Assembly (NCBI GenBank): GCA_965215185.1 | Contig: OZ244034.1 | Location: forward strand, 2,752,001-2,816,000 | Direction: 5' to 3' | DNA: 64,000 nucleotides | Source of the DNA: Acidimicrobiia bacterium | GTDB lineage: Bacteria; Actinomycetota; Acidimicrobiia; Spongiisociales; ZC4RG35 | Shown: piece after piece, positions 1 to 64,000 of the stretch | Position numbering within the stretch: position 1 is the first letter of the stretch | How the letters are laid out: every line of letters starts with the position of its first letter | Program-made: the position numbers and the translations under genes | Notes under the pieces: model-generated | The model's database searches: none | The model's input: the letters and a program-made list of their open reading frames with translations, nothing else | What the model was told of the DNA's origin: nothing

Positions 1-9
1 TTTGAGTGT

Positions 10-1230
10 TTGAAATCCTCCCGTCATCTGCGTTTGGTCCCGGTCTTGGTCATAACCATGGCGGCCGTCACTCTGTCCATCACAACTTTCGGCGTTCTCG
101 CCTCGGAGTTGATTTCTGCCATGAACATTGAACGGTGGCAGTTGGGGGCCCTGGCCACGTCTGGTACTTTGAGCGGAGCCCTATTCTCCGCACGGCTGGG
201 GAAGTGGGTTGATCTGGTGGGTGGCCGGCGGGCCACCGTCACCACACTTATTCTGGCCGGAGTAGCCCTGTTCTGTGTGGGAGTGGCACCCGACTTCTCA
301 CTGATGGTGGGAGCGGCTTTTCTGAGCGGAATTGCATCGGCCATCTCCAATCCTGCCACCAACAAGCTGATTTCGGTGGAGATCGAGCCCGGACGGCGGG
401 GCGTAATCATGGGGATCAAACAATCGGGTGTGCAGGTCACCATTTTTCTGGGAGGTTGGCTGTTACCGGTCTTCACCGGTTGGTGGGGTTGGCGAGGGGC
501 AGTCTTGACATTTGCGGCGGCGCCGCTGGTGGTGGGGATTCTCACTATGGCGAAAGGACCCGTGCCGGAGAATGTTCGATCTGCGCCGGATGAGGAAGAT
601 CCCGCCCGGGAAGCTGAAGACCGGAAGAAAATAGAGCGACTTCCCCGTGTGGTTCGCCGTTTGACGATCTACGGGTTCCTGTTGGGGATAGGGGTGGTCG
701 TAGTGGTCGTCTATTTGCCGCTTTATGCCGAAGAGGTACTCGGGATGAGCCGGAGGCAGGCCGGACTGCTGTTGGCGGTCACCGGACCGGTCGGGATTGT
801 CGCCCGGATAGGGTGGGGGCGTTTGGCTGAGGGCCGGATGGGAATGGTCCGCAGCTTGATGATCATTGCTCTGCTGGGGGTGGTGTCGGGCGTTGCTTTG
901 ACGTTCGGGGACCGGTTGGATATTTGGGTGATCTGGGTCACCGCAGGGGTGATCGGTCTTAGCGTTTTCGCCTGGACTTCGGTGGGAATGCTCGCCGTTA
1001 TCGAAGTCCTTCCGGCGTCGCTGGCTGGGAGAGGCTCGGGGGCGGTGTACTTCGGCTTCATAAGTGGTTTCGGAGTGGGCGCCCCCTTGTTCGGATGGTC
1101 GGTGGATGTGCTGGGCGTCTACGCTCCGGGCTGGTTGGCGATCACCGTTCTCTTCGCGGTCGGATTCTGGATCATGTTCGCGGTTAGAGGTGATGGAGCG
1201 CTCTCCAGACCGATCAGCACAGCCACATAG
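10..1230 (+). CDS. MFS transporter
   Basis: 406 aa, about 12 hydrophobic segments, motif-A-like GKWVDLVGGRR; paralog of the next gene. Confidence 0.85.
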   Translation: MKSSRHLRLVPVLVITMAAVTLSITTFGVLASELISAMNIERWQLGALATSGTLSGALFSARLGKWVDLVGGRRATVTTLILAGVALFCVGVAPDFSLMVGAAFLSGIASAISNPATNKLISVEIEPGRRGVIMGIKQSGVQVTIFLGGWLLPVFTGWWGWRGAVLTFAAAPLVVGILTMAKGPVPENVRSAPDEEDPAREAEDRKKIERLPRVVRRLTIYGFLLGIGVVVVVVYLPLYAEEVLGMSRRQAGLLLAVTGPVGIVARIGWGRLAEGRMGMVRSLMIIALLGVVSGVALTFGDRLDIWVIWVTAGVIGLSVFAWTSVGMLAVIEVLPASLAGRGSGAVYFGFISGFGVGAPLFGWSVDVLGVYAPGWLAITVLFAVGFWIMFAVRGDGALSRPISTAT

Positions 1231-1425
1231 CCGACCTTGCCAGCACAATCGGGCGAGATTCTCTTTGGTTCCTCGCTTTAAGAAGGTTCCTGTTGCGCAA
1301 CAATTTTCTGGTTTCCCGGTAACTGCGAACCAACAATGCCTTGAGGAAGAGTTTGTAAAAGGCCTTGACTGCCCCGGCCCTTCCAGAGAGGAGCTTGCCG
1401 GACGGTAGGGAGTACCGTTTTCCTT

Positions 1426-2634
1426 GTGTATCCCCGTCGTCTGGCTCTGGGCGCGATGCTGGTCTTTACCATGTCATCGGCTACTTTTGCCATTCCTGTA
1501 TTTGGAGTGTTGGCATCCGAGTTGATCTCTTCTATGGGAATCAAGCGGTGGCAAATAGGATTGCTGGTGACCGCGGCCACCTTGGGGGGAGCGATGCTCT
1601 CGCCGATGCTTGGCAGGTGGGTGGATGTGGTCGGTGGGCATCGCGCCATCAATACGACCTTGGTGATCTCCGCGGTGGTCCTGTTCTGTGTGGGAATCGC
1701 GCAGGAGTTCTCCTTGGTTATCGGTGCAGCGTTTCTTGCGGGCTTGGCGATGGCCATTTCCAATCCGGCAACCAATAAGCGGATCTCGATGGAAACCGTG
1801 CCCGGCCAGCAAGGATTCCTCGTCGGGTTGAAACAGTCGGGGTCGTTGATCAGCGCGGCGATCGGGGGAATGCTGCTGCCAGTCTTCACCGGCTGGTGGG
1901 GGTGGCGATGGGCAGTGATCGTGTTTGCGGTGGCGCCCCTGGCAGTGGCGGTTCGTTACATGGCGCAGAAGCCACGATTGGACCCGGGCGGCGGCCGGTC
2001 AGATGGCGAGACTCAAACCAGGATCAGCGCGTCGCCCACCGGCCGACTTCCGGGGTGGATGCAACGTTTGACGGTCTACGCCTTCTTGATGGGGGCGGGC
2101 ATCACTTCCGTGCTCACCTATTTGCCGCTCTACGCCCAGGAAGTGTTGGGGATGAGCCAGGGCCAAGCCGGCTTGGCCCTGTCGGTTGCCGGATGGGCCG
2201 GAATGTTCAGCCTGGTGGGGTGGACTCGTTTGGCCGATGGACGGTTCGGGTCGCAGCGATGCCTGATAGTCATTGGCTGCCTGGGAATGGCATTGGGATT
2301 GGTTCTGGCATATGGGCCCACCTTGGGATGGTGGTCGATCTGGTTGGCCGCATTGCTTACCGGGCTTAGCGGCAGTTCCTGGAACGCGGTGTGCATGCTG
2401 GTCGTCATCCAGGGATTGTCGGAGTCATTGACCGGCAAGGGCTCGGGAGTGATGGCCGCCGGCGCGCTGGGCGGCGCGGGGGTTGGCGCACCTCTGCTTG
2501 GATGGTCGGTGGATCACCTGGGTGTCTACACACCGGGCTGGCTGGGGGTTGCCGCACTGTTTGCCGCCGGTACTGGAGTCATGGTGACAGTAAGGGGCGC
2601 TAGGAGCCTCCCGCAGTCGGCCAGAGGCGCATAG
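1426..2634 (+). CDS. MFS transporter (tandem paralog)
   Basis: 402 aa; GRWVDVVGGHR; shares ISNPATNK, FTGWWGWR and GVYxPGWL with the upstream gene. Confidence 0.85.
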   Translation: MYPRRLALGAMLVFTMSSATFAIPVFGVLASELISSMGIKRWQIGLLVTAATLGGAMLSPMLGRWVDVVGGHRAINTTLVISAVVLFCVGIAQEFSLVIGAAFLAGLAMAISNPATNKRISMETVPGQQGFLVGLKQSGSLISAAIGGMLLPVFTGWWGWRWAVIVFAVAPLAVAVRYMAQKPRLDPGGGRSDGETQTRISASPTGRLPGWMQRLTVYAFLMGAGITSVLTYLPLYAQEVLGMSQGQAGLALSVAGWAGMFSLVGWTRLADGRFGSQRCLIVIGCLGMALGLVLAYGPTLGWWSIWLAALLTGLSGSSWNAVCMLVVIQGLSESLTGKGSGVMAAGALGGAGVGAPLLGWSVDHLGVYTPGWLGVAALFAAGTGVMVTVRGARSLPQSARGA

Positions 2635-2732
2635 CTTTCTCTTCGCCGGCAGACAGCCTTATGACAAGACCGCTTGCCACCGGATCCGGTGTTTGTCCAA
2701 AGCAATCGGTCGTGAAAGACGGGACGCAGCGG

Positions 2733-3383
2733 TTAGCGCCGCCGTATGACGGTCACACCGTCCGCAAAAGGTAGCAGAACCGCCTCAAGATCCGGAGAAG
2801 CGGCGACCGCATCGTTGAAGCGGCGAATGCCAGTGGTCTCAGGGGTCTGATCGGCGGCGTCGATCACCCGACCCGACCAGAGGGTGTTGTCGGCCACAAT
2901 CACCCCACCGGAGGTGACCAGTTGTGTCAAACTTTCAAGGTACAGGGGGTAGTTTGGCTTGTCAGCGTCGAGAAAAGCCATGTCAAAAGGGCCTTCCAAT
3001 CGGGATAGCGTGTCCCGGGCTGGGCCTATTAGAAGGGTTATGCGATCAGCCACACCGGCCTCTTCCCAAGCACGCCTGGCGTGGGCCGTGTACTCCTCCG
3101 AGAGGTCGCAGCACACTAGATGGCCACCTTCGGGAAGGGCTTCCGCCATCCATAGGGAAGACAGCCCAGTGAATGTTCCGATTTCAAGCACCTTCTTTGC
3201 GCCGATCAGCTTCATCAGCAATGCCAAGAAAGGACCCTGGAGGGGATGGATCTGCATTCTGGACAGTTCCGGATAGTGTCGAGCCGTTTCCTCGATCACC
3301 TTTCGACCCACAGAGTTGCCTTCCATGGACCTTGCAAGGGCGTATTCAGCGAGGTCAGCCTCCGTGGCTACATTCTTGCTCAC
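2733..3383 (-). CDS. SAM-dependent O-methyltransferase (CCoAOMT/Methyltransf_3-like)
   Basis: VLEIGTFTGLS, FDMAFLDADKPNY and VADNTLWSG motifs. Confidence 0.9.
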   Translation of the reverse strand: MSKNVATEADLAEYALARSMEGNSVGRKVIEETARHYPELSRMQIHPLQGPFLALLMKLIGAKKVLEIGTFTGLSSLWMAEALPEGGHLVCCDLSEEYTAHARRAWEEAGVADRITLLIGPARDTLSRLEGPFDMAFLDADKPNYPLYLESLTQLVTSGGVIVADNTLWSGRVIDAADQTPETTGIRRFNDAVAASPDLEAVLLPFADGVTVIRRR

Positions 3384-3543
3384 AAAGATCAGATTAGGGG
3401 AAGGGAAGCCAGGACAGAAAGAGGATGGCGTAAATAGGGGGAGCGAACCGCCTTTTTCAGCAGGGAAGTGGGTCGGTTGGCGCCGGCTTCGAGGCGGTCG
3501 GATCAGAGGACTGCCGTAGCGGTACCGTTAAAAACTGGTTCTC

Positions 3544-4164
3544 ATGTTGGTAGGCGCTCTTCGCACGAAAAGCAGGAAAAGGCGGGCAGGAGCCTGGTGG
3601 AACCTGCTGTTGTTGATCACGGTGTCCTGTGCAACCGGGGAGAACGTCGGTACTTCGGACGCATCCCAAGCGGTACAGGCTGCTGCGGATGCTTCCATGA
3701 CTACCGCGGCGGCAACCACCGTTACCACCCGGGTCTCCAACACGGTCGCTCCTATCACGACCGCCCCCGCGGTCAGCCCCACCGCCGCTACCGCTGCGAC
3801 GCCCACGCAGACCTCTACGACTTCGCCTACCACCCAACCAACCGCTGTTACTACCGCTGTGCCTACCACAGTTGCAGCCACCACCACTACCTTGCCTGAT
3901 GACCTAACTATTGTGGAGGTGGTTATCAGGCAAGGGAAAGCTATTTCTGAGGGAAGAGTCGAGGTTCCCCTTGGTAATCGGATCTCGATGCGATTCGATG
4001 CGGATGCCCGACTTGTAGTGCACATTCATGGCTATGACGAAGAAATCTCCGTGGAAGCCGGCGTTCAAACTGTGCATGAGTTCGAAGCGAACCTGCCCGG
4101 GATCTTCGAAGTGGAGGATCATGTGACCCATCGCCTGCTGATCGAGCTGAAGGTTTCGCCCTGA
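3544..4164 (+). CDS. putative lipoprotein: Thr/Ala-rich linker plus C-terminal cupredoxin-like domain
   Basis: lipobox-like ITVSC; long T/A/P tract; VHIHGYD...PGIFEVEDH C-terminal domain. Confidence 0.65.
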   Translation: MLVGALRTKSRKRRAGAWWNLLLLITVSCATGENVGTSDASQAVQAAADASMTTAAATTVTTRVSNTVAPITTAPAVSPTAATAATPTQTSTTSPTTQPTAVTTAVPTTVAATTTTLPDDLTIVEVVIRQGKAISEGRVEVPLGNRISMRFDADARLVVHIHGYDEEISVEAGVQTVHEFEANLPGIFEVEDHVTHRLLIELKVSP

Positions 4165-4173
4165 GGTGAGAGG

Positions 4174-5505
4174 ATGACGCTGGCTCACGGTATCGGTGGT
4201 CGTCTCGATCTGCCCATCCCGCTCTTCTACTTCGTCTTGGCCGCCATTACGGTGCTGGTGCTGACCTTTGTGATGCTGTCGGCTCGGTGGCACGATCCTC
4301 GGATGCAGGGGGTGGTGGGCACAGAAGTGACGGCGACTCTGTGGCCGCGGTTGTTGGGAGTGATCTTTTCGGTCGTGACGCTCGCCTTGTTGGTGTTGCT
4401 GATGATCTCCGGCTTCTGGGGGTCAGAGGATCCAGTGGAGAACCCGGCGCCGGTCATGGTCTATGTGGGACTGTGGTTGGTCCTTCCGTTCCTGTCGGCG
4501 TTGGTGGGCGACTTTTACCGGGTGGTGGCGCCGTGGCGGGCGCTGGCCCGTTGGCTAGGAGTGGGGAGGACGGAGAAGCCGAAAACAGCCGACCGGCTTG
4601 GATACTGGCCGGCGGCGGCGGTGCTCTTGATCTTCACCTGGTGGGAGTTGGTGTCTCCCGTCGGAAGCGTTCCCGCTCTGCTGGCTTTGGCGGCAGTGGT
4701 CTATACCGCTTACATGCTGATCACCATGCAATGGTGTGGGCGTGCTACCCAACTGACCACCTGGGACGGGTTCGGGGCCTATAACCATCTAATGGGGGCC
4801 ATCGGTCCTTTTGGGAAAAACCGGCAGGGTGTATTGGTGCGGCGAGGATGGCTGCGGGGCCTGCCCATGGTGGCGGAGCGACCGGGACTCGAAGCTTTGG
4901 CGGTGGTACTGATCGGTGGCGTTACCTACGATGGTCTAATCGGGATCCCGTTCTGGCGCAATCAGTTGGCCGGTCCATTGGAGGACACCTTGGGGGCCAT
5001 CGGGTTGGAATGGCAATGGGCGGAGATGGTGGTGGGCACTATCGGGTTGGTAGCTGTGGTCTTGTTGATAGGGTGGGCGTTTCACTTGGCCTGCGCGGTA
5101 TCCCTGCATTTGTCCGATGTCCAAATGAGCGCCTCCCGGGTGCGGTTGCGATTCGCCCACACTTTGGCGCCCATCGCTTTCGCCTACGCCTTCGCTCACT
5201 ATTTCACCCTGGTCCTCTACGAAGGGCAGTTTTTCTGGAGCGCTATCAGTGATCCTTTGGGACGCGGCTGGGATCTGTTCGGGGTGGGGGAGCAGTCAGT
5301 TAACTACGCATTGGTATCTCCAACCGCGGTCTGGTACATCCAGTTGGTTGCGGTCATAGCCGGCCACGTGGGTGGGGTGATCCTGGCTCATGACCGGGCG
5401 CTGGTCGACTTCCCCGGTCCTAAGGCGGTTCGTTCCCAGTACGCCATGTTGGCGTTGATGGTGGCATTGACAATGGTGGCCCTCTTTATACTGACTACGG
5501 GATAA
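4174..5505 (+). CDS. polytopic membrane protein (often annotated 'fenitrothion hydrolase' FedB-like; real function unknown)
   Basis: starts LAHGIGGRLDLPIP; conserved-looking PIAFAYAFAHYF, SDPLGRGWDLFG, GHVGGVILAHDRA, RSQYAMLALMV; RBS GAGG upstream. Confidence 0.7.
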   Translation: MTLAHGIGGRLDLPIPLFYFVLAAITVLVLTFVMLSARWHDPRMQGVVGTEVTATLWPRLLGVIFSVVTLALLVLLMISGFWGSEDPVENPAPVMVYVGLWLVLPFLSALVGDFYRVVAPWRALARWLGVGRTEKPKTADRLGYWPAAAVLLIFTWWELVSPVGSVPALLALAAVVYTAYMLITMQWCGRATQLTTWDGFGAYNHLMGAIGPFGKNRQGVLVRRGWLRGLPMVAERPGLEALAVVLIGGVTYDGLIGIPFWRNQLAGPLEDTLGAIGLEWQWAEMVVGTIGLVAVVLLIGWAFHLACAVSLHLSDVQMSASRVRLRFAHTLAPIAFAYAFAHYFTLVLYEGQFFWSAISDPLGRGWDLFGVGEQSVNYALVSPTAVWYIQLVAVIAGHVGGVILAHDRALVDFPGPKAVRSQYAMLALMVALTMVALFILTTG

Positions 5506-5507
5506 AG

Positions 5508-5666
5508 ATGATTCTTACTCATATTCTGGGAGAGGGTTCAGCCGACGAATTCATCTTTTCTGCGTTGGTGTTGACCGGGCTGGTTTTGTTGTTGCGGCGA
5601 ACGGAGCGCCGGGCGCGCCAGCGTCGTCAAGACATGGAAGAGAAGGCTTCTGCCCACGAGCAGTAG
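5508..5666 (+). CDS. small single-pass membrane protein (52 aa, not in the ORF track)
   Basis: ATG 2 nt after the previous stop; MILTHILGEGSADEFIFSALVLTGLVLLLRRTERRARQRRQDMEEKASAHEQ, one hydrophobic helix then a basic tail. Confidence 0.55.
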   Translation: MILTHILGEGSADEFIFSALVLTGLVLLLRRTERRARQRRQDMEEKASAHEQ

Positions 5667-5729
5667 ATACCGTGAGCGGTGCGTCGTGGACCGCGAAGAT
5701 GGAGGAGCCTTTAAGATTGTGTATCCTCA

Positions 5730-6914
5730 GTGACGCATATGAGTGAGTTCTTAGCGGCGGCGGCGGCGGTTCTCAACGCTCCTGAAGAACTGGTGCTGCG
5801 GTCGGCCGAAGCGAAGGCCAGCGCCTTGGGAGGAACCCCCGATGATTACTTGGCGGCATGGGGGGGCGGCAAGTCCGCTCCCGCTCCTGCAACGCCTGCT
5901 CCCGCTCCTGCTGCACCTCCGCCTCCGGTAGAGAAGGCTCCCGAGCTCCCCGTTCCGGAAGTGATGCCTGCTCCGGCGGCGGCCGTGGCCGTGCAGCCAG
6001 GTCCTGTGGCAGTGGTGGTGGAAGAACCGCCTCCTCCCACCGTGGAGCCTGCGCCACTTCGGGTTCGCCGACGCCTGGGTGGAAGGCTGGGAGCGGTCAC
6101 CGGTGCGGCGATGGGGCTGGTGACCCTGGTGGCTCTAATCCCTCGACTGGCTACTCGCGTCGACACCCAGGGTGAAGAAGGTGTCTTCTCTCCCTCTCTG
6201 ATCTTGACGCCGAGTTCGGCCATCACCTGGCTGGTTGTCCTATTCGGTTTCTACGGAATAGTTTTGGCCTTGTTCACCACCGCGGCGGTGGGCTGGCACG
6301 GGCCCGGCATGCGTTTGGAGGAGGGTGGGATGCCCATCGTGGTGGGAGGCGCCCTGACGGGGTTTTTGGTCGGCGCGGCGGCCGCGGGGGTTGGGGTCGG
6401 GATGTTCGGGACGCAGATACCGGGCGCCGAGGAGGTGGAGACATCGGTGGCGGCCGCGTTGGTGGTGATTGTGCTGGCCGGGACTGTTCTGGGCTGGGCG
6501 GTGGGCCAAATCTCGCAGGTGCTGGGTATTCCCGAGGGTATGGCGGGGGCCGAAGGTGAGGAAGCGGGGACAGTGCGGTTCCGACTGGGTTCCGCTATTG
6601 CTCTTCCGGTAGTAGGGCTGCTGACAATCGCCAGCCTGGTGTTGCCCGCCGCCTATCTGTTTTTGAGCTTTCCAGGCTGGGCGCCAATCATGGGATCGGT
6701 GGTGGCTGTCAGCATTCTGACGTTTGCCGGGCTTTCCGCCTCCCGCCCTGGGATGCGGATCACCCGGGGGGAGTTTCTATTGGCCGCCGCGGGCATCGGG
6801 GTGGTGGTGTTCATCCTGGTGGCGGTACTGAACACCCAAGGGGCGGGACACAGCGAATCGGAGGAAGACCACGGGGTGGAAGCCGAGGCGATTGAGCTGG
6901 TCGTCTCTAACTGA
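5730..6914 (+). CDS. hypothetical multi-pass membrane protein with N-terminal helical domain and Pro/Ala linker
   Basis: 394 aa; soluble N-terminus, PAPA-rich linker, about 7-8 TM segments, acidic His-containing tail. Confidence 0.65.
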   Translation: MTHMSEFLAAAAAVLNAPEELVLRSAEAKASALGGTPDDYLAAWGGGKSAPAPATPAPAPAAPPPPVEKAPELPVPEVMPAPAAAVAVQPGPVAVVVEEPPPPTVEPAPLRVRRRLGGRLGAVTGAAMGLVTLVALIPRLATRVDTQGEEGVFSPSLILTPSSAITWLVVLFGFYGIVLALFTTAAVGWHGPGMRLEEGGMPIVVGGALTGFLVGAAAAGVGVGMFGTQIPGAEEVETSVAAALVVIVLAGTVLGWAVGQISQVLGIPEGMAGAEGEEAGTVRFRLGSAIALPVVGLLTIASLVLPAAYLFLSFPGWAPIMGSVVAVSILTFAGLSASRPGMRITRGEFLLAAAGIGVVVFILVAVLNTQGAGHSESEEDHGVEAEAIELVVSN

Positions 6915-7719
6915 TCGGCGGGCGGGGCAGTTCCCGCTCTAACGAGTCCCAAGTCCGCTCAGCCCCGATCCATTTGAACCAGATCACCAGAATCGTTCCC
7001 CACAGGATCAAACCGCCCCCCAGTTTCATTATCAGTCCCGACACCTGCTGGTCGGTTATGGTGGAAATCCCAAAGTGGGCCGCCGAATCTATGTAGGACG
7101 GATATAGAGGGGTCCGACCGAAGGTCAAAAAGGAGGCGGGAACGGTGGGAATGATGGAATGTAAGAACAGGAGCAGCATCCGCAGGGGCGGATTGAGCCT
7201 GGGAATGAGTGGGGTGGGACTCACCACTGGTAGCCACACCAGGATGGCTACCGAGAACAGCCAGAAGTGGGCGACGAAATGGAAGAGACTTGAAGCCACC
7301 ATCGCCTCCAACACGGGCGGCCAGTGCAGTCCCGCCAAACTCAGGTGGAACAGGAAAAAGGTGGGAAGCGGCCTGCATAGTCGGCGTAGCACCGCTAAGA
7401 CCGACGGAGAACTGAGCAGATAGTCCGCCATCCAGCGAGGGGTTCCCATCAGCATCAGGGGAGGTATAACCAAAGCGACCAAAATGTGTTCGACCATGTG
7501 CAGACTGAAGAACACCTGCTCCGCCAAGTCGTGGAAGGGCCAACTGGAACTGGCGGCCAGGATCGCCAACGATCCAAACCACAGTGCCCGCTGGCGAGAA
7601 TTGGCCGAGGGTACGGTGGGCGCCACTAAGGGACGGACGCGAAGATCGGCATGGAGGTAGATCGCTCCCAGCGCCACCACCACCGCCAGGACATCCCAAT
7701 GAGGATGCCAGGGTGGCAA
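6907..7719 (-). CDS. ctaG: cytochrome c oxidase assembly factor (caa3 CtaG-type)
   Basis: FSLHMVEHIL, DQQVSGLIMKLGG; last gene of the cta operon. Confidence 0.85.
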   Translation of the reverse strand: MPPWHPHWDVLAVVVALGAIYLHADLRVRPLVAPTVPSANSRQRALWFGSLAILAASSSWPFHDLAEQVFFSLHMVEHILVALVIPPLMLMGTPRWMADYLLSSPSVLAVLRRLCRPLPTFFLFHLSLAGLHWPPVLEAMVASSLFHFVAHFWLFSVAILVWLPVVSPTPLIPRLNPPLRMLLLFLHSIIPTVPASFLTFGRTPLYPSYIDSAAHFGISTITDQQVSGLIMKLGGGLILWGTILVIWFKWIGAERTWDSLERELPRPPIS

Positions 7720-7724
7720 AGTGT

Positions 7725-8039
7725 TCAGCTTCCCAGAGCGATCACGCCGAAACTCAGAAGCAATATCGCATAGAGAATCAGCGCCAGCACCAACCCCGAA
7801 GTGAAAAACTTCGAAAGGGTGGAGCTTTCAAAACGCAGATGCATGTACCAGCCCACCACGATCACGAACTTGAAAAAGGCCAGAATGATCAGAAGCGGAG
7901 CATCCCACCCCCCCATGTCGGCGCTTTCATTTACGTAAAAGAGCGCCACCTCGATGATGGTGAGCACCGCCAGCAGGACGGCGATCTTCACATATTGGAC
8001 GGGTGTTGGGTGGTGATGCTCACCAGGATGGGCGGCCAT
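7725..8039 (-). CDS. cytochrome c oxidase subunit IV
   Basis: LAVLTIIEV and KFVIVVGWYMHLRFE motifs; ATG at 8039 just after the subunit III stop. Confidence 0.85.
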   Translation of the reverse strand: MAAHPGEHHHPTPVQYVKIAVLLAVLTIIEVALFYVNESADMGGWDAPLLIILAFFKFVIVVGWYMHLRFESSTLSKFFTSGLVLALILYAILLLSFGVIALGS

Positions 8040-8041
8040 CG

Positions 8042-8665
8042 TCAACCACCCGGTACCGGCGCGTCGGCCAAGAGATAGACCACGGTGAAGATGACAATCC
8101 AGATGATGTCGACAAAGTGCCAATACAGACCCACCAACTCAAGGTTCAAACCTGAGCCCTCGGAGAGCCCTCCCTGCTTTCGGGAAATCCCATAGAGGGT
8201 GACCAGCATCAATACTCCCAGCAGAACATGGAACCCGTGGAACCCGGTTAGAAGAAAGAAGGCGGAAGCAGCCGGGTTGGTGGTCAGCTTCATCCCGCTC
8301 ACGGTTACGAATTCCGTGAACTCGAAGACCTGTCCTCCCAGGAACACCGAGCCCAGCATGGCGGTGGCCAAGAGCCAGGTGCGGGTGGCGTGCTGATCGT
8401 TGCGGGCCAAGCTATTGTGAGCCAGGACCATGGTCAGTGAACTCATCAACAGGGCAAAGGAGGAAAACGACGTGAAGGGAATGTCGTATATCTCGGCCGG
8501 GTAGGGCCGGGCAAAACCGGACTTTCCCTGATAGAGGAGGTAGTTGGTGATGAGGGCACCGAAAAACAGGAACTCGGAGCTGAGGAACACCCACATTCCC
8601 AGCTTTCGGCTATCGATGCCGGTCGACTCGTGCAGGTCATGATGATCCACGGTCGTTGCTTCCAT
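8042..8665 (-). CDS. ctaE: cytochrome c oxidase subunit III
   Basis: GMWVFLSSEFLFF, TGFHGFHV, GLYWHFVDIIW. Confidence 0.95.
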   Translation of the reverse strand: MEATTVDHHDLHESTGIDSRKLGMWVFLSSEFLFFGALITNYLLYQGKSGFARPYPAEIYDIPFTSFSSFALLMSSLTMVLAHNSLARNDQHATRTWLLATAMLGSVFLGGQVFEFTEFVTVSGMKLTTNPAASAFFLLTGFHGFHVLLGVLMLVTLYGISRKQGGLSEGSGLNLELVGLYWHFVDIIWIVIFTVVYLLADAPVPGG

Positions 8666-10701
8666 CAGTAACCCATCTCCGGAGAGGAGTAGCCGGCATC
8701 CGACGTCTCGCCGGAGTGATCGGAGTCGTCATGGGGCTCTTCGAGGGGTTCCATGCTCCAGCCGAATGCGGCCGCGGTCATCACCAAAACTCCCACCAGG
8801 ATCAATAACTTCCCCACCACAGAGGTGTGGAAGATGATTCCCCAGCCCACCAGGGGGATCCCGGATGCAAACAGCACCGGGTAATAGGAGGGAGCTGGAA
8901 GGTGAATGGGGTGGGGAGGGTTGATCCCGGTTTCCAACAGTTCGTTGAGTGTCTCCTCGGCGTCCGCTCTCCGCACCGGGCGGCCTTCGGAATCGTTCTC
9001 GTACTTTTTGTGCCAGAAGTCGTCGAGAGAAGTGATCGTGGGCGACACCCCATAGTTGTATTCGGGAGTTGGGTTGGGGATCGTCCACTCTACGGTCCGG
9101 GCGTCCCAAGGGTCGATTCCCGACGGTTCGCCATGGCGCTTTGAACGCCACCAGTTAAACATGAAGATCAGAACCCCGGCCGTTATCACAAAGGCCCCCA
9201 CCGTGGCAACCAGGTTCCAGAAATCAAACCCGGCCTCCGGCGGGTAGTAGGCGGTGCGTCTCACCATGCCCTGCAGGCCTAGCCAATGCATGGGAGCAAA
9301 GGTGAGATTGAAGCCGGTGAAGAAGGTCCAAAAGTGCAGCTTCCCCAGCCGCTCGTTGAGCAGTCGGCCGGTGATCTTGGGGAACCAGTAGTAGAGGCCG
9401 GAAAAAATACCGAACACCGCTCCCCCGAATAGCACATAGTGAAAGTGGGCCACGATGTAGTAGGTGTCGGTTTGCTGCCAGTCGGAGGGAACGATGGCGT
9501 GGGTCACCCCCGACAGCCCTCCGATGACGAACATTGCCACGAACCCGATCGCGAACAGCATGGAGCTGGTGAAACGTAATCGACCCCCCCACATGGTGCC
9601 CATCCAGTTGAATATCTTCACGCCGGTGGGCACCGCGATGGTCATGGTGGAAAGGGCGAATGCGGCCTGGGCCACCGGGCTGATTCCCGACGCGAACATG
9701 TGATGCGCCCAGACTCCGAATCCCATGAAGGCGATGGCCGATCCGGCAAAAACCACCGCCGCATAGCCAAACAGGGGCTTGCGGCTGTACACGGGCAAAA
9801 CTTCGGAGACGATTCCCATGGCGGGAAGGACCAGGATGTAGACCTCGGGGTGACCGAATAACCAGAACAGATGCTGCCACAAAATGGGGTCGCCTCCCGC
9901 CTCCGCCACGAAGAACAGGCTGCCGAACTGCCGGTCGAAGGTGACCATGAACAGGGCGATGGCGATGATGGGAAGTGAAAAGAGCAACAGGAGAGCAACC
10001 ACCAAGGTCATCCACACGAACACCGGCATCCGCAAAAGCCGCATGCCGACCGCCCGCATGTTGAAGATGGTGACGATGAAATTGACTGCTGAAATGAGTG
10101 AGGCCACTCCCAGGAATTGGACGCCCAGCGCCCAAAAGTCCATGGCCCTGCCGGGGGAGTAGAACGGTCCGGCATTGGGCTGATACCCGAACCACCCTCC
10201 GTCGGGCATTCCACCCAAGATGGTGTTGTCACCCGGATCCAGGTTCCCCGCCACGCCCTCCACTCCTAACGGCGCGGTGGGATCGCTGAACAGGAGCACC
10301 GAATAGAGGAAGATTCCTCCGAACAGGAATATCCACCATGACAATGCGTTCATACGGGGGAAAGCAACGTCCCGGGCGCCGATCATCAGCGGAAGGAGAT
10401 AATTCATGAAGGCGGCCGAGATTGGCATCACGAACAGGAACACCATGGTGGTGCCATGCATAGTGAAGGCCGCGTTGTACTCGGCGGCGGTCAGGAAGGT
10501 GTTGTCAGCCGCCGACAGCTGGATGCGCAACAAGAGGGCCTCGGTTCCGCCCACCAGGAAAAAAATGAAGGCGGCGTATCCGTACATGATCCCGATCTTT
10601 TTGTGATCGGCGGTGGTGACCCACGCCCAGAACCCGCTGCTGGAACGGGGCCTGCGGAATATGGTGGTGGGTCGGCGTTCGGCGGCGGTCATGTGAGACA
10701 A
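8665..10701 (-). CDS. ctaD: cytochrome c oxidase subunit I (A1 type)
   Basis: DHKKIG, TMHG, FGHPEVYI, WAHHMF, VAHFHYV. Confidence 0.97.
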   Translation of the reverse strand: MSHMTAAERRPTTIFRRPRSSSGFWAWVTTADHKKIGIMYGYAAFIFFLVGGTEALLLRIQLSAADNTFLTAAEYNAAFTMHGTTMVFLFVMPISAAFMNYLLPLMIGARDVAFPRMNALSWWIFLFGGIFLYSVLLFSDPTAPLGVEGVAGNLDPGDNTILGGMPDGGWFGYQPNAGPFYSPGRAMDFWALGVQFLGVASLISAVNFIVTIFNMRAVGMRLLRMPVFVWMTLVVALLLLFSLPIIAIALFMVTFDRQFGSLFFVAEAGGDPILWQHLFWLFGHPEVYILVLPAMGIVSEVLPVYSRKPLFGYAAVVFAGSAIAFMGFGVWAHHMFASGISPVAQAAFALSTMTIAVPTGVKIFNWMGTMWGGRLRFTSSMLFAIGFVAMFVIGGLSGVTHAIVPSDWQQTDTYYIVAHFHYVLFGGAVFGIFSGLYYWFPKITGRLLNERLGKLHFWTFFTGFNLTFAPMHWLGLQGMVRRTAYYPPEAGFDFWNLVATVGAFVITAGVLIFMFNWWRSKRHGEPSGIDPWDARTVEWTIPNPTPEYNYGVSPTITSLDDFWHKKYENDSEGRPVRRADAEETLNELLETGINPPHPIHLPAPSYYPVLFASGIPLVGWGIIFHTSVVGKLLILVGVLVMTAAAFGWSMEPLEEPHDDSDHSGETSDAGYSSPEMGY

Positions 10702-10766
10702 TCCGGCCTAGGGACCATGGAGGGAATCTCCTTCCGGACGGGCTGGGCAACAAGCAAGTCTACGAC

Positions 10767-11846
10767 TCACTGCAGAGTGTCCAGCCAGACGATCAGATCT
10801 TCGATCTCTTGGTGGGTGAGATCCAGGTTGGGCATAAAGGACCCCGATTTGACTCCCGGTGGGTTGGCCAACCATTCCCGCAATCCGTCAGACCGCGATT
10901 GCCCCTCGCGCGGCAGGGCGGCGCCGGCGAACACCCCTCGAGAGGCGAAGTGGGTCAAGTTGGGGCCGTTGTAGAGGTCGTCAGCCACCAGGTTGGTCCC
11001 CGGATTGTCCGACCCGTAGTCAACGGTGTGACACTGGGTGCATCCCTGCTCTTGGAAAACCCTGAGGCCAGCGGCAGCCGGGGTGTCGGGCTCGGGTGGT
11101 ATGGCCTGCTGCTGTTGGGCGGCCGCCCAGGAATCGAAATCGGCCTGGGTCATAGAGATCACCCGGGCCCGCATCAGCGAGTGGGAGAGTCCACAGAACT
11201 CGGCGCAGTGTCCCCAGAACTCGGCGGGCTCGTCCGCCTGCAGCTTCAGGGTGGTCTCCTGCCCGGGGACCAGATAGCGCTTGCCCATCAGGTGGGGGAC
11301 CCAATAGTTGTGGAGCACATCGGCTGAGGTCATGTAAGCACACACCTCCCGATCGATCGGGATCGCCAAGACGCTCGCTGATTCGATACCCAACTCGGGA
11401 TAGCGATACTCGAACCACCACTGGTGCCCGATGATCTCCACCGGCATGGCATCGTCGCCGCATTCGGTCAACTCGAACACGCCCCGGACCGTCGGCACCG
11501 CAATGACGGTGAGAATCAGCGCGGGAATGATCGTCCAAGTGATCTCCAGTTTGTTGTTGCCGTGGACCTGGCGAGGTTCTTTGCGGCCCGCCCGATCCCG
11601 GAACAGCAGAACGATCAGCAGGATTCCACCCTCCACCACCACGAATATCACAACCGCTATCCAAAACACCTGCCAGAAAATCGCGTCGATTCTCTCGGCG
11701 AAGGGACCGGCCGGCTCGAAGGTGGTGAGTGGGGCATCCTCGATCTTCACCAGGCTGCAGGCAGCCAAGCTGAAAGCCGTCAGGGCAGCCAAAGACCCCC
11801 ACTTGACAATTGGTCGTATGAGGCGTGTCACGTGCCGCCGGATCAT
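10767..11846 (-). CDS. ctaC: cytochrome c oxidase subunit II with C-terminal cytochrome c domain (caa3 type)
   Basis: lipobox SLAAC; HQWWFEY; CuA ligands DVLH...CAEFCGLSHSLM; heme c motif CTQCH with distal Met in FMPN. Confidence 0.95.
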   Translation of the reverse strand: MIRRHVTRLIRPIVKWGSLAALTAFSLAACSLVKIEDAPLTTFEPAGPFAERIDAIFWQVFWIAVVIFVVVEGGILLIVLLFRDRAGRKEPRQVHGNNKLEITWTIIPALILTVIAVPTVRGVFELTECGDDAMPVEIIGHQWWFEYRYPELGIESASVLAIPIDREVCAYMTSADVLHNYWVPHLMGKRYLVPGQETTLKLQADEPAEFWGHCAEFCGLSHSLMRARVISMTQADFDSWAAAQQQQAIPPEPDTPAAAGLRVFQEQGCTQCHTVDYGSDNPGTNLVADDLYNGPNLTHFASRGVFAGAALPREGQSRSDGLREWLANPPGVKSGSFMPNLDLTHQEIEDLIVWLDTLQ

Positions 11847-11955
11847 ATACGACAGATGATACGATTCTGTGCGCCTCTTCCCAATCTGGCCCGCCTGATG
11901 GAGAACTCAGAGGCTGCCCAGAGAGGGCGGTTGACAGCGACGGCGCTACGCTGAA

Positions 11956-12741
11956 ATGGGGATGTTGAATGGCAACGCCGACGCTTTAGTAAGGCTGGAG
12001 GATGTGGTCATGCACTATCCGGTCAGGATGGAGGGAGTAACCGGTCGCCGCCGGAATCTGAGGGCGGTGGATGGAGTGAGTTTCTCGATTGCAGAAGGTG
12101 AAGCCCTGGGGTTGGTGGGGGAGTCAGGATGCGGGAAGTCCACGGTCGCCAAGCTGATGATGCGCCTACTGACGCCCACCAGTGGTCGGGTGGCTTTCAT
12201 GGGACGAGACATCACCGAACTGGGCAGACGGGAGATGCGTCCTTTGCGTCGCAACATGCAGATCGTCTTTCAGGATCCCTTCGCCTCTCTCAATGCCGGG
12301 ATGAAAGCGGGGGATATCGTAGCCGAACCGCTGTTAGTCCACGAAGGTCGCCGTCCCGAGGCCGGTAGGGTGTTGGAACTCTTTGAGTTGGTGGGTTTGC
12401 ATCCCGGCGACGTCCAGAAGTACCCCCACGAGTTCTCCGGGGCCCAGCGCCAGTGGATCAGCATCGCTCGGGCCTTGGCGCTTCGACCCAAGCTGTTGGT
12501 GTTGGACGAGCCGGTGTCGGCGCTTGATGTCTCAATCCAGGCTCAGATCATCAACCTGCTGATCGAATTGAAGCAAAGCTTGGGGCTGGCATATCTGTTC
12601 ATTGCCCATGACCTGTCGGTGGTGCGTCATGTATGCGAACAAGTGGCGGTGATGTACCTGGGAAAGATCGTTGAGTGGGGAGATCGGGAGCAGGTGTTCT
12701 CCCGGCCGTGCCATCCATATACCCAAGCCCTGGTGTCGGCC
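11956..12741 (+). pseudogene. OppF/AppF-like ABC ATPase, C-terminally truncated
   Basis: GESGCGKS, YPHEFSGAQRQ, LDEPVSALD, HPYTQALVSA; homology ends at about 12741 and the ORF then reads the antisense of a permease. Confidence 0.75.
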
Positions 12742-13049
12742 ACCAGGATCAAAGTGGAGGGAATCTGGGCTCCGATCAGGTCGAGTACGGAGCGGCCGGA
12801 CACCGAACGACCCAGGTCGCCTTGCACCAGTCCGAGCAGATACTCGCCCAATTGGACCAACAGAGGTCGGTTGAGGCCCAATGCCTCTCGTATCTGCTCC
12901 TGCTGTTCGGGAGAGAACTTGGCGCCTCCGGTCATCATCGCCGACACGGCGTCACCGGGCACCAGTTGCATGATAAAGAAGATCAGAATGGCGGCCCCAA
13001 CCAGCACAGGGATGGTCAAGGCCAGACGGCCGAAGATGTATTTCAGCAC
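12738..13049 (-). pseudogene. OppB/DppB-like permease, N-terminal fragment only
   Basis: MLKYIFGRLALTIPVL...LVPGD...LGLNRPLLVQLGEYL...GDLGRS...IPSTLILVA, then loss of homology after about 104 aa. Confidence 0.8.
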
Positions 13050-13092
13050 TGCTTGCTCATCCGCCCATAGCCTGTCGGTTCTCGATTAGTTC

Positions 13093-14997
13093 CTACTGGC
13101 TAATGGATGCTCCCGCGAAGTACTTGTAGAACCCGGTTCCGTCCACCGAGAACCCGCTCAACGCGTTCGGGAACGCAGCGAAGAGGCGCAACTCGATGAT
13201 CGGCACAATGTAGGCCTGGTCCATGATGTATCTCTGTATGTCGGAGAGGATTTCAGCGCGGCGCGCAGTGTTGATTTCCTCGGAGGCGGCAACCAACAGG
13301 GCGTCCAGATGGTCGTCTCGGATGTGGCCGACATTAATGTTGCCGGGGCCGACCGAGGACGAGTGGAAGTCCCGTTGCAAAGTGACGGGGGATGCGAACA
13401 CGTCTCCCATCGAGGCGAGTTCATAGGGAGTTTCGCCCGTTTCTTGGAGGTAGCCGCCAGCCTCAAAGGTGATCACTTCGGCGTCGAACCCGACGTCTCT
13501 CAGTTGCGCCTGCAGGAGCGTTACCCACGGGTTCCAACTGCGGTTCTCAATGATTCGGGCAATGAGGGTCTCATCACCCTTGCGCCGGATTCCGTCTTCA
13601 CCCAGTGTCCACCCTGCCTCGTCCAGCAACTCCGCGGAACGGGCTGGGTCGTATGGGTAGTAGGTTTCCACGATCGAGTCGTACTCGGCAAAGTTGCTGG
13701 AAAGCGGACCGTAGGCGCGGGGCACCCTGCCGCAGAACACGGCTTGGACGATGGAATCCTGATCAACAGCATGCAAGATAGCCTGACGCACCCGGATGTC
13801 CGAGGTGGGCGAGATGCTGGGGTTGATGTAGTTGACCTGGGGCAGGCCGGGGAGGGAGAACCCTTCCACCGTTATGCCGTCCAACGCCTCCAAGGGTGAG
13901 ATGTTCTGGGAGGGGACCAGATCGAGGAAGTGGATTTCCCCGGTGGAAAGCGTCGCGGTGCGGGCCTGCTCGTCGGGGATGTACCGGAAGACCAAGCGTT
14001 CCGCGCGGGCCGGGCCGGTGGTTCCGTAGAAGGAGAAGGCGCCCCATGTCCAGTCTGGATTGCGGACCAGGGAAATATGGCTTCCTTCCACCCATTCCTC
14101 GAAGATGAACGGACCGGTGCCGATGGGCTGTTTACCGGCGTCATCCCCGAGTGCTTCCACGGCCGTCGCGTTTGTTATACCGGCACCCGGGGTGGCCAAG
14201 TCGATGAGGATGTCCGGTACCGGCTTGGAGAAGACCAGTTCAACCGTGTAGTCATCGATCACCTCAGTGTCTTGGTAGTTTTTGGCAATCGACGAGGTAA
14301 CCGCTCCGGCGACGTCACCCTTCATGCGGTCGAAGTGAGCTTTGACCGCATGGGCGCTCAGAGGATCACCGTTATGGAATGTAACCCCCTGCCGCAGGGT
14401 GAATCGTACCCGAGTGGCGTCGGCGCTCTGGGACCAGTCAGTAGCCAGGCCGGGATGCAGCTGTATTCCAGGGCTCAGAATCACCAGTGTCTCATAGATC
14501 TGGGCCACAACCGCCTGGTCATTGACGGTGGTGGAGTTGAAGGCATCGAGTTGGGACGGCTCCTGGTTGGTGCCGAACACAATCGTGCCTCCGCCCATCA
14601 GCTCCTCGATTTCCATCTGGGTTTCCTCGACTTGCATCTGGGTTTCCTCAGCCTCCATCTGGGCTTCCTCGGCAGCCTTCGCCGCTTCGGCAGCGGCCAT
14701 TTCGGCTTCCTCGGCGGCCTTCATGGCTGCTTCCAGCGCAGCTTGGGCTTCTTCGCCAACTGCTGCCTCTGCCGCCTCCAGCGCCGCTTCGGCGTCGGCC
14801 TGGGCTTTATCCAGCGCCGCCTGGGTTGCCGCAGCCTCCGTTTGGGCCTGAGCCGTTTGGGCCTGAGCCGTTTGGGCCTGAGCCGCCGCGGCGGCGGCTG
14901 CCGCCTCTTCTGCCGCACCGTCGTCGCCGCAGGCGGTTGCGATCAGTGTCAAGGCAACGAAAATGCCGAGCAAGGCTCGAACGGATAGTTTTCCCAT
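13093..14997 (-). CDS. ABC transporter substrate-binding lipoprotein, family 5 (peptide/nickel type), with Ala/Glu-rich N-terminal stalk
   Basis: lipobox IATAC; FTLRQGVTFHNG, PIGTGPF, DIRVRQAILHAVD, YPYDPARSAELLDEAGW. Confidence 0.9.
   Translation of the reverse strand: MGKLSVRALLGIFVALTLIATACGDDGAAEEAAAAAAAAQAQTAQAQTAQAQTEAAATQAALDKAQADAEAALEAAEAAVGEEAQAALEAAMKAAEEAEMAAAEAAKAAEEAQMEAEETQMQVEETQMEIEELMGGGTIVFGTNQEPSQLDAFNSTTVNDQAVVAQIYETLVILSPGIQLHPGLATDWSQSADATRVRFTLRQGVTFHNGDPLSAHAVKAHFDRMKGDVAGAVTSSIAKNYQDTEVIDDYTVELVFSKPVPDILIDLATPGAGITNATAVEALGDDAGKQPIGTGPFIFEEWVEGSHISLVRNPDWTWGAFSFYGTTGPARAERLVFRYIPDEQARTATLSTGEIHFLDLVPSQNISPLEALDGITVEGFSLPGLPQVNYINPSISPTSDIRVRQAILHAVDQDSIVQAVFCGRVPRAYGPLSSNFAEYDSIVETYYPYDPARSAELLDEAGWTLGEDGIRRKGDETLIARIIENRSWNPWVTLLQAQLRDVGFDAEVITFEAGGYLQETGETPYELASMGDVFASPVTLQRDFHSSSVGPGNINVGHIRDDHLDALLVAASEEINTARRAEILSDIQRYIMDQAYIVPIIELRLFAAFPNALSGFSVDGTGFYKYFAGASISQ
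14614..14676. repeat. three imperfect 21-bp (heptad-coding) tandem repeats in the SBP stalk
   Basis: CATCTGGG(T/C)TTCCTC core recurring at 14614, 14635 and 14656; encodes EE(T/A)QM units. Confidence 0.8.
14838..14885. repeat. perfect 15-bp tandem repeat, about 3.2 copies (AQAQT units)
   Basis: CCGTTTGGGCCTGAG at 14838, 14853 and 14868. Confidence 0.9.
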
Positions 14998-15071
14998 ATT
15001 CTGCTCTTAGCTGTTGGTGGGGCTAGCCAGACCTCATGAATCTCAATCCCAAGATAGCCCGACGGGCTTTG

Positions 15072-15089
15072 GCAGATAGTGCAGATAGT
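15072..15089. repeat. 9-bp tandem duplication at the oppD truncation point
   Basis: GCAGATAGT GCAGATAGT. Confidence 0.75.
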
Positions 15090-15685
15090 GACGTCAAGGC
15101 AGTGGTGGGTTCGTCGGCGATCACCACCGATGGCTATTTGGCGATGGCGATTACCACCCGCTGGCGCATGCCGCCTGACATCTCGTGGGGAAACTGGCGG
15201 TAACGCTGGCGAGGGTTGGGAATGCCCACCAGGTCCAATAGATCAAGCGCCTTCTGTCGAGCGGCGGCGCGGGAGACACCATGGATGCGGAGCGCTTCGG
15301 CGATCTGGCTCCCCACCCGCATCACTGGGTTGAGCGAGGTCATGGGATCTTGGAAGACCATGGCGATCTCTTTGCCTCGGATGTTTTTCAACTCACCATC
15401 CGCAAGCCCAAGCAACTCCTTTCCCTTATAGAGGATCTCGCCTCCGTTCACCAGAGCGTTGTCGGGCAGCAGCCCCACCAAAGAGGAGACCGTGACAGTC
15501 TTCCCGGACCCAGACTCGCCCACCAACCCCAGTATGTCACCTGGATACAAAGAGAAGCTGACGTCCTCTACGGCGGGAAGCACCCCGGCGTGTGTGTCGA
15601 AAGAAATCGAAAGGTCGCGTACCTCCAAGAGAGGCGCCGTGTCGTCGGGTTGGGGATAGGGAAGTTGAAGTTTTTCACTAGGCAT
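15081..15685 (-). pseudogene. OppD/DppD-like ABC ATPase pseudogene
   Basis: [32 protein letters not shown]; in-frame TAG at 15134-15136, then [13 protein letters not shown], a 1-nt frameshift before DVTI, then truncation. Confidence 0.85.
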
Positions 15686-15687
15686 GA

Positions 15688-17100
15688 CTATACGCGGTCG
15701 CCACCAGTGTCGTTCAGATCGGTGAGCAGTATGGCTGCCTCTCTCTCCAGAACCGACGCCGCCTCGGCCGTGTAGGCCGTTGCCCATTGCGGTTCATAGC
15801 CGCCCCTTTCGAATTCTTCGGCGGTGGGCACGTAACCGGTGACCCCGTTGGAATAGCCTGCCATGTGAGTGAACTGGAATGGAGAGTTTTCTCGCACCCG
15901 TACCCCGATCTCCGCGAACGGCTCGCCCGGGAACCCCACCAGCGCTACGGGACCCATCCTGATTCCGTGCAGGGTGGTGGAAAGGCGAGTCTTGCCCCCA
16001 CACAACTTCGCCCAAGCGGCGCTGATCAAAGCCCTCCGAGCCCGAAAGCGAGCGTCCAGCACCTCCTCCTACGATGCTCCCGACTTCTCCAATTCCAGGA
16101 ACCGGCTGGAAAGACTCTGGGCATGAGCTTCAGCTTGATGGGGATCGTCAGTGGACCGTACCGGCATTTCAATGGCTCTCTCGATGACCTTTATGGTGGG
16201 CTCCTGGTCGGGGAGAGGATCTTCCGCCCAGATTCCCAACGGCGCTCCCGATTCCACTATCCCCGCGAACCTTCTCTTGGTGGGTCGGGTCCGGATGCCA
16301 GTGAAGACCTTGGCGGCCTCGGCTCCCAGCATGGTCCCCATCCGCTCGGCCGCCCCCAGATCGCCGGTCAGGGCCTCAATGGTCATGATGTTGCCGGCAC
16401 AGCCCTGTAGATAGAGACAGGCGGCGCCGGTCAACTCCTCCACGACACGTTTGGCGACTCCGGGAAAATCGGGGCTGAGCAAGCGGTTCTGATAGGCGAG
16501 GATGATGGGATGGGCGGCATAGCAGAGCAAAGCGGCTAAGGGGTTTTCGTCGAGATCGTCGAATCGCACCACCATTACCTGGTGGTCGGCGAATCCTTCG
16601 AAATTCTGTCCCACCACTACTTCTCCGTTGGGCGCCCGAAGCCTTCGATTGACGGCGATGGAACTTTCTCCCCATCCAGCCGCCAGGCGGGCGGGACGGA
16701 GGGCGGCCTTGGCTTGATGGGTGGCGCCCAGCGTCTGCGACCAGACGGTCTCCCGATAACCAGGCACCAGTTCATGGCCTTCCCGGCCCGACCGGGATCC
16801 CAAGAGGCCCGACCACACCGGCCCGGCGTGGGTGTGCGTGAAAGAAACCCGGACATTGCGCGGGTCGATCCCCAGTACCCCGGCCACGTCTTTTCGGATG
16901 CGGTCGGAGTCTTCCACTGAGACCACCATCAGGTCGTAGTCCAAAATGGCGAAGGTTTCGGTCTCGCCTTCCACAACCAGCACGGTTACCCACAGGTCCA
17001 AGTGGACTCCCTCTGCCCGATGGTGGGTCTGCACTCCCCACCTGGCGTGCTCTATTCCGATTGGCGGGGTGATGACTCCCCGGCCCACTCCTACTCTCAT
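15688..17100 (-). pseudogene. neutral/alkaline ceramidase-like amidohydrolase interrupted by one in-frame amber codon
   Basis: SFTHTHAGP, VNRR, YAAHP, SPDFPG, LQGCAGN in the 5' part; FPGEPF and GYSNG..GYVPT..GGYE in the 3' part; same frame across TAG at 16069-16071. Confidence 0.8.
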
Positions 17101-17190
17101 GGTGCCTCTTTCAAACGGTTGGGGTCCCCATCTGGGGTTGGCGGCGAGACTGGCGGATGGGTGTGGGAAAGCATACCGGGCCAGCCGCGT

Positions 17191-17970
17191 TCACTTCGGG
17201 GGAAAGTCGAGTTTTTTGGCCGACAGCCCCCCGTCCACTTTGAGCGTCTCGCCGGTGATGAAACTCGCCCGCTCAGAAAGCAGAAACACAATCGCGTCGG
17301 CCACTTCCGAAGTGTCGGCAAACCGTTGCTGGGCGTGGAGGGCGTCAGCTTCGGGTTTGGACATGCGGCCGCTTTCTATCGCTTCCCGAGCCAGGGGGGT
17401 ATTGATGTAGCCGGGCGCCACTGCGTTGACCCGGATACCCAAGTGGGCCCATTCAGTGGCCAGAGTTCTGGTCAGGGCGCTGACCGCCGCCTTGGTGGCC
17501 GCGTACGGGGCTCTAAGCGGCCATCCGAAGAACTCGGCCACCGAGGAGAGGTTGACGATGGCCCCTCCCTGGTGGGTCATCATGTGCCTACCGGCTGTCT
17601 GGCACCAGTAGAAGGTGCCCGACAGGTTGATATTCAGTACCTTCTGCCAGCCTTCGGGGGGAAAGTCCACGCTGGGTCCGGCCAACTGGATACCGGCGCA
17701 GTTCACCAGGCCTCGAACCGGGGTGTTCCAGTTCTCGATCCTCTCCATGGCCCGGTGGACAGCTTCAGGGCTGGAGACATCGCAGAGCACCTCCACCACC
17801 CGGTGGGGACCGTGCTTTTCCATCAGTGATGAGGCGTGTCCCGGCTTGAGGTCGACTGCGGCGCACCGGGCCTGCGGGTCTTCTGCCAGTAGGGAAGAGG
17901 CGACCGCCGAACCTATCCCCCCCCCTGACCCGGTGACGATTGTCACTCCCGAAGAGGAATCGTGTTTCAC
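17191..17970 (-). CDS. short-chain dehydrogenase/reductase
   Basis: VTGSGGGIG, VNCAG, YAATK, RVNAVAPG, ITGETLKVDGG. Confidence 0.93.
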   Translation of the reverse strand: MKHDSSSGVTIVTGSGGGIGSAVASSLLAEDPQARCAAVDLKPGHASSLMEKHGPHRVVEVLCDVSSPEAVHRAMERIENWNTPVRGLVNCAGIQLAGPSVDFPPEGWQKVLNINLSGTFYWCQTAGRHMMTHQGGAIVNLSSVAEFFGWPLRAPYAATKAAVSALTRTLATEWAHLGIRVNAVAPGYINTPLAREAIESGRMSKPEADALHAQQRFADTSEVADAIVFLLSERASFITGETLKVDGGLSAKKLDFPPK

Positions 17971-18395
17971 GACTGGGAGTCATCCCCCTGGGCATCGGAT
18001 GCCAACCAGCGGACTTCCGAGCCGGGAGGAGCGTAGAACCAGAGCGCGGTCATACCCTCGGGTCCCGAGTGAGTCTGGTGGGGGCTGTTGGACGGCGTGA
18101 AGAGGACAGTCCCCTCCTTCATGGGGTGTGACTTCCCGTCGATATCCACCCAACCTGAGCCGGAAAGCACCAACGCCACTTCCTCCGCCTCGTGAGAGTG
18201 AGGCACTGTCGCGAAGTGAGGAGGCAGGGCGGAGGTGCCCATCACGATCTTGGCCGAGTTGCCCAGTTCCGGAGAGGCCTGGACCGCCATCGCCCGTCCT
18301 TCTATCAACCGGCCGTCCCCCCCGCTGTTTCCGGCCAGGGTCTTTTCTATCCGCTCGGTTAGGCCCGAGAGGGTCCACTTGGGGATTTCGGTCAT
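17967..18395 (-). CDS. cupin domain protein
   Basis: HSHEAEE...PSNSPH cupin motifs; RBS before ATG 18395; stop overlaps the SDR start. Confidence 0.85.
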   Translation of the reverse strand: MTEIPKWTLSGLTERIEKTLAGNSGGDGRLIEGRAMAVQASPELGNSAKIVMGTSALPPHFATVPHSHEAEEVALVLSGSGWVDIDGKSHPMKEGTVLFTPSNSPHQTHSGPEGMTALWFYAPPGSEVRWLASDAQGDDSQS

Positions 18396-18619
18396 GTGAT
18401 CCTCACCTTCTGGGGGTGTTTCCATCTGGTAGCGAGGCTAGTTACAAACTCCGCAAAAGGGGGTGGCATCAGGGTCCATTTCCCGCCTGGGGATAGCGGA
18501 GGGGTCTGGCTACGACCGGGGCGAATCAGAGACAAAATGGGATCACTACCTTGAATCTTGGGTGACCACCGGCGGGTTCCGGTTGGGTGAATGGCGTTGG
18601 CGCTTGGTTCTGTAGTCTT

Positions 18620-19555
18620 ATGGGGGTCATGGCGACCATCGCCTATCCCCCCATCCCGATTTGGGAAGTCGGACCCTTGCGGTTCTCGTTGCACGGCCTT
18701 TTTGCCGCCGTGGGTTTCTTCGTGGGCTTTTGGGCGGTGGCCCGTATGTTGGAGAAGAGGGGTTTTGACCCGGCTGGCTTCCACTCTTTGGCGGTTTGGG
18801 TATTGCTGGGCGGCCTCTTGGGTGCCCGACTTCTAACTGCTCCTGCCGCTTTGCTGGATGGCGCTGGCTGGGCGGCCCTCAACCCAGTAGTCGGCAACTA
18901 TTCGATAATGGGTGGATTCCTGGGCGGAATTGTGGTGGGAGTGTGGCGGATGCGGCGATTGGAATTGCCGACCCTTCCCATTTTGGATCTGGCTTCATTC
19001 GGATTGGCATGGGGAACGGTGGTGGGAAGGATCGGTGACTTGGCCATAGTCGAGCACCTGGGTCGGGCCACCGAGGTGGCGTGGGGATACGAGGTGCGGC
19101 CCGGCTACGACTTGGCCCCCCAGCACAACGGGTTGGAATGCACCCTCCTTGAGGCCGGACCGGATGGGATCTGCGGGGTTTACCACCATGTAGCCCTATA
19201 CGGCATGCTGGCCGCCGGGGCGTTGCTGGTTGTGTTATGGCTGATCCAACGGCGGGCGCCACTGCGATATGGACAACTCTTTTCGATCTGGGTGGTGTGG
19301 TATGGCCTGCAGAGGTTTGCGTTGGACTCTCTTCGGTTCGGGATGGGAGACGCCACCCTGGGGGGATTCACGTGGAATCAGGTGAGCGCCCTGGGTGGAT
19401 CGGTGTTGGGGGTGACGCTCCTGTGGTGGTTTGGAAGACACCGGCCAATGGTTTCATCCGAAGCTGATGAGAGCTTAGGAGCAACTTGGGCGATGGCCTC
19501 CGGCGAGGATGCATCAGCAGGCGGCCATTTGCAAGAGCCGCCCACTGGACAGTAA
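18620..19555 (+). CDS. lgt: prolipoprotein diacylglyceryl transferase (divergent)
   Basis: GPLRFSLHG, LLGARL, GRIGDLAIVEHLG, HHVALY, RFALDSLR, TWNQ. Confidence 0.8.
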   Translation: MGVMATIAYPPIPIWEVGPLRFSLHGLFAAVGFFVGFWAVARMLEKRGFDPAGFHSLAVWVLLGGLLGARLLTAPAALLDGAGWAALNPVVGNYSIMGGFLGGIVVGVWRMRRLELPTLPILDLASFGLAWGTVVGRIGDLAIVEHLGRATEVAWGYEVRPGYDLAPQHNGLECTLLEAGPDGICGVYHHVALYGMLAAGALLVVLWLIQRRAPLRYGQLFSIWVVWYGLQRFALDSLRFGMGDATLGGFTWNQVSALGGSVLGVTLLWWFGRHRPMVSSEADESLGATWAMASGEDASAGGHLQEPPTGQ

Positions 19556-19565
19556 TATTGCTCCG

Positions 19566-19628
19566 ATGTTGGTAGAAGAGTTCGATCGCTATTTCGTCTT
19601 TACCGGGCCCCGGCTCCGGGAGGCATAG
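19566..19628 (+). CDS. putative attenuator leader peptide MLVEEFDRYFVFTGPRLREA
   Basis: 20-aa uORF with clustered Phe x3 and Tyr codons directly upstream of an aromatic-biosynthesis gene and a terminator. Confidence 0.75.
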   Translation: MLVEEFDRYFVFTGPRLREA

Positions 19629-19656
19629 CGCGGACCAACAACCGACGACTGACCTG

Positions 19657-19685
19657 ACCCGGAGCCCGGCTCCGGGTTTTCTTTT
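19657..19685 (+). terminator. intrinsic (attenuator) terminator
   Basis: ACCCGGAGC-CCG-GCTCCGGGT stem followed by TTTCTTTT; a competing GGCTCCGGG copy lies at 19612-19620. Confidence 0.85.
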
Positions 19686-19722
19686 GCCCGCAGCCGCCGG
19701 TTCCCAACAACACTAAAGAGGT

Positions 19723-20790
19723 GTGGAAGTGGAGAGACAAGCAACCAAGAAAAGCAGGTCACAGCGCACTGTGGTGCGGGTGGGGGACACCAGATTCGGA
19801 CGGGACCCGTTTCCGGTCATCGCCGGTCCCTGCGCGGTGGAGAGCGAAGAGCAGATCAACACCGTGGCAGAGGCAGTGGCCGAGAATGGAGGTTCCATTC
19901 TGCGAGCCGCGGCCTACCGCTCGGGTAACTCTCCCTATAACTTCAAGGGCTTAAAGCTGGAGGGAGCAAAACTGCTGGCGGCTGCTGGAAAACGGGTGGA
20001 TTTGCCGGTGGCAATGCCCATCATGGAGGAGCGCGACCTGGAAGAGTCAGGCGATTTGGTGGATATTCTGGAGATCCACCATGGGTCTATGCAGAATTTC
20101 GAGTTGTTGCGCGTCGCTGGTCGTTCCCAAAAGCCTGTGATGCTTAGACGCGGCCCATCGGCGACCATTGACGAGTTTCTGTGGTCGGTGGAATACCTGA
20201 TGGCTGAGGGAAACGATCAGATCATCCTGGTCGAGCGGGGCATCCGTACCTTTGGAACCGGCCATCGCGACACCTTGGACATCACCGCGGTCCCCCATCT
20301 GAAAGAGGTGTCACATCTCCCGGTGCTGATTGATCCCAGTCACGCCTCTGGTGGGGCGGCGCGGGTGCCGCCTTTGGCCCTGGCTGCCCAAGGGGTGGGC
20401 TCGGATGGGCTGATCGTGGAGGTCCACCCTCAGCCGGAAGCCGCCAAAACCGAAGGACCCCGCCAATTGTCTCTCACCGAGTTCGCCGAATTGATGGTAC
20501 AATTGGGCATTAGTCGGCTTCGTTCCGGCATCGATCTGGTGGATCGGGAAATCGTCAGGCTTTTGGCCCGCAGGCGACAGCTATCCCAGGAGATCGGCCG
20601 CGCCAAGGCCGACCGTGGCTGGCCTGTGAAGAGTCACCACCGGGAGGTGGAATTGTTGGAGGCGGTGCGGGAAGAGGCCATTGTTAACCAACTCGACCCG
20701 GATCTGATAGAGAGATTGTTCAACCTGGTGCTGGAGGGTTCCCGCCGGGCTCAAAGAGATATGCGCATTGATCCGGAGGAAGGAAGGTAA
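19723..20790 (+). CDS. type I-beta DAHP synthase-like domain fused to C-terminal AroQ chorismate mutase
   Basis: IAGPCAVES, MQNFELL, ERGIRTF, DPSH, EVHP; C-terminal LRSGIDLVDREIVRLLARR...K...RE...SRRAQ. Confidence 0.85.
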   Translation: MEVERQATKKSRSQRTVVRVGDTRFGRDPFPVIAGPCAVESEEQINTVAEAVAENGGSILRAAAYRSGNSPYNFKGLKLEGAKLLAAAGKRVDLPVAMPIMEERDLEESGDLVDILEIHHGSMQNFELLRVAGRSQKPVMLRRGPSATIDEFLWSVEYLMAEGNDQIILVERGIRTFGTGHRDTLDITAVPHLKEVSHLPVLIDPSHASGGAARVPPLALAAQGVGSDGLIVEVHPQPEAAKTEGPRQLSLTEFAELMVQLGISRLRSGIDLVDREIVRLLARRRQLSQEIGRAKADRGWPVKSHHREVELLEAVREEAIVNQLDPDLIERLFNLVLEGSRRAQRDMRIDPEEGR

Positions 20791-20860
20791 GGCTCTTTTA
20801 CTGACCGCCCCGCTCGGCTAGCATCTTTGCGAAGTAGGCTTCGGATGCCGCCGAAGACCG

Positions 20861-20933
20861 GGCCCCGTCGTCCAGCGGCCTAGGACGTCGGCCTTTCAAG
20901 CCGGTAACGCGGGTTCGAATCCCGTCGGGGCTA
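20861..20933 (+). tRNA. tRNA-Glu (TTC), CCA not encoded
   Basis: cloverleaf: acceptor GGCCCCG/CGGGGCT, D arm GTCC/GGAC, anticodon loop CT-TTC-AA, T loop GGTTCGAATCC. Confidence 0.95.
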
Positions 20934-20945
20934 CTCTCTACGCAG

Positions 20946-21494
20946 TTGAGATACATGTCGGTACAGCTATACAACCGCTTTTTGTCGTTGCTGGTCCTTA
21001 TGGCCCTGGCGGCTGTGGTGGCCTTGGCGTTTCGTCCGGTGAGGCGTGCCGCAGTTGGTATGGGTCTGGGCGGGTCTTGGAAGTGGCCAGCGTTTGCGGT
21101 GGCTGCCCTGGCCACGGCGGGCAGCCTTATCTTCTCGGAAGTGATCGGCTATGAACCCTGTGAATTGTGTTGGTACCAGCGTATCGCCATGTATCCCATG
21201 GTGGTGATCTTCGGCGTGGATGTGCTGGGTGGGCAGTCCCGAACCCGCCGGTACGCTCTGCCGCTGGCAGTGGTGGGGTTTGGCATCAGCGTTTATCACT
21301 ATCTGGTCCAGGCTTTTCCCGCCGCCGGCGGAGGGGTGTGCGGCGCCGGGGTCTCATGCTCGGCCCGCTATGTGGAGGAATTCGGTTTTGTCTCCGTTCC
21401 CTTTATGGCCGGGGCGGCATTTGCCCTGATCATCGCTATCCTCCTGGCTTTCGGGCGACCGGTGATGACAGGAGTGCAGGCTGATGACGGCTAG
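20946..21494 (+). CDS. disulfide bond formation protein, DsbB/BdbC family
   Basis: GSLIFSE, PCELCWYQRIAMYP, second Cys pair VCGAGVSC. Confidence 0.9.
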   Translation: MRYMSVQLYNRFLSLLVLMALAAVVALAFRPVRRAAVGMGLGGSWKWPAFAVAALATAGSLIFSEVIGYEPCELCWYQRIAMYPMVVIFGVDVLGGQSRTRRYALPLAVVGFGISVYHYLVQAFPAAGGGVCGAGVSCSARYVEEFGFVSVPFMAGAAFALIIAILLAFGRPVMTGVQADDG

Positions 21495-22155
21495 GAGCCA
21501 AAAGGCCAAGAGTCAAAGAAAGTGGGTTGTCATTGGGGGCGTGGCGGGGGCGGTGCTCATCGCCGGACTGGTAGCGGTGACCACCGTGAACAGCACCGCA
21601 CCGGACCCGGTACAGGTCACCGTGACCGGGGAACCTATCCCGATTCTTTCCAGCAATGTTCCGTTGGGCCAGGACATTGCCTTTGGCTGGGATTCTCCCA
21701 CTCTCAGTGGGTCGGACTGGAATGGCAATCCTGTGACCATCGATCCGAGCGACGGGCGTGCCAAATTGATCGTGTTCCTGGCGCATTGGTGTTCCCACTG
21801 TCAGGCAGAGGTACCCGAGGTACAGGCGTGGCTCAACCAGACCGGCGGGAACCCCGCCGTGGATATCTACGGAGTAGCCACTTCCATAGACCGCTCCCGT
21901 CCCAACTGGCCGCCCGGGGACTGGCTGGAAAGGGAGGGATGGACGTCGCCCACCGTGGTTGACAAGAACAACAAAGCAGCGACGACTTTTGGTTTGTCGG
22001 CCTTTCCCTATTGGGTGGTGGTGAACCCCGAAGGCAAGGTGGTGTACCGAATAGCAGCGGGTATCGGCATGGAGGGGATGCTTAACCTGCAGCAGTTGGC
22101 CACCCAGAGCATGGAAGATTTGGAAGCTTTCATCTCTCAGAGCCAGCAGAGCTGA
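21484..22155 (+). CDS. membrane-anchored thioredoxin-like thiol-disulfide oxidoreductase (TlpA/DsbE-like)
   Basis: N-terminal TM; AHWCSHCQAE; cis-Pro loop AFPYW; overlaps the dsbB-like stop. Confidence 0.85.
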   Translation: MTARSQKAKSQRKWVVIGGVAGAVLIAGLVAVTTVNSTAPDPVQVTVTGEPIPILSSNVPLGQDIAFGWDSPTLSGSDWNGNPVTIDPSDGRAKLIVFLAHWCSHCQAEVPEVQAWLNQTGGNPAVDIYGVATSIDRSRPNWPPGDWLEREGWTSPTVVDKNNKAATTFGLSAFPYWVVVNPEGKVVYRIAAGIGMEGMLNLQQLATQSMEDLEAFISQSQQS

Positions 22156-22183
22156 TTCCGAGTTCTCGATCCGGCCGCGCTCC

Positions 22184-22630
22184 TTAGCGTTGGTCGTCGA
22201 GGCTCTTGATCTTGGCCAGCCGCCGAAGGTATGAGTTCTTCCGAATCAGGTGGGCGTCCAGATAGGTCTTGACCAGTTCTTCGGCCAAGGCGGGGCCGAT
22301 CACCCTGCTGCCCAGGCACAGCAGGTTCATGTCGTCATGTTCAACCCCTTGTCGGGCCGAATAGGTGTCGTGGGCGATCGAAGCCCGTATTCCTTTCACC
22401 TTGTTTGCTGTCATGGACGCGCCCACCCCCGAGCCGCAGATCATGATCCCCCGATCGGCCCTTCCGTCCACCACCGCGTGTGCCACCGCCACCGTGTAGT
22501 CGGGGTAGTCAACCGACTCGGTGTTATGGGTTCCCAGATCGAAGACGGTGTGCCCCTGGCTGGTTAGGAAGCCAGTGAGTTGTTGCTTCAGGGGAAAACC
22601 TGCATGATCTGCGCCGATGGCCACTCTCAT
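22184..22630 (-). CDS. rpiB: ribose-5-phosphate isomerase B
   Basis: GADHAG, DYPD, ICGSGVG, ANKVKGIRA, HDDMNLLCLGSR. Confidence 0.95.
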   Translation of the reverse strand: MRVAIGADHAGFPLKQQLTGFLTSQGHTVFDLGTHNTESVDYPDYTVAVAHAVVDGRADRGIMICGSGVGASMTANKVKGIRASIAHDTYSARQGVEHDDMNLLCLGSRVIGPALAEELVKTYLDAHLIRKNSYLRRLAKIKSLDDQR

Positions 22631-22751
22631 TTATCTCTCCTGTCGAGGACCCTGAAGCGAAAGGCTAACGGCCGAAAGAGCTATTTCATCGGAATGCTGC
22701 GGTGTCTGAAGGTTATTCCGTTTCCAGGGCACGGTTCGTACAATCAGGAAG

Positions 22752-24041
22752 GTGGGAAGCGAGATAGTAATAGAGGGCGGAGTTGCCCTGCGGGGAACGG
22801 TGGGGATGGTGGGGGCCAAGAACTCAGTATTGCAGCAGATGATCAGCACGCTGCTTTGTTCGGGGTGGCACCGGCTCTCCAATGTCCCCGATATCGCCGA
22901 TGTGCGGGCCCTGATGATGGTCCTGGAGCACTTGGGTGTGAAGTGCGATCTGACCGGAAAAGAACTGGCCATGGTGGTTCCCGAGCGGATAAGTGTGGAA
23001 GCACCCTTGGAGTTGGTCCGTACCATGCGGGCTTCCATCTTGCTGCTCGGTCCCCTGTTGACCCGATTTGGTGAGGCGCAAATCCCTCTGCCGGGAGGGG
23101 ACGACTTGGGCGCCCGACCGGTCGATATCCATCTGAATGGTCTGCGGAAAATGGGCGCTGAGTTGGAGTTGGTACACGGGGTACTGGTAGGAAAGGCGCC
23201 GCGGGGTCTTACCGGAACCGAGTTGAAGTTGCCTTTCCCGAGTGTCGGCGCCACTCAGAACCTATTGATGGCGGCGGTGATGGCGAAAGGGGAGTCGGCC
23301 ATTTTGAATGCGGCCCGTGAACCGGAGATCATCGACTTGGGCCGCCAGTTGGAAAAAATGGGCGCTCGACTTAGGGGAGTGGGAAGTCCGATAATCCGGA
23401 TCGAGGGCACGAGGGGATTGCGCCCGGCGGCCCATCGGGTACTGTCCGATCGGATTGCAGCCGGTACCTACGCCATGGCGGCGGCTATCACCGGCGGTGA
23501 GGTGACCATCACCGGATGCGAGCCCGCCCATCTTCGCATGGAACTCGCCAAGCTGGAAGCAGCCGGCTGCGAGGTCGAAAAAGGTGAGGGTTGGCTGAGG
23601 CTGGGCGGACCGGATCGTCCCCGGGCAGTGGATTTCGCCACCCTTCCCTATCCGGGTTTTCACACCGATCTTCACCCCCAGATGGTGGCTGTTCTGTCGG
23701 TTGCCGAGGGCACCTCGGTGATCACCGAGAACCTATACGACGGAAGGTTTCGGTATGTGGGGGAGTTGGCTCGTATGGGCGCAGACATCTATACCGAGTG
23801 GGGGCACGCGGTGGTGCGAGGGGTGCCGCGGCTGTCGGGCTGTCCGGTGATGGCCACCGACATCCGGGCCGGGGCGGCGCTGGTCATCGCGGGACTGGCA
23901 GCCGACGGGGTAACTTCCATAAGTGGCGTAGGGCACATTGATCGGGGGTATGCCGATATGGTGGGCGTTATGTCGGGTTTGGGGGCCCGGATCGAGAGAA
24001 GAGACTCCGACGGTGGCGGCCAGCGGGTATTTGCATGGTGA
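22752..24041 (+). CDS. murA: UDP-N-acetylglucosamine 1-carboxyvinyltransferase
   Basis: GAKNS, MRASILLLGPLL, LPGGDDLGARPVD, SVGATQN, NAAREPEI, PYPGFHTD, DIRAGAAL, HIDRGY. Confidence 0.95.
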   Translation: MGSEIVIEGGVALRGTVGMVGAKNSVLQQMISTLLCSGWHRLSNVPDIADVRALMMVLEHLGVKCDLTGKELAMVVPERISVEAPLELVRTMRASILLLGPLLTRFGEAQIPLPGGDDLGARPVDIHLNGLRKMGAELELVHGVLVGKAPRGLTGTELKLPFPSVGATQNLLMAAVMAKGESAILNAAREPEIIDLGRQLEKMGARLRGVGSPIIRIEGTRGLRPAAHRVLSDRIAAGTYAMAAAITGGEVTITGCEPAHLRMELAKLEAAGCEVEKGEGWLRLGGPDRPRAVDFATLPYPGFHTDLHPQMVAVLSVAEGTSVITENLYDGRFRYVGELARMGADIYTEWGHAVVRGVPRLSGCPVMATDIRAGAALVIAGLAADGVTSISGVGHIDRGYADMVGVMSGLGARIERRDSDGGGQRVFAW

Positions 24042-24092
24042 CTTGCGGAATGATCCGCCTACGATTCGGGTTACCTTAATGAAGAGGCACAG

Positions 24093-24383
24093 ATGACCGA
24101 GACACTTTTAGAACTCCCCAAACGCTCCACCAATCCGGGAAAGGGGTCACTCCCCGAGGTGGATTTGAATGTGCTTCAAGCAGCACTTGACTACATTCGC
24201 CCGGCGGTGCAGATGGACGGTGGCGATCTGATCTTGCTGGGAGTTGAAGAGGGAGCGGTGAGAATCCAGATGGTGGGGGCATGCGGGGGATGCCCGTTGT
24301 CGATGATGACCCTCAAGGCGGGGATTGAGCGGATCCTCAAGGCCAAGGTGCCGGGAGTGGTCTCGGTCGAAGCTGAGGGATAG
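24093..24383 (+). CDS. NifU C-terminal/NfuA-like Fe-S carrier
   Basis: IRPAVQMDGGD...GACGGCPLSMMTLKAGIE. Confidence 0.9.
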   Translation: MTETLLELPKRSTNPGKGSLPEVDLNVLQAALDYIRPAVQMDGGDLILLGVEEGAVRIQMVGACGGCPLSMMTLKAGIERILKAKVPGVVSVEAEG

Positions 24384-24400
24384 GCGGCGATCGGGTTTTA

Positions 24401-25180
24401 GTGGGCAGTCATCGCCCGGAACTTGCCCGTCTGCTGGACGATCTTCGCGGCGGAGACCGTCGCGCCTTGGCCAGGTCAATAACCCTGGTGGAAAACAACC
24501 TCCCAGCCGACCCCCGGTTAGGCGAAATGTGGGCGTCGGACCTAACCGGCGGCCGGACTGCGCGGCTGGTGGGAGTTACCGGCCCTCCGGGCGCGGGGAA
24601 GAGCACCTTGGTTTCAGCCCTGGTTGACTGCATTCGTGACGCCGGCTTGACGGTGGGGGTGGTGGCTGTCGATCCGGCCAGCCCGCTCACCGGAGGCGCC
24701 ATGTTGGGGGATCGCATCCGCATGCAGACGCACTTCACCGATCCTGGCGTATTCATCCGGTCCATGTCCACCCGCGGTCATCTGGGAGGAGTGGCCAAAG
24801 CCACCCAAGCGGTCACCGATTTGCTGTGCCTGGCCGGATTCGATGTGGTGCTGGTGGAGACGGTGGGAGTGGGACAGTCGGAAGTGGAGGTAATGAGAGT
24901 CACTCCAACTGTGGTGGTGGTGGTCAATCCCGGCATGGGGGACTCAGTGCAGGCCGACAAGGCCGGTTTGTTCGAGATCGGAGGAGTGTTTTGCGTCAAC
25001 AAGGCCGATCAGGAGGGAGCCGACCGGGCGGTACGGGTGCTCCGCCAGATGATCTCGCTCGGTTACCGGCCTGGTCCCGCTCCCCAAGTGCTCACCACTG
25101 TCGCCACCGAAGGTAAGGGGATCCCTCAACTATGGGAAGCCATCCTCAACCACGGCGACAGCGTCCTGGCCAGGGAGTGA
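24401..25180 (+). CDS. meaB: methylmalonyl-CoA mutase-associated GTPase
   Basis: GPPGAGKST, AVDPASP..GGAMLGDRIRM, ETVGVGQSE, NKAD. Confidence 0.9.
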   Translation: MGSHRPELARLLDDLRGGDRRALARSITLVENNLPADPRLGEMWASDLTGGRTARLVGVTGPPGAGKSTLVSALVDCIRDAGLTVGVVAVDPASPLTGGAMLGDRIRMQTHFTDPGVFIRSMSTRGHLGGVAKATQAVTDLLCLAGFDVVLVETVGVGQSEVEVMRVTPTVVVVVNPGMGDSVQADKAGLFEIGGVFCVNKADQEGADRAVRVLRQMISLGYRPGPAPQVLTTVATEGKGIPQLWEAILNHGDSVLARE

Positions 25181-25242
25181 CACCCAAGACGCTAGCTCAG
25201 CGGACTCGGTGAGCCAGTGGCGTGTCCGGCCGTGCCCCAGGC

Positions 25243-26127
25243 TCATCGCCACACTGCGATGGTGACAGCCAGGATCAGCGCCACTCCCATCTGCAGCCGA
25301 GAGGTGGATTTGAGAACCTTGATCAAGTCGGGTCCCTCGGCGCCGCTCAGCACTAGGCGTACCGGGCCTGCGGCGAATGGCGCCAAACCCAATGTAGCCA
25401 GAGTGGCGGGTGGCGTGATCCCCGCCACCGCGGAGACCACCACCACTACCAGTGACACCCCCATCAGGATGACGTAAAACAGTCTGGAACGGGCCGCGCC
25501 CATTATCACGGCCAAGGTCCGTTTCCCGACCGCTCCATCCGTTTGTATGTCTCTTAGGTTGTTGGCCACCAGGATCGCGGAAGCCAGGGTCCCCATCGGG
25601 ATGGCCAACGCCCAGGCGCTGACGGGAGCGGTCATGTCGTGGACGAATCGAGTTCCTACCGTGGCGACCAGCCCGAAGAAAATGAAAACGAATAGCTCGC
25701 CGATGCCCCGATATCCGTATGGCCAGGGTCCCCCCACGTAGGTGAGCATGGCTACCACCGATAGGACGCCCACCCAGACCAAGACCCACCCGGCGATGAA
25801 GACCAGATACAACCCTGCCGCCAGCGCCACCGATACCGCCACCCAGGCCGCCGTCCACATCTGACGAGGGGAAATCACCCCTTTGGCCACCATCCGGGGC
25901 GGCCCGATCCTATCTGGAGTGTCGGCGGCGCGGGCCGCGTCGGAGACGTCGTTGGCGAAATTGGCCGCCACCTGAATGGCAAGTCCAACGATGAGCGTCA
26001 TCCAGAAGGCATCCCATCGGAACACTCCTTCTCCGATGGCCAGTCCGGTTCCCACCGTGACCGGGGCCACCGAGGCCCACAGTGTGTGTGGCCGGGCGGC
26101 GATCTTCCAGGCCTGGAAACGGGTGAT
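25243..26127 (-). CDS. menA: 1,4-dihydroxy-2-naphthoate polyprenyltransferase (start uncertain)
   Basis: ARPHTL, NFANDVSD, YVGGPWPYGYRGIGE, NNLRDIQTD..GKRTLAV; downstream of menB. Confidence 0.9.
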   Translation of the reverse strand: MTRFQAWKIAARPHTLWASVAPVTVGTGLAIGEGVFRWDAFWMTLIVGLAIQVAANFANDVSDAARAADTPDRIGPPRMVAKGVISPRQMWTAAWVAVSVALAAGLYLVFIAGWVLVWVGVLSVVAMLTYVGGPWPYGYRGIGELFVFIFFGLVATVGTRFVHDMTAPVSAWALAIPMGTLASAILVANNLRDIQTDGAVGKRTLAVIMGAARSRLFYVILMGVSLVVVVVSAVAGITPPATLATLGLAPFAAGPVRLVLSGAEGPDLIKVLKSTSRLQMGVALILAVTIAVWR

Positions 26128-26143
26128 TCTGGGAGAGGAGTTA

Positions 26144-27043
26144 CTAATAGTGCCAGGGAAAATTATCGAACCGGGGACGGCGCTTTTCCAAGAAGGCATC
26201 GCGGCCCTCGGCGGCCTCATCGGTGCCGTAGGCCAATCGGGTGGCTTCCCCGGCGAAGATCTGCTGTCCCACCAGGCCGTCATCCACCAGATTGAAGGCG
26301 AATTTGAGCATCCGCTGGGCGGTGGGACTTTTGGAGGTGATAATCTGCGCCCATTCCAGCGCCACATTTTCCAACTGGTCATGAGGGACCACCTCGTTCA
26401 CCATCCCCATCTGCTTGGCTTCTTCGGCCCGGTAGTCCAAGCCCAGAAAGAAGAGTTCGCGGGCTCGCTTCTGGCCGATCATTCTCGCCAGATAAGCTGA
26501 CCCGTAACCGGCGTCGAAGCTGGCCACATCGGGATCGGTTTGTTTGAAGATGGCGTGCTCTCCACAGGCCAAAGTAAGGTCGCACACCACATGAAGGCTG
26601 TGACCACCGCCCACTGCCCACCCGGGGACTACCGCCATTACCACCTTGGGCATGAACCGGATGATGCGCTGCGCCTCCAGGATGTGAAGTCTCCCCAGAC
26701 GAGCCGGATCAACGGATGGTCCATCGACGCCGTCGGCGTATTTGTATCCGTCCCTGCCCCGGATCCGCTGGTCACCGCCCGAGCAGAACGCCCATCCTCC
26801 GTCGCGGGGAGAGGGTCCGTTCCCGGTGAGAATCACACACCCGATCCGGCTCCACTGCCGGGCATGTTCCAAGGCGGTGATCAACTCGTCGACCGTATGG
26901 GGCCGGAAGGCGTTCCGTACCCGGGGACGATCAAAGGCGATCCGAACCGCCCCCACCCCCACAGCCCGATGGTAAGTAATGTCGGTAAAGGAAAAGTCCG
27001 GTACCATTTCCCAGGCAGAGGGGTCAAAGTGCTCCGAAACCAC
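26144..27043 (-). CDS. menB: 1,4-dihydroxy-2-naphthoyl-CoA synthase
   Basis: RNAFRP, FCSGGDQ, GWAVGGGH, VASFDAGYG. Confidence 0.95.
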   Translation of the reverse strand: MVSEHFDPSAWEMVPDFSFTDITYHRAVGVGAVRIAFDRPRVRNAFRPHTVDELITALEHARQWSRIGCVILTGNGPSPRDGGWAFCSGGDQRIRGRDGYKYADGVDGPSVDPARLGRLHILEAQRIIRFMPKVVMAVVPGWAVGGGHSLHVVCDLTLACGEHAIFKQTDPDVASFDAGYGSAYLARMIGQKRARELFFLGLDYRAEEAKQMGMVNEVVPHDQLENVALEWAQIITSKSPTAQRMLKFAFNLVDDGLVGQQIFAGEATRLAYGTDEAAEGRDAFLEKRRPRFDNFPWHY

Positions 27044-27108
27044 GTCAAGAACGAGATTACTTCGCAAACAGGCCTGCGATAAACTCATAGCAACCCAGGA
27101 GAGCCACC

Positions 27109-28320
27109 ATGCAAGTGCTAATCGCAGATAGATTTCCCGAAAAGTTCCTGCTGGAGATAGAGAAGCTCGGGTACAAATACCAGCTTCGCCCCGATCTCAT
27201 GGGTTCATCCCTTCGGGAAGCCCTTTCTGGTGTGCAGGTGCTATTGGTGCGATCCACCGAGATATCGGCTCGGACCATTGAAGCAGCCCCCGATCTGGGG
27301 TGGATTATCCGGGCAGGCGCCGGCTACAACACCATCGACTGTGAGGCTGCCGCCCGGCGGGCCATTTGGGTGTCCAATGTTCCCGGCCGCAACTCCATCG
27401 CAGTTGCGGAGTTGACGATGGGGTTAATTCTGGCTTTGGACCGACGCATACCCGACAACGTGATCGCTATTCGCCAAAAGCGGTGGATGAAAAAGGAGTT
27501 CTCCCAAGCCCAGGGGTTATATGGGAAAACCCTGGGCGTAGTGGGGATGGGTCGCGTCGGCATCGAGGTGGCCAGACGCGCTCTTGGGTTTGGTTTGAAG
27601 ATCTTAGCCCTTGAGAAGTCCCGCTCGCTAAAGACGAGACTTCAGAAGGAGGAGTTGGGGGTGATTTTTGTGTCCCGGCTGGAGGATCTCTTCGAGAAGT
27701 CGGACATCGTGAGCCTTCACATTCCGGCCACACGGCACACCAGAGGGATGGTCTCGACAGATTTGTTGTCTCTGATGAAGCCCGGCTCTTTCCTGATCAA
27801 TACCTCTCGCCCGGCAGTGGTGGACGAGCCCGCCTTGGTTGCGGCGCTCGATCGACAGGACCTATGGGTCGGAATTGATGTTTTCTCCGACGAGCCGGCC
27901 TCGGTTTCCGGGAATTGGGATTCGGCGCTGGTGAGCCATCCCCGTGTATACACGACCCACCACATCGGCGCCTCCACCCAGCAGGCCCAGGAGTCCATAG
28001 CCGCCGAGGTGGTGAGGATGCTGGAGAACTATGCGTTGGGGCAGATTAGTAACGTAGTGAACCTGGGCGTGTTGCCGCCGACCGGGACTTTTCTAACCAT
28101 TCGTCACAGAGACAAGGTGGGGGTGCTGTCCGGAGTCTTGATCGCCATGAGATCGTTGGGGCTCAATGTGCAACATATGACGAACCAGGTGTTCAGTGGC
28201 GCGGGAACCGCGGCGGCGGTCATACAGGTGAAAGGAGAGACACCGGAAAACATGGTGGCTGTGCTGGAGAATCTGCCCCACATCTTGGGTGTTACCACCC
28301 AACGCAGCGAGCAAATGTGA
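27109..28320 (+). CDS. serA: D-3-phosphoglycerate dehydrogenase-like 2-hydroxyacid dehydrogenase with ACT domain
   Basis: RAGAGYNTID, GMGRVG, INTSR, DVFSDEP, THHIGASTQQAQ; C-terminal HRDKVGVL ACT domain. Confidence 0.75.
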   Translation: MQVLIADRFPEKFLLEIEKLGYKYQLRPDLMGSSLREALSGVQVLLVRSTEISARTIEAAPDLGWIIRAGAGYNTIDCEAAARRAIWVSNVPGRNSIAVAELTMGLILALDRRIPDNVIAIRQKRWMKKEFSQAQGLYGKTLGVVGMGRVGIEVARRALGFGLKILALEKSRSLKTRLQKEELGVIFVSRLEDLFEKSDIVSLHIPATRHTRGMVSTDLLSLMKPGSFLINTSRPAVVDEPALVAALDRQDLWVGIDVFSDEPASVSGNWDSALVSHPRVYTTHHIGASTQQAQESIAAEVVRMLENYALGQISNVVNLGVLPPTGTFLTIRHRDKVGVLSGVLIAMRSLGLNVQHMTNQVFSGAGTAAAVIQVKGETPENMVAVLENLPHILGVTTQRSEQM

Positions 28321-29501
28321 TGGAAGGCTGGCTGCAGCCGGCCCAAGTCCGGCTAGTCTCACCCAAATTCGCATGGCGGGTGGTTTCTCCCGACTATGAC
28401 TCTATGACTCGCTATGAGATCTACCGGTGGGCCTCGGAGAACCCTGATTCGTTTTGCAACGCCTTCGCCCCCTCGGCGAGTTGGCCCAACCGTTCCTTCC
28501 AGGAGTTGATGAACCAGGCCGCCGACTATGTGGAACGTCAACTCCGCAAGGGAGCGTTCGGTCCGTTGTTGGAGGGGCTGTTTGTGTATCGGATCACCGA
28601 AGACGGTCACCGCCAGACCGGCGTGGTGGGAGATGCGCCGGTGGCGGCCGTCCCGAAAAGGCTTGTTCCGCATGAAGCCACCCGCACCGATCGGGAGGAG
28701 GAACTCTACAACTACATGGGGGAAGTGGGTTACAGCTCCAGTCCGATGGGGCTGGGCTACCCTCCCCAGGCGCAGATCCACCAGATGGTGGAAGAGACCT
28801 GTGAGCACACTCCTAACGTGTCAGTGACCCTTGAAAACGGGTCCCTGCATCAAATCTGGGTAATCCCCCCGGACATGACTGCCCGCCTGCTGGGGGAGTT
28901 TGCCAAGATTCCCAAGGCGTATATCGTCGACGGACACCATCGGGCCGCCGCCTCCGTTCGTCATGCCACCCGGTGGGGCGCAGATCGCACTCACCCGGCC
29001 GGGAGGATGCTGGTGGCGGCCTTTCCAACAGATCAGCTTTGTATAAAGCCTTATCACAGATGGGTGGCGGAAGAAATAACTGGGGAACGGTTGCAGCGAA
29101 AGGTGGGGGCGGTAAGGACCGCGGTGCGTCCCGCCACCATGGGAGAAGCGGTGGCTGTTACCGGTGAGGGCTGTTGGTCGATCAAGTTGTCTCCCGGCCC
29201 AGGAGAAATGGATGCGGCGGCCCTCTACCGCAACGTCCTATATCCCGGGTTGGATGTGATCGACGAGCGCACGGATTCCCGGATGGGTTTCATTTCCGAT
29301 CGGGAAGGTCTGAAGGGAGTGGTAAACCAGGTGGCCGAACATGGAGGCATCGGCTTCATGCTGGCCCCCGCCACCATGGAACAGGTGATTCACGCCGCCG
29401 ACCAAAGGCTGCCCGTACCCCCTAAGGCAACCTTTTTCGTACCCAAGCCGCGCTCGGGGTTTTTCCTGGCTCCCCGGCACGGAGATCATTTTCCCGCCTA
29501 G
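28317..29501 (+). CDS. DUF1015 family protein
   Basis: SPDYD, PHEAT, YIVDGHHR, PPKATFFVPKPRSG; GTGA overlap with the serA-like stop. Confidence 0.8.
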   Translation: MMEGWLQPAQVRLVSPKFAWRVVSPDYDSMTRYEIYRWASENPDSFCNAFAPSASWPNRSFQELMNQAADYVERQLRKGAFGPLLEGLFVYRITEDGHRQTGVVGDAPVAAVPKRLVPHEATRTDREEELYNYMGEVGYSSSPMGLGYPPQAQIHQMVEETCEHTPNVSVTLENGSLHQIWVIPPDMTARLLGEFAKIPKAYIVDGHHRAAASVRHATRWGADRTHPAGRMLVAAFPTDQLCIKPYHRWVAEEITGERLQRKVGAVRTAVRPATMGEAVAVTGEGCWSIKLSPGPGEMDAAALYRNVLYPGLDVIDERTDSRMGFISDREGLKGVVNQVAEHGGIGFMLAPATMEQVIHAADQRLPVPPKATFFVPKPRSGFFLAPRHGDHFPA

Positions 29502-29523
29502 TTGGCTTGGGGGAAGTTTTCTT

Positions 29524-30684
29524 TCAAAGCTGGTCCCACAGGTTGCCGGCAGCCAGGTCGATAGCGGTCCAAGCCATAGCCACGGCGCCGTCAAAAATCG
29601 CCTGGTGGCCGTCCGGAGTGATGGTTTGGCGGGTGAAGTCGGGTTGGTGGTTGCCGATAGGAGCGCAATGGAGGGAAAGCATGGGGTGGATGGAGGGAAC
29701 CACCAGGGAAACGTTGCCCATGTCGGTTGAACCGGCTTCCGATGGTGACAGGTCGGAACCCTTTCTAAGCGGCCGACCCAAAGCGGCGGAATTGGCGGCG
29801 TAAAGTTTGGTTAGGAGGGGATTGCTGACCAGCTCGGTGTAACCGTGCCCGAGGGTCTCGATCTCCACCTGACATCCGGTAGCCATCGCGGCCGCTTCGA
29901 AACAAGCCATAACGCGCTCTTTCAAGACATCGAGCCGCTCGAGGTCCAGAGATCTGACGTACCACTTGGAGCGGGTCAACGCCGGGATAATGTTGGGCGC
30001 CTGACCGCCTTCGGTGATAATCCCGTGGATCTTGTCGGTGGGCAAGATGTGCTGGCGGAGAGTAGAGAGGTTGACATAGGCCTGCACAAAGGCGTCGAGG
30101 GCATTGAGACCCTGGTGGGGATATGCGGAGGCGTGGGCTTCCTTGCCGTGGAAGACAACGTCCAGTTGAGTGATGGCCAGAAAGGGGGCGTCCACCACAT
30201 CCCGGGGAGCGGGGTGAATCATCATGGCGGCGGAGGCTCCTGCGAAAGCCTGGGCGTTGATCAAGTCCACCTTTCCGCCGAATGCTTCTTCGGCCGGCGT
30301 CCCCAGCACGGTGAGTCGGAATCCCAGTTGCTCTACCACGGGGAGTAGCGCCAATCCGGCTCCCACCGCCGCCGAGGCGATGATGTTGTGCCCGCATGCG
30401 TGCCCCACGTCGGGAAGTGCGTCGTATTCGCAGCAGATAATCAGTTCGGGTCCGTCACTGCCGGCGCGGGCGGCAAAGGCGGTTTCCAGACCGTAGGCGG
30501 GATACTCCACCGTGAATCCGTATCCCCCCAGGACTTGGACGAGTCTCTCGGAGGAGAGGTGCTCCTGGTAGGCCAGTTCCGGATGGTCATAGAGCCAGCG
30601 ATTCAGTTCCTCCAAATTAGGTTGCTGGTCGACAATTCGTTCTTTGGTCTCTTCTTTGAGAGCAACATTTGCCGGGTCGGACAT
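29524..30684 (-). CDS. M20 family amidohydrolase (PM20D2/AbgB-like)
   Basis: HPELAYQE, EYDALP..GHACGHN, GTPAEE, GSTDMGNVS, H near the C-terminus. Confidence 0.9.
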   Translation of the reverse strand: MSDPANVALKEETKERIVDQQPNLEELNRWLYDHPELAYQEHLSSERLVQVLGGYGFTVEYPAYGLETAFAARAGSDGPELIICCEYDALPDVGHACGHNIIASAAVGAGLALLPVVEQLGFRLTVLGTPAEEAFGGKVDLINAQAFAGASAAMMIHPAPRDVVDAPFLAITQLDVVFHGKEAHASAYPHQGLNALDAFVQAYVNLSTLRQHILPTDKIHGIITEGGQAPNIIPALTRSKWYVRSLDLERLDVLKERVMACFEAAAMATGCQVEIETLGHGYTELVSNPLLTKLYAANSAALGRPLRKGSDLSPSEAGSTDMGNVSLVVPSIHPMLSLHCAPIGNHQPDFTRQTITPDGHQAIFDGAVAMAWTAIDLAAGNLWDQL

Positions 30685-30822
30685 GGGTGGAGGTTTCCTC
30701 TCTGAAATTGGACCACGGGCCGATGGCCTGCGGCTTGTCAAGGCCAGATTACCAAAGCGCCGGTTTCACCTCTGCGACAGAAAAGGGGGGTGGCTAACCT
30801 CCGCGAAGTGGCGGTGAAGTAG

Positions 30823-31290
30823 ATGGATCTGTCGGAAATGGGGCTTTCCGGATTGAAACCGTCTGTGGAATTCGCCTTCCTGGCTGACGCTATTCAAGTA
30901 GTGGGAGGAAAGCTGTTCGCCCTGGGAGGGGGTTGGGATCAGTTGCTGGTGAGCCAACTCCCCACCCGGCACTCATCAATGGGCATCGGTATGCGAATCA
31001 CCTTTCCCTGGGGATGGGACAAATCTCCGGTGAGTATGGGTGTGGATCTCCAGGACCAGGATGGCAGGAGCATCCTGGGTTCCCGAATGCCCCAGCGAAA
31101 ACTGCCAGTCAAGTCGCCTTCAGGTTTTGCCCCTGGATCGGTCTTCGGATATCCAATGGCTTTTACATTCAACTCACTTCCTTTTGAGGCGGAGGGAGAC
31201 CATTCCTTCGTGATCTATCTGGAAGGCGAGCCGGTTCATCGACTGCGATTTACCGTGCGCGAACGCAAGAGGCGCCTTCCGAGGGTCTAG
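30823..31290 (+). CDS. conserved hypothetical protein (DUF6941-like beta-sandwich)
   Basis: AFLADA..GGKLFALGGGWD...LQDQDG...F..EG.HSF pattern. Confidence 0.6.
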   Translation: MDLSEMGLSGLKPSVEFAFLADAIQVVGGKLFALGGGWDQLLVSQLPTRHSSMGIGMRITFPWGWDKSPVSMGVDLQDQDGRSILGSRMPQRKLPVKSPSGFAPGSVFGYPMAFTFNSLPFEAEGDHSFVIYLEGEPVHRLRFTVRERKRRLPRV

Positions 31291-31306
31291 GAATAACGGT
31301 TTGAAT

Positions 31307-31924
31307 ATGACCAAGATAAAGGCGGTTCTATTCGACTTGGGAGGGGTGATCTTAGAATCACCGCTTCACACCCTTTTCTCTTTTGAGGCTGAACAGGGGC
31401 TTCCCCCGGGGTCAGTAGGGCGAATCGTTTCGAACGGAGGCGGAACGGGTGCTTGGGCCCGTCACGAACGGGGAGAGATCAGCGCCGAGTGCTTCTATCG
31501 CTGCTTCGGCGAAGAAGCCCGACAAATGGGGTTGGATTTGGACGTTGCGCAGATGATGAGGAGAATCGAATCCGGCGTAGGTGTGCGGCCCCTGATGGTG
31601 GCGGCGGTGCGCCGACTGCGGAGAGAGGGTTTCCTGGTCGGGGCTGTCACCAACAACTGGAAAGGGCTGGATATGACTTCGGCGACGGAGAATTTCGAGA
31701 TGGTTGTGGAGTCCTGGGTGGAGGGGGTCCGCAAGCCCGAACCCGAGATCTATCGCCTGGCGCTTTCCCGGTTGGGAGTGGAGGCTGCCGAAGCGGTGAT
31801 GCTGGACGACATCGGGGCCAACCTTAAGACGGCCCGCCAGATGGGCATGGCCACCATCAAAGTAACCGATCCCACCGCTGCCTTGGAGGAGTTGGGCGCG
31901 CTGGTGGGAGTTGCACTCCCGTAA
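31307..31924 (+). CDS. HAD-family hydrolase (sEH/ACAD10 N-terminal-like)
   Basis: LFDLGGV, VTNN, GVRKPEPEIY, MLDDIGANL. Confidence 0.88.
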   Translation: MTKIKAVLFDLGGVILESPLHTLFSFEAEQGLPPGSVGRIVSNGGGTGAWARHERGEISAECFYRCFGEEARQMGLDLDVAQMMRRIESGVGVRPLMVAAVRRLRREGFLVGAVTNNWKGLDMTSATENFEMVVESWVEGVRKPEPEIYRLALSRLGVEAAEAVMLDDIGANLKTARQMGMATIKVTDPTAALEELGALVGVALP

Positions 31925-31942
31925 AGAAGGAGCCGTTATCAA

Positions 31943-33073
31943 ATGATTCTTCCATCGCTGCCGTCTGCCTACCGGGAACAGTTTTGTGAGCCCTTGGGGT
32001 TCATGAACTCGGCGGCCATCTCCAGCGTTTCTAGATTGGTGCAAAGCCGAGTGGCAGATTATGTGGCGGAGTTTTGCTCCGCCAACCAGAATCTCAGCAC
32101 CCTCCTGATGGAGGCGATGCAACAGGGGCGACAGTCGCTGGCGTCTCTGTTGGACGTGGAGGTTGATGGGGTAACCGTTACTCACACCACCGGGTCGGCG
32201 ATCTTCCATGTCGCCTTCGGTTTGAGGGGCGGGAACGTGGTGGCGCCAGAGGGGGAGTTCCCCACCAACCTCTATCCGTGGATTCGGGCTCAGCAGGCAG
32301 GTCTGATCGATGAAGTACGCCGGGTTCCATTGCCGGATCATCGGCTTACCCCTGATAGTCTGCGGCCCTTCGTCGACTCGTCCACCCGGGTGGTGGCGGT
32401 CAGCCATGTTGATTTTGCTACCGGGTTCCGCACCGATTTGGGGAAGCTTCGGGAGGCTTTCCCAACTCCGCTGCTGGTGGTGGACGCCATTCAGTCCCTG
32501 GGCGCCTTCGGGGTGGATGCCAAGGCGGTGGATGTGGTGGCGGCGGGCAGCCACAAGTGGATGAGAGCGGGATTCGGAGGCGCGGTGATGATGGCTTCCG
32601 ATCGCGCTATGCAACGCTTGACGCCGACCCTCACCGGATGGATGGGTGTGGCCGATCCACTGGACTTTCAGGCCCCTCCGCCCCACCCTCCCTCCCCATC
32701 AGCCACCCGGTACCAAATGAGCAGCGATCCGGTGATGGGGGCGGTAGCGCTGGCCACCGCCTGTGAAGTGATCAATCTGGCCGGGCAGGCAGCCATCAGC
32801 CGTCGTATCTCGGCGACAGTGGACAGGCTGGAGGAGGAGCTGGAGAGAGCCGGGTGCGAACTACGCCGGCCATGGAAGAACCCCAGCGAGAGGGCGGGGA
32901 TCCTAACTTTCCGGGTACCGGGCCACCCATCTGGACAGGTGGTCGAGGATATGCGAGAACGAGGAGTGGTGCTGGCTGATCGAGCCGGATGGGTGAGAGT
33001 TTCTCCGCATGCCACCACCGCCGAGGAGTCCATCGACCTACTTTTGGAGGGGCTGTCTTCCCTGTTGTCTTAG
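31943..33073 (+). CDS. PLP-dependent class V aminotransferase-fold enzyme
   Basis: EFPTN, VVDAIQSLG, AGSHKW (PLP Lys), VRVSPH; no SufS-type catalytic Cys loop. Confidence 0.85.
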   Translation: MILPSLPSAYREQFCEPLGFMNSAAISSVSRLVQSRVADYVAEFCSANQNLSTLLMEAMQQGRQSLASLLDVEVDGVTVTHTTGSAIFHVAFGLRGGNVVAPEGEFPTNLYPWIRAQQAGLIDEVRRVPLPDHRLTPDSLRPFVDSSTRVVAVSHVDFATGFRTDLGKLREAFPTPLLVVDAIQSLGAFGVDAKAVDVVAAGSHKWMRAGFGGAVMMASDRAMQRLTPTLTGWMGVADPLDFQAPPPHPPSPSATRYQMSSDPVMGAVALATACEVINLAGQAAISRRISATVDRLEEELERAGCELRRPWKNPSERAGILTFRVPGHPSGQVVEDMRERGVVLADRAGWVRVSPHATTAEESIDLLLEGLSSLLS

Positions 33074-33171
33074 GAGAGACAAACACAAAAAGAGAGCCGC
33101 GGAGTTTTCAGTCGAGACGGCGCACTTATCGGATTTGGCGACTTGAGGTTCCCCACTGGATCGGAGTTTTT

Positions 33172-33615
33172 CTAAATGGCGGCTGCATCGTCCAATTCGG
33201 CTACCCGTTCAGCAACCTCCAGGGGTGGAAGGGTGCTGTCTACGGTGGTCTGTTCGGGGACGTCGGCGGTGGGGACCGGGTGGTTGGCGACCCAGATGAC
33301 CCTCCGAACCCCAGCTTCGGACGCGGCCTGCGCCCACTGGGCCAACAGTTGCGGGGCGTCGGCGGCGAAAGATATCTCTCGTCCGTCATGGACGGCTTCG
33401 CAGACCAAGACGGCGGTGTGACAGCGGAGGCATGCTGCGGACAGGTGTGAAGTGTCGGAGATGTCGCCCAGGGCCACCTTAACTCCCGCCTCTTTGAATC
33501 GGGCCCCCCGGAAAGGATCGGAGACAAATGCCCGGACCTCCCGGTCGGGGTCAGTCACCCGGTCGACAATCATCTCGCCGGTGGGAGTATCTGCTCCAAC
33601 CACGATCACCGGCAC
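33172..33615 (-). CDS. NAD(P)-binding Rossmann-like protein (NmrA-like, short)
   Basis: VIVVGADTPTG...EVRAFV...GVKVALGDISD. Confidence 0.65.
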   Translation of the reverse strand: MPVIVVGADTPTGEMIVDRVTDPDREVRAFVSDPFRGARFKEAGVKVALGDISDTSHLSAACLRCHTAVLVCEAVHDGREISFAADAPQLLAQWAQAASEAGVRRVIWVANHPVPTADVPEQTTVDSTLPPLEVAERVAELDDAAAI

Positions 33616-33740
33616 CTTTCAACACCTCCTGAGTGGGCTTCCCCGGCTTCGCTAGCCGGAATCCTGGGTTTTGGCGTATGCGATTTCCATTAGTTTAAAT
33701 GGATTCCTGCTAATAGGGGCTATTGGAGTACTCAGGTCTA

Positions 33741-36700
33741 ATGAACAAACGCAATTCCCGCTTTCACGACGCCTGTGGGGTGGGCCTGATTGCGGATCGG
33801 AGTCTGGCGCCTTCCTATCGGCTGACCAGGCTTGCCGTGGAGTGCCTGGTGCGGCTCGATCATCGCGGGGCCAAGACCGCCGACGGCACGGGCGATGGCG
33901 CCGGTCTTCTCACCCAGATACCCCGTCGGCTACTCAACCGGTACCTAAGCGGTATGGGGGTCACTGCTCCCAAACGTCTGGGAGTGGTAATGGCGTTTCT
34001 CCCCGCCGAAGACCCACGGCCGGGAGAGGAATTGGTCGAGGAAGCCCTGTTGAAGGAGAAAATGCCTCTATTGGCATGGCGTTCCGTACCCACCGATCCC
34101 GATTCTCTCAGCCCCCGCGCCCGCCGGTTGATGCCCGTCATTCGCCAGGCTTTGGTGAGCCTTCCCGGTGATCTCGATTCCGAAGATGTCGAAAGACGCC
34201 TGTTTCTGGCCAGAAAGCGTATGGAGAGGACAGGGGAGAGTCTCCAGTCCTTTTCGATCCCCAGTGCCTCGGCCCGCACGGTGGTGTACAAGGGTCTTTT
34301 CACTGCCAGGCGAATCAGCGACTTCTACTGGGACTTGGTGGACCCCGATTATGAGACATCCTTCGCCATTTTCCACCAGCGCTATTCCACCAACACCTCC
34401 CCCGCCTGGGAGATAGCCCAGCCTTTCCGGTCCCTCGCCCACAACGGGGAGATCAACACCATCTCGGCCAACCGGAGCTGGATGAAGGCGCGGGAGCGCA
34501 GTGTTCGTTCCCGAATCTGGGGAGACCGGCTGAAAGATCTGCGTCCCTTTGTGCAGCCCGGCCTTTCGGATTCCGCCAGCCTGGACAACGTGTTCGAGTT
34601 GCTTTTGCGCTCCGGACGTTCCCTCTCCCATGTCAAGGAGATGCTCATCCCACCGGTTTGGGATCAGGTTTTCACGGTTGAACCTGAGATACAAGATTTC
34701 TATGAGTACCACTCCTCTTTGACCGAACCCTGGGATGGTCCGGCGTCAGTGGCGGTCACCGACGGAATCTCACTTCTGGCCGGTATGGACCGAAACGGCC
34801 TGCGCCCGGCTCGTTGGACGATCACTCCCGACATGCTGATAGTGGCTTCGGAAGCGGGGGTGTGTCCGTCGGAGGAAGCGAAGGCGGAACGCACCGGGCA
34901 ACTGGGTCCGGGGGAGACGGTCCTCTTCGACGGGGAAACCGGACGGATCCGGTTCAGCGACGAGATTCGCGCCGAATTGAGTGGGCGCCGCCCCTACGGG
35001 GAGTGGACAGAGCATCAGACCCTCTACGTCCAGAAGCCTTTTTCTGCCCATGAAAGGTTCGAGATAGAACATGAGAGACTGTGCCGGGTGTTCGGCTACA
35101 CGGCGGAGGAGCATCGTCTGATCCTCGCCGATATGGCCTTGGGTAAGAGCCCGCTGGGCTCGATGGGAAGCGATACCCCTCTGGCCGCTTTCTCCGGGCG
35201 TCCCCGACGGCTGAGCCATTACTTCCATCAGCTTTTCGCGCAGGTAACCAATCCCCCCATGGATCCCATTCGAGAGAAAGCCATGATGTCTCTGCGAACC
35301 TATCTGGGAGGGCGGGGATCGTTCTTGGCGGACAGCTATCGACCCTTCGCCCGAATGGAGCTGATGTCTCCAGTGCTGTCCCTCGCCGAACTGGAAATGG
35401 TGGTGCGATCCGGCGATCCACGCCTGTTCTCGCATTGGATTCCGTGTGTGTGGCCGGTCGAGGAAGGCCAGGAGGGCATGAAACGGAGGCTCGACCAAAT
35501 CTGTGAAGAGGCGGTGGAGGCCACCGAGCAGGGAGCCAGCATCATCGTGCTGTCGGATCGGGAAGTCGACTCCGCCCATGCCCCGACGCCCATGATGTTG
35601 GCGGTGGGGGCGGTGCACCGTTGTCTGATCGAACGTGGCCTGCGGCTGCAGGTCTCCATAGTGGCGGTGTCCGGAGAGACTCGCGACAGCCACGATCTGG
35701 CCTGTCTGGTGGCCTACGGAGCATCGGCCGTCAATCCCTATTTGGCGATTCGTGAGATCATGAACATGGCCCACGACGGTGTGTTGAGGGTGAACCCGGT
35801 GGAGGCCCAGGAAAACTACCGGAACGCATTGCAGAACGGCCTTTTGAAGGTGATGTCCAAAATGGGGATCTGTACGGTCTCCGCCTACCGAGGAAGCGAA
35901 TTGTTCGAAGCGCTGGGACTGGACACCGAGGTGTTGGAGTTTGCCTTCCCCAACACGCCCAGCAGGTTGTCGGGCCGGGGCTTTGATCACCTAGCCTGGA
36001 ATACCCTCCGTTTGCATTCCCTCTACACGTCGGGGACGGAGGATCCGGGGGGTTTCTACAAGCAGCGAGGAAGGGGAGAGTTCCACGTAACCAGTCCCAG
36101 TGTGGTGCTTTCCTTGCAGAGGGCGGCCCGGTCGGGGAACCAAGAAGACTGGGACCGCTACCTGAAAACGATCCAGCAGCGACCCGTCACCCACATTCGT
36201 GATCTCTTGACATTCGTGGAACAGACCCCGGTTCGTCTCTCGGAAGTGGAGCCGGCCGAGTCCATAATGCGTCGATTCGTGACCTCGGCGATGTCTCATG
36301 GCGCTCTTTCCAAGGAGGCGCACGAGGCCTTGGCTCAAGCCATGACCCTTATCGGAGGCAATTCCAACTCCGGCGAGGGTGGAGAGGGCCCCGAACGCTA
36401 TGGCACGCCGCGCAACTCTTCCATCAAGCAGGTGGCGAGCGGGCGTTTCGGGGTGACTCCCGGATATCTCCACTCGGCCTCTGAACTGCAGATCAAGATG
36501 GCCCAGGGATCCAAACCCGGAGAGGGCGGCCAGTTGCCGGGACATAAAGTATCTCCGGAGATTGCCCGGCTGCGCCACACCAAGCCGGGGGTGACCCTCA
36601 TCTCCCCCCCACCCCATCATGACATTTATTCGATCGAGGATCTTGCTCAACTCATCTATGACCTAAAAACCTTCAAGCCAACGGTCAAGGTCTCTGTCAA

Positions 36701-38111
36701 ACTGGTCTCCGAGCCGGGGGTGGGCACCATCGCGGCGGGAGTAGTCAAAGCCCAAGCGGATGTGGTACTGATTTCGGGCGCCGAGGGAGGCACTGGCGCT
36801 TCGCCTCTGGAGTCGATCAAACACGCCGGCTCCCCCTGGGAGCTGGGTTTGGCGGAAGCCCATCAGACCCTAACCGCTGACGGCTTGAGGGGTGGAGTGG
36901 AGTTGGAGACCGACGGGGGGCTTCGCACCGGACGGGATATGGTCATCGCGGCCCTGCTGGGCGCTGATCGCTTCGGGTTCGGAACCCTGCCCCTCCTGGC
37001 TCTGGGCTGCAAGATGGTGCGACAATGCCATCTCAACACCTGTCCGGTGGGGATTGCCACCCAGCGGGAGGATCTGCGGGCCAAGTACACCGGGAAGGTG
37101 GAGCAGGTGGTAGGGGTCTTTCGGATGCTGGCCGAAGAGGCCAGACGTTACCTGGCGCTTTTGGGCACCCGCAACGTGGAGGAGGTGATCGGGAGATCCG
37201 ATCTACTGGCGCCGGTTGATCATCCCCTGGCCGCCAGTCTCGGCCCATTGCTGGCGCGGTCCGACTCCCGACCCCGCCACCCGGGATTCCGCAGCTTCCA
37301 GATTTCCAAGCTGTCTCGGCGACTGGCGGAAGAAGCGAAAGAAGCGATCGAGGGGGGAGTCCCCATCCACATGTCCTATCCCATCTCCAACACCGACCGC
37401 ACGGTAGGCGCTCGGCTGTCGGGGATGGTTACTTCCCGATGGGGCTTGGAAGGTTTGCCCAAAGACTCGGTTTCGGTGACATTGTCTGGCACGGCCGGGC
37501 AGAGCTTTGGCGCCTGGTTGGCGCCCGGCATCTCTCTGCGCCTGGATGGCGTAGCCAACGACTATGTGGGCAAGGGCATGGGAGGAGGACGGATCGTGGT
37601 GGTGCCCCGCCGGACCGAGAGCAACCCCGAGGCGGTTCCCCATGTCGCCGGCAATGCCGTGATGTATGGCGCCACCGGGGGAAACCTTTTCATGTCAGGG
37701 ACGGTCGGCCAGCGGTTTGCCGTCCGAAACTCGGGCGGAACCGCGGTGGTGGAGGGTTGCTCTGACCACGGCTGCGAATACATGACAGGAGGCACGGTGG
37801 TGATCCTGGGCCCGGTTGGCGGCAATTTCGCGGCGGGAATGACCGGCGGTGTGAGCTACGTATGGGACCCAGACTTCCGGCTGCAGGGGTTTCTGGCAGA
37901 TACTTCTCCGGCGGTCCGAAGACCCACCGACCAGGACACGAAGGAGATTCGGCGCTTGGTGACCCTTTATCGCCAGCACACCAAGAGTCCGGTGGCGGAG
38001 CGGATCTTGAACTCCTGGTCGCGGGAAGCGAGTCGTTTTTGGGTTCTTGAAGCGGCTCGAAGGGTTCCGCTGAGTCCCACTCAGCCGCTATTGGCCTCGG
38101 TTCGCCCCTGA
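33741..38111 (+). CDS. gltB: glutamate synthase large subunit
   Basis: ACGVG Ntn Cys, HQRYSTNT, AHNGEINT, EPWDGPA, IKQVASGRFGV, CKMVRQCHLNTCPVG [3Fe-4S] motif, GXGXG C-terminal domain. Confidence 0.97.
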   Translation: MNKRNSRFHDACGVGLIADRSLAPSYRLTRLAVECLVRLDHRGAKTADGTGDGAGLLTQIPRRLLNRYLSGMGVTAPKRLGVVMAFLPAEDPRPGEELVEEALLKEKMPLLAWRSVPTDPDSLSPRARRLMPVIRQALVSLPGDLDSEDVERRLFLARKRMERTGESLQSFSIPSASARTVVYKGLFTARRISDFYWDLVDPDYETSFAIFHQRYSTNTSPAWEIAQPFRSLAHNGEINTISANRSWMKARERSVRSRIWGDRLKDLRPFVQPGLSDSASLDNVFELLLRSGRSLSHVKEMLIPPVWDQVFTVEPEIQDFYEYHSSLTEPWDGPASVAVTDGISLLAGMDRNGLRPARWTITPDMLIVASEAGVCPSEEAKAERTGQLGPGETVLFDGETGRIRFSDEIRAELSGRRPYGEWTEHQTLYVQKPFSAHERFEIEHERLCRVFGYTAEEHRLILADMALGKSPLGSMGSDTPLAAFSGRPRRLSHYFHQLFAQVTNPPMDPIREKAMMSLRTYLGGRGSFLADSYRPFARMELMSPVLSLAELEMVVRSGDPRLFSHWIPCVWPVEEGQEGMKRRLDQICEEAVEATEQGASIIVLSDREVDSAHAPTPMMLAVGAVHRCLIERGLRLQVSIVAVSGETRDSHDLACLVAYGASAVNPYLAIREIMNMAHDGVLRVNPVEAQENYRNALQNGLLKVMSKMGICTVSAYRGSELFEALGLDTEVLEFAFPNTPSRLSGRGFDHLAWNTLRLHSLYTSGTEDPGGFYKQRGRGEFHVTSPSVVLSLQRAARSGNQEDWDRYLKTIQQRPVTHIRDLLTFVEQTPVRLSEVEPAESIMRRFVTSAMSHGALSKEAHEALAQAMTLIGGNSNSGEGGEGPERYGTPRNSSIKQVASGRFGVTPGYLHSASELQIKMAQGSKPGEGGQLPGHKVSPEIARLRHTKPGVTLISPPPHHDIYSIEDLAQLIYDLKTFKPTVKVSVKLVSEPGVGTIAAGVVKAQADVVLISGAEGGTGASPLESIKHAGSPWELGLAEAHQTLTADGLRGGVELETDGGLRTGRDMVIAALLGADRFGFGTLPLLALGCKMVRQCHLNTCPVGIATQREDLRAKYTGKVEQVVGVFRMLAEEARRYLALLGTRNVEEVIGRSDLLAPVDHPLAASLGPLLARSDSRPRHPGFRSFQISKLSRRLAEEAKEAIEGGVPIHMSYPISNTDRTVGARLSGMVTSRWGLEGLPKDSVSVTLSGTAGQSFGAWLAPGISLRLDGVANDYVGKGMGGGRIVVVPRRTESNPEAVPHVAGNAVMYGATGGNLFMSGTVGQRFAVRNSGGTAVVEGCSDHGCEYMTGGTVVILGPVGGNFAAGMTGGVSYVWDPDFRLQGFLADTSPAVRRPTDQDTKEIRRLVTLYRQHTKSPVAERILNSWSREASRFWVLEAARRVPLSPTQPLLASVRP

Positions 38112-38191
38112 GAGACAAAAACGGGCGATGCGGGGCCGCCGGGAGGATGGTAGTATTTTAATGACCAACGGCCATTTGGTGAAAGAGGTGT

Positions 38192-39607
38192 TTGGTGGCA
38201 ACTGTTGATATTGATCTGGGAGCCTACAAGCTGGGATGGCACGACTCCGAGGAAGACTACGTCTTCAAACCGGAAAAGGGCCTTTCGGAGGAGATAATCC
38301 GGCAGATGTCGGCTATGAAGGAAGAACCGGAGTGGATGCTCTCCTTCCGGTTACGCGCCTACAAGCACTTTCTGGCCAAACCCATCCCCACCTGGGGAGG
38401 GGGAGGCCAGCTCGACGAGATCGATTTCAACAACATCTATTACTACGTAAAGCCCACCGAGACACAGGCCCACACCTGGGATATGGTTCCCGAGGAGATC
38501 AAGGCCACCTACGAGAAGCTGGGAATCCCCCAGGCGGAGCGTAAGTTTCTGGCAGGCGTCACCGCCCAATACGAGTCGGAGGTGGTGTATCACCGAAACC
38601 GGGACGACTTGGAAGAATTGGGCGTGTTGTTCTGTGACATGGACACCGCAGTGCGGGAATATCCCGACCTGGTCAGAAAGTATTTCGGGACGATCATCCC
38701 TCCCAACGACAACAAATTCGCCGCTCTCAACTCCTCCGTTTGGTCGGGAGGTTCCTTCATCTATGTTCCTCCGGGCGTGCATGTCGACCAGCCACTGCAG
38801 GCCTATTTCCGGATCAACTCCGAGAACATGGGCCAGTTCGAGCGGACTCTGATCATCGTTGACGAGGGCGCCTACTGCCACTATGTGGAGGGTTGCTCGG
38901 CCCCCGTTTACACCACCGACTCTCTCCATTCGGCGGTGGTGGAGATTGCTGTCCTCCGAGGTGGACGCTGTCGATACACCACCATTCAAAACTGGTCCAA
39001 CAACGTCTTCAACCTGGTAACCAAACGGGCCGCGGCCTATGCCGACGCCACTATGGAATGGGTGGACGGCAATATAGGATCGCGCCTGACCATGAAGTAT
39101 CCGGCGGTGTGGCTAATGGAGCCGGGCGCCCATGGGGAAGTGCTGTCCATAGCCTTTGCCAGCTCGGGACAGCATCAGGATGCAGGGGCCAAGATGGTTC
39201 ATGTCGCTCCGGACACGACTTCCACCATTGTCTCCAAGTCGATCTGCCGAGCGGGCGGCCGGGCGGGATATCGAGGTCTGGTGAGGGTGGAGCCGGGCGC
39301 GGAGCGATCGAAGAGCTTTGTGCGCTGCGATGCCTTGATTCTGGACGAAGAGTCTCGTTCTGACACATATCCCTACATGGAGATCGAGGAAAATGATGCC
39401 GAGATCGGTCATGAGGCGACCGTTTCCAAGGTGGGAGAGGAGCAGTTGTTCTATCTCATGAGCCGAGGCCTCAGCGAGGATCAGGCCACCTCAATGGTGG
39501 TGGCCGGGTTCATCGAGCCGATAGTGAAAGAACTCCCGATGGAGTATGCGGTGGAGATGAATCGTCTCATCGAGTTGAACATGGCCGAGTCGGGCGCCGT
39601 CGGCTGA
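38192..39607 (+). CDS. sufB: Fe-S cluster assembly protein SufB
   Basis: [38 protein letters not shown]. Confidence 0.97.
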
Positions 39608-39632
39608 ACAGCCCCGGAGACCTTTTGGGGTT

Positions 39633-39920
39633 CTAGCTGGAGGTAGGTGGGCGAGCAGATCGCCCGGACCGGCGTCCGCCAATCAGATTGAGCAACGCCA
39701 CGAACAGTGCTGCTCCGATTACCGCCCAAATCACCGGGAAACCTCTGATTTCCCAAAGGGTTGGCCAACCCAGCAGGCCGGCCAACCAGGAACCCAGAAG
39801 GGAACCAACCCAACCCAAGACGACGGAGGCCCAACAACCTGTGGTGGGACTGCCGGCCAGTCTGGCGCCGACCGCTCCGGCGAACGCGGCGATCACCACC
39901 GAAAACAGAAAGCCGAACAT
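39633..39920 (-). CDS. GlsB/YeaQ/YmgE family small membrane protein
   Basis: Gly-rich three-TM pattern: GCWASVVLGWVGSLLG...WAVIGAALFV. Confidence 0.75.
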   Translation of the reverse strand: MFGFLFSVVIAAFAGAVGARLAGSPTTGCWASVVLGWVGSLLGSWLAGLLGWPTLWEIRGFPVIWAVIGAALFVALLNLIGGRRSGRSARPPTSS

Positions 39921-39958
39921 CAGGTATACCTTAACCCCGGTGTTACCTAATCTCGATA

Positions 39959-41452
39959 GTGAATATGTCTTGGCGCAGGCTCTGGACCCGCAGGTTGTTG
40001 ACCTTGATCACCCTCGGTTGGGTGATTTGGATGTTGTGGCTGATTTTCGATGACAATCAGCCCTTTACTCTCTATGTGTTGGATGACGATGGGCTGGGGA
40101 TAGGGGATGCAACGGTCCTCCATGATGGGGAGGTGGTGAATGTCACCGATCTAGAGGGATCAGCCGTATTGGATTGGGTGCCGGATGGGCGCCGATATGT
40201 CCTGATCTCCCCGGGCCACCTACAGAAAACGGTCACCGTCGCCGGTCCGCCTCAGAGTTCTCTGGCCGTTCATCTCCGGCCGCGGACGCTGCGAGGAAGA
40301 GTGACCGACCCCAATCAGATTCCTGTTGAAGGGGCGCTGGTGAGTTCGGGGTCGGTGAGAACCCTTACCGGCGGCGACGGAAGGTTCATCCTGGAGAGGG
40401 TGGAAGAGGGCGAGATTGATGTGACCCGGCCGGCTTGGATCGGCGCCACGTATCAATGGGACGGCGGTCCGGGAGACACCGAACTGATCATCTCCCAACT
40501 CGTGGTGAGGGCAGTGCATGTAGCGGCGGGCGTGGCCGGAGATCGGGTGGAATGGGATGCCATGGTGAAGCTTGTGCAGGAGACCGAGTTGAACGGGGTG
40601 ATGTTGGATATCAAAGACGAAACGGGACAGGTCTTTTACGATTCCCAGGTCGAGTTGGCCCGGGAGGTGAGAGCGGTGAATCCACAATACGACTTGGGGG
40701 GATTGGCCGACCAACTGGAGCGACAGGGCATTTATCTTATCGGCAGAATCGTGGCTTTCCAGGACCCCACCGCCAGTTTGAAAAAGCCGACCATGGCCGT
40801 ATGGGACTCCCAACTGGGCCAGCCCTATCGGCAGGGACATCAGTACTTCTTGGATCCCACCGATCCCCAGGCCCGTGCCTACGCGCTGGATTTGGCGGTG
40901 GAGACATGCGGTTTGGGAGTGGATGAAATCCAATTCGACTACATAAGGTTTCCCGACTCGCGCCGACCATCGGCCATTTTCGATGGGCCCATCGACTCCG
41001 AGTCACGGGTGGCCACCATCAACTCCTTCCTGGAAGAGGCACGGGCTCTGCTGTGGCCGATGGGATGTGCAGTGGCGGCGGACATCTTCGGATTTCTGAC
41101 CACCGTGCCCGATGACGGGGGTATCGGCCAGCAGTGGGAGAGAATCACCCGGGTGTTGGATGTCGTCTCACCCATGCTCTATCCCAGCCACTACGACGAC
41201 GGGTGGTTCGGCTATGACAAGCCCAACAGCCATCCCGGCGGAGTGGTTAATGCGGCATTGGAGGACGCCGTTGCCCGGATGCAAACCGGGGTGGTGATTC
41301 GTCCCTGGCTGCAGGACTTTGGTCATCGAGATGACCAGGTCCGGTCATCTATAGATGCCGCTGAAGGGTTTAACCTGGGCTGGATGCTGTGGAACCCGGT
41401 AAGCGAAGTGTCCACGGGCGCGCTTAGATCCCAGGACGCACCCGGGAGCTGA
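39959..41452 (+). CDS. secreted putative glycoside hydrolase (DUF4015-like TIM barrel) with N-terminal beta-sandwich domains
   Basis: N-terminal TM; LNGVMLDIKDETG, IGRIVAFQD, DEIQFDYIRFP, SPMLYPSH, RPWLQDF, WMLWNP. Confidence 0.8.
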   Translation: MNMSWRRLWTRRLLTLITLGWVIWMLWLIFDDNQPFTLYVLDDDGLGIGDATVLHDGEVVNVTDLEGSAVLDWVPDGRRYVLISPGHLQKTVTVAGPPQSSLAVHLRPRTLRGRVTDPNQIPVEGALVSSGSVRTLTGGDGRFILERVEEGEIDVTRPAWIGATYQWDGGPGDTELIISQLVVRAVHVAAGVAGDRVEWDAMVKLVQETELNGVMLDIKDETGQVFYDSQVELAREVRAVNPQYDLGGLADQLERQGIYLIGRIVAFQDPTASLKKPTMAVWDSQLGQPYRQGHQYFLDPTDPQARAYALDLAVETCGLGVDEIQFDYIRFPDSRRPSAIFDGPIDSESRVATINSFLEEARALLWPMGCAVAADIFGFLTTVPDDGGIGQQWERITRVLDVVSPMLYPSHYDDGWFGYDKPNSHPGGVVNAALEDAVARMQTGVVIRPWLQDFGHRDDQVRSSIDAAEGFNLGWMLWNPVSEVSTGALRSQDAPGS

Positions 41453-41838
41453 GGCGCTGGCATTTTCTGCCTGCTCCCCGCGCCCGCCAGTCCCATAGGA
41501 AACGCCCAAGAGTCGACCATCAGCATTTCGCCCAGGGAACAAAGGAGTCAAAACCCGTGCTGTTTGTGGGAAGAGTGCCGCTGCGGTGGGACCTGCTGGG
41601 CACAGCCCGTATCAATGATCGCAAAATCGAGGCGGTGTCCCGATCGCAGCGGTCTCTGATCACTTCGCTAGCGAGTCGGGATGCCGGCCGGCGCGTTCCT
41701 ATGCAAAGTCACGGCGAATCCCGTACGTCTGGAGACTATGCCCGGCTCCCGTCTTTCCGCTATCTGAGAGCGCGGTGAATATGGCTACCATCCGCGTCTT
41801 GATGGAGCCAGCGGCAAATCGGAAGGTGGTGACGGTCA

Positions 41839-42219
41839 GTGAGTGATAACGGCCTTTTCGGACATCTCACCATGCTTCAGCATGTGAACTTACCGACAAC
41901 CGATTTGGCTGTGGCCAGGGAGTTCTATATCGAAAAGCTCGGTCTGCCTGAACTTCCACGCCCAGATTTCGGGGTCCCTGGAGTCTGGGTGGGGGCCGGA
42001 CCGAAGCATGCCATTCACATCTTGGAGGTGTACGCGGTGGGATCGAATGCCAACAATCATTTTGCCCTGGAGGTCGAGAGGTTGGATGAGCTATTGCGCC
42101 GGCTAACCGCCCGGGGAGTGGAGCATAATCGTGCACGCCATACGCCCGGCGCCGGCCATCAGGCATTTATCCGAGACCCGGACGGAAACGTCATAGAGTT
42201 GATACAACCTCCCGGTTGA
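41839..42219 (+). CDS. VOC/glyoxalase family protein
   Basis: LQHVNL...FY...LGL..RPDF...HFALEV...FIRDPDGNVIEL. Confidence 0.9.
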   Translation: MSDNGLFGHLTMLQHVNLPTTDLAVAREFYIEKLGLPELPRPDFGVPGVWVGAGPKHAIHILEVYAVGSNANNHFALEVERLDELLRRLTARGVEHNRARHTPGAGHQAFIRDPDGNVIELIQPPG

Positions 42220-42233
42220 TCGGGACGGCAGCC

Positions 42234-43199
42234 ATGGTCAGGAATCGCACTTTCGGGGAGGCCAGTTTGGAGATACCCAGCGACGCCCCTGCCGGAGTGC
42301 TCGCATTCAACGCTGAACTTGAGAGGGACACTCGTCATCTTCCCAAGATTTCGGACGTGGGCCCGGTGGTTGCCCGACAGGCTCGGGAGGAGGGCAAATC
42401 GGTGTTCGGACCTTTGGTGTACTCGGACCGTGCTTCTGAGAAGGTGGTGGAAGGTCCATTCGGACCGCTCCGCTTCCGAGTTATACCACCCGTTGGTCGG
42501 CCTCGTGGGGTTTTCTTGCACATTCATGGCGGGGGGTGGGTGGTGGGCGGCCCCCACCATCATGACCCGATGCTGGAAAGACTCGCCGACGCCACCGGAC
42601 TGACCGTGGTATCCACCTACTATCGGTTGGCTCCTGAACACCCCTACCCGGCAGGACCGGACGACTGCGAGGCGGCGGCACTGTGGTTGCATCACAATGC
42701 TTCCGACAGCTTCGGGGCGCAACTGTTGGCCATAGGAGGAGAATCCGCAGGCGCCCATCTGGCCGCCGTTACCTGTCTTCGGCTCAGAGACAGTCATGGG
42801 CTCGCCCCTTTCCGAGCAGCATTGCTCACCTACGGGGCATATGACTTGCGGGGCACCCCCTCGGTGTTGGAAGCGGGAGAAGGGACATTGATTCTCACCA
42901 CTTCCATCATCTCATGGTTTACAGAACAGTTCGCTGGCCACCATGACCTATGCGACCCCGATCTCTCCCCGATATTTGCCGACCTCCGCGGTCTACCTCC
43001 GGCGTTGTTCACCGTAGGAACCATCGATCCACTGTTTGATGATTCACTATTCATGTTCAGCCGGTGGCGGAAGGCTGCCAACCAAGCAGAACTGGCCATC
43101 TGGCCGAAGGGAATCCATGCCTTCGACTATTTCGAAAACGAATATGGCCGGGCGGCTCGAGAGCGTATGCACATGTTCTTGAACCGAGTCCTTAGCTGA
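42234..43199 (+). CDS. HSL-family esterase (alpha/beta hydrolase)
   Basis: HIHGGGW, YRLAPEHPYPA, GESAG, DPLFDD, HAF. Confidence 0.92.
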   Translation: MVRNRTFGEASLEIPSDAPAGVLAFNAELERDTRHLPKISDVGPVVARQAREEGKSVFGPLVYSDRASEKVVEGPFGPLRFRVIPPVGRPRGVFLHIHGGGWVVGGPHHHDPMLERLADATGLTVVSTYYRLAPEHPYPAGPDDCEAAALWLHHNASDSFGAQLLAIGGESAGAHLAAVTCLRLRDSHGLAPFRAALLTYGAYDLRGTPSVLEAGEGTLILTTSIISWFTEQFAGHHDLCDPDLSPIFADLRGLPPALFTVGTIDPLFDDSLFMFSRWRKAANQAELAIWPKGIHAFDYFENEYGRAARERMHMFLNRVLS

Positions 43200-43369
43200 T
43201 TCCATCTTTCCAGTCGGTCTGGGAGGGAGTCCCACAGTCTCATGAGGGCCCCTGAGATTCGCAGATATTGTTGCCCAGGGACCCTTTCCAAACTGTGCCT
43301 CCGCCAAACCTCTTCTACCGATCCAAGCTAGTATGCGAAGCGCGTCGAGAATGGAGGCGGTGGTATGGA

Positions 43370-44422
43370 ATGGATTTATTGAACGGAGTACGGGCACGGC
43401 CGGTCAGCACTGATCGCCTTAATGCCTTCATTTACGAATCGGGACCGGCGGACGGCATCCCGGTGGTGATGATCCACGGGAACCTCTCCACGGGACGTTT
43501 CTATGAACACCTTTGGCCGGGGGCGCCGAAACGATACCGCTTCATAGCTCCCGACATGAGATCGTTCGGCCGTTCGGAACCTAAACCGATTGACGCCACC
43601 AGGGGCCTGCGGGACTGGGCGGATGACACTTTCGCGGTGGTGAAAGCACTCGGAATCGAACGACCCGTTCACTTGGTGGGATGGTCGACGGGCGGCGCGG
43701 CCATCGCTGCTTATGCAATGGATAAAGAGGTTGCTTCGTTGACGTTCATAGACCCGGTGTCACCATACGGGTTCGGTGGTACTCACCGGGACGGCACCCC
43801 CTGCTATTCGGACTGGGCAGGTACTGGCGGGGGGACTGGCAATCCTGACTTCACCGCCCGTTTAGCGGATAAAGACCGTTCGTCGGACGACGTGATGTCT
43901 CCCCGCAATGTCATGAATTCTTCCTATTGGGCGCCCAATCATCGGGAACCGTCCGATCGGGAGGACCTGCTGGTCGACGAGGTGTTGTTGTCGGTCGCGG
44001 GCGATGATGGTTATCCGGGTGACTTTGCGGCCACGGGAAACTGGCCGGGGGTGGCGGCTGGTACCCGGGGAATTCTCAACGCTCTTTCAGGCAAATACTG
44101 CAATTGGTCCAATATCGTTGACTTGGATCCGAAGCCGCCCGTGCTGTGGACGCACGGCAGCGCCGACATCGTGATCGCTGATGGATCGGCTTGGGAGATG
44201 GGTACCTTGGGGCAGGCGGGATTCGTACCCGGTTGGCCTGGAGCCGACGTGTTCCCTCCCCAGTTGATGGTTTCCCAGATCCGTGATGTCCTCAAGCAGT
44301 ACCAAGGGGCTGGCGGTAGGGTTGAGATGGAGATGTTCGAAGGGTCGGGCCATGCCCCGCAGTTCGACGCCGCCCAAGATTGGGCAGAGTTGTTCTTTGA
44401 ATTTCTCGCGTCGGTGGAGTAG
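43370..44422 (+). CDS. alpha/beta hydrolase
   Basis: IHGN, APDMRSFG, GWSTGG nucleophile elbow, GHAP. Confidence 0.88.
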   Translation: MDLLNGVRARPVSTDRLNAFIYESGPADGIPVVMIHGNLSTGRFYEHLWPGAPKRYRFIAPDMRSFGRSEPKPIDATRGLRDWADDTFAVVKALGIERPVHLVGWSTGGAAIAAYAMDKEVASLTFIDPVSPYGFGGTHRDGTPCYSDWAGTGGGTGNPDFTARLADKDRSSDDVMSPRNVMNSSYWAPNHREPSDREDLLVDEVLLSVAGDDGYPGDFAATGNWPGVAAGTRGILNALSGKYCNWSNIVDLDPKPPVLWTHGSADIVIADGSAWEMGTLGQAGFVPGWPGADVFPPQLMVSQIRDVLKQYQGAGGRVEMEMFEGSGHAPQFDAAQDWAELFFEFLASVE

Positions 44423-44446
44423 GAGCAGCCGGCGCCTCAGCCGCTT

Positions 44447-45187
44447 TTGAATCGGGCGCAAGACCCAATGGGGAGCACCTTCCCCCCGGCGAATGGCGGA
44501 ACTGCTGCCACCGGGGAAGAACTAACTGCTGCGCTGGTCGAGTGTCGGCGGTGTGAGCGGCTGGTGGCTTGGCGGGAAAAGGTGGCGACAGAGAAAAGAG
44601 CCGCCTATCGTGAGGAGGCCTACTGGGGTCGTCCGGTGGCGGGATTCGGGGATTGGGGCGCGCGCCTGGTGTTGGTGGGTCTGGCGCCTGCCGCCCACGG
44701 CGCCAACCGCACGGGGCGGATGTTCACCGGCGACCGATCCGGTGACTGGCTGTTCCGGGCCCTTCATCGGGCGGGGTTTGCTAACCAGGCCCACTCGGTG
44801 GGACCCGGTGACGGTCTCAGGCTCCGGGATTGCTGGGTCACAGCCTCGGTGCGGTGCGCCCCACCCAGTAACCGCCCTCTGGCCGAGGAGACCGCCAACT
44901 GCTCGGACTGGCTCACGGAGGAGTTGAGTCGTCTGCGGCGGATGAAAGTGGTGATGGCGTTGGGCGGTCTTGCTCACAGCAATCTGCTGCGTCTGGCTCC
45001 CCGCCTGGGTTGGTCTCCGCCTCGGCCCCGACCCAGGTTCGGACATGGAGCCATGACCGTATTGGGTGAGGGCCCGATCCTTGTCGCCTCGTATCACCCC
45101 AGCCAGCAGAACACCTTCACCGGTCGGCTCACTGAGCAGATGTTCGACGGCGTGTTCGAGATTGTCCGCCGGGTCTTGGACGGGTAA
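44447..45187 (+). CDS. udgB: uracil-DNA glycosylase family 5 (4Fe-4S)
   Basis: CRRCERL, GLAPAAHGANRTGRMFTGDRSG, RCAPP, YHPSQQN. Confidence 0.9.
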   Translation: MNRAQDPMGSTFPPANGGTAATGEELTAALVECRRCERLVAWREKVATEKRAAYREEAYWGRPVAGFGDWGARLVLVGLAPAAHGANRTGRMFTGDRSGDWLFRALHRAGFANQAHSVGPGDGLRLRDCWVTASVRCAPPSNRPLAEETANCSDWLTEELSRLRRMKVVMALGGLAHSNLLRLAPRLGWSPPRPRPRFGHGAMTVLGEGPILVASYHPSQQNTFTGRLTEQMFDGVFEIVRRVLDG

Positions 45188-45305
45188 TTGTTCTGGGCGC
45201 CCGGCGCCCGAGTCTTTCGACAACCGGGCGGGAATAGCGGTTTCTGGTAATCACCAAGGTTCCGATAGCATCTGTTACTGAACTCTTGGAAGCGAATTTC
45301 AATCC

Positions 45306-46568
45306 ATGCTGAGTCTCGACAACCAAACCCTTGAGCGGTTCAGCGCCGCGGTGCCCGATTTATTGGCTTCCCAACGCCGGAATGCCCTTCACGCGTACCG
45401 TCGCCTGGCGATGCCCTCTTCGAAGGAGGAGAACTGGAAGTACGTCAATCTCGGGTTCGATCTGGATGAGATGAGTATTCCCACCGTTCCCGGCGATCCT
45501 CTTTCCGATGACGATTTCGTGGCCGCGCTCGGTAATCGGGCGGGAACTGCGGTCATGGTGGACGGCTGGCTGATGGGAATCGAAAACGACTCACAGGCGC
45601 GGTTCGGATCGACTGTGGAGGTTTGGGCAACCGATCCCTCGCCTGATCTGCTAACCCCGGACACCGATAAATTCGCTGCTGCCGCCCTTGCCTTTTCGAT
45701 TGACGGAATAACTTTGCGCATCCCTCGCAACCGGGTGGTGGACGCACCATTCGTGATCGATGTCCAATCCACTTGCCCGGATACCGTCACCTTCCCCACT
45801 CTGACCATCAGCGCGGAGGAGAATTCCGAAGCCACGGTGGTTGTTCTGTTTCGTTCCCCGGACGGGATGTCCAGTGTGATGGTTCCCAACCTGCAAACCA
45901 CGGTGGGATACGGCGCCCGTCTTTCGGTAACCACAGTCGGGATCATGGGGACCGACGGCACCAGCGTTATGCATCATCGCTCTCGGATTGGTCGCGACGC
46001 CACCTTGCGGGTGGGAGAGATCGGTCTGGGTGGCAAGTTGGCTCGCATGGATTTGCGCACCACACTGGCGGGAACGGGAGGAAGCGTCGAGGTGGTGGGC
46101 CTGTATTTCGGAGAAAGGCAGCAGGTGTTGGATTATCGGCTGGTGGTGAACCATGTGGGTCGCTCAACCAGTTCGGACGTGTTCTTGAAGGGAGGAGTGC
46201 AAGATCAGGCCGAGTCCATCTTCACCGGCCTGCTGCGAATCGAAGAGGATGCGGCTGGAACCTCGGCCTTCGAGACCAATCGCAATCTGGTGCTCTCCGC
46301 GGGCGCCAAGGCCAACTCGGTGCCCAACCTGGAAATCCTATGCAACGATGTCATCTGTGGGCACGGGTCCAGTGTGGGGCCACTTGAGACCGAGTCTCTC
46401 TACTACCTGATGAGTCGGGGAATCAGCAAAACCCGGGCGGAACGGGTGCTGGTGCGGGGCTTTTTTGAGGAAGCGATCAAGCGGCTTCCGCTCGATGACC
46501 TGAACCATCCGGCACGCCAGACTGTCAACCGGCGTTTCGCCGAAGCGCAGGAAGGTGGGAGAGTCTGA
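45306..46568 (+). CDS. sufD: Fe-S cluster assembly protein SufD
   Basis: ENWKY, NRNLVLS, PNLEI, CGHGSSVG, YLMSRGI. Confidence 0.9.
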   Translation: MLSLDNQTLERFSAAVPDLLASQRRNALHAYRRLAMPSSKEENWKYVNLGFDLDEMSIPTVPGDPLSDDDFVAALGNRAGTAVMVDGWLMGIENDSQARFGSTVEVWATDPSPDLLTPDTDKFAAAALAFSIDGITLRIPRNRVVDAPFVIDVQSTCPDTVTFPTLTISAEENSEATVVVLFRSPDGMSSVMVPNLQTTVGYGARLSVTTVGIMGTDGTSVMHHRSRIGRDATLRVGEIGLGGKLARMDLRTTLAGTGGSVEVVGLYFGERQQVLDYRLVVNHVGRSTSSDVFLKGGVQDQAESIFTGLLRIEEDAAGTSAFETNRNLVLSAGAKANSVPNLEILCNDVICGHGSSVGPLETESLYYLMSRGISKTRAERVLVRGFFEEAIKRLPLDDLNHPARQTVNRRFAEAQEGGRV

Positions 46569-46900
46569 TGGCCTGGGTGGAGGCGGCGCGTTTGGCCGAT
46601 ATGGAGGAAGGAAAGGGTTTAAAGATCTGCCACGACGGCCATGTGGTGGCAGTGTTCATAGCTGAGGGAACGGTATACGCGGTGGCGGACCGATGCACGC
46701 ACGCGGAGGCGTCCCTGTCAGAAGGAGAGATCTTCGATACCGAGGTGGAATGCCCTCTTCACGGCGCAGTGTTCGATTTGACAACCGGGGTGGCGCTGAC
46801 CTTGCCGGCCACCCGGCCCGTCGCCACCTATCCGACGCGAGTGGAAGAGGGGAGGGTGTTGGTGAGTATTCCCGACAACGGAACGGAGGAAACCAGATGA
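46568..46900 (+). CDS. Rieske-type [2Fe-2S] ferredoxin (SUF-associated)
   Basis: CTH...CPLH; TGATG overlap with the sufD stop. Confidence 0.93.
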   Translation: MAWVEAARLADMEEGKGLKICHDGHVVAVFIAEGTVYAVADRCTHAEASLSEGEIFDTEVECPLHGAVFDLTTGVALTLPATRPVATYPTRVEEGRVLVSIPDNGTEETR

Positions 46901-47700
46901 GCATGGCTTTGAAGGTTCGAGACCTGCAGGCCTCGGTGGGCTCCACGCAGATACTTCGCGGGGTGGATCTGGAAGTGCCGTTCGGCGAGATGCACGCTTT
47001 AATGGGGCCCAACGGGTCGGGTAAGAGCACTTTGTGCCACGTTCTTGCCGGCCATCCTGATTTCACCGCGGAGGGCCAGGCGTGGGTGGACGGTACGCAG
47101 ATACTGGGGTTGGAGGCCGATGAGCGGGCTCGATTGGGGTTGATACAGGCTTTCCAGAATCCGGTGGGGGTGCCGGGGGTGGATCTGCAAGAGATCATGA
47201 TGGAGGCGGCGGAGGAACGGGGTATCGATCCCGAGGAGGCAGAGCGCCGGATAGCCGAGGCTTCGCGGCGTTTCGATATGGATGCCTTCTTGGAGCGTTC
47301 GGTCAACGACAACCTGTCGGGGGGAGAGAAGAAACGCTCAGAGATCTTCCAAATTTCGGTCCTTTCTCCAAAGATTGCTCTCTTGGACGAGACCGACTCG
47401 GGGCTGGACATCGACATGGTGCGCACCGTGGCCGCGGCGGTGGAGGATATGCGCCGCCCCGACATGGGGGTGCTGATGATCACCCACCACTCACGGATTC
47501 TCGGTTATGTGGAACCCAACCGGGTACATGTGATGATGGGCGGAAAAATCGTAACCTCCGGCGGGCCCGACCTGGCCCACGAGTTGGAGAAGAGCGGTTA
47601 TGAGGGCCTGAGAAAACGACTTGGCATCGCGGCGCCCACCCCCGCTTCCACTCCTGAGCCTTCATTTGACTACTTCACTGATCTGCCCTTCACCAGCTAG
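46897..47700 (+). CDS. sufC: Fe-S cluster assembly ATPase SufC (copy 1)
   Basis: MGPNGSGKS, AFQNP, SGGEKKR, LDETDSGLDID; ATGA overlap with the ferredoxin. Confidence 0.93.
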   Translation: MSMALKVRDLQASVGSTQILRGVDLEVPFGEMHALMGPNGSGKSTLCHVLAGHPDFTAEGQAWVDGTQILGLEADERARLGLIQAFQNPVGVPGVDLQEIMMEAAEERGIDPEEAERRIAEASRRFDMDAFLERSVNDNLSGGEKKRSEIFQISVLSPKIALLDETDSGLDIDMVRTVAAAVEDMRRPDMGVLMITHHSRILGYVEPNRVHVMMGGKIVTSGGPDLAHELEKSGYEGLRKRLGIAAPTPASTPEPSFDYFTDLPFTS

Positions 47701-48908
47701 CCGGACCGGGGCGGCGAACCGATAGGTCGGACTCCCTGTTGGTGGCCCCCCAGGGTCCCAATCGCATTGACAGTTCGTTGCCAGGACCGACGCAGTTCGG
47801 CTTGCCGTTGGTGATCGAGGTCCGGATCGAGGAGCCGGCTGGTCACGGCCACAACCTGCATAACGTTTCGATCAACCCAGGTTGGGTTGTAGGTGATACT
47901 GGTGACCCCCACCCCGTCCGGGCCGTCGCCGATTTCCACAAAAAGGATCACACCGTCCTCGTTGGGGGGTCTTACCTGATTGGACAGGAAATTTCCCAGC
48001 CCGTAAACCACCCACAGGCCATCGATCCGAGTGACGGGTTGCAGGACATGGGCGTGGTGTCCTATCACCAGATCCACCGCGCCGACTTCTGCCAATGCCT
48101 GGGCGATTTGCTGTTGATAGACATTGGGCATGTGCTGATGTTCGGTTCCCCAATGCAGGGAGGCAACCACGAATTCGGCGCCCTCGGCTCGGGCTACGGC
48201 TGCATCGAGGGCGATGGTGTCCAGATCAATGAGGTTGACCCACCAGCTTTGGCTTCGGGGCAACTTCAGGCCGTTGAGTCCATATGTATATGAGAGGTGA
48301 CCCACACGGATACCGTTGGCCTCGTAGTGGGCGGCCCTTGGTGCCCCCTCTTCGGTGGCGGCGCCAGCGAAGGCCAAGCCGCTTTGCTGCATGGCTCCGA
48401 CAGTTTGGGCTACTCCGTCCACCCCGTAGTCAAAGGCATGATTGGAGGCTAGGGAGCATCCGTCCCAGCCGCTTTCCGCAATGGCCTCCACCAGTTCCGC
48501 AGGGGCGCTAAACCGCGGGTATCCGGCTGGGCTGCGGGATGAAATGGTAGTTTCCAAATGGCATATCGCTATATCGGCGTCCCGCAGTTGGCGGGCGACC
48601 TGTTCGAACATGGGTAGGAAATTGTATTCGCGATCGATGGGCTCAACCCAAGTTCTGTACATCTGCGGGGGTTCCACTATTGATGCGCTGCTGCCTTGGG
48701 AGTGGGTGCGTCGTGCGTAGTACCTGGCGAACTTGACCACCGGCAAGTGGGGAAGAATGTCGCCAGTAAAAGCCAACCTTGCGGTGCGGGGGGTGGCGGT
48801 TGTCTCCGGGTCGTCGGCGGGCAGTGATCCGGCGGTCAAGACGAGAAGCGAAAGGACCGTTGCCGAGGAGACAAGGCCAAACCATCGGGTGGGTACGCGT
48901 TTCATCAT
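47697..48908 (-). CDS. CapA family metallophosphoesterase-fold protein
   Basis: FTGDIL, CHLET, ASNHAFDYG, SLHWGTE, GHHAHVLQP, YGLGNF. Confidence 0.88.
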   Translation of the reverse strand: MMKRVPTRWFGLVSSATVLSLLVLTAGSLPADDPETTATPRTARLAFTGDILPHLPVVKFARYYARRTHSQGSSASIVEPPQMYRTWVEPIDREYNFLPMFEQVARQLRDADIAICHLETTISSRSPAGYPRFSAPAELVEAIAESGWDGCSLASNHAFDYGVDGVAQTVGAMQQSGLAFAGAATEEGAPRAAHYEANGIRVGHLSYTYGLNGLKLPRSQSWWVNLIDLDTIALDAAVARAEGAEFVVASLHWGTEHQHMPNVYQQQIAQALAEVGAVDLVIGHHAHVLQPVTRIDGLWVVYGLGNFLSNQVRPPNEDGVILFVEIGDGPDGVGVTSITYNPTWVDRNVMQVVAVTSRLLDPDLDHQRQAELRRSWQRTVNAIGTLGGHQQGVRPIGSPPRSG

Positions 48909-49008
48909 GGCTTATGGCGTAATCGATGACAGATACCCTTAAAGGATGACAGACGCGCGGGATCCGACCAAGGAACCGCCAGCCGACCAAACAAAAAGGG
49001 GTGAGGTG

Positions 49009-50400
49009 ATGGAGTACCGGTCCGAGAGGGACTCGATGGGGGAGGTAATGGTTCCCGCCCACGCCTACTACGGTGCTTCCACGCAGCGGGCTGTGGACAA
49101 TTTCCCGATTTCCGGCACAGGTTTCGAGCGGCGGTTCATTTGGGCGCTGGGACTCATAAAGAAATCGGTGGCGACGGCGGCCGGGCGGGAGGGATACCTG
49201 GATTCGAGGATTGCCGAGGCGGTGAGTCAAGCGGCCTCTGAAGTGATGGAAGGACATTGGGACGGGCATTTTCCGGTTGATGTCTTCCAGACCGGTTCGG
49301 GTACCTCTACCAACATCAACGCCAATGAGGTGATAGCCAACCGGGCGACCGAGTTGTTGGGCGCGAAGCGGGAGGCGCGGCTGGTGCATCCCAACGATCA
49401 TGTCAATTTCGGGCAGTCGTCCAACGATGTCATACCCACCGCTATCCATGTGGCGGCGGCCGCGGCGGAGCATGAGTCACTCCTGCCGGCTTTGGAAACG
49501 CTTCGTCGTTCGCTGACCGCAAAATCAGAGGAATTCTCGGGGATGGTCAAGTCGGGCCGCACCCATCTGATGGATGCCACTCCGGTTACATTGGGTCAGG
49601 AATTCTCCGGCTATGCGGCGGCGATGAGCAAAAGCTCTGAGAGAATAAGAAAAGTTCTGGTGGAGCTCGAAGAACTCCCTCTAGGAGGGACGGCGGTGGG
49701 AACCGGCATCAACTGTCCCGAGGGTCTGGCCGAAGCGGCCATCGGGGTCATTGCGGAGAATTCGGGAATCCCTTTCACCGAGGCCTCCAATCATTTTGAG
49801 GCTCAGGCCGCAAAGGACGCTGCCGTAAACGCATCGGGTGCTCTCAAAACGGTGGCAGTCTCCCTTTTCAAGATCGCCAACGACCTTCGCTGGCTCTCGT
49901 CGGGCCCGGTCACTGGCATCGCCGAGATTCGGCTCCCGGCATTGCAGCCCGGTTCTTCAATCATGCCCGCCAAGGTCAATCCGGTGATTCCCGAAATGGT
50001 TATGCAGGTGGCTGCTCAGGTGATCGGCAACGACGCGGCGATCACCTGGGCGGGAGCCAACGGGAATTTCGAGTTGAACGTGATGATGCCGGTCATTGCT
50101 CGCAACCTCTTGGAATCCATCCGGCTGTTGGCCAACGCTTCGCGGGTTCTGGCGGAGAAGTGTGTGGACGGGATAGAAGCGGATGCCGAACGGGCTCGCA
50201 AGTTGGTGGAACGCAACGTGATAGTGGTGACCGCTCTCAACCCGCACATCGGATACGACGCGGGAGCTTCGGTGGCCAAGGAGGCCTTCGCCAGTGGCCG
50301 CACCGTTCGAGCGGTGGCGTTAGAGCGGGGTCTTCTGACCGAGGAGGAGTTGGACCAGATGCTTGACTTGGAGAAGATGACCGAAGGGGGGGTCTCCTAG
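49009..50400 (+). CDS. fumC: class II fumarate hydratase
   Basis: [45 protein letters not shown]; alternative start at 48946. Confidence 0.93.
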
Positions 50401-50828
50401 CTTTCCCCCAAGGCCTGTTCCAGGGTTATCCACGGAAGGGTGGCGCATTTGATCCGTACCGGATAGCGCCTGACTCCCGCCAAGGCAATCAGATCACCGA
50501 GGTCGGCATAACCGTTTTCGCTGGCGTCGCCAGACACCTGCATGAGCCCTTGGAAGCGGCTCGACAGGTGGAGGACTTCGGGGATGGGATTCCCAGAAAC
50601 GGCTTCACTCATGAGGGAGGCGCTCGACTGGCTTATCGAACAGCCCTTTCCCGCAACCGAGATGGCGCTGATGCTTCCATCCCGCAAATGCAGTTCGACT
50701 TTCACCTCGTCTCCGCACAAGGGATTGACGCCCTCTGAGGAGACATCGGGATCGGATAGTGGGGAACGATGGCGCGGGTTACGGTAGTGATCCAGGATCA
50801 CTTGCCGGTATACCTCTTGAAGAGACAT
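50397..50828 (-). CDS. sufU: SUF-system SufU protein
   Basis: [37 protein letters not shown]. Confidence 0.93.
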
Positions 50829-50861
50829 TTCTCTTATAGATTAGAAAAGTTCGGGGCCGGC

Positions 50862-51620
50862 CTAGCTACGAAAAGATTCATATCCTTCCGACTCCAACTG
50901 GGCGGTCAGCTCGGCGCCGCCGGTCTTCACCAGCTTTCCTCCCACCAGGACATGCACATAACTGGGAGTGATGTAGTCCAGCAGGCGCTGGAAGTGGGTA
51001 ATGATCAAGAAGCCTCGTTCGGGGCCGACCATGCGCTGCACTCCATCGGAGACGATGCGCAAAGCATCAATATCCAAGCCGGAATCGGTCTCGTCCAGGA
51101 TGGCCAGCTTGGGCTCGAGAACCGACATCTGCAGGATCTCGTTTCGCTTGCGCTCCCCACCCGAGAACCCCTCGTTGAGGTAGCGATCGGCGAAGCCGCC
51201 AGGGATACCTAACTCTGCCATGGTGTCCATTACCTTGAGCCGCAGTTCGATTATCGAGTAGTCGATACCGGTGCGGTTGGAGAGGGCCTGGCGGAGGAAC
51301 TGCACAATCGGAACACCCGGGATCTCGGTTGGATGCTGGAAGGCCATGAAGATGCCCCGATTGGCTCGCTTGTTGGGAAGATCTGCGGTGATGTCCTCTC
51401 CGTCGAAATAGATGGCGCCTTGGGTCACCACTAAACCCGGGTGGCCCATCAACACCGAGGCGAGGGTTGTTTTCCCTGAACCGTTGGGTCCCATTACCGC
51501 ATGGATCTCGTTGTAGTGGATTTCCAGGTCGATGCCATGGAGGATGGGGGTGCGGTTGGCTGCCGCCGAGACGTGCAGGTTTTCGATACGAAGAAGGGGT
51601 GTGGTGGTCACAGGACTCAC
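50862..51620 (-). CDS. sufC: Fe-S cluster assembly ATPase SufC (copy 2)
   Basis: MGPNGSGKT, FMAFQHP, NEGFSGGERKRNEILQ, LDETDSGLDIDAL, ITHFQRLL. Confidence 0.93.
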   Translation of the reverse strand: MSPVTTTPLLRIENLHVSAAANRTPILHGIDLEIHYNEIHAVMGPNGSGKTTLASVLMGHPGLVVTQGAIYFDGEDITADLPNKRANRGIFMAFQHPTEIPGVPIVQFLRQALSNRTGIDYSIIELRLKVMDTMAELGIPGGFADRYLNEGFSGGERKRNEILQMSVLEPKLAILDETDSGLDIDALRIVSDGVQRMVGPERGFLIITHFQRLLDYITPSYVHVLVGGKLVKTGGAELTAQLESEGYESFRS

Positions 51621-51727
51621 ACTAATGACGAGCAATGAGCAAAAAAAACCGGTATTAGGACGAGACGGAACACCATCAAGGGCCCGGAATATCCCAAATC
51701 GACCGGTTTGGCATTATTGTGCGGCTT

Positions 51728-53299
51728 ATGTCCGATCTATCCCTTTGGGAGCCGGGGGAAGAATTAGAGCTTCCCAGCTTCCCATCCGCTGTCTTGGGCT
51801 ACCAGCGCAAGGCCGTCGACCAGTACCTGAAGAGCCTCGGGGAGACCAGAAACGCTCGTGCGACGATCCTCGTTTATCCCGACGCCCCGGTTCCAACCGA
51901 GCATTTGAACCGCTACCGGGATCTGGGAAGAGAGATAGGAGACTTGCTTTCGGTAGTACAAGAGACGGCTCGAAGGATCAGGGAGCAGGCTGAACTCGAC
52001 GCAGACCGCTGGCGTGGTGAGGCCACAACCGAAGTGCAAACCACAACCGCCGAGGCGCAGGCCATCGCTGAGGAACTCCGGTCAGCAGCCTGGGAAGTGG
52101 CCACTCAGATGATCGCGCAGATTCGAGACCTGGAGACCGAAACCTATCGCAATGTTGAAAAGGAATCACAGGAGATCATCGCCGAGGCCGAAAACGAGAC
52201 TCACCGTATTCGGGAGGACGCTCGTCGGAGAGCCGAGGCGATCCACAGCAACGCCAATGTGGAATCTCTGGAGGTGGAGGAGAGAACCAGAGCCCTTTGT
52301 GATCAGATGATTGAATCCGCCGAGCAGCAGGTCTTGGCCATTCAGGAGAGGGTGCTGGCGCTGGAGCGTCATCGTGACCAACTCTTGGAGGAGATCGGAG
52401 GAATTCGTTCAGGCGCCACGCCGATCGGTGTCAAGTTGGTTGATCAGACCGGTGGTTTGATCTATCGAACTTCCCCACCGGTAGAGGATCCCACCCATGT
52501 AACGCCTCACCATGAGATGTCAGGGTTGGTGAAGGTGATCGCCCCACCCGGGCTGCCGAAAGAAGACCCCCCAAGTCAACCCCATGTGGAGCCGCCCCGA
52601 CAACCGGCGCCGACAGTTGTCGAGGACACGCCTTCCCAAGATGTGGGAGACGAACCGGAAGGCTCTTCCTCTTCCCACTTCCAAGACTTGTTTTCTTCTC
52701 TCCGGCAGATCCCATTCGGCTCTTCGGAGCCAGTGGTGAGGCGCAAACAGGCCTCTGCACAACGTTCCGCTCCCCAGATGGGGGAGGAAGAGTCACGCAA
52801 TCTTAAAGAAGAGAGGTTGCTCCCGATATCCAACCACTTTCTCCGTCTGTTCAAGAGAATCTTGACCGAGGAGCAGAACCTGGTGCTGGAGGGAATACGA
52901 ACCGGGGAGTTGGTATGGGGAGTAGATGGGGTGGACGGGCGATTGCGTTCCCATCTGGAGATGCTTATGGAGCAGAGTTGGCTGGCGGGCCACAGCGCCG
53001 CGGAGCGGATGATTCGACAGAATATCCCCAAGCCGCAGATGGCTCTGGGAGGCGAAACAGGTTTCGCTCCCCAGTTGGTCTCCGATGTCAACGACGCCCT
53101 GGGATCGGCAGTGCCCTCGGAGAACGTCACCCAGCGGAGCCTGATCGCTTCTCGGATGTTTCGGGTGTGGAGAAGCGAGAAACTAGAGCGCCAAGTGCAG
53201 GAAATCAGCACCAAGTACTACCAACAAGGCTTGGATGGGTCGCTTGGAGCGGCAGGTGTTTCCCAGGATCGTGGGCCTAGACCAGTTGAGGTGGGTTGA
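51728..53299 (+). CDS. DivIVA-like coiled-coil protein
   Basis: N-terminal FPSAVLGYQRKAVDQYL resembles the DivIVA motif; long E/A/R coiled coil; Pro-rich linker. Confidence 0.6.
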   Translation: MSDLSLWEPGEELELPSFPSAVLGYQRKAVDQYLKSLGETRNARATILVYPDAPVPTEHLNRYRDLGREIGDLLSVVQETARRIREQAELDADRWRGEATTEVQTTTAEAQAIAEELRSAAWEVATQMIAQIRDLETETYRNVEKESQEIIAEAENETHRIREDARRRAEAIHSNANVESLEVEERTRALCDQMIESAEQQVLAIQERVLALERHRDQLLEEIGGIRSGATPIGVKLVDQTGGLIYRTSPPVEDPTHVTPHHEMSGLVKVIAPPGLPKEDPPSQPHVEPPRQPAPTVVEDTPSQDVGDEPEGSSSSHFQDLFSSLRQIPFGSSEPVVRRKQASAQRSAPQMGEEESRNLKEERLLPISNHFLRLFKRILTEEQNLVLEGIRTGELVWGVDGVDGRLRSHLEMLMEQSWLAGHSAAERMIRQNIPKPQMALGGETGFAPQLVSDVNDALGSAVPSENVTQRSLIASRMFRVWRSEKLERQVQEISTKYYQQGLDGSLGAAGVSQDRGPRPVEVG

Positions 53300-54657
53300 T
53301 CGGTAGGTCCTCTTTTGGCGTATTGGTGGCTTTGGTGCTGGTCGCCTGCGGCGGGACGGGCGAACAACAGGAGACTGTCCCCCAAGGCCCGCCGGTTACA
53401 GAAGGAGCGCCCCCAGAGGAGAGCATTGAGCCGACCGAGGAGCCGCTGCCCCAAGTCCCCGAAGTGGCCGAGGTTCCTGAGGCCCCACCGTTCTTAGATC
53501 TATTGTTGGTGACCGGTCCGGATGGGGAGATAACGGTGGTCAGCCCCGATGGAACGGTTACTCGGGAGTTGCGCGTTTCTACTGGACAGAGCGGTCCGAG
53601 TCTGCAGCCTACCTGGGCGCCGACTTTCGTTGATGGCCGTCGTCTTGCGGCGTGGAGCGAACTCAACGATGACGGGGCTTTCGCGATCACTTTGGCTGAC
53701 ATTGAGAACGCTGAGATAGAGACGTACCTCTCGCCCGTAGCACCCTTCTACTACTACTGGAGTCCCGATGCCACTCTGCTGGCATTCTTGGGACAGAACG
53801 CCTTTTCCCCATTGCAGATGGGCATGGTGGACTTGCCGAGGGATGAGGTATACGCAATTGGTGACGGGCAACCGTTCTACTTCGCCTGGCGATCTGACTC
53901 GAATGCCATGGTCACTCACATAGGCGATGCCATGTCCTTGCTCGCCCGCACTGACGGCGGTTGGTCGTCGGACACGCTCTCTCTTGTACCAGGGCTCTTT
54001 CAAACCCCGGCCTGGCTCCCCGACGACCAAATCATCATCACTTCCCCGGTTTCACAGGGGGAGGTCGAAGTGGGTTTGTCAGGAACGCCCAGTGCTCAGG
54101 GCGACCGGTCCGGGCACCGTCTGATCGTAAGTGACTTGGAAGGTAGGTCTATCAGGACCTTGGCCGAACTGGAAGGGCCGGTTAGATTCCAGGCGGATCC
54201 GTTGGGAGAACGGGTGGCGTTCACAGCCTCTGAAGGTCCTCTGCGGGTGATGGATCTCGCCGACGGCGCCGACGTGGCCGTTTCCGAGGGCAAGGTGGCG
54301 GCCTTCCAGTGGAGCCCTGAAGGAGGCAGGCTCCTTTTCATGGAGGTGGACAGCCAGGCGAAGGCGTTGGCGCCCAAGGTTTGGGATGGCCGCGAAACTC
54401 TGGTATTCCCCTCCTTTTACCCAACTCGCGTCTTCCTTCTTCAATATCTGCCGTTTTGGGACCAGTACTCCCACAGCCTTACCTTATGGTCCCCGACCGG
54501 GGAGGCGTTCACATATCCGTCAGTCTCCCCGGGCAGCGGTGAGGGCCGGATCATGGTGCAGCGTCTCGACGATCCCGGGCCTTTGGAGGTGAGCAAAGGA
54601 GTGTTTGCCAGTTGGTCTCCCACTCCGTCGGACCTTTTGGTCACCCCCGATCCATAA
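53296..54657 (+). CDS. lipoprotein with TolB-like beta-propeller repeats
   Basis: lipobox LVAC; repeated PTWAP, WSPDA, WSPEG, WSPTG. Confidence 0.75.
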   Translation: MIGRSSFGVLVALVLVACGGTGEQQETVPQGPPVTEGAPPEESIEPTEEPLPQVPEVAEVPEAPPFLDLLLVTGPDGEITVVSPDGTVTRELRVSTGQSGPSLQPTWAPTFVDGRRLAAWSELNDDGAFAITLADIENAEIETYLSPVAPFYYYWSPDATLLAFLGQNAFSPLQMGMVDLPRDEVYAIGDGQPFYFAWRSDSNAMVTHIGDAMSLLARTDGGWSSDTLSLVPGLFQTPAWLPDDQIIITSPVSQGEVEVGLSGTPSAQGDRSGHRLIVSDLEGRSIRTLAELEGPVRFQADPLGERVAFTASEGPLRVMDLADGADVAVSEGKVAAFQWSPEGGRLLFMEVDSQAKALAPKVWDGRETLVFPSFYPTRVFLLQYLPFWDQYSHSLTLWSPTGEAFTYPSVSPGSGEGRIMVQRLDDPGPLEVSKGVFASWSPTPSDLLVTPDP

Positions 54658-54660
54658 AAC

Positions 54661-54677
54661 GGCCCGTACGACGGGCC
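54661..54677 (+). terminator. GC-rich hairpin just after the stop (possible terminator)
   Basis: GGCCCGT-ACG-ACGGGCC; no + strand U-tract. Confidence 0.4.
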
Positions 54678-54963
54678 CCACCTCCGCCCAGCCGGTTGGG
54701 AACAAAGTGCGGCCAAGCTGACGCTCAGCCGGCCGGTCACCTCGTGTGAGAGAAGCCGGTGAACGGCGTTGAAAGAGACGTTATCCCGATGGTGCCTTTT
54801 CGGAACATGAACGCTGTGGTTGATTCCGCTCCGGTGGAACCTGCCGGAGCGGTCTTGTCGATTTGATCAGTGTGAAGTGGGCCCGTGACATTTGCGGGTA
54901 GGTTGTTCAAAACACGAGGCTTCCGTTGGAAGAGTTCTTGTTCGGATCTGTGGGTCCGTTGGT

Positions 54964-55326
54964 TTAGTCCCAGCCGAGCTGATGGAGGCGCTTTTCAGAG
55001 AAACCCAGGTAGTGGCCTAGTTCGTGCAGGAGGGTGCGGCGGATCTCCTTTTCGGTCTCGGAGCGAGAAAGCCCCAACTCGAGATGGGCCAGACGATATA
55101 CGCGAATCTCGTCGGGGAGGACTCCCCAATAATCGGCCGCTCGATCCGGCAGCGACACCCCCACATATTCACCCAACAGCATTTCCCGGTCCTCGCCCTG
55201 GCACTCCTCAAGCGGTGGCGAATCCATCGCCACCACCAACACATTGTCCATTATGGAGGTGATCCATTCGGGTAGCTCGGTAAGGGTCCGGCCTATCACT
55301 TCCTCGAATTCTTCGGTGCGCATCAT
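54964..55326 (-). CDS. minimal zincin metallopeptidase (Zincin_1-like)
   Basis: LLGEYVGV...PDEIRVYR...TLLHELGHYLG. Confidence 0.88.
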   Translation of the reverse strand: MMRTEEFEEVIGRTLTELPEWITSIMDNVLVVAMDSPPLEECQGEDREMLLGEYVGVSLPDRAADYWGVLPDEIRVYRLAHLELGLSRSETEKEIRRTLLHELGHYLGFSEKRLHQLGWD

Positions 55327-55727
55327 CCTCCGTGCAGAGCCAGCACGGCCTCTATTTCCACCACAGCTCGTGGGTCGGCCAGTCCGCCGATTACCAAGAG
55401 AGTGCTAGCCGGATAATCGCCATGTGGATACCAGTCTGAAAAGACGCGGTCTCGCCCGCGGTAGAAACCCTCCTGGGCTCCCTCGGTCACATAGGTGCGA
55501 AGGCAGGCGATGTCAGAAGGTGAAGCTCCCACCGAGCCCATCAGCACGGCGAGATTGGCGAAGGCGTCACAGGTTTGGGAACCGGGGTCCTCGGCCATCG
55601 TTGCGTCCTGGCGACGCCCGGTTTGGCCCGACAGCCAGGCCAGGGAGGCGCCGGCCTTCGCCAGGGAGACCAGCGAATAGCGGCCGGTGGGGTGGCTTAC
55701 ACCCGGCGGATTGCTTCTTGACAACAT
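55323..55727 (-). CDS. RidA/YjgF family protein
   Basis: YS...LSGQ...Q...NL...PASTLL..GLADP..VEIEAV. Confidence 0.85.
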   Translation of the reverse strand: MLSRSNPPGVSHPTGRYSLVSLAKAGASLAWLSGQTGRRQDATMAEDPGSQTCDAFANLAVLMGSVGASPSDIACLRTYVTEGAQEGFYRGRDRVFSDWYPHGDYPASTLLVIGGLADPRAVVEIEAVLALHGG

Positions 55728-55777
55728 GACGGCGTTGGCCGGAATCTACCAGAAAAGCCCATCTTTCCGATCTACTA

Positions 55778-55793
55778 AGATTGGATCCAATCT
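55778..55793. promoter_or_regulatory. perfect 16-bp palindrome, putative GntR/VanR-type operator
   Basis: AGATTGGATCCAATCT in the divergent ridA/cupin intergenic region. Confidence 0.7.
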
Positions 55794-55825
55794 GAAATAG
55801 ACTCCGAGAAGAGGTTCCCAGAACG

Positions 55826-56854
55826 ATGACGACCCGCACTCGAACTGCCACCAGTCACTATGAGGTACAGAAGAAACGCCGCTCTGACGAGTTGGAGCAT
55901 CGCCTGCATGTGGTGCGGGGGTCGGAAGTGGTTATGCACCAGACTCCCCGGGGAATCGACCGCGGGGTGTTGGTGGGGGCCGATGGTGACCGACCCAGCC
56001 TGGTGCTCGACGCTCACCGTCACGGAATTGAGCCGGGTGCGGTTTCAACGATCCATCGTCACTCGTGGGATGCCATCATGTTTGTCACCTCCGGCCGGGG
56101 ATGGACCGAAGTCAATGGCCGTAGATACGACTGGCGAGCATGGGATACGGTGTTTCTCCCGGCCTGGGCTTGGCATCGTCACGGAAACGAGAGCGATTCA
56201 CCGGCCACCTATGTCACTTTCGGCTCCGAGCCCTTGGCCGAATTGGTGGGGATGGCCATCATCGAGGAGGGCGGAGATGTTTCCTTCGACGAGCTTCCCC
56301 CGCCCCCGGCGGTAGCTTCCCCCGGGATGGGCTCGGACCCCTACACCCGACGGATTCAGCGTTTGGCCCATCGCCAGCAGGCCTTTTCGGAGACTCGCAT
56401 CATTACCGCCTTCGATGACATCAACTTCCGGGTGACTCCCCGCGGTGCCCGCAGCGGCTTTCTGATTGACCGGAGCATCGGGTACCGCACCGGCGGATTG
56501 ACCGCGGTGATGCATCAATTGGCTCCCGGTCTTTACCAGTCCCGGCACCGTCACGGAGGAGAAGCCTGGCTGTACTGCACGACGGGTCAGGGTTACAGCG
56601 TAATCGACGGGGAACGCTACGACTGGGGCCCGGGGGACATGGCGGTAGTGGACCATTGGGCCTGGCATCAGCATTTCAACGCCTCCGATTCGGAGATTGC
56701 AGCCATTATCCGGGTACATAATGTCGACAGTCTCTACATGGGGATGCGGGCTCTGCTCGATCCCCTGCCGCTTTTTGAGGAACCCGAGAAGCTGGACTCC
56801 CCCGACCTGAGCGGAATGGAGTGGCCCCCTCCCGACGCGGGCAGACCCGAGTGA
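55826..56854 (+). CDS. bicupin, gentisate 1,2-dioxygenase-like putative ring-cleaving dioxygenase
   Basis: two cupin metal motifs: HRHSWDA...PAWAWHRH and HRHGGEA...HWAWHQH. Confidence 0.75.
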   Translation: MTTRTRTATSHYEVQKKRRSDELEHRLHVVRGSEVVMHQTPRGIDRGVLVGADGDRPSLVLDAHRHGIEPGAVSTIHRHSWDAIMFVTSGRGWTEVNGRRYDWRAWDTVFLPAWAWHRHGNESDSPATYVTFGSEPLAELVGMAIIEEGGDVSFDELPPPPAVASPGMGSDPYTRRIQRLAHRQQAFSETRIITAFDDINFRVTPRGARSGFLIDRSIGYRTGGLTAVMHQLAPGLYQSRHRHGGEAWLYCTTGQGYSVIDGERYDWGPGDMAVVDHWAWHQHFNASDSEIAAIIRVHNVDSLYMGMRALLDPLPLFEEPEKLDSPDLSGMEWPPPDAGRPE

Positions 56855-57756
56855 ACAGCCGCGGCGTCGCCCGGCAGGAAAACATCCGCCAGGATCGCTA
56901 CGGGTTTCTGCGGTGGAGGGTCCTCCCACAGCCGGGCTGGGAGCAGTGGTGGGATCGCATCGTGGTTCCCGAGGGGATCAAACAACGGCTGGATGATTAT
57001 TCTCGCCAGTCGATCCTCTTGCGGGCAAAATTCACGCAGGTAGGGATGCCACTGCATGGACTGGTTCTTCTGTATGGGCCGCCTGGAACCGGCAAGACTT
57101 CGCTGGCCAAGGGTTTGGCGAACCGTTTGGGGCAGCATTTCGGTGAGATCATCTTCGCGGAGGTGGACGCCCACGCCATGCCTTCGCAGATGTTGGGCGA
57201 AAGCCAGCGCAACGTGGCCAATCTGCTGGAAAAATCCATCCCCGAACTGGCTGCCAAGGAGATGCCGGTGGTGGTGCTGATCGACGAAGTCACCTCAATG
57301 GCGGTCAACCGGCAGATGGCAATGGGCGGTACCGACCCGGTGGACGTTATCCGCGCCACCGACGCCGCTCTCCAGGGGTTGGACCGATTGGCCTACGATC
57401 ATCCCAATGTCCTGTTGATTGCCACCTCCAATTTAGAGGGCGCTATCGACGAGGCGGTGATGAGCAGGACCGATCTGGTAGTGGAGGTACCGGTTCCCGA
57501 CCTGCAGGCCCGTACCGAGATCCTCGCTGACAGTCTCTCCGAACTTGGCTCGGTGCTCAACTCTCAGTTCTCGGGTGTGAATGTAAATCGGAGTGAACTC
57601 CATGAATTCGCAGCCGAGTTAAATGGGCTGTCCGGTCGTCGAATACGCAAACTGGTCTTTGAGGCGGTGTTGGCAGTGCAGTCCCATGAGGGTGCTCTGG
57701 GTGTTGGTCATCTCCGGTTGGCGGCCGCCCGTTCCACTTCCCTGGTGAGGATGTAA
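56851..57756 (+). CDS. AAA+ ATPase, Pch2/TRIP13-like
   Basis: Walker A GPPGTGKTSL, Walker B VLIDEV, sensor-1 ATSN, AIDEAVMSR; GTGA overlap with the cupin stop. Confidence 0.85.
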   Translation: MNSRGVARQENIRQDRYGFLRWRVLPQPGWEQWWDRIVVPEGIKQRLDDYSRQSILLRAKFTQVGMPLHGLVLLYGPPGTGKTSLAKGLANRLGQHFGEIIFAEVDAHAMPSQMLGESQRNVANLLEKSIPELAAKEMPVVVLIDEVTSMAVNRQMAMGGTDPVDVIRATDAALQGLDRLAYDHPNVLLIATSNLEGAIDEAVMSRTDLVVEVPVPDLQARTEILADSLSELGSVLNSQFSGVNVNRSELHEFAAELNGLSGRRIRKLVFEAVLAVQSHEGALGVGHLRLAAARSTSLVRM

Positions 57757-59048
57757 TGACAGCGCTGGTTACCGAGATACTCAGCCGTATAGACGAGTCG
57801 CGAGAAGATCTGGCCGAATTGGCCCTTCGTTTGGGCAACACTTACGGCCCATTGGGTAATGAAGAACCAACCGCGCGGGCGGCGCATGAGTGGTATCTGG
57901 AAAACAGGATGGAAAGCCACTTGGTTCCCATGATCGAAGGCAGGGCTAGCACTGTGGGAAGGGTGCGGGGGTCGGGTGGGGGAAAGTCGCTGATATACAA
58001 CGCCCATCTCGACACCGAGGCGTCTGGACCTGACTACGACCTGTTGATGGCGGTGCCAGATCCCAACCGGGTGGGTGCTCGACGAGAAGGCGACAAAATC
58101 TTTGGGCACACTGTTCAAAATGACCGAGGGTGCATGTCCGTTCAGATGATTGCCGGACGGGCGCTGCAGGATGCTGGTGCTCCCTTGCGGGGTGATCTTC
58201 TGCTCAAGTCGGCTGCGGGAGAGACCGGATCGTCACCAGTGGACGAATACCAGGGAGCCCGTTACGAGTCGAAGGGATTCGGCACCAACTGGCTGCTGGA
58301 GCATGGGTACGGTGCCGATTACGCAGTGATCGCCGAGACCACTGACTTTTCCGCATCCTGGGTGCAGTGCGGCGCCGCCTATTTCAAGATAACCGTCCGG
58401 GGCCGGAATATGTACACCCCTCGCTTGGAGCGGCCATCGAAGCTCTCCGAGCATCCCAACGCCATCGTGCGAGCGGGCGTTCTGATCGGGGCCCTGGAGC
58501 AGTGGGCGGTCGAATATGAAGCATCGCGGGCTATCGAGACCCCTTGCGGCACCATGCGACCCAAGTCGCAGATAGGAGCGATGAGAGGCGGAATACCGTG
58601 GCGGCCCAACCGGTCCTCGACCTATGCGGCCCTATATATGGATGTGCGTACCCGACCGGGGGACCTTATCACGGAGATCACCGCCTCTCTACAGCAGGCG
58701 ATAGCCGACACCGGCTTGGATGCTGAATTGCGACTGATAATGTTCAAACCCGGTTATGCCGCCTCCTCCGAGAAGATCAGGCCCCTATTGGGCGCCATCG
58801 GCGACGCTCATCGCCATGTCCGGGGAGAGGAGATGCCGGAGCGGGCCGAATCGGCGGTGGTCTCGATGTGGCGGGACACCAATGTGTACAACCGGGTCGG
58901 CATCCCTGCCCTCACCTTCGGTCCGAGCCGGGGCCGGGCGGCGGTGCAGGGGACCGGTTACATGCATTTGGACAACATGTTGGAGGGGGCCAAGATCTAC
59001 GCTCTCACTGCCCTATCCATCTGCGCCGCGGTGTCGCCCTCCTCGTGA
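57756..59048 (+). CDS. M20/ArgE-DapE family metallo-hydrolase (divergent)
   Basis: GSGGGKSLIYNAHLDT, NDRG, IAETT, ITVRG, NAI, GIPALTFGP; TAATG coupling. Confidence 0.8.
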   Translation: MTALVTEILSRIDESREDLAELALRLGNTYGPLGNEEPTARAAHEWYLENRMESHLVPMIEGRASTVGRVRGSGGGKSLIYNAHLDTEASGPDYDLLMAVPDPNRVGARREGDKIFGHTVQNDRGCMSVQMIAGRALQDAGAPLRGDLLLKSAAGETGSSPVDEYQGARYESKGFGTNWLLEHGYGADYAVIAETTDFSASWVQCGAAYFKITVRGRNMYTPRLERPSKLSEHPNAIVRAGVLIGALEQWAVEYEASRAIETPCGTMRPKSQIGAMRGGIPWRPNRSSTYAALYMDVRTRPGDLITEITASLQQAIADTGLDAELRLIMFKPGYAASSEKIRPLLGAIGDAHRHVRGEEMPERAESAVVSMWRDTNVYNRVGIPALTFGPSRGRAAVQGTGYMHLDNMLEGAKIYALTALSICAAVSPSS

Positions 59049-60235
59049 CGCTACCCCGTCCGGTTGGATCACTTCTTCGGTACGAGTGGATGGCGCATCT
59101 GGGGGGAATGGCGGTAATAACCGGCGTTCAACTGATCTCTCCCGCCCTCCCGGCCCTAGCCGAACGCTTCGCCCTGTCGGAGTCGGAAGTCTCTTTGGTG
59201 ATCAGCGTCTATCTGATCCCAGCAACCTTGGCTTCGGTGCCGGCGGGGTTTTTGGCTGACCGGTTCGGAAGACGGTGGGTGTTCGGGACGGGCCTGTGTC
59301 TGTTCGGTGTGGCGGGGGTGCTCCTGCCTGTGGTGGCGCAAGAGTCCTACGGGGCTCTACTGGTGATCAGGTTCGTGCAGGGATTGGGATTCGCTCCTGC
59401 TTTTCCTCTCACCATCACCATTCTGGGTGATCTCTACAAGGGTCCGAAATTGGTGGGCGCACTAGGGCGGCGGTCGGTATTGATGTCGGTGGCAGACGGC
59501 GGATACCCCATCCTGGGAGGGATCTTGGTGGGGCTTTCGTGGTTGGCGCCTTGGTATCTGCAGGCCGTGGCTCTTCCGATCGGATTGATGGTGCTGTTCA
59601 GTTTTCGGGATTGGGTGCCGCTGGGCACTCAGGGTGGCATGGGCGGTTTGCGCTGGTTGTGGCGCTCGGTGCACTCCAAAGGCATCCTGTCTCTCCACTA
59701 TGTGAGTTTTCTCCGATTCTTCGCCAAATTCGCTTTGCTCTCGTACCTTCCGCTTCTGCTGGTGATATCCCGGGGCTTGACAGCCGCCCAAGCCGGTTTG
59801 ATATTGGGCACGGCCGCCTTGTCTGGGACCTTGGGAGCGGCCATGAGCGGATGGTTGGCCCGCATTGGCCCCGCATCTCGGTGGGTCATTGCGGGAATGG
59901 TCATGCAGGGTTTGGGATTGGTGATAATGGTTTTTGTGGCCCAGATCTGGATGCTGATGACGGTGGCAGTGTTTTACGGGCTGGCCGACGGCGTCCTCGG
60001 GACGTTTGTCAACGCTTATCTGGCGTCGGCGACCGACCCCGAGCACCGGGCCAGTCTGGTAGCCGCCAATGGCGCCATAAAGAATTTCGGAAAGCTCTTG
60101 GCGCCCCTCCTGTTAGGGGTGCTGGTGCTGGTGGTGCCGCTCTCGGTGGGGTTCACCGCAGTGGCGGCTGTGTTGGTGATCTCGGCGCCTGCCGCGGCGC
60201 CGTTGCGGGCCTACGATTCCCGGATTTCAAGATAG
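59045..60235 (+). CDS. MFS transporter
   Basis: ISPALP, GFLADRFGRR, RFVQGLG; GTGA overlap. Confidence 0.88.
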   Translation: MTLPRPVGSLLRYEWMAHLGGMAVITGVQLISPALPALAERFALSESEVSLVISVYLIPATLASVPAGFLADRFGRRWVFGTGLCLFGVAGVLLPVVAQESYGALLVIRFVQGLGFAPAFPLTITILGDLYKGPKLVGALGRRSVLMSVADGGYPILGGILVGLSWLAPWYLQAVALPIGLMVLFSFRDWVPLGTQGGMGGLRWLWRSVHSKGILSLHYVSFLRFFAKFALLSYLPLLLVISRGLTAAQAGLILGTAALSGTLGAAMSGWLARIGPASRWVIAGMVMQGLGLVIMVFVAQIWMLMTVAVFYGLADGVLGTFVNAYLASATDPEHRASLVAANGAIKNFGKLLAPLLLGVLVLVVPLSVGFTAVAAVLVISAPAAAPLRAYDSRISR

Positions 60236-60263
60236 GAGGCCGGATTTCTACCCTGGCCTGCGT

Positions 60264-60279
60264 AGATAGGATACAATAG
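60264..60279. promoter_or_regulatory. degenerate second copy of the operator
   Basis: AGATAGGATACAATAG matches the 55778 palindrome at 12 of 16 positions. Confidence 0.5.
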
Positions 60280-60355
60280 CCAATTTGATCCAGCCTTGGG
60301 CTTCGGCCTAATAGTTTGACAGAGAAAATAAGCAAACAAGTGAAGGAGATTCAAA

Positions 60356-60433
60356 GTGCGACAAAGATCTTGGTTATCGGCCTTGGCCGTGCTCATGGCC
60401 TTCGCGTTGGTGGCGGCTGCCTGCGGCAGGTGA
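60356..60433 (+). pseudogene. orphan lipoprotein signal peptide (remnant of a deleted lipoprotein, probably a substrate-binding protein)
   Basis: RBS GAAGGAG then GTG; MRQRSWLSALAVLMAFALVAAACGR* with lipobox AAAC. Confidence 0.7.
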
Positions 60434-60618
60434 CAATCGTTGCCGAGAGAGGTGACGGAGTGGGGTCGTACGGCGCCAAAGGCAGGGGAGAGGGAACTCT
60501 CAACCCGATTGGAGGAGCCACTGCTGCGGCTGTGGCCCGGGCGATAGGCCGTTGGCCCGATAGATTGCCGCTCACCCCCGAGCGGGTGTGGCGCCTGATG
60601 AGAAATGGTGACAGCTAA
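60430..60618 (+). pseudogene. C-terminal remnant of a xanthine dehydrogenase-family molybdopterin-binding subunit
   Basis: GDGVGSYGAKGRGEG...AAAVARAIG...LPLTPERVW; TAA overlaps the GntR ATG. Confidence 0.8.
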
Positions 60619-61310
60619 TGGATTTAAGCCGTTTGGAGCCGTGGCTAACAGAGGCGCGCCAACGTTTTCGCACAGCCGAGGATATGGTCACCGGGGTTCT
60701 CAGGGAAGCGATCATCACTGGCGTGCTCAGCCCCGGTGAGCGTCTTCCTCAAGATCAACTCGCCGAATTGTTGATGGTGAGCCGTATGCCGATCAGAGCG
60801 GCGCTGCGTCAGTTGGACTCCGAGGGCTTGGTGGTCAACATCCCCCATCGGGGCGCCACAGTGCGGGAGTTATCGCCCACCGAGTTACGGGAGTTGTACG
60901 AACTGAGAGTGGTGGTGGAGTGCTTTGCCGTCCGACGCTCGGTGGTGGCCGCCTTCCCCTCCGACCTGCTCGAATTGGCGGAGTTGGCCGAAAGCTGTGA
61001 GAGCGCCGAGGAGGGGGAGGAGTGGATTCAGCAAAGATGCGCCTTCTACCGCCGCCTGTACGCCATCGGGAACGGCGTCAGGGTGGTGGACACGATCATG
61101 ACCCTTCGAGCGGAAGTCAGCCGTTATCTGCTGGAAAAGAGATTCTGTCCGGGGTGGCATCGTGAACTACTGGAGAATCTGGCCACGGCGGATACGGAGG
61201 GAGCCGCCCGGTTCTTGGAAGACCACCTGATGGAGGTCCTGGAGTCCATGGAAGAAGAGATATCGGTGGCGGACCGCTGGAACAAGGCGATTGACGGGAC
61301 CAAGAAATGA
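60618..61310 (+). CDS. GntR-family (FCD) transcriptional regulator
   Basis: LREAIITG.LSPGERL...VSRMPIRAAL..L.SEGLV..PHRGA; C-terminal FCD-like region. Confidence 0.9.
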   Translation: MDLSRLEPWLTEARQRFRTAEDMVTGVLREAIITGVLSPGERLPQDQLAELLMVSRMPIRAALRQLDSEGLVVNIPHRGATVRELSPTELRELYELRVVVECFAVRRSVVAAFPSDLLELAELAESCESAEEGEEWIQQRCAFYRRLYAIGNGVRVVDTIMTLRAEVSRYLLEKRFCPGWHRELLENLATADTEGAARFLEDHLMEVLESMEEEISVADRWNKAIDGTKK

Positions 61311-62258
61311 AAGAGGAGCAGGTCGTCTTCTACAGGGGCGGGGAGCGGGTGGTTGGGGATCTGTATCTTCCTGAGGCCGGAAAGGGTGAACCTCGCCCGG
61401 CGGTGGTGCAGGGGACCGGGCTGGATGGGTTTGCGCACCGCCCGGCTCTATCGTCCCTATCACGAGGCTTTCCTGGCGGCGGGAATCGTGGTCCTCGTCA
61501 TCGACTACCGAGGGTGCGGGGACTCCGATGGCGACCCGCTGGGGTTCTCGCCCCGCCGACAACTGGAGGATCTCACCAACGCCGTGACCTATCTCACCAC
61601 CCGACCCGAGGTGGACCCCGACCGAATCGGGGTGTTTGGATCAGGGGGGACGGGGGGCGGCAACGCCGTATGTCTGGCAGCCACCGACCAGCGGGTGCGG
61701 TGTGCGGTGGCCCAGGTGCCCGTCTCCGACGGCCGGGATTGGCTGCGCAGGATGCGACCCGCGTATGAGTGGTATGAGTTCCTGGAGCTACTGAAGGCAG
61801 ACCGGGTTCAAAGAGTCACCACCGGCCAGGGGGATCTGGTGCACTCCCAGCAAATCATGATCCCCGCTCCCGAGCGGAGGGCCACCACCATCAAAAAGGA
61901 CGTGGATTCCCGGGTTCCCACCCTGCTGCCGTTGGCTGCGGCGGAAGAGATTATGGCCTATAGACCTATCGACGTGGTGGACCGGATAACTCCGCGACCA
62001 CTTCTGATAGTGGCGGTGGAAGACGATCCGGTCACTCCCACCCAGCACGCGGTGGATCTGTACGAACGGGCGGGTCCGCCCAAGAAACTGATCATTCAGC
62101 GGCACACCACGCACTACGCCGCCTATCGACAGTATGGGAAGACGATCATTCCCCAGATGGTGGATTGGTTTCGCATACATTTATCGACAACCCGGATACA
62201 GGCTGTTGAAGCGACCACAGGTAAAGAGAAGCACATGGTTATCAAGGAGATCGCATGA
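61307..62258 (+). pseudogene. alpha/beta hydrolase (X-Pro/acetyl-xylan esterase-like) with a 1-nt frameshift
   Basis: N-terminal VVGDLYLP..PAVVQG in one frame, then GPGWMG..DYRGCGDSDG..DPDRIGVFGSGGTGGG in the next; shift at the GGGG run near 61411-61414. Confidence 0.7.
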
Positions 62259-63646
62259 ACATCACCAGAGTTGTCAGAGGAGCCTCGGTGGTAAGGGACG
62301 GGTCTTTGACCAAGATGGACATTCTGGTGGGGGGTGAGCGAATCGTCGGTCTTACCTTGCCGGATACCATCACGCCCCCTTCCTCGGCCGAGGTGATAGA
62401 GGTCGATGGGCTGTGGGCCCTCCCTGGAGGGGTAGACGTGCATGTCCACCTCCGGGAGCCAGGCTACACCCATAAAGAGGATATCAAAACCGCCACCGCC
62501 GCGGCGGCAGCGGGCGGATACACCACCGTGTTCGGGATGCCCAATGTGAAGCCGCCCACCATGACCGCCCCCGATCTGTGGGCTGCCTTGGCTCTGTACG
62601 ACCAAAAGAGCCTGGTCGACTACAACCACAACCCTGCCGCCAAGCAAAGAGAAGAATTAGCGGAGATGGCCGAGATGGGGATCGCCGCCTATAAAATCTA
62701 CATGGTGGCGGACACCGGGCGGTCCTATCCGCACCCGGCCGCCATCGGGGTTCATGACCACGGCCACCTCCTGGAGGCGATGCAGACCGTGGCCGCCACC
62801 GGGTTGCCCCTGATGGTGCATCCTCATGACCAGCGTATCGAAGAAGTGGTGGAGCAGCGTTTCTGGGAGAAGGGGGATCGGTCTCCGGAGGCGTATGCCC
62901 GTACCCTGATGACCGGGGACGGGATCCTGTGGGACACCGCCACCTCCTTGTTACTCCGTATGGCGGAGGCCACCGGCTGTCGGTTGCACCTCGTGCATAC
63001 CACCACCAGCCGTCAGGTGGAGATGATCCGGGCGGCCCGAAAGCGGGGGGTGAAGGTTACCTGTGAGGCAAATCACTGGACATTGTTCCTGGCTACCTGG
63101 GAGTTGGTGCAGGAACTGGGGCCCTATGTTCTCTCCTATTGGGTGCCCGAGCACCATCAGCAGGCCGTTTGGGAAGCCTTGGCGGACGGCTCGATCGACA
63201 TGGTCGCCTCCGATCACGCTCCCCATACCAGGGCTGAAAAGGATGTGGGGTATCAGGACATGTGGGCCGCTCACACCGGTTCCCCCGGCGTTCAATATCA
63301 GCTGCCGCTGCTGATAGATGCCTATCACCAGGGCCGTATCTCCCTCGCTCGGCTGGTGGACGCGGTAGCCGCTGCTCCCGCCCGTCTGTTCGGCCTCTCC
63401 CGAAAGGGCCGGATCACCCCGGGCGCCGACGCCGACCTGACCCTGATCGATCCCAACCGGGAATGGACCATCACCAACGATTCAGTCCTCTCCAAGATCG
63501 ACTGGACTCCCTACCACGGACGGACCATCCGGGGAGCTGTGGAGCGCACCATGGTGCGGGGAACCGACGTATTTGTTGGTGGAGAAATAGTGGGGGAGCC
63601 CGGCCACGGCCGCCAAGCGGTTCCCGATTCGATGGAGAGGAACTAA
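62255..63646 (+). CDS. cyclic amidohydrolase (dihydroorotase/allantoinase family)
   Basis: DVHVHLREPG, MPNVKP, AYKIYM, LHLVH, ASDHAPH, GADADL, WTPYHG. Confidence 0.9.
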   Translation: MNITRVVRGASVVRDGSLTKMDILVGGERIVGLTLPDTITPPSSAEVIEVDGLWALPGGVDVHVHLREPGYTHKEDIKTATAAAAAGGYTTVFGMPNVKPPTMTAPDLWAALALYDQKSLVDYNHNPAAKQREELAEMAEMGIAAYKIYMVADTGRSYPHPAAIGVHDHGHLLEAMQTVAATGLPLMVHPHDQRIEEVVEQRFWEKGDRSPEAYARTLMTGDGILWDTATSLLLRMAEATGCRLHLVHTTTSRQVEMIRAARKRGVKVTCEANHWTLFLATWELVQELGPYVLSYWVPEHHQQAVWEALADGSIDMVASDHAPHTRAEKDVGYQDMWAAHTGSPGVQYQLPLLIDAYHQGRISLARLVDAVAAAPARLFGLSRKGRITPGADADLTLIDPNREWTITNDSVLSKIDWTPYHGRTIRGAVERTMVRGTDVFVGGEIVGEPGHGRQAVPDSMERN

Positions 63647-63649
63647 ATC

Positions 63650-64000
63650 ATGGAGTATGGACTGCTGTTACCCCATTTCGGTCATCACACCGACCGGGAC
63701 ATGCTCTGGCAAGGGGCAAGAAGAGCGGAGGAACTGGGTTTCGATTCGCTTTGGGTGAGGGACCACTTGATGTTCGAGCCGCACGGGGAATTCGAAGCGC
63801 CCAACCGGAACTTCCTGGAACCCTTGACGGTGTTGACCTCGGTGGGATCGGTCACCTCCTCGGTCAAGCTTGGGACTGCCACGCTAATCCCCTACCGCCA
63901 TCCGCTGGTGGTGGCTGCCACCTTGACTTCCATCGATTCGGTGGTGGGGGGTGGCCGGCTGATCACCGCCTGGGGCGCTGGCGGTTACGACTTTGAGTTC
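63650..64000 (+). CDS. LLM-class (luciferase-like) flavin/F420-dependent oxidoreductase, runs off the window
   Basis: MEYGLLLPHFG...AEELGFDSLWVRDHL...EPLTVL...KLGTATLIPYRHP; no stop before the window end. Confidence 0.88.
   Translation, partial: MEYGLLLPHFGHHTDRDMLWQGARRAEELGFDSLWVRDHLMFEPHGEFEAPNRNFLEPLTVLTSVGSVTSSVKLGTATLIPYRHPLVVAATLTSIDSVVGGGRLITAWGAGGYDFEF

Follow-up and report, generated by a model that had tools for sequence, protein, structure and literature searches.

A Trip13/Cap6-family ATPase without a detected HORMA partner, paired with a bicupin in a predicted catabolic operon

In the available text of three papers, prokaryotic Trip13 is described solely in operons with HORMA and nucleotide-signalling genes (10.1101/514885; 10.1101/694695; PMC7159879). 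The 64,000-nucleotide stretch of Acidimicrobiia DNA analysed here (the window) carries a gene for an ATPase of this kind among putative catabolic genes, which raises the question of what such a motor could act on in these surroundings. The initial annotation had proposed a TRIP13-type remodeler serving metabolism, with the product of either adjoining gene, the bicupin or the M20 enzyme, as its client. The features concerned are the following.

55323..55727, minus strand: RidA/L-PSP family protein, divergent from the bicupin (Pfam Ribonuc_L-PSP, E 3.2e-10)
55826..56854, plus strand: bicupin of the gentisate/salicylate 1,2-dioxygenase class, 342 aa (Cupin_2 twice)
55826..55882, plus strand: N-terminal tail of the bicupin, residues 1-19, MTTRTRTATSHYEVQKKRR, with alternating Thr and then HY.(V/I)QKKRR
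56851..57756, plus strand: ATPase ORF (predicted Trip13/Pch2/Cap6-family AAA+), 301 aa, stop-free translation
57756..59048, plus strand: NaaA-like M20-family aromatic aminohydrolase, 430 aa (PDB 5K8M, E 1.3e-90)
58868..60235, plus strand: MFS transporter (Pfam MFS_1, E 6.9e-48); start uncertain, given the overlap of the mechanical ORF with the M20 gene
60618..61310, plus strand: GntR/FCD transcription regulator (Pfam GntR, E 3.6e-16; FCD, E 1.6e-12)
61353..62258, plus strand: alpha/beta hydrolase (Pfam Peptidase_S9/Abhydrolase matches)
62255..63646, plus strand: amidohydrolase-superfamily enzyme (Pfam Amidohydro_1, E 3.1e-24)

The overlaps reported in the initial annotation were confirmed: GTGA at 56851-56854 combines the GTG start of the 301-aa ATPase ORF with the TGA stop of the bicupin gene, and TAATG at 57754-57758 combines its TAA stop with the ATG of the M20-related gene. 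The choice of the ATPase start is supported by a database cluster (P0002) of identical length, 301 aa, at 99% identity. Among the flanking genes, that of the RidA/L-PSP protein is kept in 9 of 10 orthologous loci and appears again at some further loci of this group, while the MFS gene lies downstream of either the M20 or the ATPase gene in related loci. The GntR/FCD gene also recurs across related loci, and its product is the probable regulator of the cluster. Copies of the alpha/beta hydrolase (45-65% identical) are found near the bicupin-ATPase pair in 16 of 54 loci, and copies of the amidohydrolase (50-64% identical) adjoin this hydrolase in related loci. Metatranscriptome contigs of 212-362 bases (98-100% alike; three runs of one study) lie on the bicupin, ATPase and M20 genes, which is a weak hint of their expression; the contig at the junction of bicupin and ATPase covers fewer than 31 letters of the ATPase side, and the signal may stem from DNA carry-over.

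Family membership of the ATPase

To place the ATPase, profile, structure and tree comparisons were combined. The protein matched the PADLOC TRIP13 model PDLC00915 with an E-value of 2.9e-84 (281 bits, residues 17-278 on profile positions 11-274 of 302), and the bona fide CBASS Trip13 of a sister species (locus L031) matched the same model at 8e-106. When the predicted structure (AF2, pLDDT 88.2, pTM 0.87) was compared with the PDB using Foldseek, ranks 1-10 were all PCH-2, TRIP13 or E. coli Trip13 (4XGU, 5VQ9, 5VQA, 6F0X, 6LK0, 6P8V_C, 5WC2), and non-TRIP13 AAA proteins began only at 3e-14. The single-domain scores of a PDB sequence search were 109 bits for PCH-2 versus 58 and 61 bits for the Cdc48 domains. 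In the trees the ATPase was placed within the Trip13 clade, while two AAA proteins of the same genome and that of locus L085 split off with support of 99-100, the outgroup sample being small.

The protein has a short N-terminal region and a single AAA module, and its motifs are Walker A (G76-K82), Walker B (D145 E146), sensor-1 (N194), a single Arg finger (R206) and sensor-2 (R263). Across 48 ATPase sequences G76, G79, T80, G81, K82, E146, N194, R206, R263 and R266 are invariant, and D145 is present in at least 90%. The catalytic motifs line up with the CBASS and eukaryotic rows of the alignment. All motif strings quoted in the initial annotation were found in the translation (RVLPQPGWEQWWDRIVVPEGIKQRLDDY, LLYGPPGTGKTSLAKGLA, EVDAHAMPSQMLGES, VLIDEVTSMAVNR, GTDPVDVIRA, NVLLIATSNLEGAIDEAVMSRTD), and the TRIP13 motifs given there match the eukaryotic rows, which include the "thyroid receptor-interacting protein 13" of Salpingoeca rosetta (P0270).

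Some scores could be read as those of a generic AAA+ protein that stands beside the bicupin by chance. Pfam assigned only the general AAA family (E 1.4e-22), with AAA_lid_TRIP13_C below cut-off (0.0045) and AAA_5 at 4.7e-5; the best NCBIfam matches, proteasome ATPases and IteA, were all far below cut-off; and Cdc48/p97 ranked first in the PDB search when the domain scores were summed. However, a merely superficial likeness to TRIP13 is ruled out by the PADLOC match (2.9e-84), the ten first fold ranks, the position in the Trip13 clade (99-100) and a synteny kept at 52 of 54 loci, and a generic ATPase in chance gene order is hardly conceivable. Hence, profiles and the predicted fold indicate that the product of 56851-57756 is a true Trip13/Cap6-family AAA+ ATPase, in agreement with the TRIP13-type rather than generic assignment made earlier.

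On the other hand, the close kinship to the eukaryotic family suggested in the initial annotation was not borne out. Eukaryotic TRIP13 forms a separate clade of its own with support of 100, and the nearest relatives of the ATPase are CBASS Trip13 proteins of two-HORMA operons, with 39% identity to the sister-species copy in L031. In free trees the cupin-linked ATPases form three groups around the CBASS clade. A single cupin-linked clade was not rejected in the AU test (p 0.106, lnL difference 22.4), so these trees are compatible with more than one order of events. As the two-HORMA CBASS clade is flanked in them by cupin-linked lineages on both sides, the metabolic pairing may be the older state, from which the two-HORMA immune Trip13 was recruited. 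The tree input omitted 50 of 150 representatives outside 250-460 aa and seven loci with cut or frameshifted genes (L054, L069, L070, L081-L084), and it included 36 bacterial representatives without known gene context; the 64- and 71-row trees are a subsample of 144 rows that we chose.

HORMA and CBASS partners

To find out whether a HORMA client is encoded elsewhere, the whole genome (one contig of 3.12 Mb, 95.4% completeness) was searched with six HORMA and two cyclase models. None of the HORMA models (Pfam bacHORMA_1, bacHORMA_2 and HORMA; PADLOC PDLC00881-883) gave a match over cut-off or below E 0.07 in the whole genome, very divergent HORMA folds being outside the reach of these models, and the SMODS and PADLOC cyclase models gave no match to a CD-NTase. 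The positive control genome yielded a HORMA score of 4.3e-49. Profile searches also detected no HORMA in four carrier genomes of the same genus, and a search with one model detected none in five further carriers from other phyla. The statement of the initial annotation that no HORMA or CD-NTase partner is recognisable therefore holds, by profile search, for both the window and the genome.

The sister-species locus L031 is a complete type III CBASS with Trip13, two HORMA proteins, a cyclase and a SAVED nuclease, and a tblastn search with its HORMA, cyclase and SAVED proteins gave no match in the 54 loci. In the operon of the window none of the components of a type III CBASS, which are the CD-NTase, the HORMA protein and the cyclic-nucleotide effector, was found.

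The defence role of the proteins most closely related to the ATPase, and the uneven spread of the pair within the genus (8 of 16 genomes), which resembles that of accessory genes, could suggest a defence or signalling module unrelated to metabolism, such as a non-CBASS sensor pair or the remnant of a decayed CBASS. Against this, nine neighbouring ORFs had no PADLOC match at E 0.01 or below (the best were three chance-level matches at 0.027-0.034), and catabolic neighbours accompany the pair in every group, including an aminohydrolase, MFS, GntR, hydrolases, a molybdenum hydroxylase and a luciferase-like monooxygenase. The remnant was rejected on these neighbours and on the ATPase motifs, which are intact and conserved across phyla, and the defence module as a whole appears very improbable.

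The bicupin as proposed client

To our judgement, the chances are about even that the protein is an active, hexamer-forming Trip13/Cap6-type remodeler which has no HORMA client, having lost it or never had it, and which acts on the bicupin encoded just before it. The initial annotation of this upstream gene was correct (Cupin_2 twice, E 2.7e-28). The closest PDB relatives of the bicupin are distant ones, with E-values of 8.2e-18 for the gentisate 1,2-dioxygenase 3BU7 and 4.1e-7 for the 5-nitrosalicylate dioxygenase 8CH4; 2D40 and 2PHD were matched distantly as well. The NCBIfam scores were far below cut-off (MabB 81 of 650 bits, gentisate dioxygenase 70 of 442 bits). Both barrels keep the His-x-His...His metal motif, and the residues H77 R78 H79...H117 and H241 R242 H243...H281/H283 are invariant in 44 sequences. 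The bicupin of the window is without four residues, including a nearly invariant Trp, that are present in the 43 other sequences, which counts against the client role.

Of 54 genome loci, 52 have the bicupin gene directly upstream of the ATPase gene, and they belong to Acidimicrobiia, Chloroflexota/Limnocylindria, Verrucomicrobiales and other groups. The contig of one exception (L055) starts at the ATPase, and the other (L085) encodes a 27%-identical non-Trip13 AAA protein. In 46 of 50 loci the ATPase start follows the bicupin stop at a distance of -8 to +4 nt. Over 61 related genomes the presence and absence of the two genes are identical (both in the same 11), and a class-wide sample of 401 genomes contained the bicupin in 7, each time with the ATPase adjoining. 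A metagenome scan, from which 80 loci were kept, gave seven full-length relatives of the ATPase (39-43% identity) and one fragment for examination, the other 72 being generic AAA matches; the bicupin lay directly upstream in three of the seven and CBASS genes were present in four. Our literature searches, with subscription journals, figures and supplements outside their coverage, returned no paper on a cupin-linked Trip13. The identity to the copies of the window is 50-82% for the ATPases versus 62-90% for the bicupins, and such faster divergence of the ATPase would be unusual for a tightly co-adapted pair and counts against its action on the bicupin. Prediction of a 1:1 complex, with both proteins entered as alignments and no controls, returned "no answer" with a score of 0.00 twice, which is neutral on binding.

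The downstream M20 protein was correctly recognised in the initial annotation, with 5-nitroanthranilic acid aminohydrolase (5K8M, E 1.3e-90) aligned over residues 5-424 on 7-422. It has ArgE/DapE-type NCBIfam matches of about 1e-19 to 1e-21, all below cut-off, and no Pfam match at E 0.01. As the gene encodes a NaaA-like aromatic aminohydrolase, the operon is predicted to serve Naa-like aromatic-amine catabolism. Of the cupin-ATPase-M20 linkage raised in the initial annotation, the cupin part is conserved and the M20 part is looser: the M20 gene directly adjoins the ATPase gene in the window's own group only, and the M20 of Chloroflexota, which is a different protein (33-38% identical), is encoded one gene farther away.

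It could be considered that the ATPase acts on another client, such as this M20 aminohydrolase, the alpha/beta hydrolase, the amidohydrolase or a multi-enzyme complex, and that the bicupin is merely an adapter, like CdnC for E. coli Trip13. The available text of 10.1101/694695 describes E. coli Trip13 as binding its cyclase as an adapter and not the client alone, the M20 start in the window overlaps the ATPase stop, and an M20 gene is within the fetched DNA of 42 of 54 loci. However, no M20 gene is near the pair in L044, L047, L079 and L089, where DNA was available, and together with the different Chloroflexota protein this led us to reject M20 as a universal partner. The bicupin alone is universal and alone has a Thr-rich tail, whereas the M20 protein of the window begins MTALVTEIL, without such a tail. 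Another client is thus rather improbable, and the looser association of the M20 gene makes the bicupin the likely client.

The N-terminal tail of the bicupin suggests how the ATPase could recognize it. In the alignment of 44 sequences, Thr occupies column 3 in 36 (Ser in 2), columns 5 and 7 in all 44 and column 9 in 26, column 10 is Ser or Thr in all, H11 and Y12 are invariant, and the even positions are variable. Residues 1-11 are predicted to be disordered (pLDDT below 50). Among 5029 mechanical ORFs of at least 150 aa in the genome, the bicupin alone has T.T.T.T within its first 14 residues. The alternating-Thr tail is kept in the bicupin of the divergent third group (L096) and is absent from a paralogous bicupin without ATPase (L042). 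A similar N-terminal tail (...TRTHTATH...) is present in HORMA2 of related CBASS loci, and in the available text of 10.1101/694695 an alternating-Thr tail is the kind gripped by Trip13 pore loops. By this analogy, the bicupin tail is proposed as a candidate handle for the ATPase pore. Alternatively, the conserved tails could serve oligomerisation or catalysis, which would count against the handle.

The pore loop 1 of the ATPase is PSQMLGES (residues 111-118). The three cupin-linked groups have PS(Q/D/E)(M/L)LGES in common, a motif kept in 120 of 120 close homologs, while five CBASS-linked relatives have SA(S/E/A)(L/H)G. Such a group-specific loop, like the client-like tail of the bicupin, speaks indirectly for threading. 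In the DVHRAT stretch the CBASS relatives and two of the three cupin-linked groups retain the His, where the window's own group has I, M or A. If this His reads Thr, the reader is absent from the window's group despite the kept Thr pattern, which would count against the proposal; E. coli His173 could not be mapped onto the alignment.

The action on the bicupin could then proceed as follows. The two proteins would be made together from the overlapping genes, and the ATPase ring would draw the exposed alternating-Thr tail into its pore, as CBASS Trip13 does with the N-terminus of HORMA. The N-terminal segment of the bicupin would then become partly unfolded in the course of a few rounds of ATP hydrolysis. 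The most likely purpose would be to reset or reactivate the iron enzyme by freeing it from an oxidised or incorrect metal, from a dead-end ligand or from a wrongly assembled oligomer, and the activase or metal-loading function of the initial annotation is likewise putative. Reactivation would sustain ring cleavage in a Naa-like pathway in which the aromatic aminohydrolase is followed by the ring-cleavage dioxygenase and then by hydrolases. The more specific proposal, that a ring-cleavage iron dioxygenase replaced HORMA as the Trip13 client via the same alternating-Thr handle, is tentative and on balance doubtful.

The synteny and the tail would fit equally well with an off-switch, in which the ATPase disassembles the bicupin or holds it inactive, as post-translational control or as quality control that restrains a reactive or oxygen-wasting enzyme in the absence of substrate. 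This would be consistent with the role of bacterial Trip13 in CBASS, which according to the available text of 10.1101/694695 is the disassembly and inactivation of the client complex. However, it seems wasteful for a catabolic operon to encode, in an overlapping gene, a dedicated inhibitor produced in fixed proportion, and the neighbourhood of the pair has no conserved protease or degradation partner, which makes an off-switch unlikely.

A HORMA-less Trip13 lineage present in several phyla and tied to a metabolic enzyme would broaden the known roles of this motor family. If the bicupin is remodelled as proposed, work on the selection and gripping of substrates by Trip13 would gain a simple second client, and a new class would join the few kinds of ATP-driven enzyme activases. 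If the dioxygenase has taken over from HORMA by way of a shared handle, the ATPase would be the first unfoldase-type reactivase of a non-haem-iron dioxygenase, and the Trip13 motor would read a portable tail rather than the HORMA fold. For biodegradation, a bicupin remodelled in this way would mean that active expression of this dioxygenase family may require its ATPase.

Comparison with known systems

The ATPase shares family and fold with Cap6 of two-HORMA type III CBASS (L031; Pch2 of P. aeruginosa, 10.1101/694695). Like Cap6, it has about 300 aa, lacks the large eukaryotic N-domain, and adjoins a gene whose product has an alternating-Thr N-terminal tail; it is 39% identical to the L031 protein. 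Its single Arg finger and sensor-2 Arg are those given for the two-HORMA and eukaryotic forms in the available text of 10.1101/694695. Unlike Cap6, it has a bicupin partner and catabolic surroundings, no HORMA, CD-NTase or effector was found in its operon or genome, and its pore loop 1 reads PS.MLGES versus SA..G in CBASS.

Eukaryotic TRIP13/PCH-2 proteins (4XGU, 5VQ9, 6F0X) match the predicted structure best (E 7.6e-19 to 9e-16, TM up to 0.78), and the motifs around Walker B and GT(D/E)P.D.IR are alike. In contrast to the eukaryotic rows of 409-431 aa, the ATPase of the window is without the N-domain of about 100 residues, it has QML versus KWF in pore loop 1, and no HORMA client was found for it.

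AAA+ activases (Rubisco activase/CbbX, CbbQ-CbbO, NorQ-NorD, CoxD) are encoded beside a metabolic enzyme whose active site is restored or completed by remodelling, and some of them pull on a terminal tail of the client. They belong to other AAA+ clades (MoxR/AAA_5-type or Rubisco-activase-type), and we know of none on this list that acts on a cupin dioxygenase. The likeness lies in the proposed logic only: unlike the MoxR/CbbQ type, the ATPase matches AAA_5 at 4.7e-5 versus 1.4e-22 for classical AAA, and no VWA gene is among the neighbours scanned.

The 1,2-dioxygenases of gentisate and of salicylate (3BU7, 2D40, 2PHD) are bicupins with the same His-x-His...His motifs, and the metal ligands are kept in both barrels of the S. 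pomeroyi enzyme and of the bicupin of the window. However, the similarity reaches E 8e-18 at best, with the alignment starting at about residue 54, and the bicupin has its own conserved N-terminal and C-terminal tails and an ATPase gene alongside. The solved enzymes are not known to have a helper ATPase, and the available text of PMC10306065 describes them without one, which counts against the need for one in the window.

Finally, the 5-nitroanthranilate pathway of Bradyrhizobium (NaaA, NaaB) resembles the operon of the window in that a NaaA-like M20 protein is encoded near a ring-cleavage cupin dioxygenase of the same class. The operon of the window differs in having a bicupin instead of the monocupin NaaB (8CH4), and in the ATPase gene that stands between the two.

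Gene row and linkage of the ATPase to the bicupin

The gene of the ATPase is located in a tight gene row, which starts with the gene of the bicupin:

55826-56854, + strand, bicupin, start of the row
56851-57756, + strand, AAA+ ATPase of 301 aa, directly after the bicupin
57756-59048, + strand, M20-related enzyme of 430 aa, directly after the ATPase
Downstream of the M20-related gene, + strand, MFS transporter
Further downstream, + strand, GntR/FCD regulator, then alpha/beta hydrolase and amidohydrolase
Divergent from the bicupin, RidA-family gene

The bicupin stop and the ATPase start share the sequence GTGA, and the ATPase stop and the start of the M20-related gene share TAATG. These overlaps and a series of TRIP13-like motifs had been reported in the initial annotation, and all the motif strings quoted there were found in the ATPase translation, which confirms the observation. 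Upstream of the cluster a DivIVA/Scy-like coiled-coil protein (526 aa) and an overlapping 453-aa protein without a family match are encoded at 51719-54657, and the conservation of this pair is confined to the genus. Behind the RidA gene, 54964-55326 (- strand) encodes a small protein of 120 aa resembling Zincin_1 metallopeptidases; its gene is present in most same-genus loci and absent from other groups.

The co-occurrence of both genes was analyzed using thresholds of E 1e-20 or better for the ATPase and 1e-30 or better for the bicupin. The data showed that both were present in exactly the same 11 of 61 related genomes, which were 8 of the 16 other genomes of the genus and members of two further genera of the family. 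The 24 genomes sampled outside the family but within the order contained neither gene. The gene order bicupin, ATPase, M20, MFS was retained in all 10 orthologous loci. Of 401 genomes in a class-wide sample, 7 carry the bicupin, and in all 7 its gene is immediately followed by that of the ATPase. When the ATPase alignment was scanned against one genome per species, 54 loci were obtained from Acidimicrobiia, Chloroflexota/Limnocylindria, Verrucomicrobiales, Dormiibacterota and others. Fifty-two of them encode, directly upstream of the ATPase, a bicupin that shares 50-90% identity with that of the window. Of the two remaining loci, one is on a contig that opens with the ATPase gene, and the other encodes an AAA protein of 27% identity. 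By our own ORF calls, the bicupin stop and the ATPase start are spaced by -8 to +4 nt at 46 of the 50 loci measured, a spacing consistent with coupled translation. When more distant relatives were used to scan metagenomes, seven full-length loci, on which the counts rest, were recovered; 72 other kept loci were generic AAA matches. In three of the seven a more divergent bicupin (42-54% identical) is encoded upstream of the ATPase, and in the other four the ATPase is followed by HORMA and/or cyclase genes. Judged by gene neighborhood, the partner of the ATPase is the bicupin.

The initial annotation had considered a conserved cupin-ATPase-M20 linkage. Its cupin part is borne out by the survey, while its M20 part holds only in the window's group, where the M20 gene adjoins the ATPase (67-88% identity). 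The M20 of the Chloroflexota loci is a different protein (33-38% identity) whose gene comes after an MFS gene, and there is none near the bicupin-ATPase pair in loci L044, L047, L079 and L089. Hence, the M20 enzyme is a looser neighbor than the bicupin.

In two loci from long-read Chloroflexia MAGs (L082, L084) and one metagenome contig (L096:50-1116) the bicupin and/or ATPase were split over frames, which may reflect sequencing error or a pseudogene; these records were excluded from alignments and trees. Some of the clusters contain extra cupin genes without their own ATPase, 25-38% identical to the bicupin; these were observed at L042:3580-4575 and L042:9290-9817, and also in loci L043, L049 and L074.

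Trip13-type identity of the ATPase

In Pfam the ATPase matched only the classical AAA module (AAA, E 1.4e-22), with AAA_lid_TRIP13_C under cut-off (0.0045), and the best NCBIfam matches, proteasome ATPases and IteA, were far under cut-off. The PADLOC model TRIP13 (PDLC00915) covered nearly the whole protein with E 2.9e-84. A confident AF2 model (pLDDT 88.2) had only C. elegans PCH-2, human TRIP13 and E. coli MS115-1 Trip13 as PDB fold matches 1-10, and non-Trip13 AAA proteins trailed by about five orders of magnitude. Cdc48/p97 ranked first in the PDB sequence search because its two domain scores were summed; the single domains gave 58 and 61 bits versus 109 bits for PCH-2. The profile and fold searches thus agree with the Trip13-type assignment made initially. 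Walker A, Walker B, sensor 1, a single Arg finger and the sensor-2 Arg were invariant in 48 ATPase homologs. This is the motif set given for two-HORMA and eukaryotic Trip13 by Ye et al. (10.1101/694695).

FastTree (144 rows) and IQ-TREE (64 and 71 rows) gave the same picture. The ATPase fell in the Trip13 clade, and the 27%-identical AAA protein fell outside the family. The specially close relation to eukaryotic TRIP13 suggested before was not supported, as the eukaryotic rows, identified through Salpingoeca rosetta TRIP13, formed their own clade (100 support). Another clade, of 57 bacterial rows (97 support), contained the three cupin-linked groups: that of the window, which diverged first, that of Chloroflexota and that from metagenomes. 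The same clade included a 21-row clade with all five relatives of known CBASS context; 36 tree representatives had no known gene context. Forcing the cupin-linked rows together cost 22.4 log-likelihood units and was not rejected (AU p 0.106). On these trees the cupin pairing may have had one origin, or this CBASS Trip13 clade may have emerged from a cupin-linked grade.

The reported lack of a HORMA or CD-NTase partner was upheld genome-wide. Three Pfam HORMA, three PADLOC HORMA, SMODS and one PADLOC cyclase model gave no match over cut-off in the 3.12-Mb single-contig genome (95.4% complete), with the best chance-level matches at E 0.07-0.17, while the same HORMA search recovered the HORMA protein of a sister species (G015) at 4.3e-49. 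HORMA was also absent by this search from four other same-genus carriers of the ATPase. For five Chloroflexota and Verrucomicrobiales carriers, whose completeness is not given, one model likewise gave no HORMA match. No CBASS genes were detected in the 54 ATPase loci by tblastn. A HORMA fold too divergent for these models may exist in the genome. The sister species has its own copy of the cupin-linked ATPase and a second, 39%-identical Trip13 within a textbook type III CBASS, complete at L031:5977-10186 (Trip13, two HORMA proteins, cyclase and SAVED-PD-(D/E)xK nuclease). Hence, cupin-linked and CBASS Trip13 paralogs coexist in a single genome of the window's genus.

The threonine tail of the bicupin and the pore loops

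The bicupin alignment was conserved to both ends, even though residues 1-11 were predicted to be disordered (pLDDT < 50). Thr was found at positions 5 and 7 in 44 of 44 sequences, Thr or Ser at position 3 in 38 and Thr at position 9 in 26, with Ser/Thr at position 10 in all 44, while even positions of the tail were variable; invariant His-Tyr and Q.KRR followed. The divergent third cupin-linked group carries the same tail, which is missing from the paralogous bicupin of L042 that has no ATPase of its own. Among 5029 mechanical ORFs of at least 150 aa in the genome, T.T.T occurred within the first 14 residues in 20, and T.T.T.T only in the bicupin. The window's bicupin lacks four YWRQ-like residues, including a nearly invariant Trp, at 55895-55910 (residues ~25-26). 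The other 43 bicupins of the alignment all have these residues, and outside this gap the window's protein is intact. At the C-terminus, the last 30 residues (LFEE.P.LD.PDL...WP....GRP; 56759-56851), modeled as coil, are conserved to the end with G339, R340 and P341 invariant, and are a second candidate docking element.

Ye et al. (10.1101/694695) report that a His ladder of pore-loop-2 binds the Ser/Thr residues at odd positions, that HORMA N-termini conserve Ser/Thr in this alternating spacing, and that Trip13 no longer acts once the HORMA N-terminal tail is removed. In the four CBASS loci most closely related to the ATPase, the HORMA2-like proteins also had alternating-Thr N-termini (e.g., ...TRTHTATH...). 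Pore loop 1 was PS(Q/D/E)(M/L)LGES in all three cupin-linked groups and SA(S/E/A)(L/H)G in five CBASS-linked relatives. The motif of the cupin-linked groups was shared by all of 120 close homologs and by 13 of 100 single-domain representatives. CBASS relatives and two cupin-linked groups retain the His of the DVHRAT stretch, which is I/M/A in the window's group. Because the Thr tail is conserved and resembles the CBASS HORMA2 tails, and because pore loop 1 is group-specific, we propose that the tail is the handle by which the ATPase pulls the bicupin. The missing DVHRAT His in the window's group and the four-residue gap in the window's bicupin are caveats to this proposal.

Metabolic setting and proposed role

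Over its full length the M20 protein is related to 5-nitroanthranilate aminohydrolase NaaA (5K8M, E 1.3e-90). Distant relatives of the bicupin are the gentisate 1,2-dioxygenases and 5-nitrosalicylate dioxygenase NaaB. The bicupin retains His-x-His...His in both barrels, in which it resembles the S. pomeroyi enzyme, as described in PMC10306065. Alpha/beta hydrolase and amidohydrolase genes recur close to the bicupin-ATPase pair, and one locus adds a luciferase-like monooxygenase. Because of the NaaA-like enzyme, the dioxygenase relatives of the bicupin and the recurrent hydrolases, the cluster looks like one for catabolism of an amino-substituted aromatic acid by deamination, ring cleavage and hydrolysis. 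RNA contigs give a weak hint that the genes are expressed. Separately, in one Acidimicrobiaceae locus (L041:1307-5363, - strand) xanthine-dehydrogenase-type molybdenum hydroxylase subunits are encoded beside the pair, a hint that the substrate may be N-heteroaromatic or a hydroxylated aromatic compound.

The chances are about even that the ATPase is a remodeler dedicated to the bicupin. ATP-driven enzyme activases exist, and by analogy with them the most plausible outcome would be reactivation or maturation of the iron enzyme. The main rival explanation, an off-switch in which the ATPase inactivates the bicupin, assumes the same client, and we consider it unlikely. For the dedicated remodeler, the Thr tail and pore loops offer an added mechanistic lead on the Trip13-bicupin pairing. 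No description of a Trip13 paired with a cupin was found in the literature searched, and the reports reviewed describe prokaryotic Trip13 only together with HORMA (10.1101/694695, 10.1101/514885, PMC7159879).
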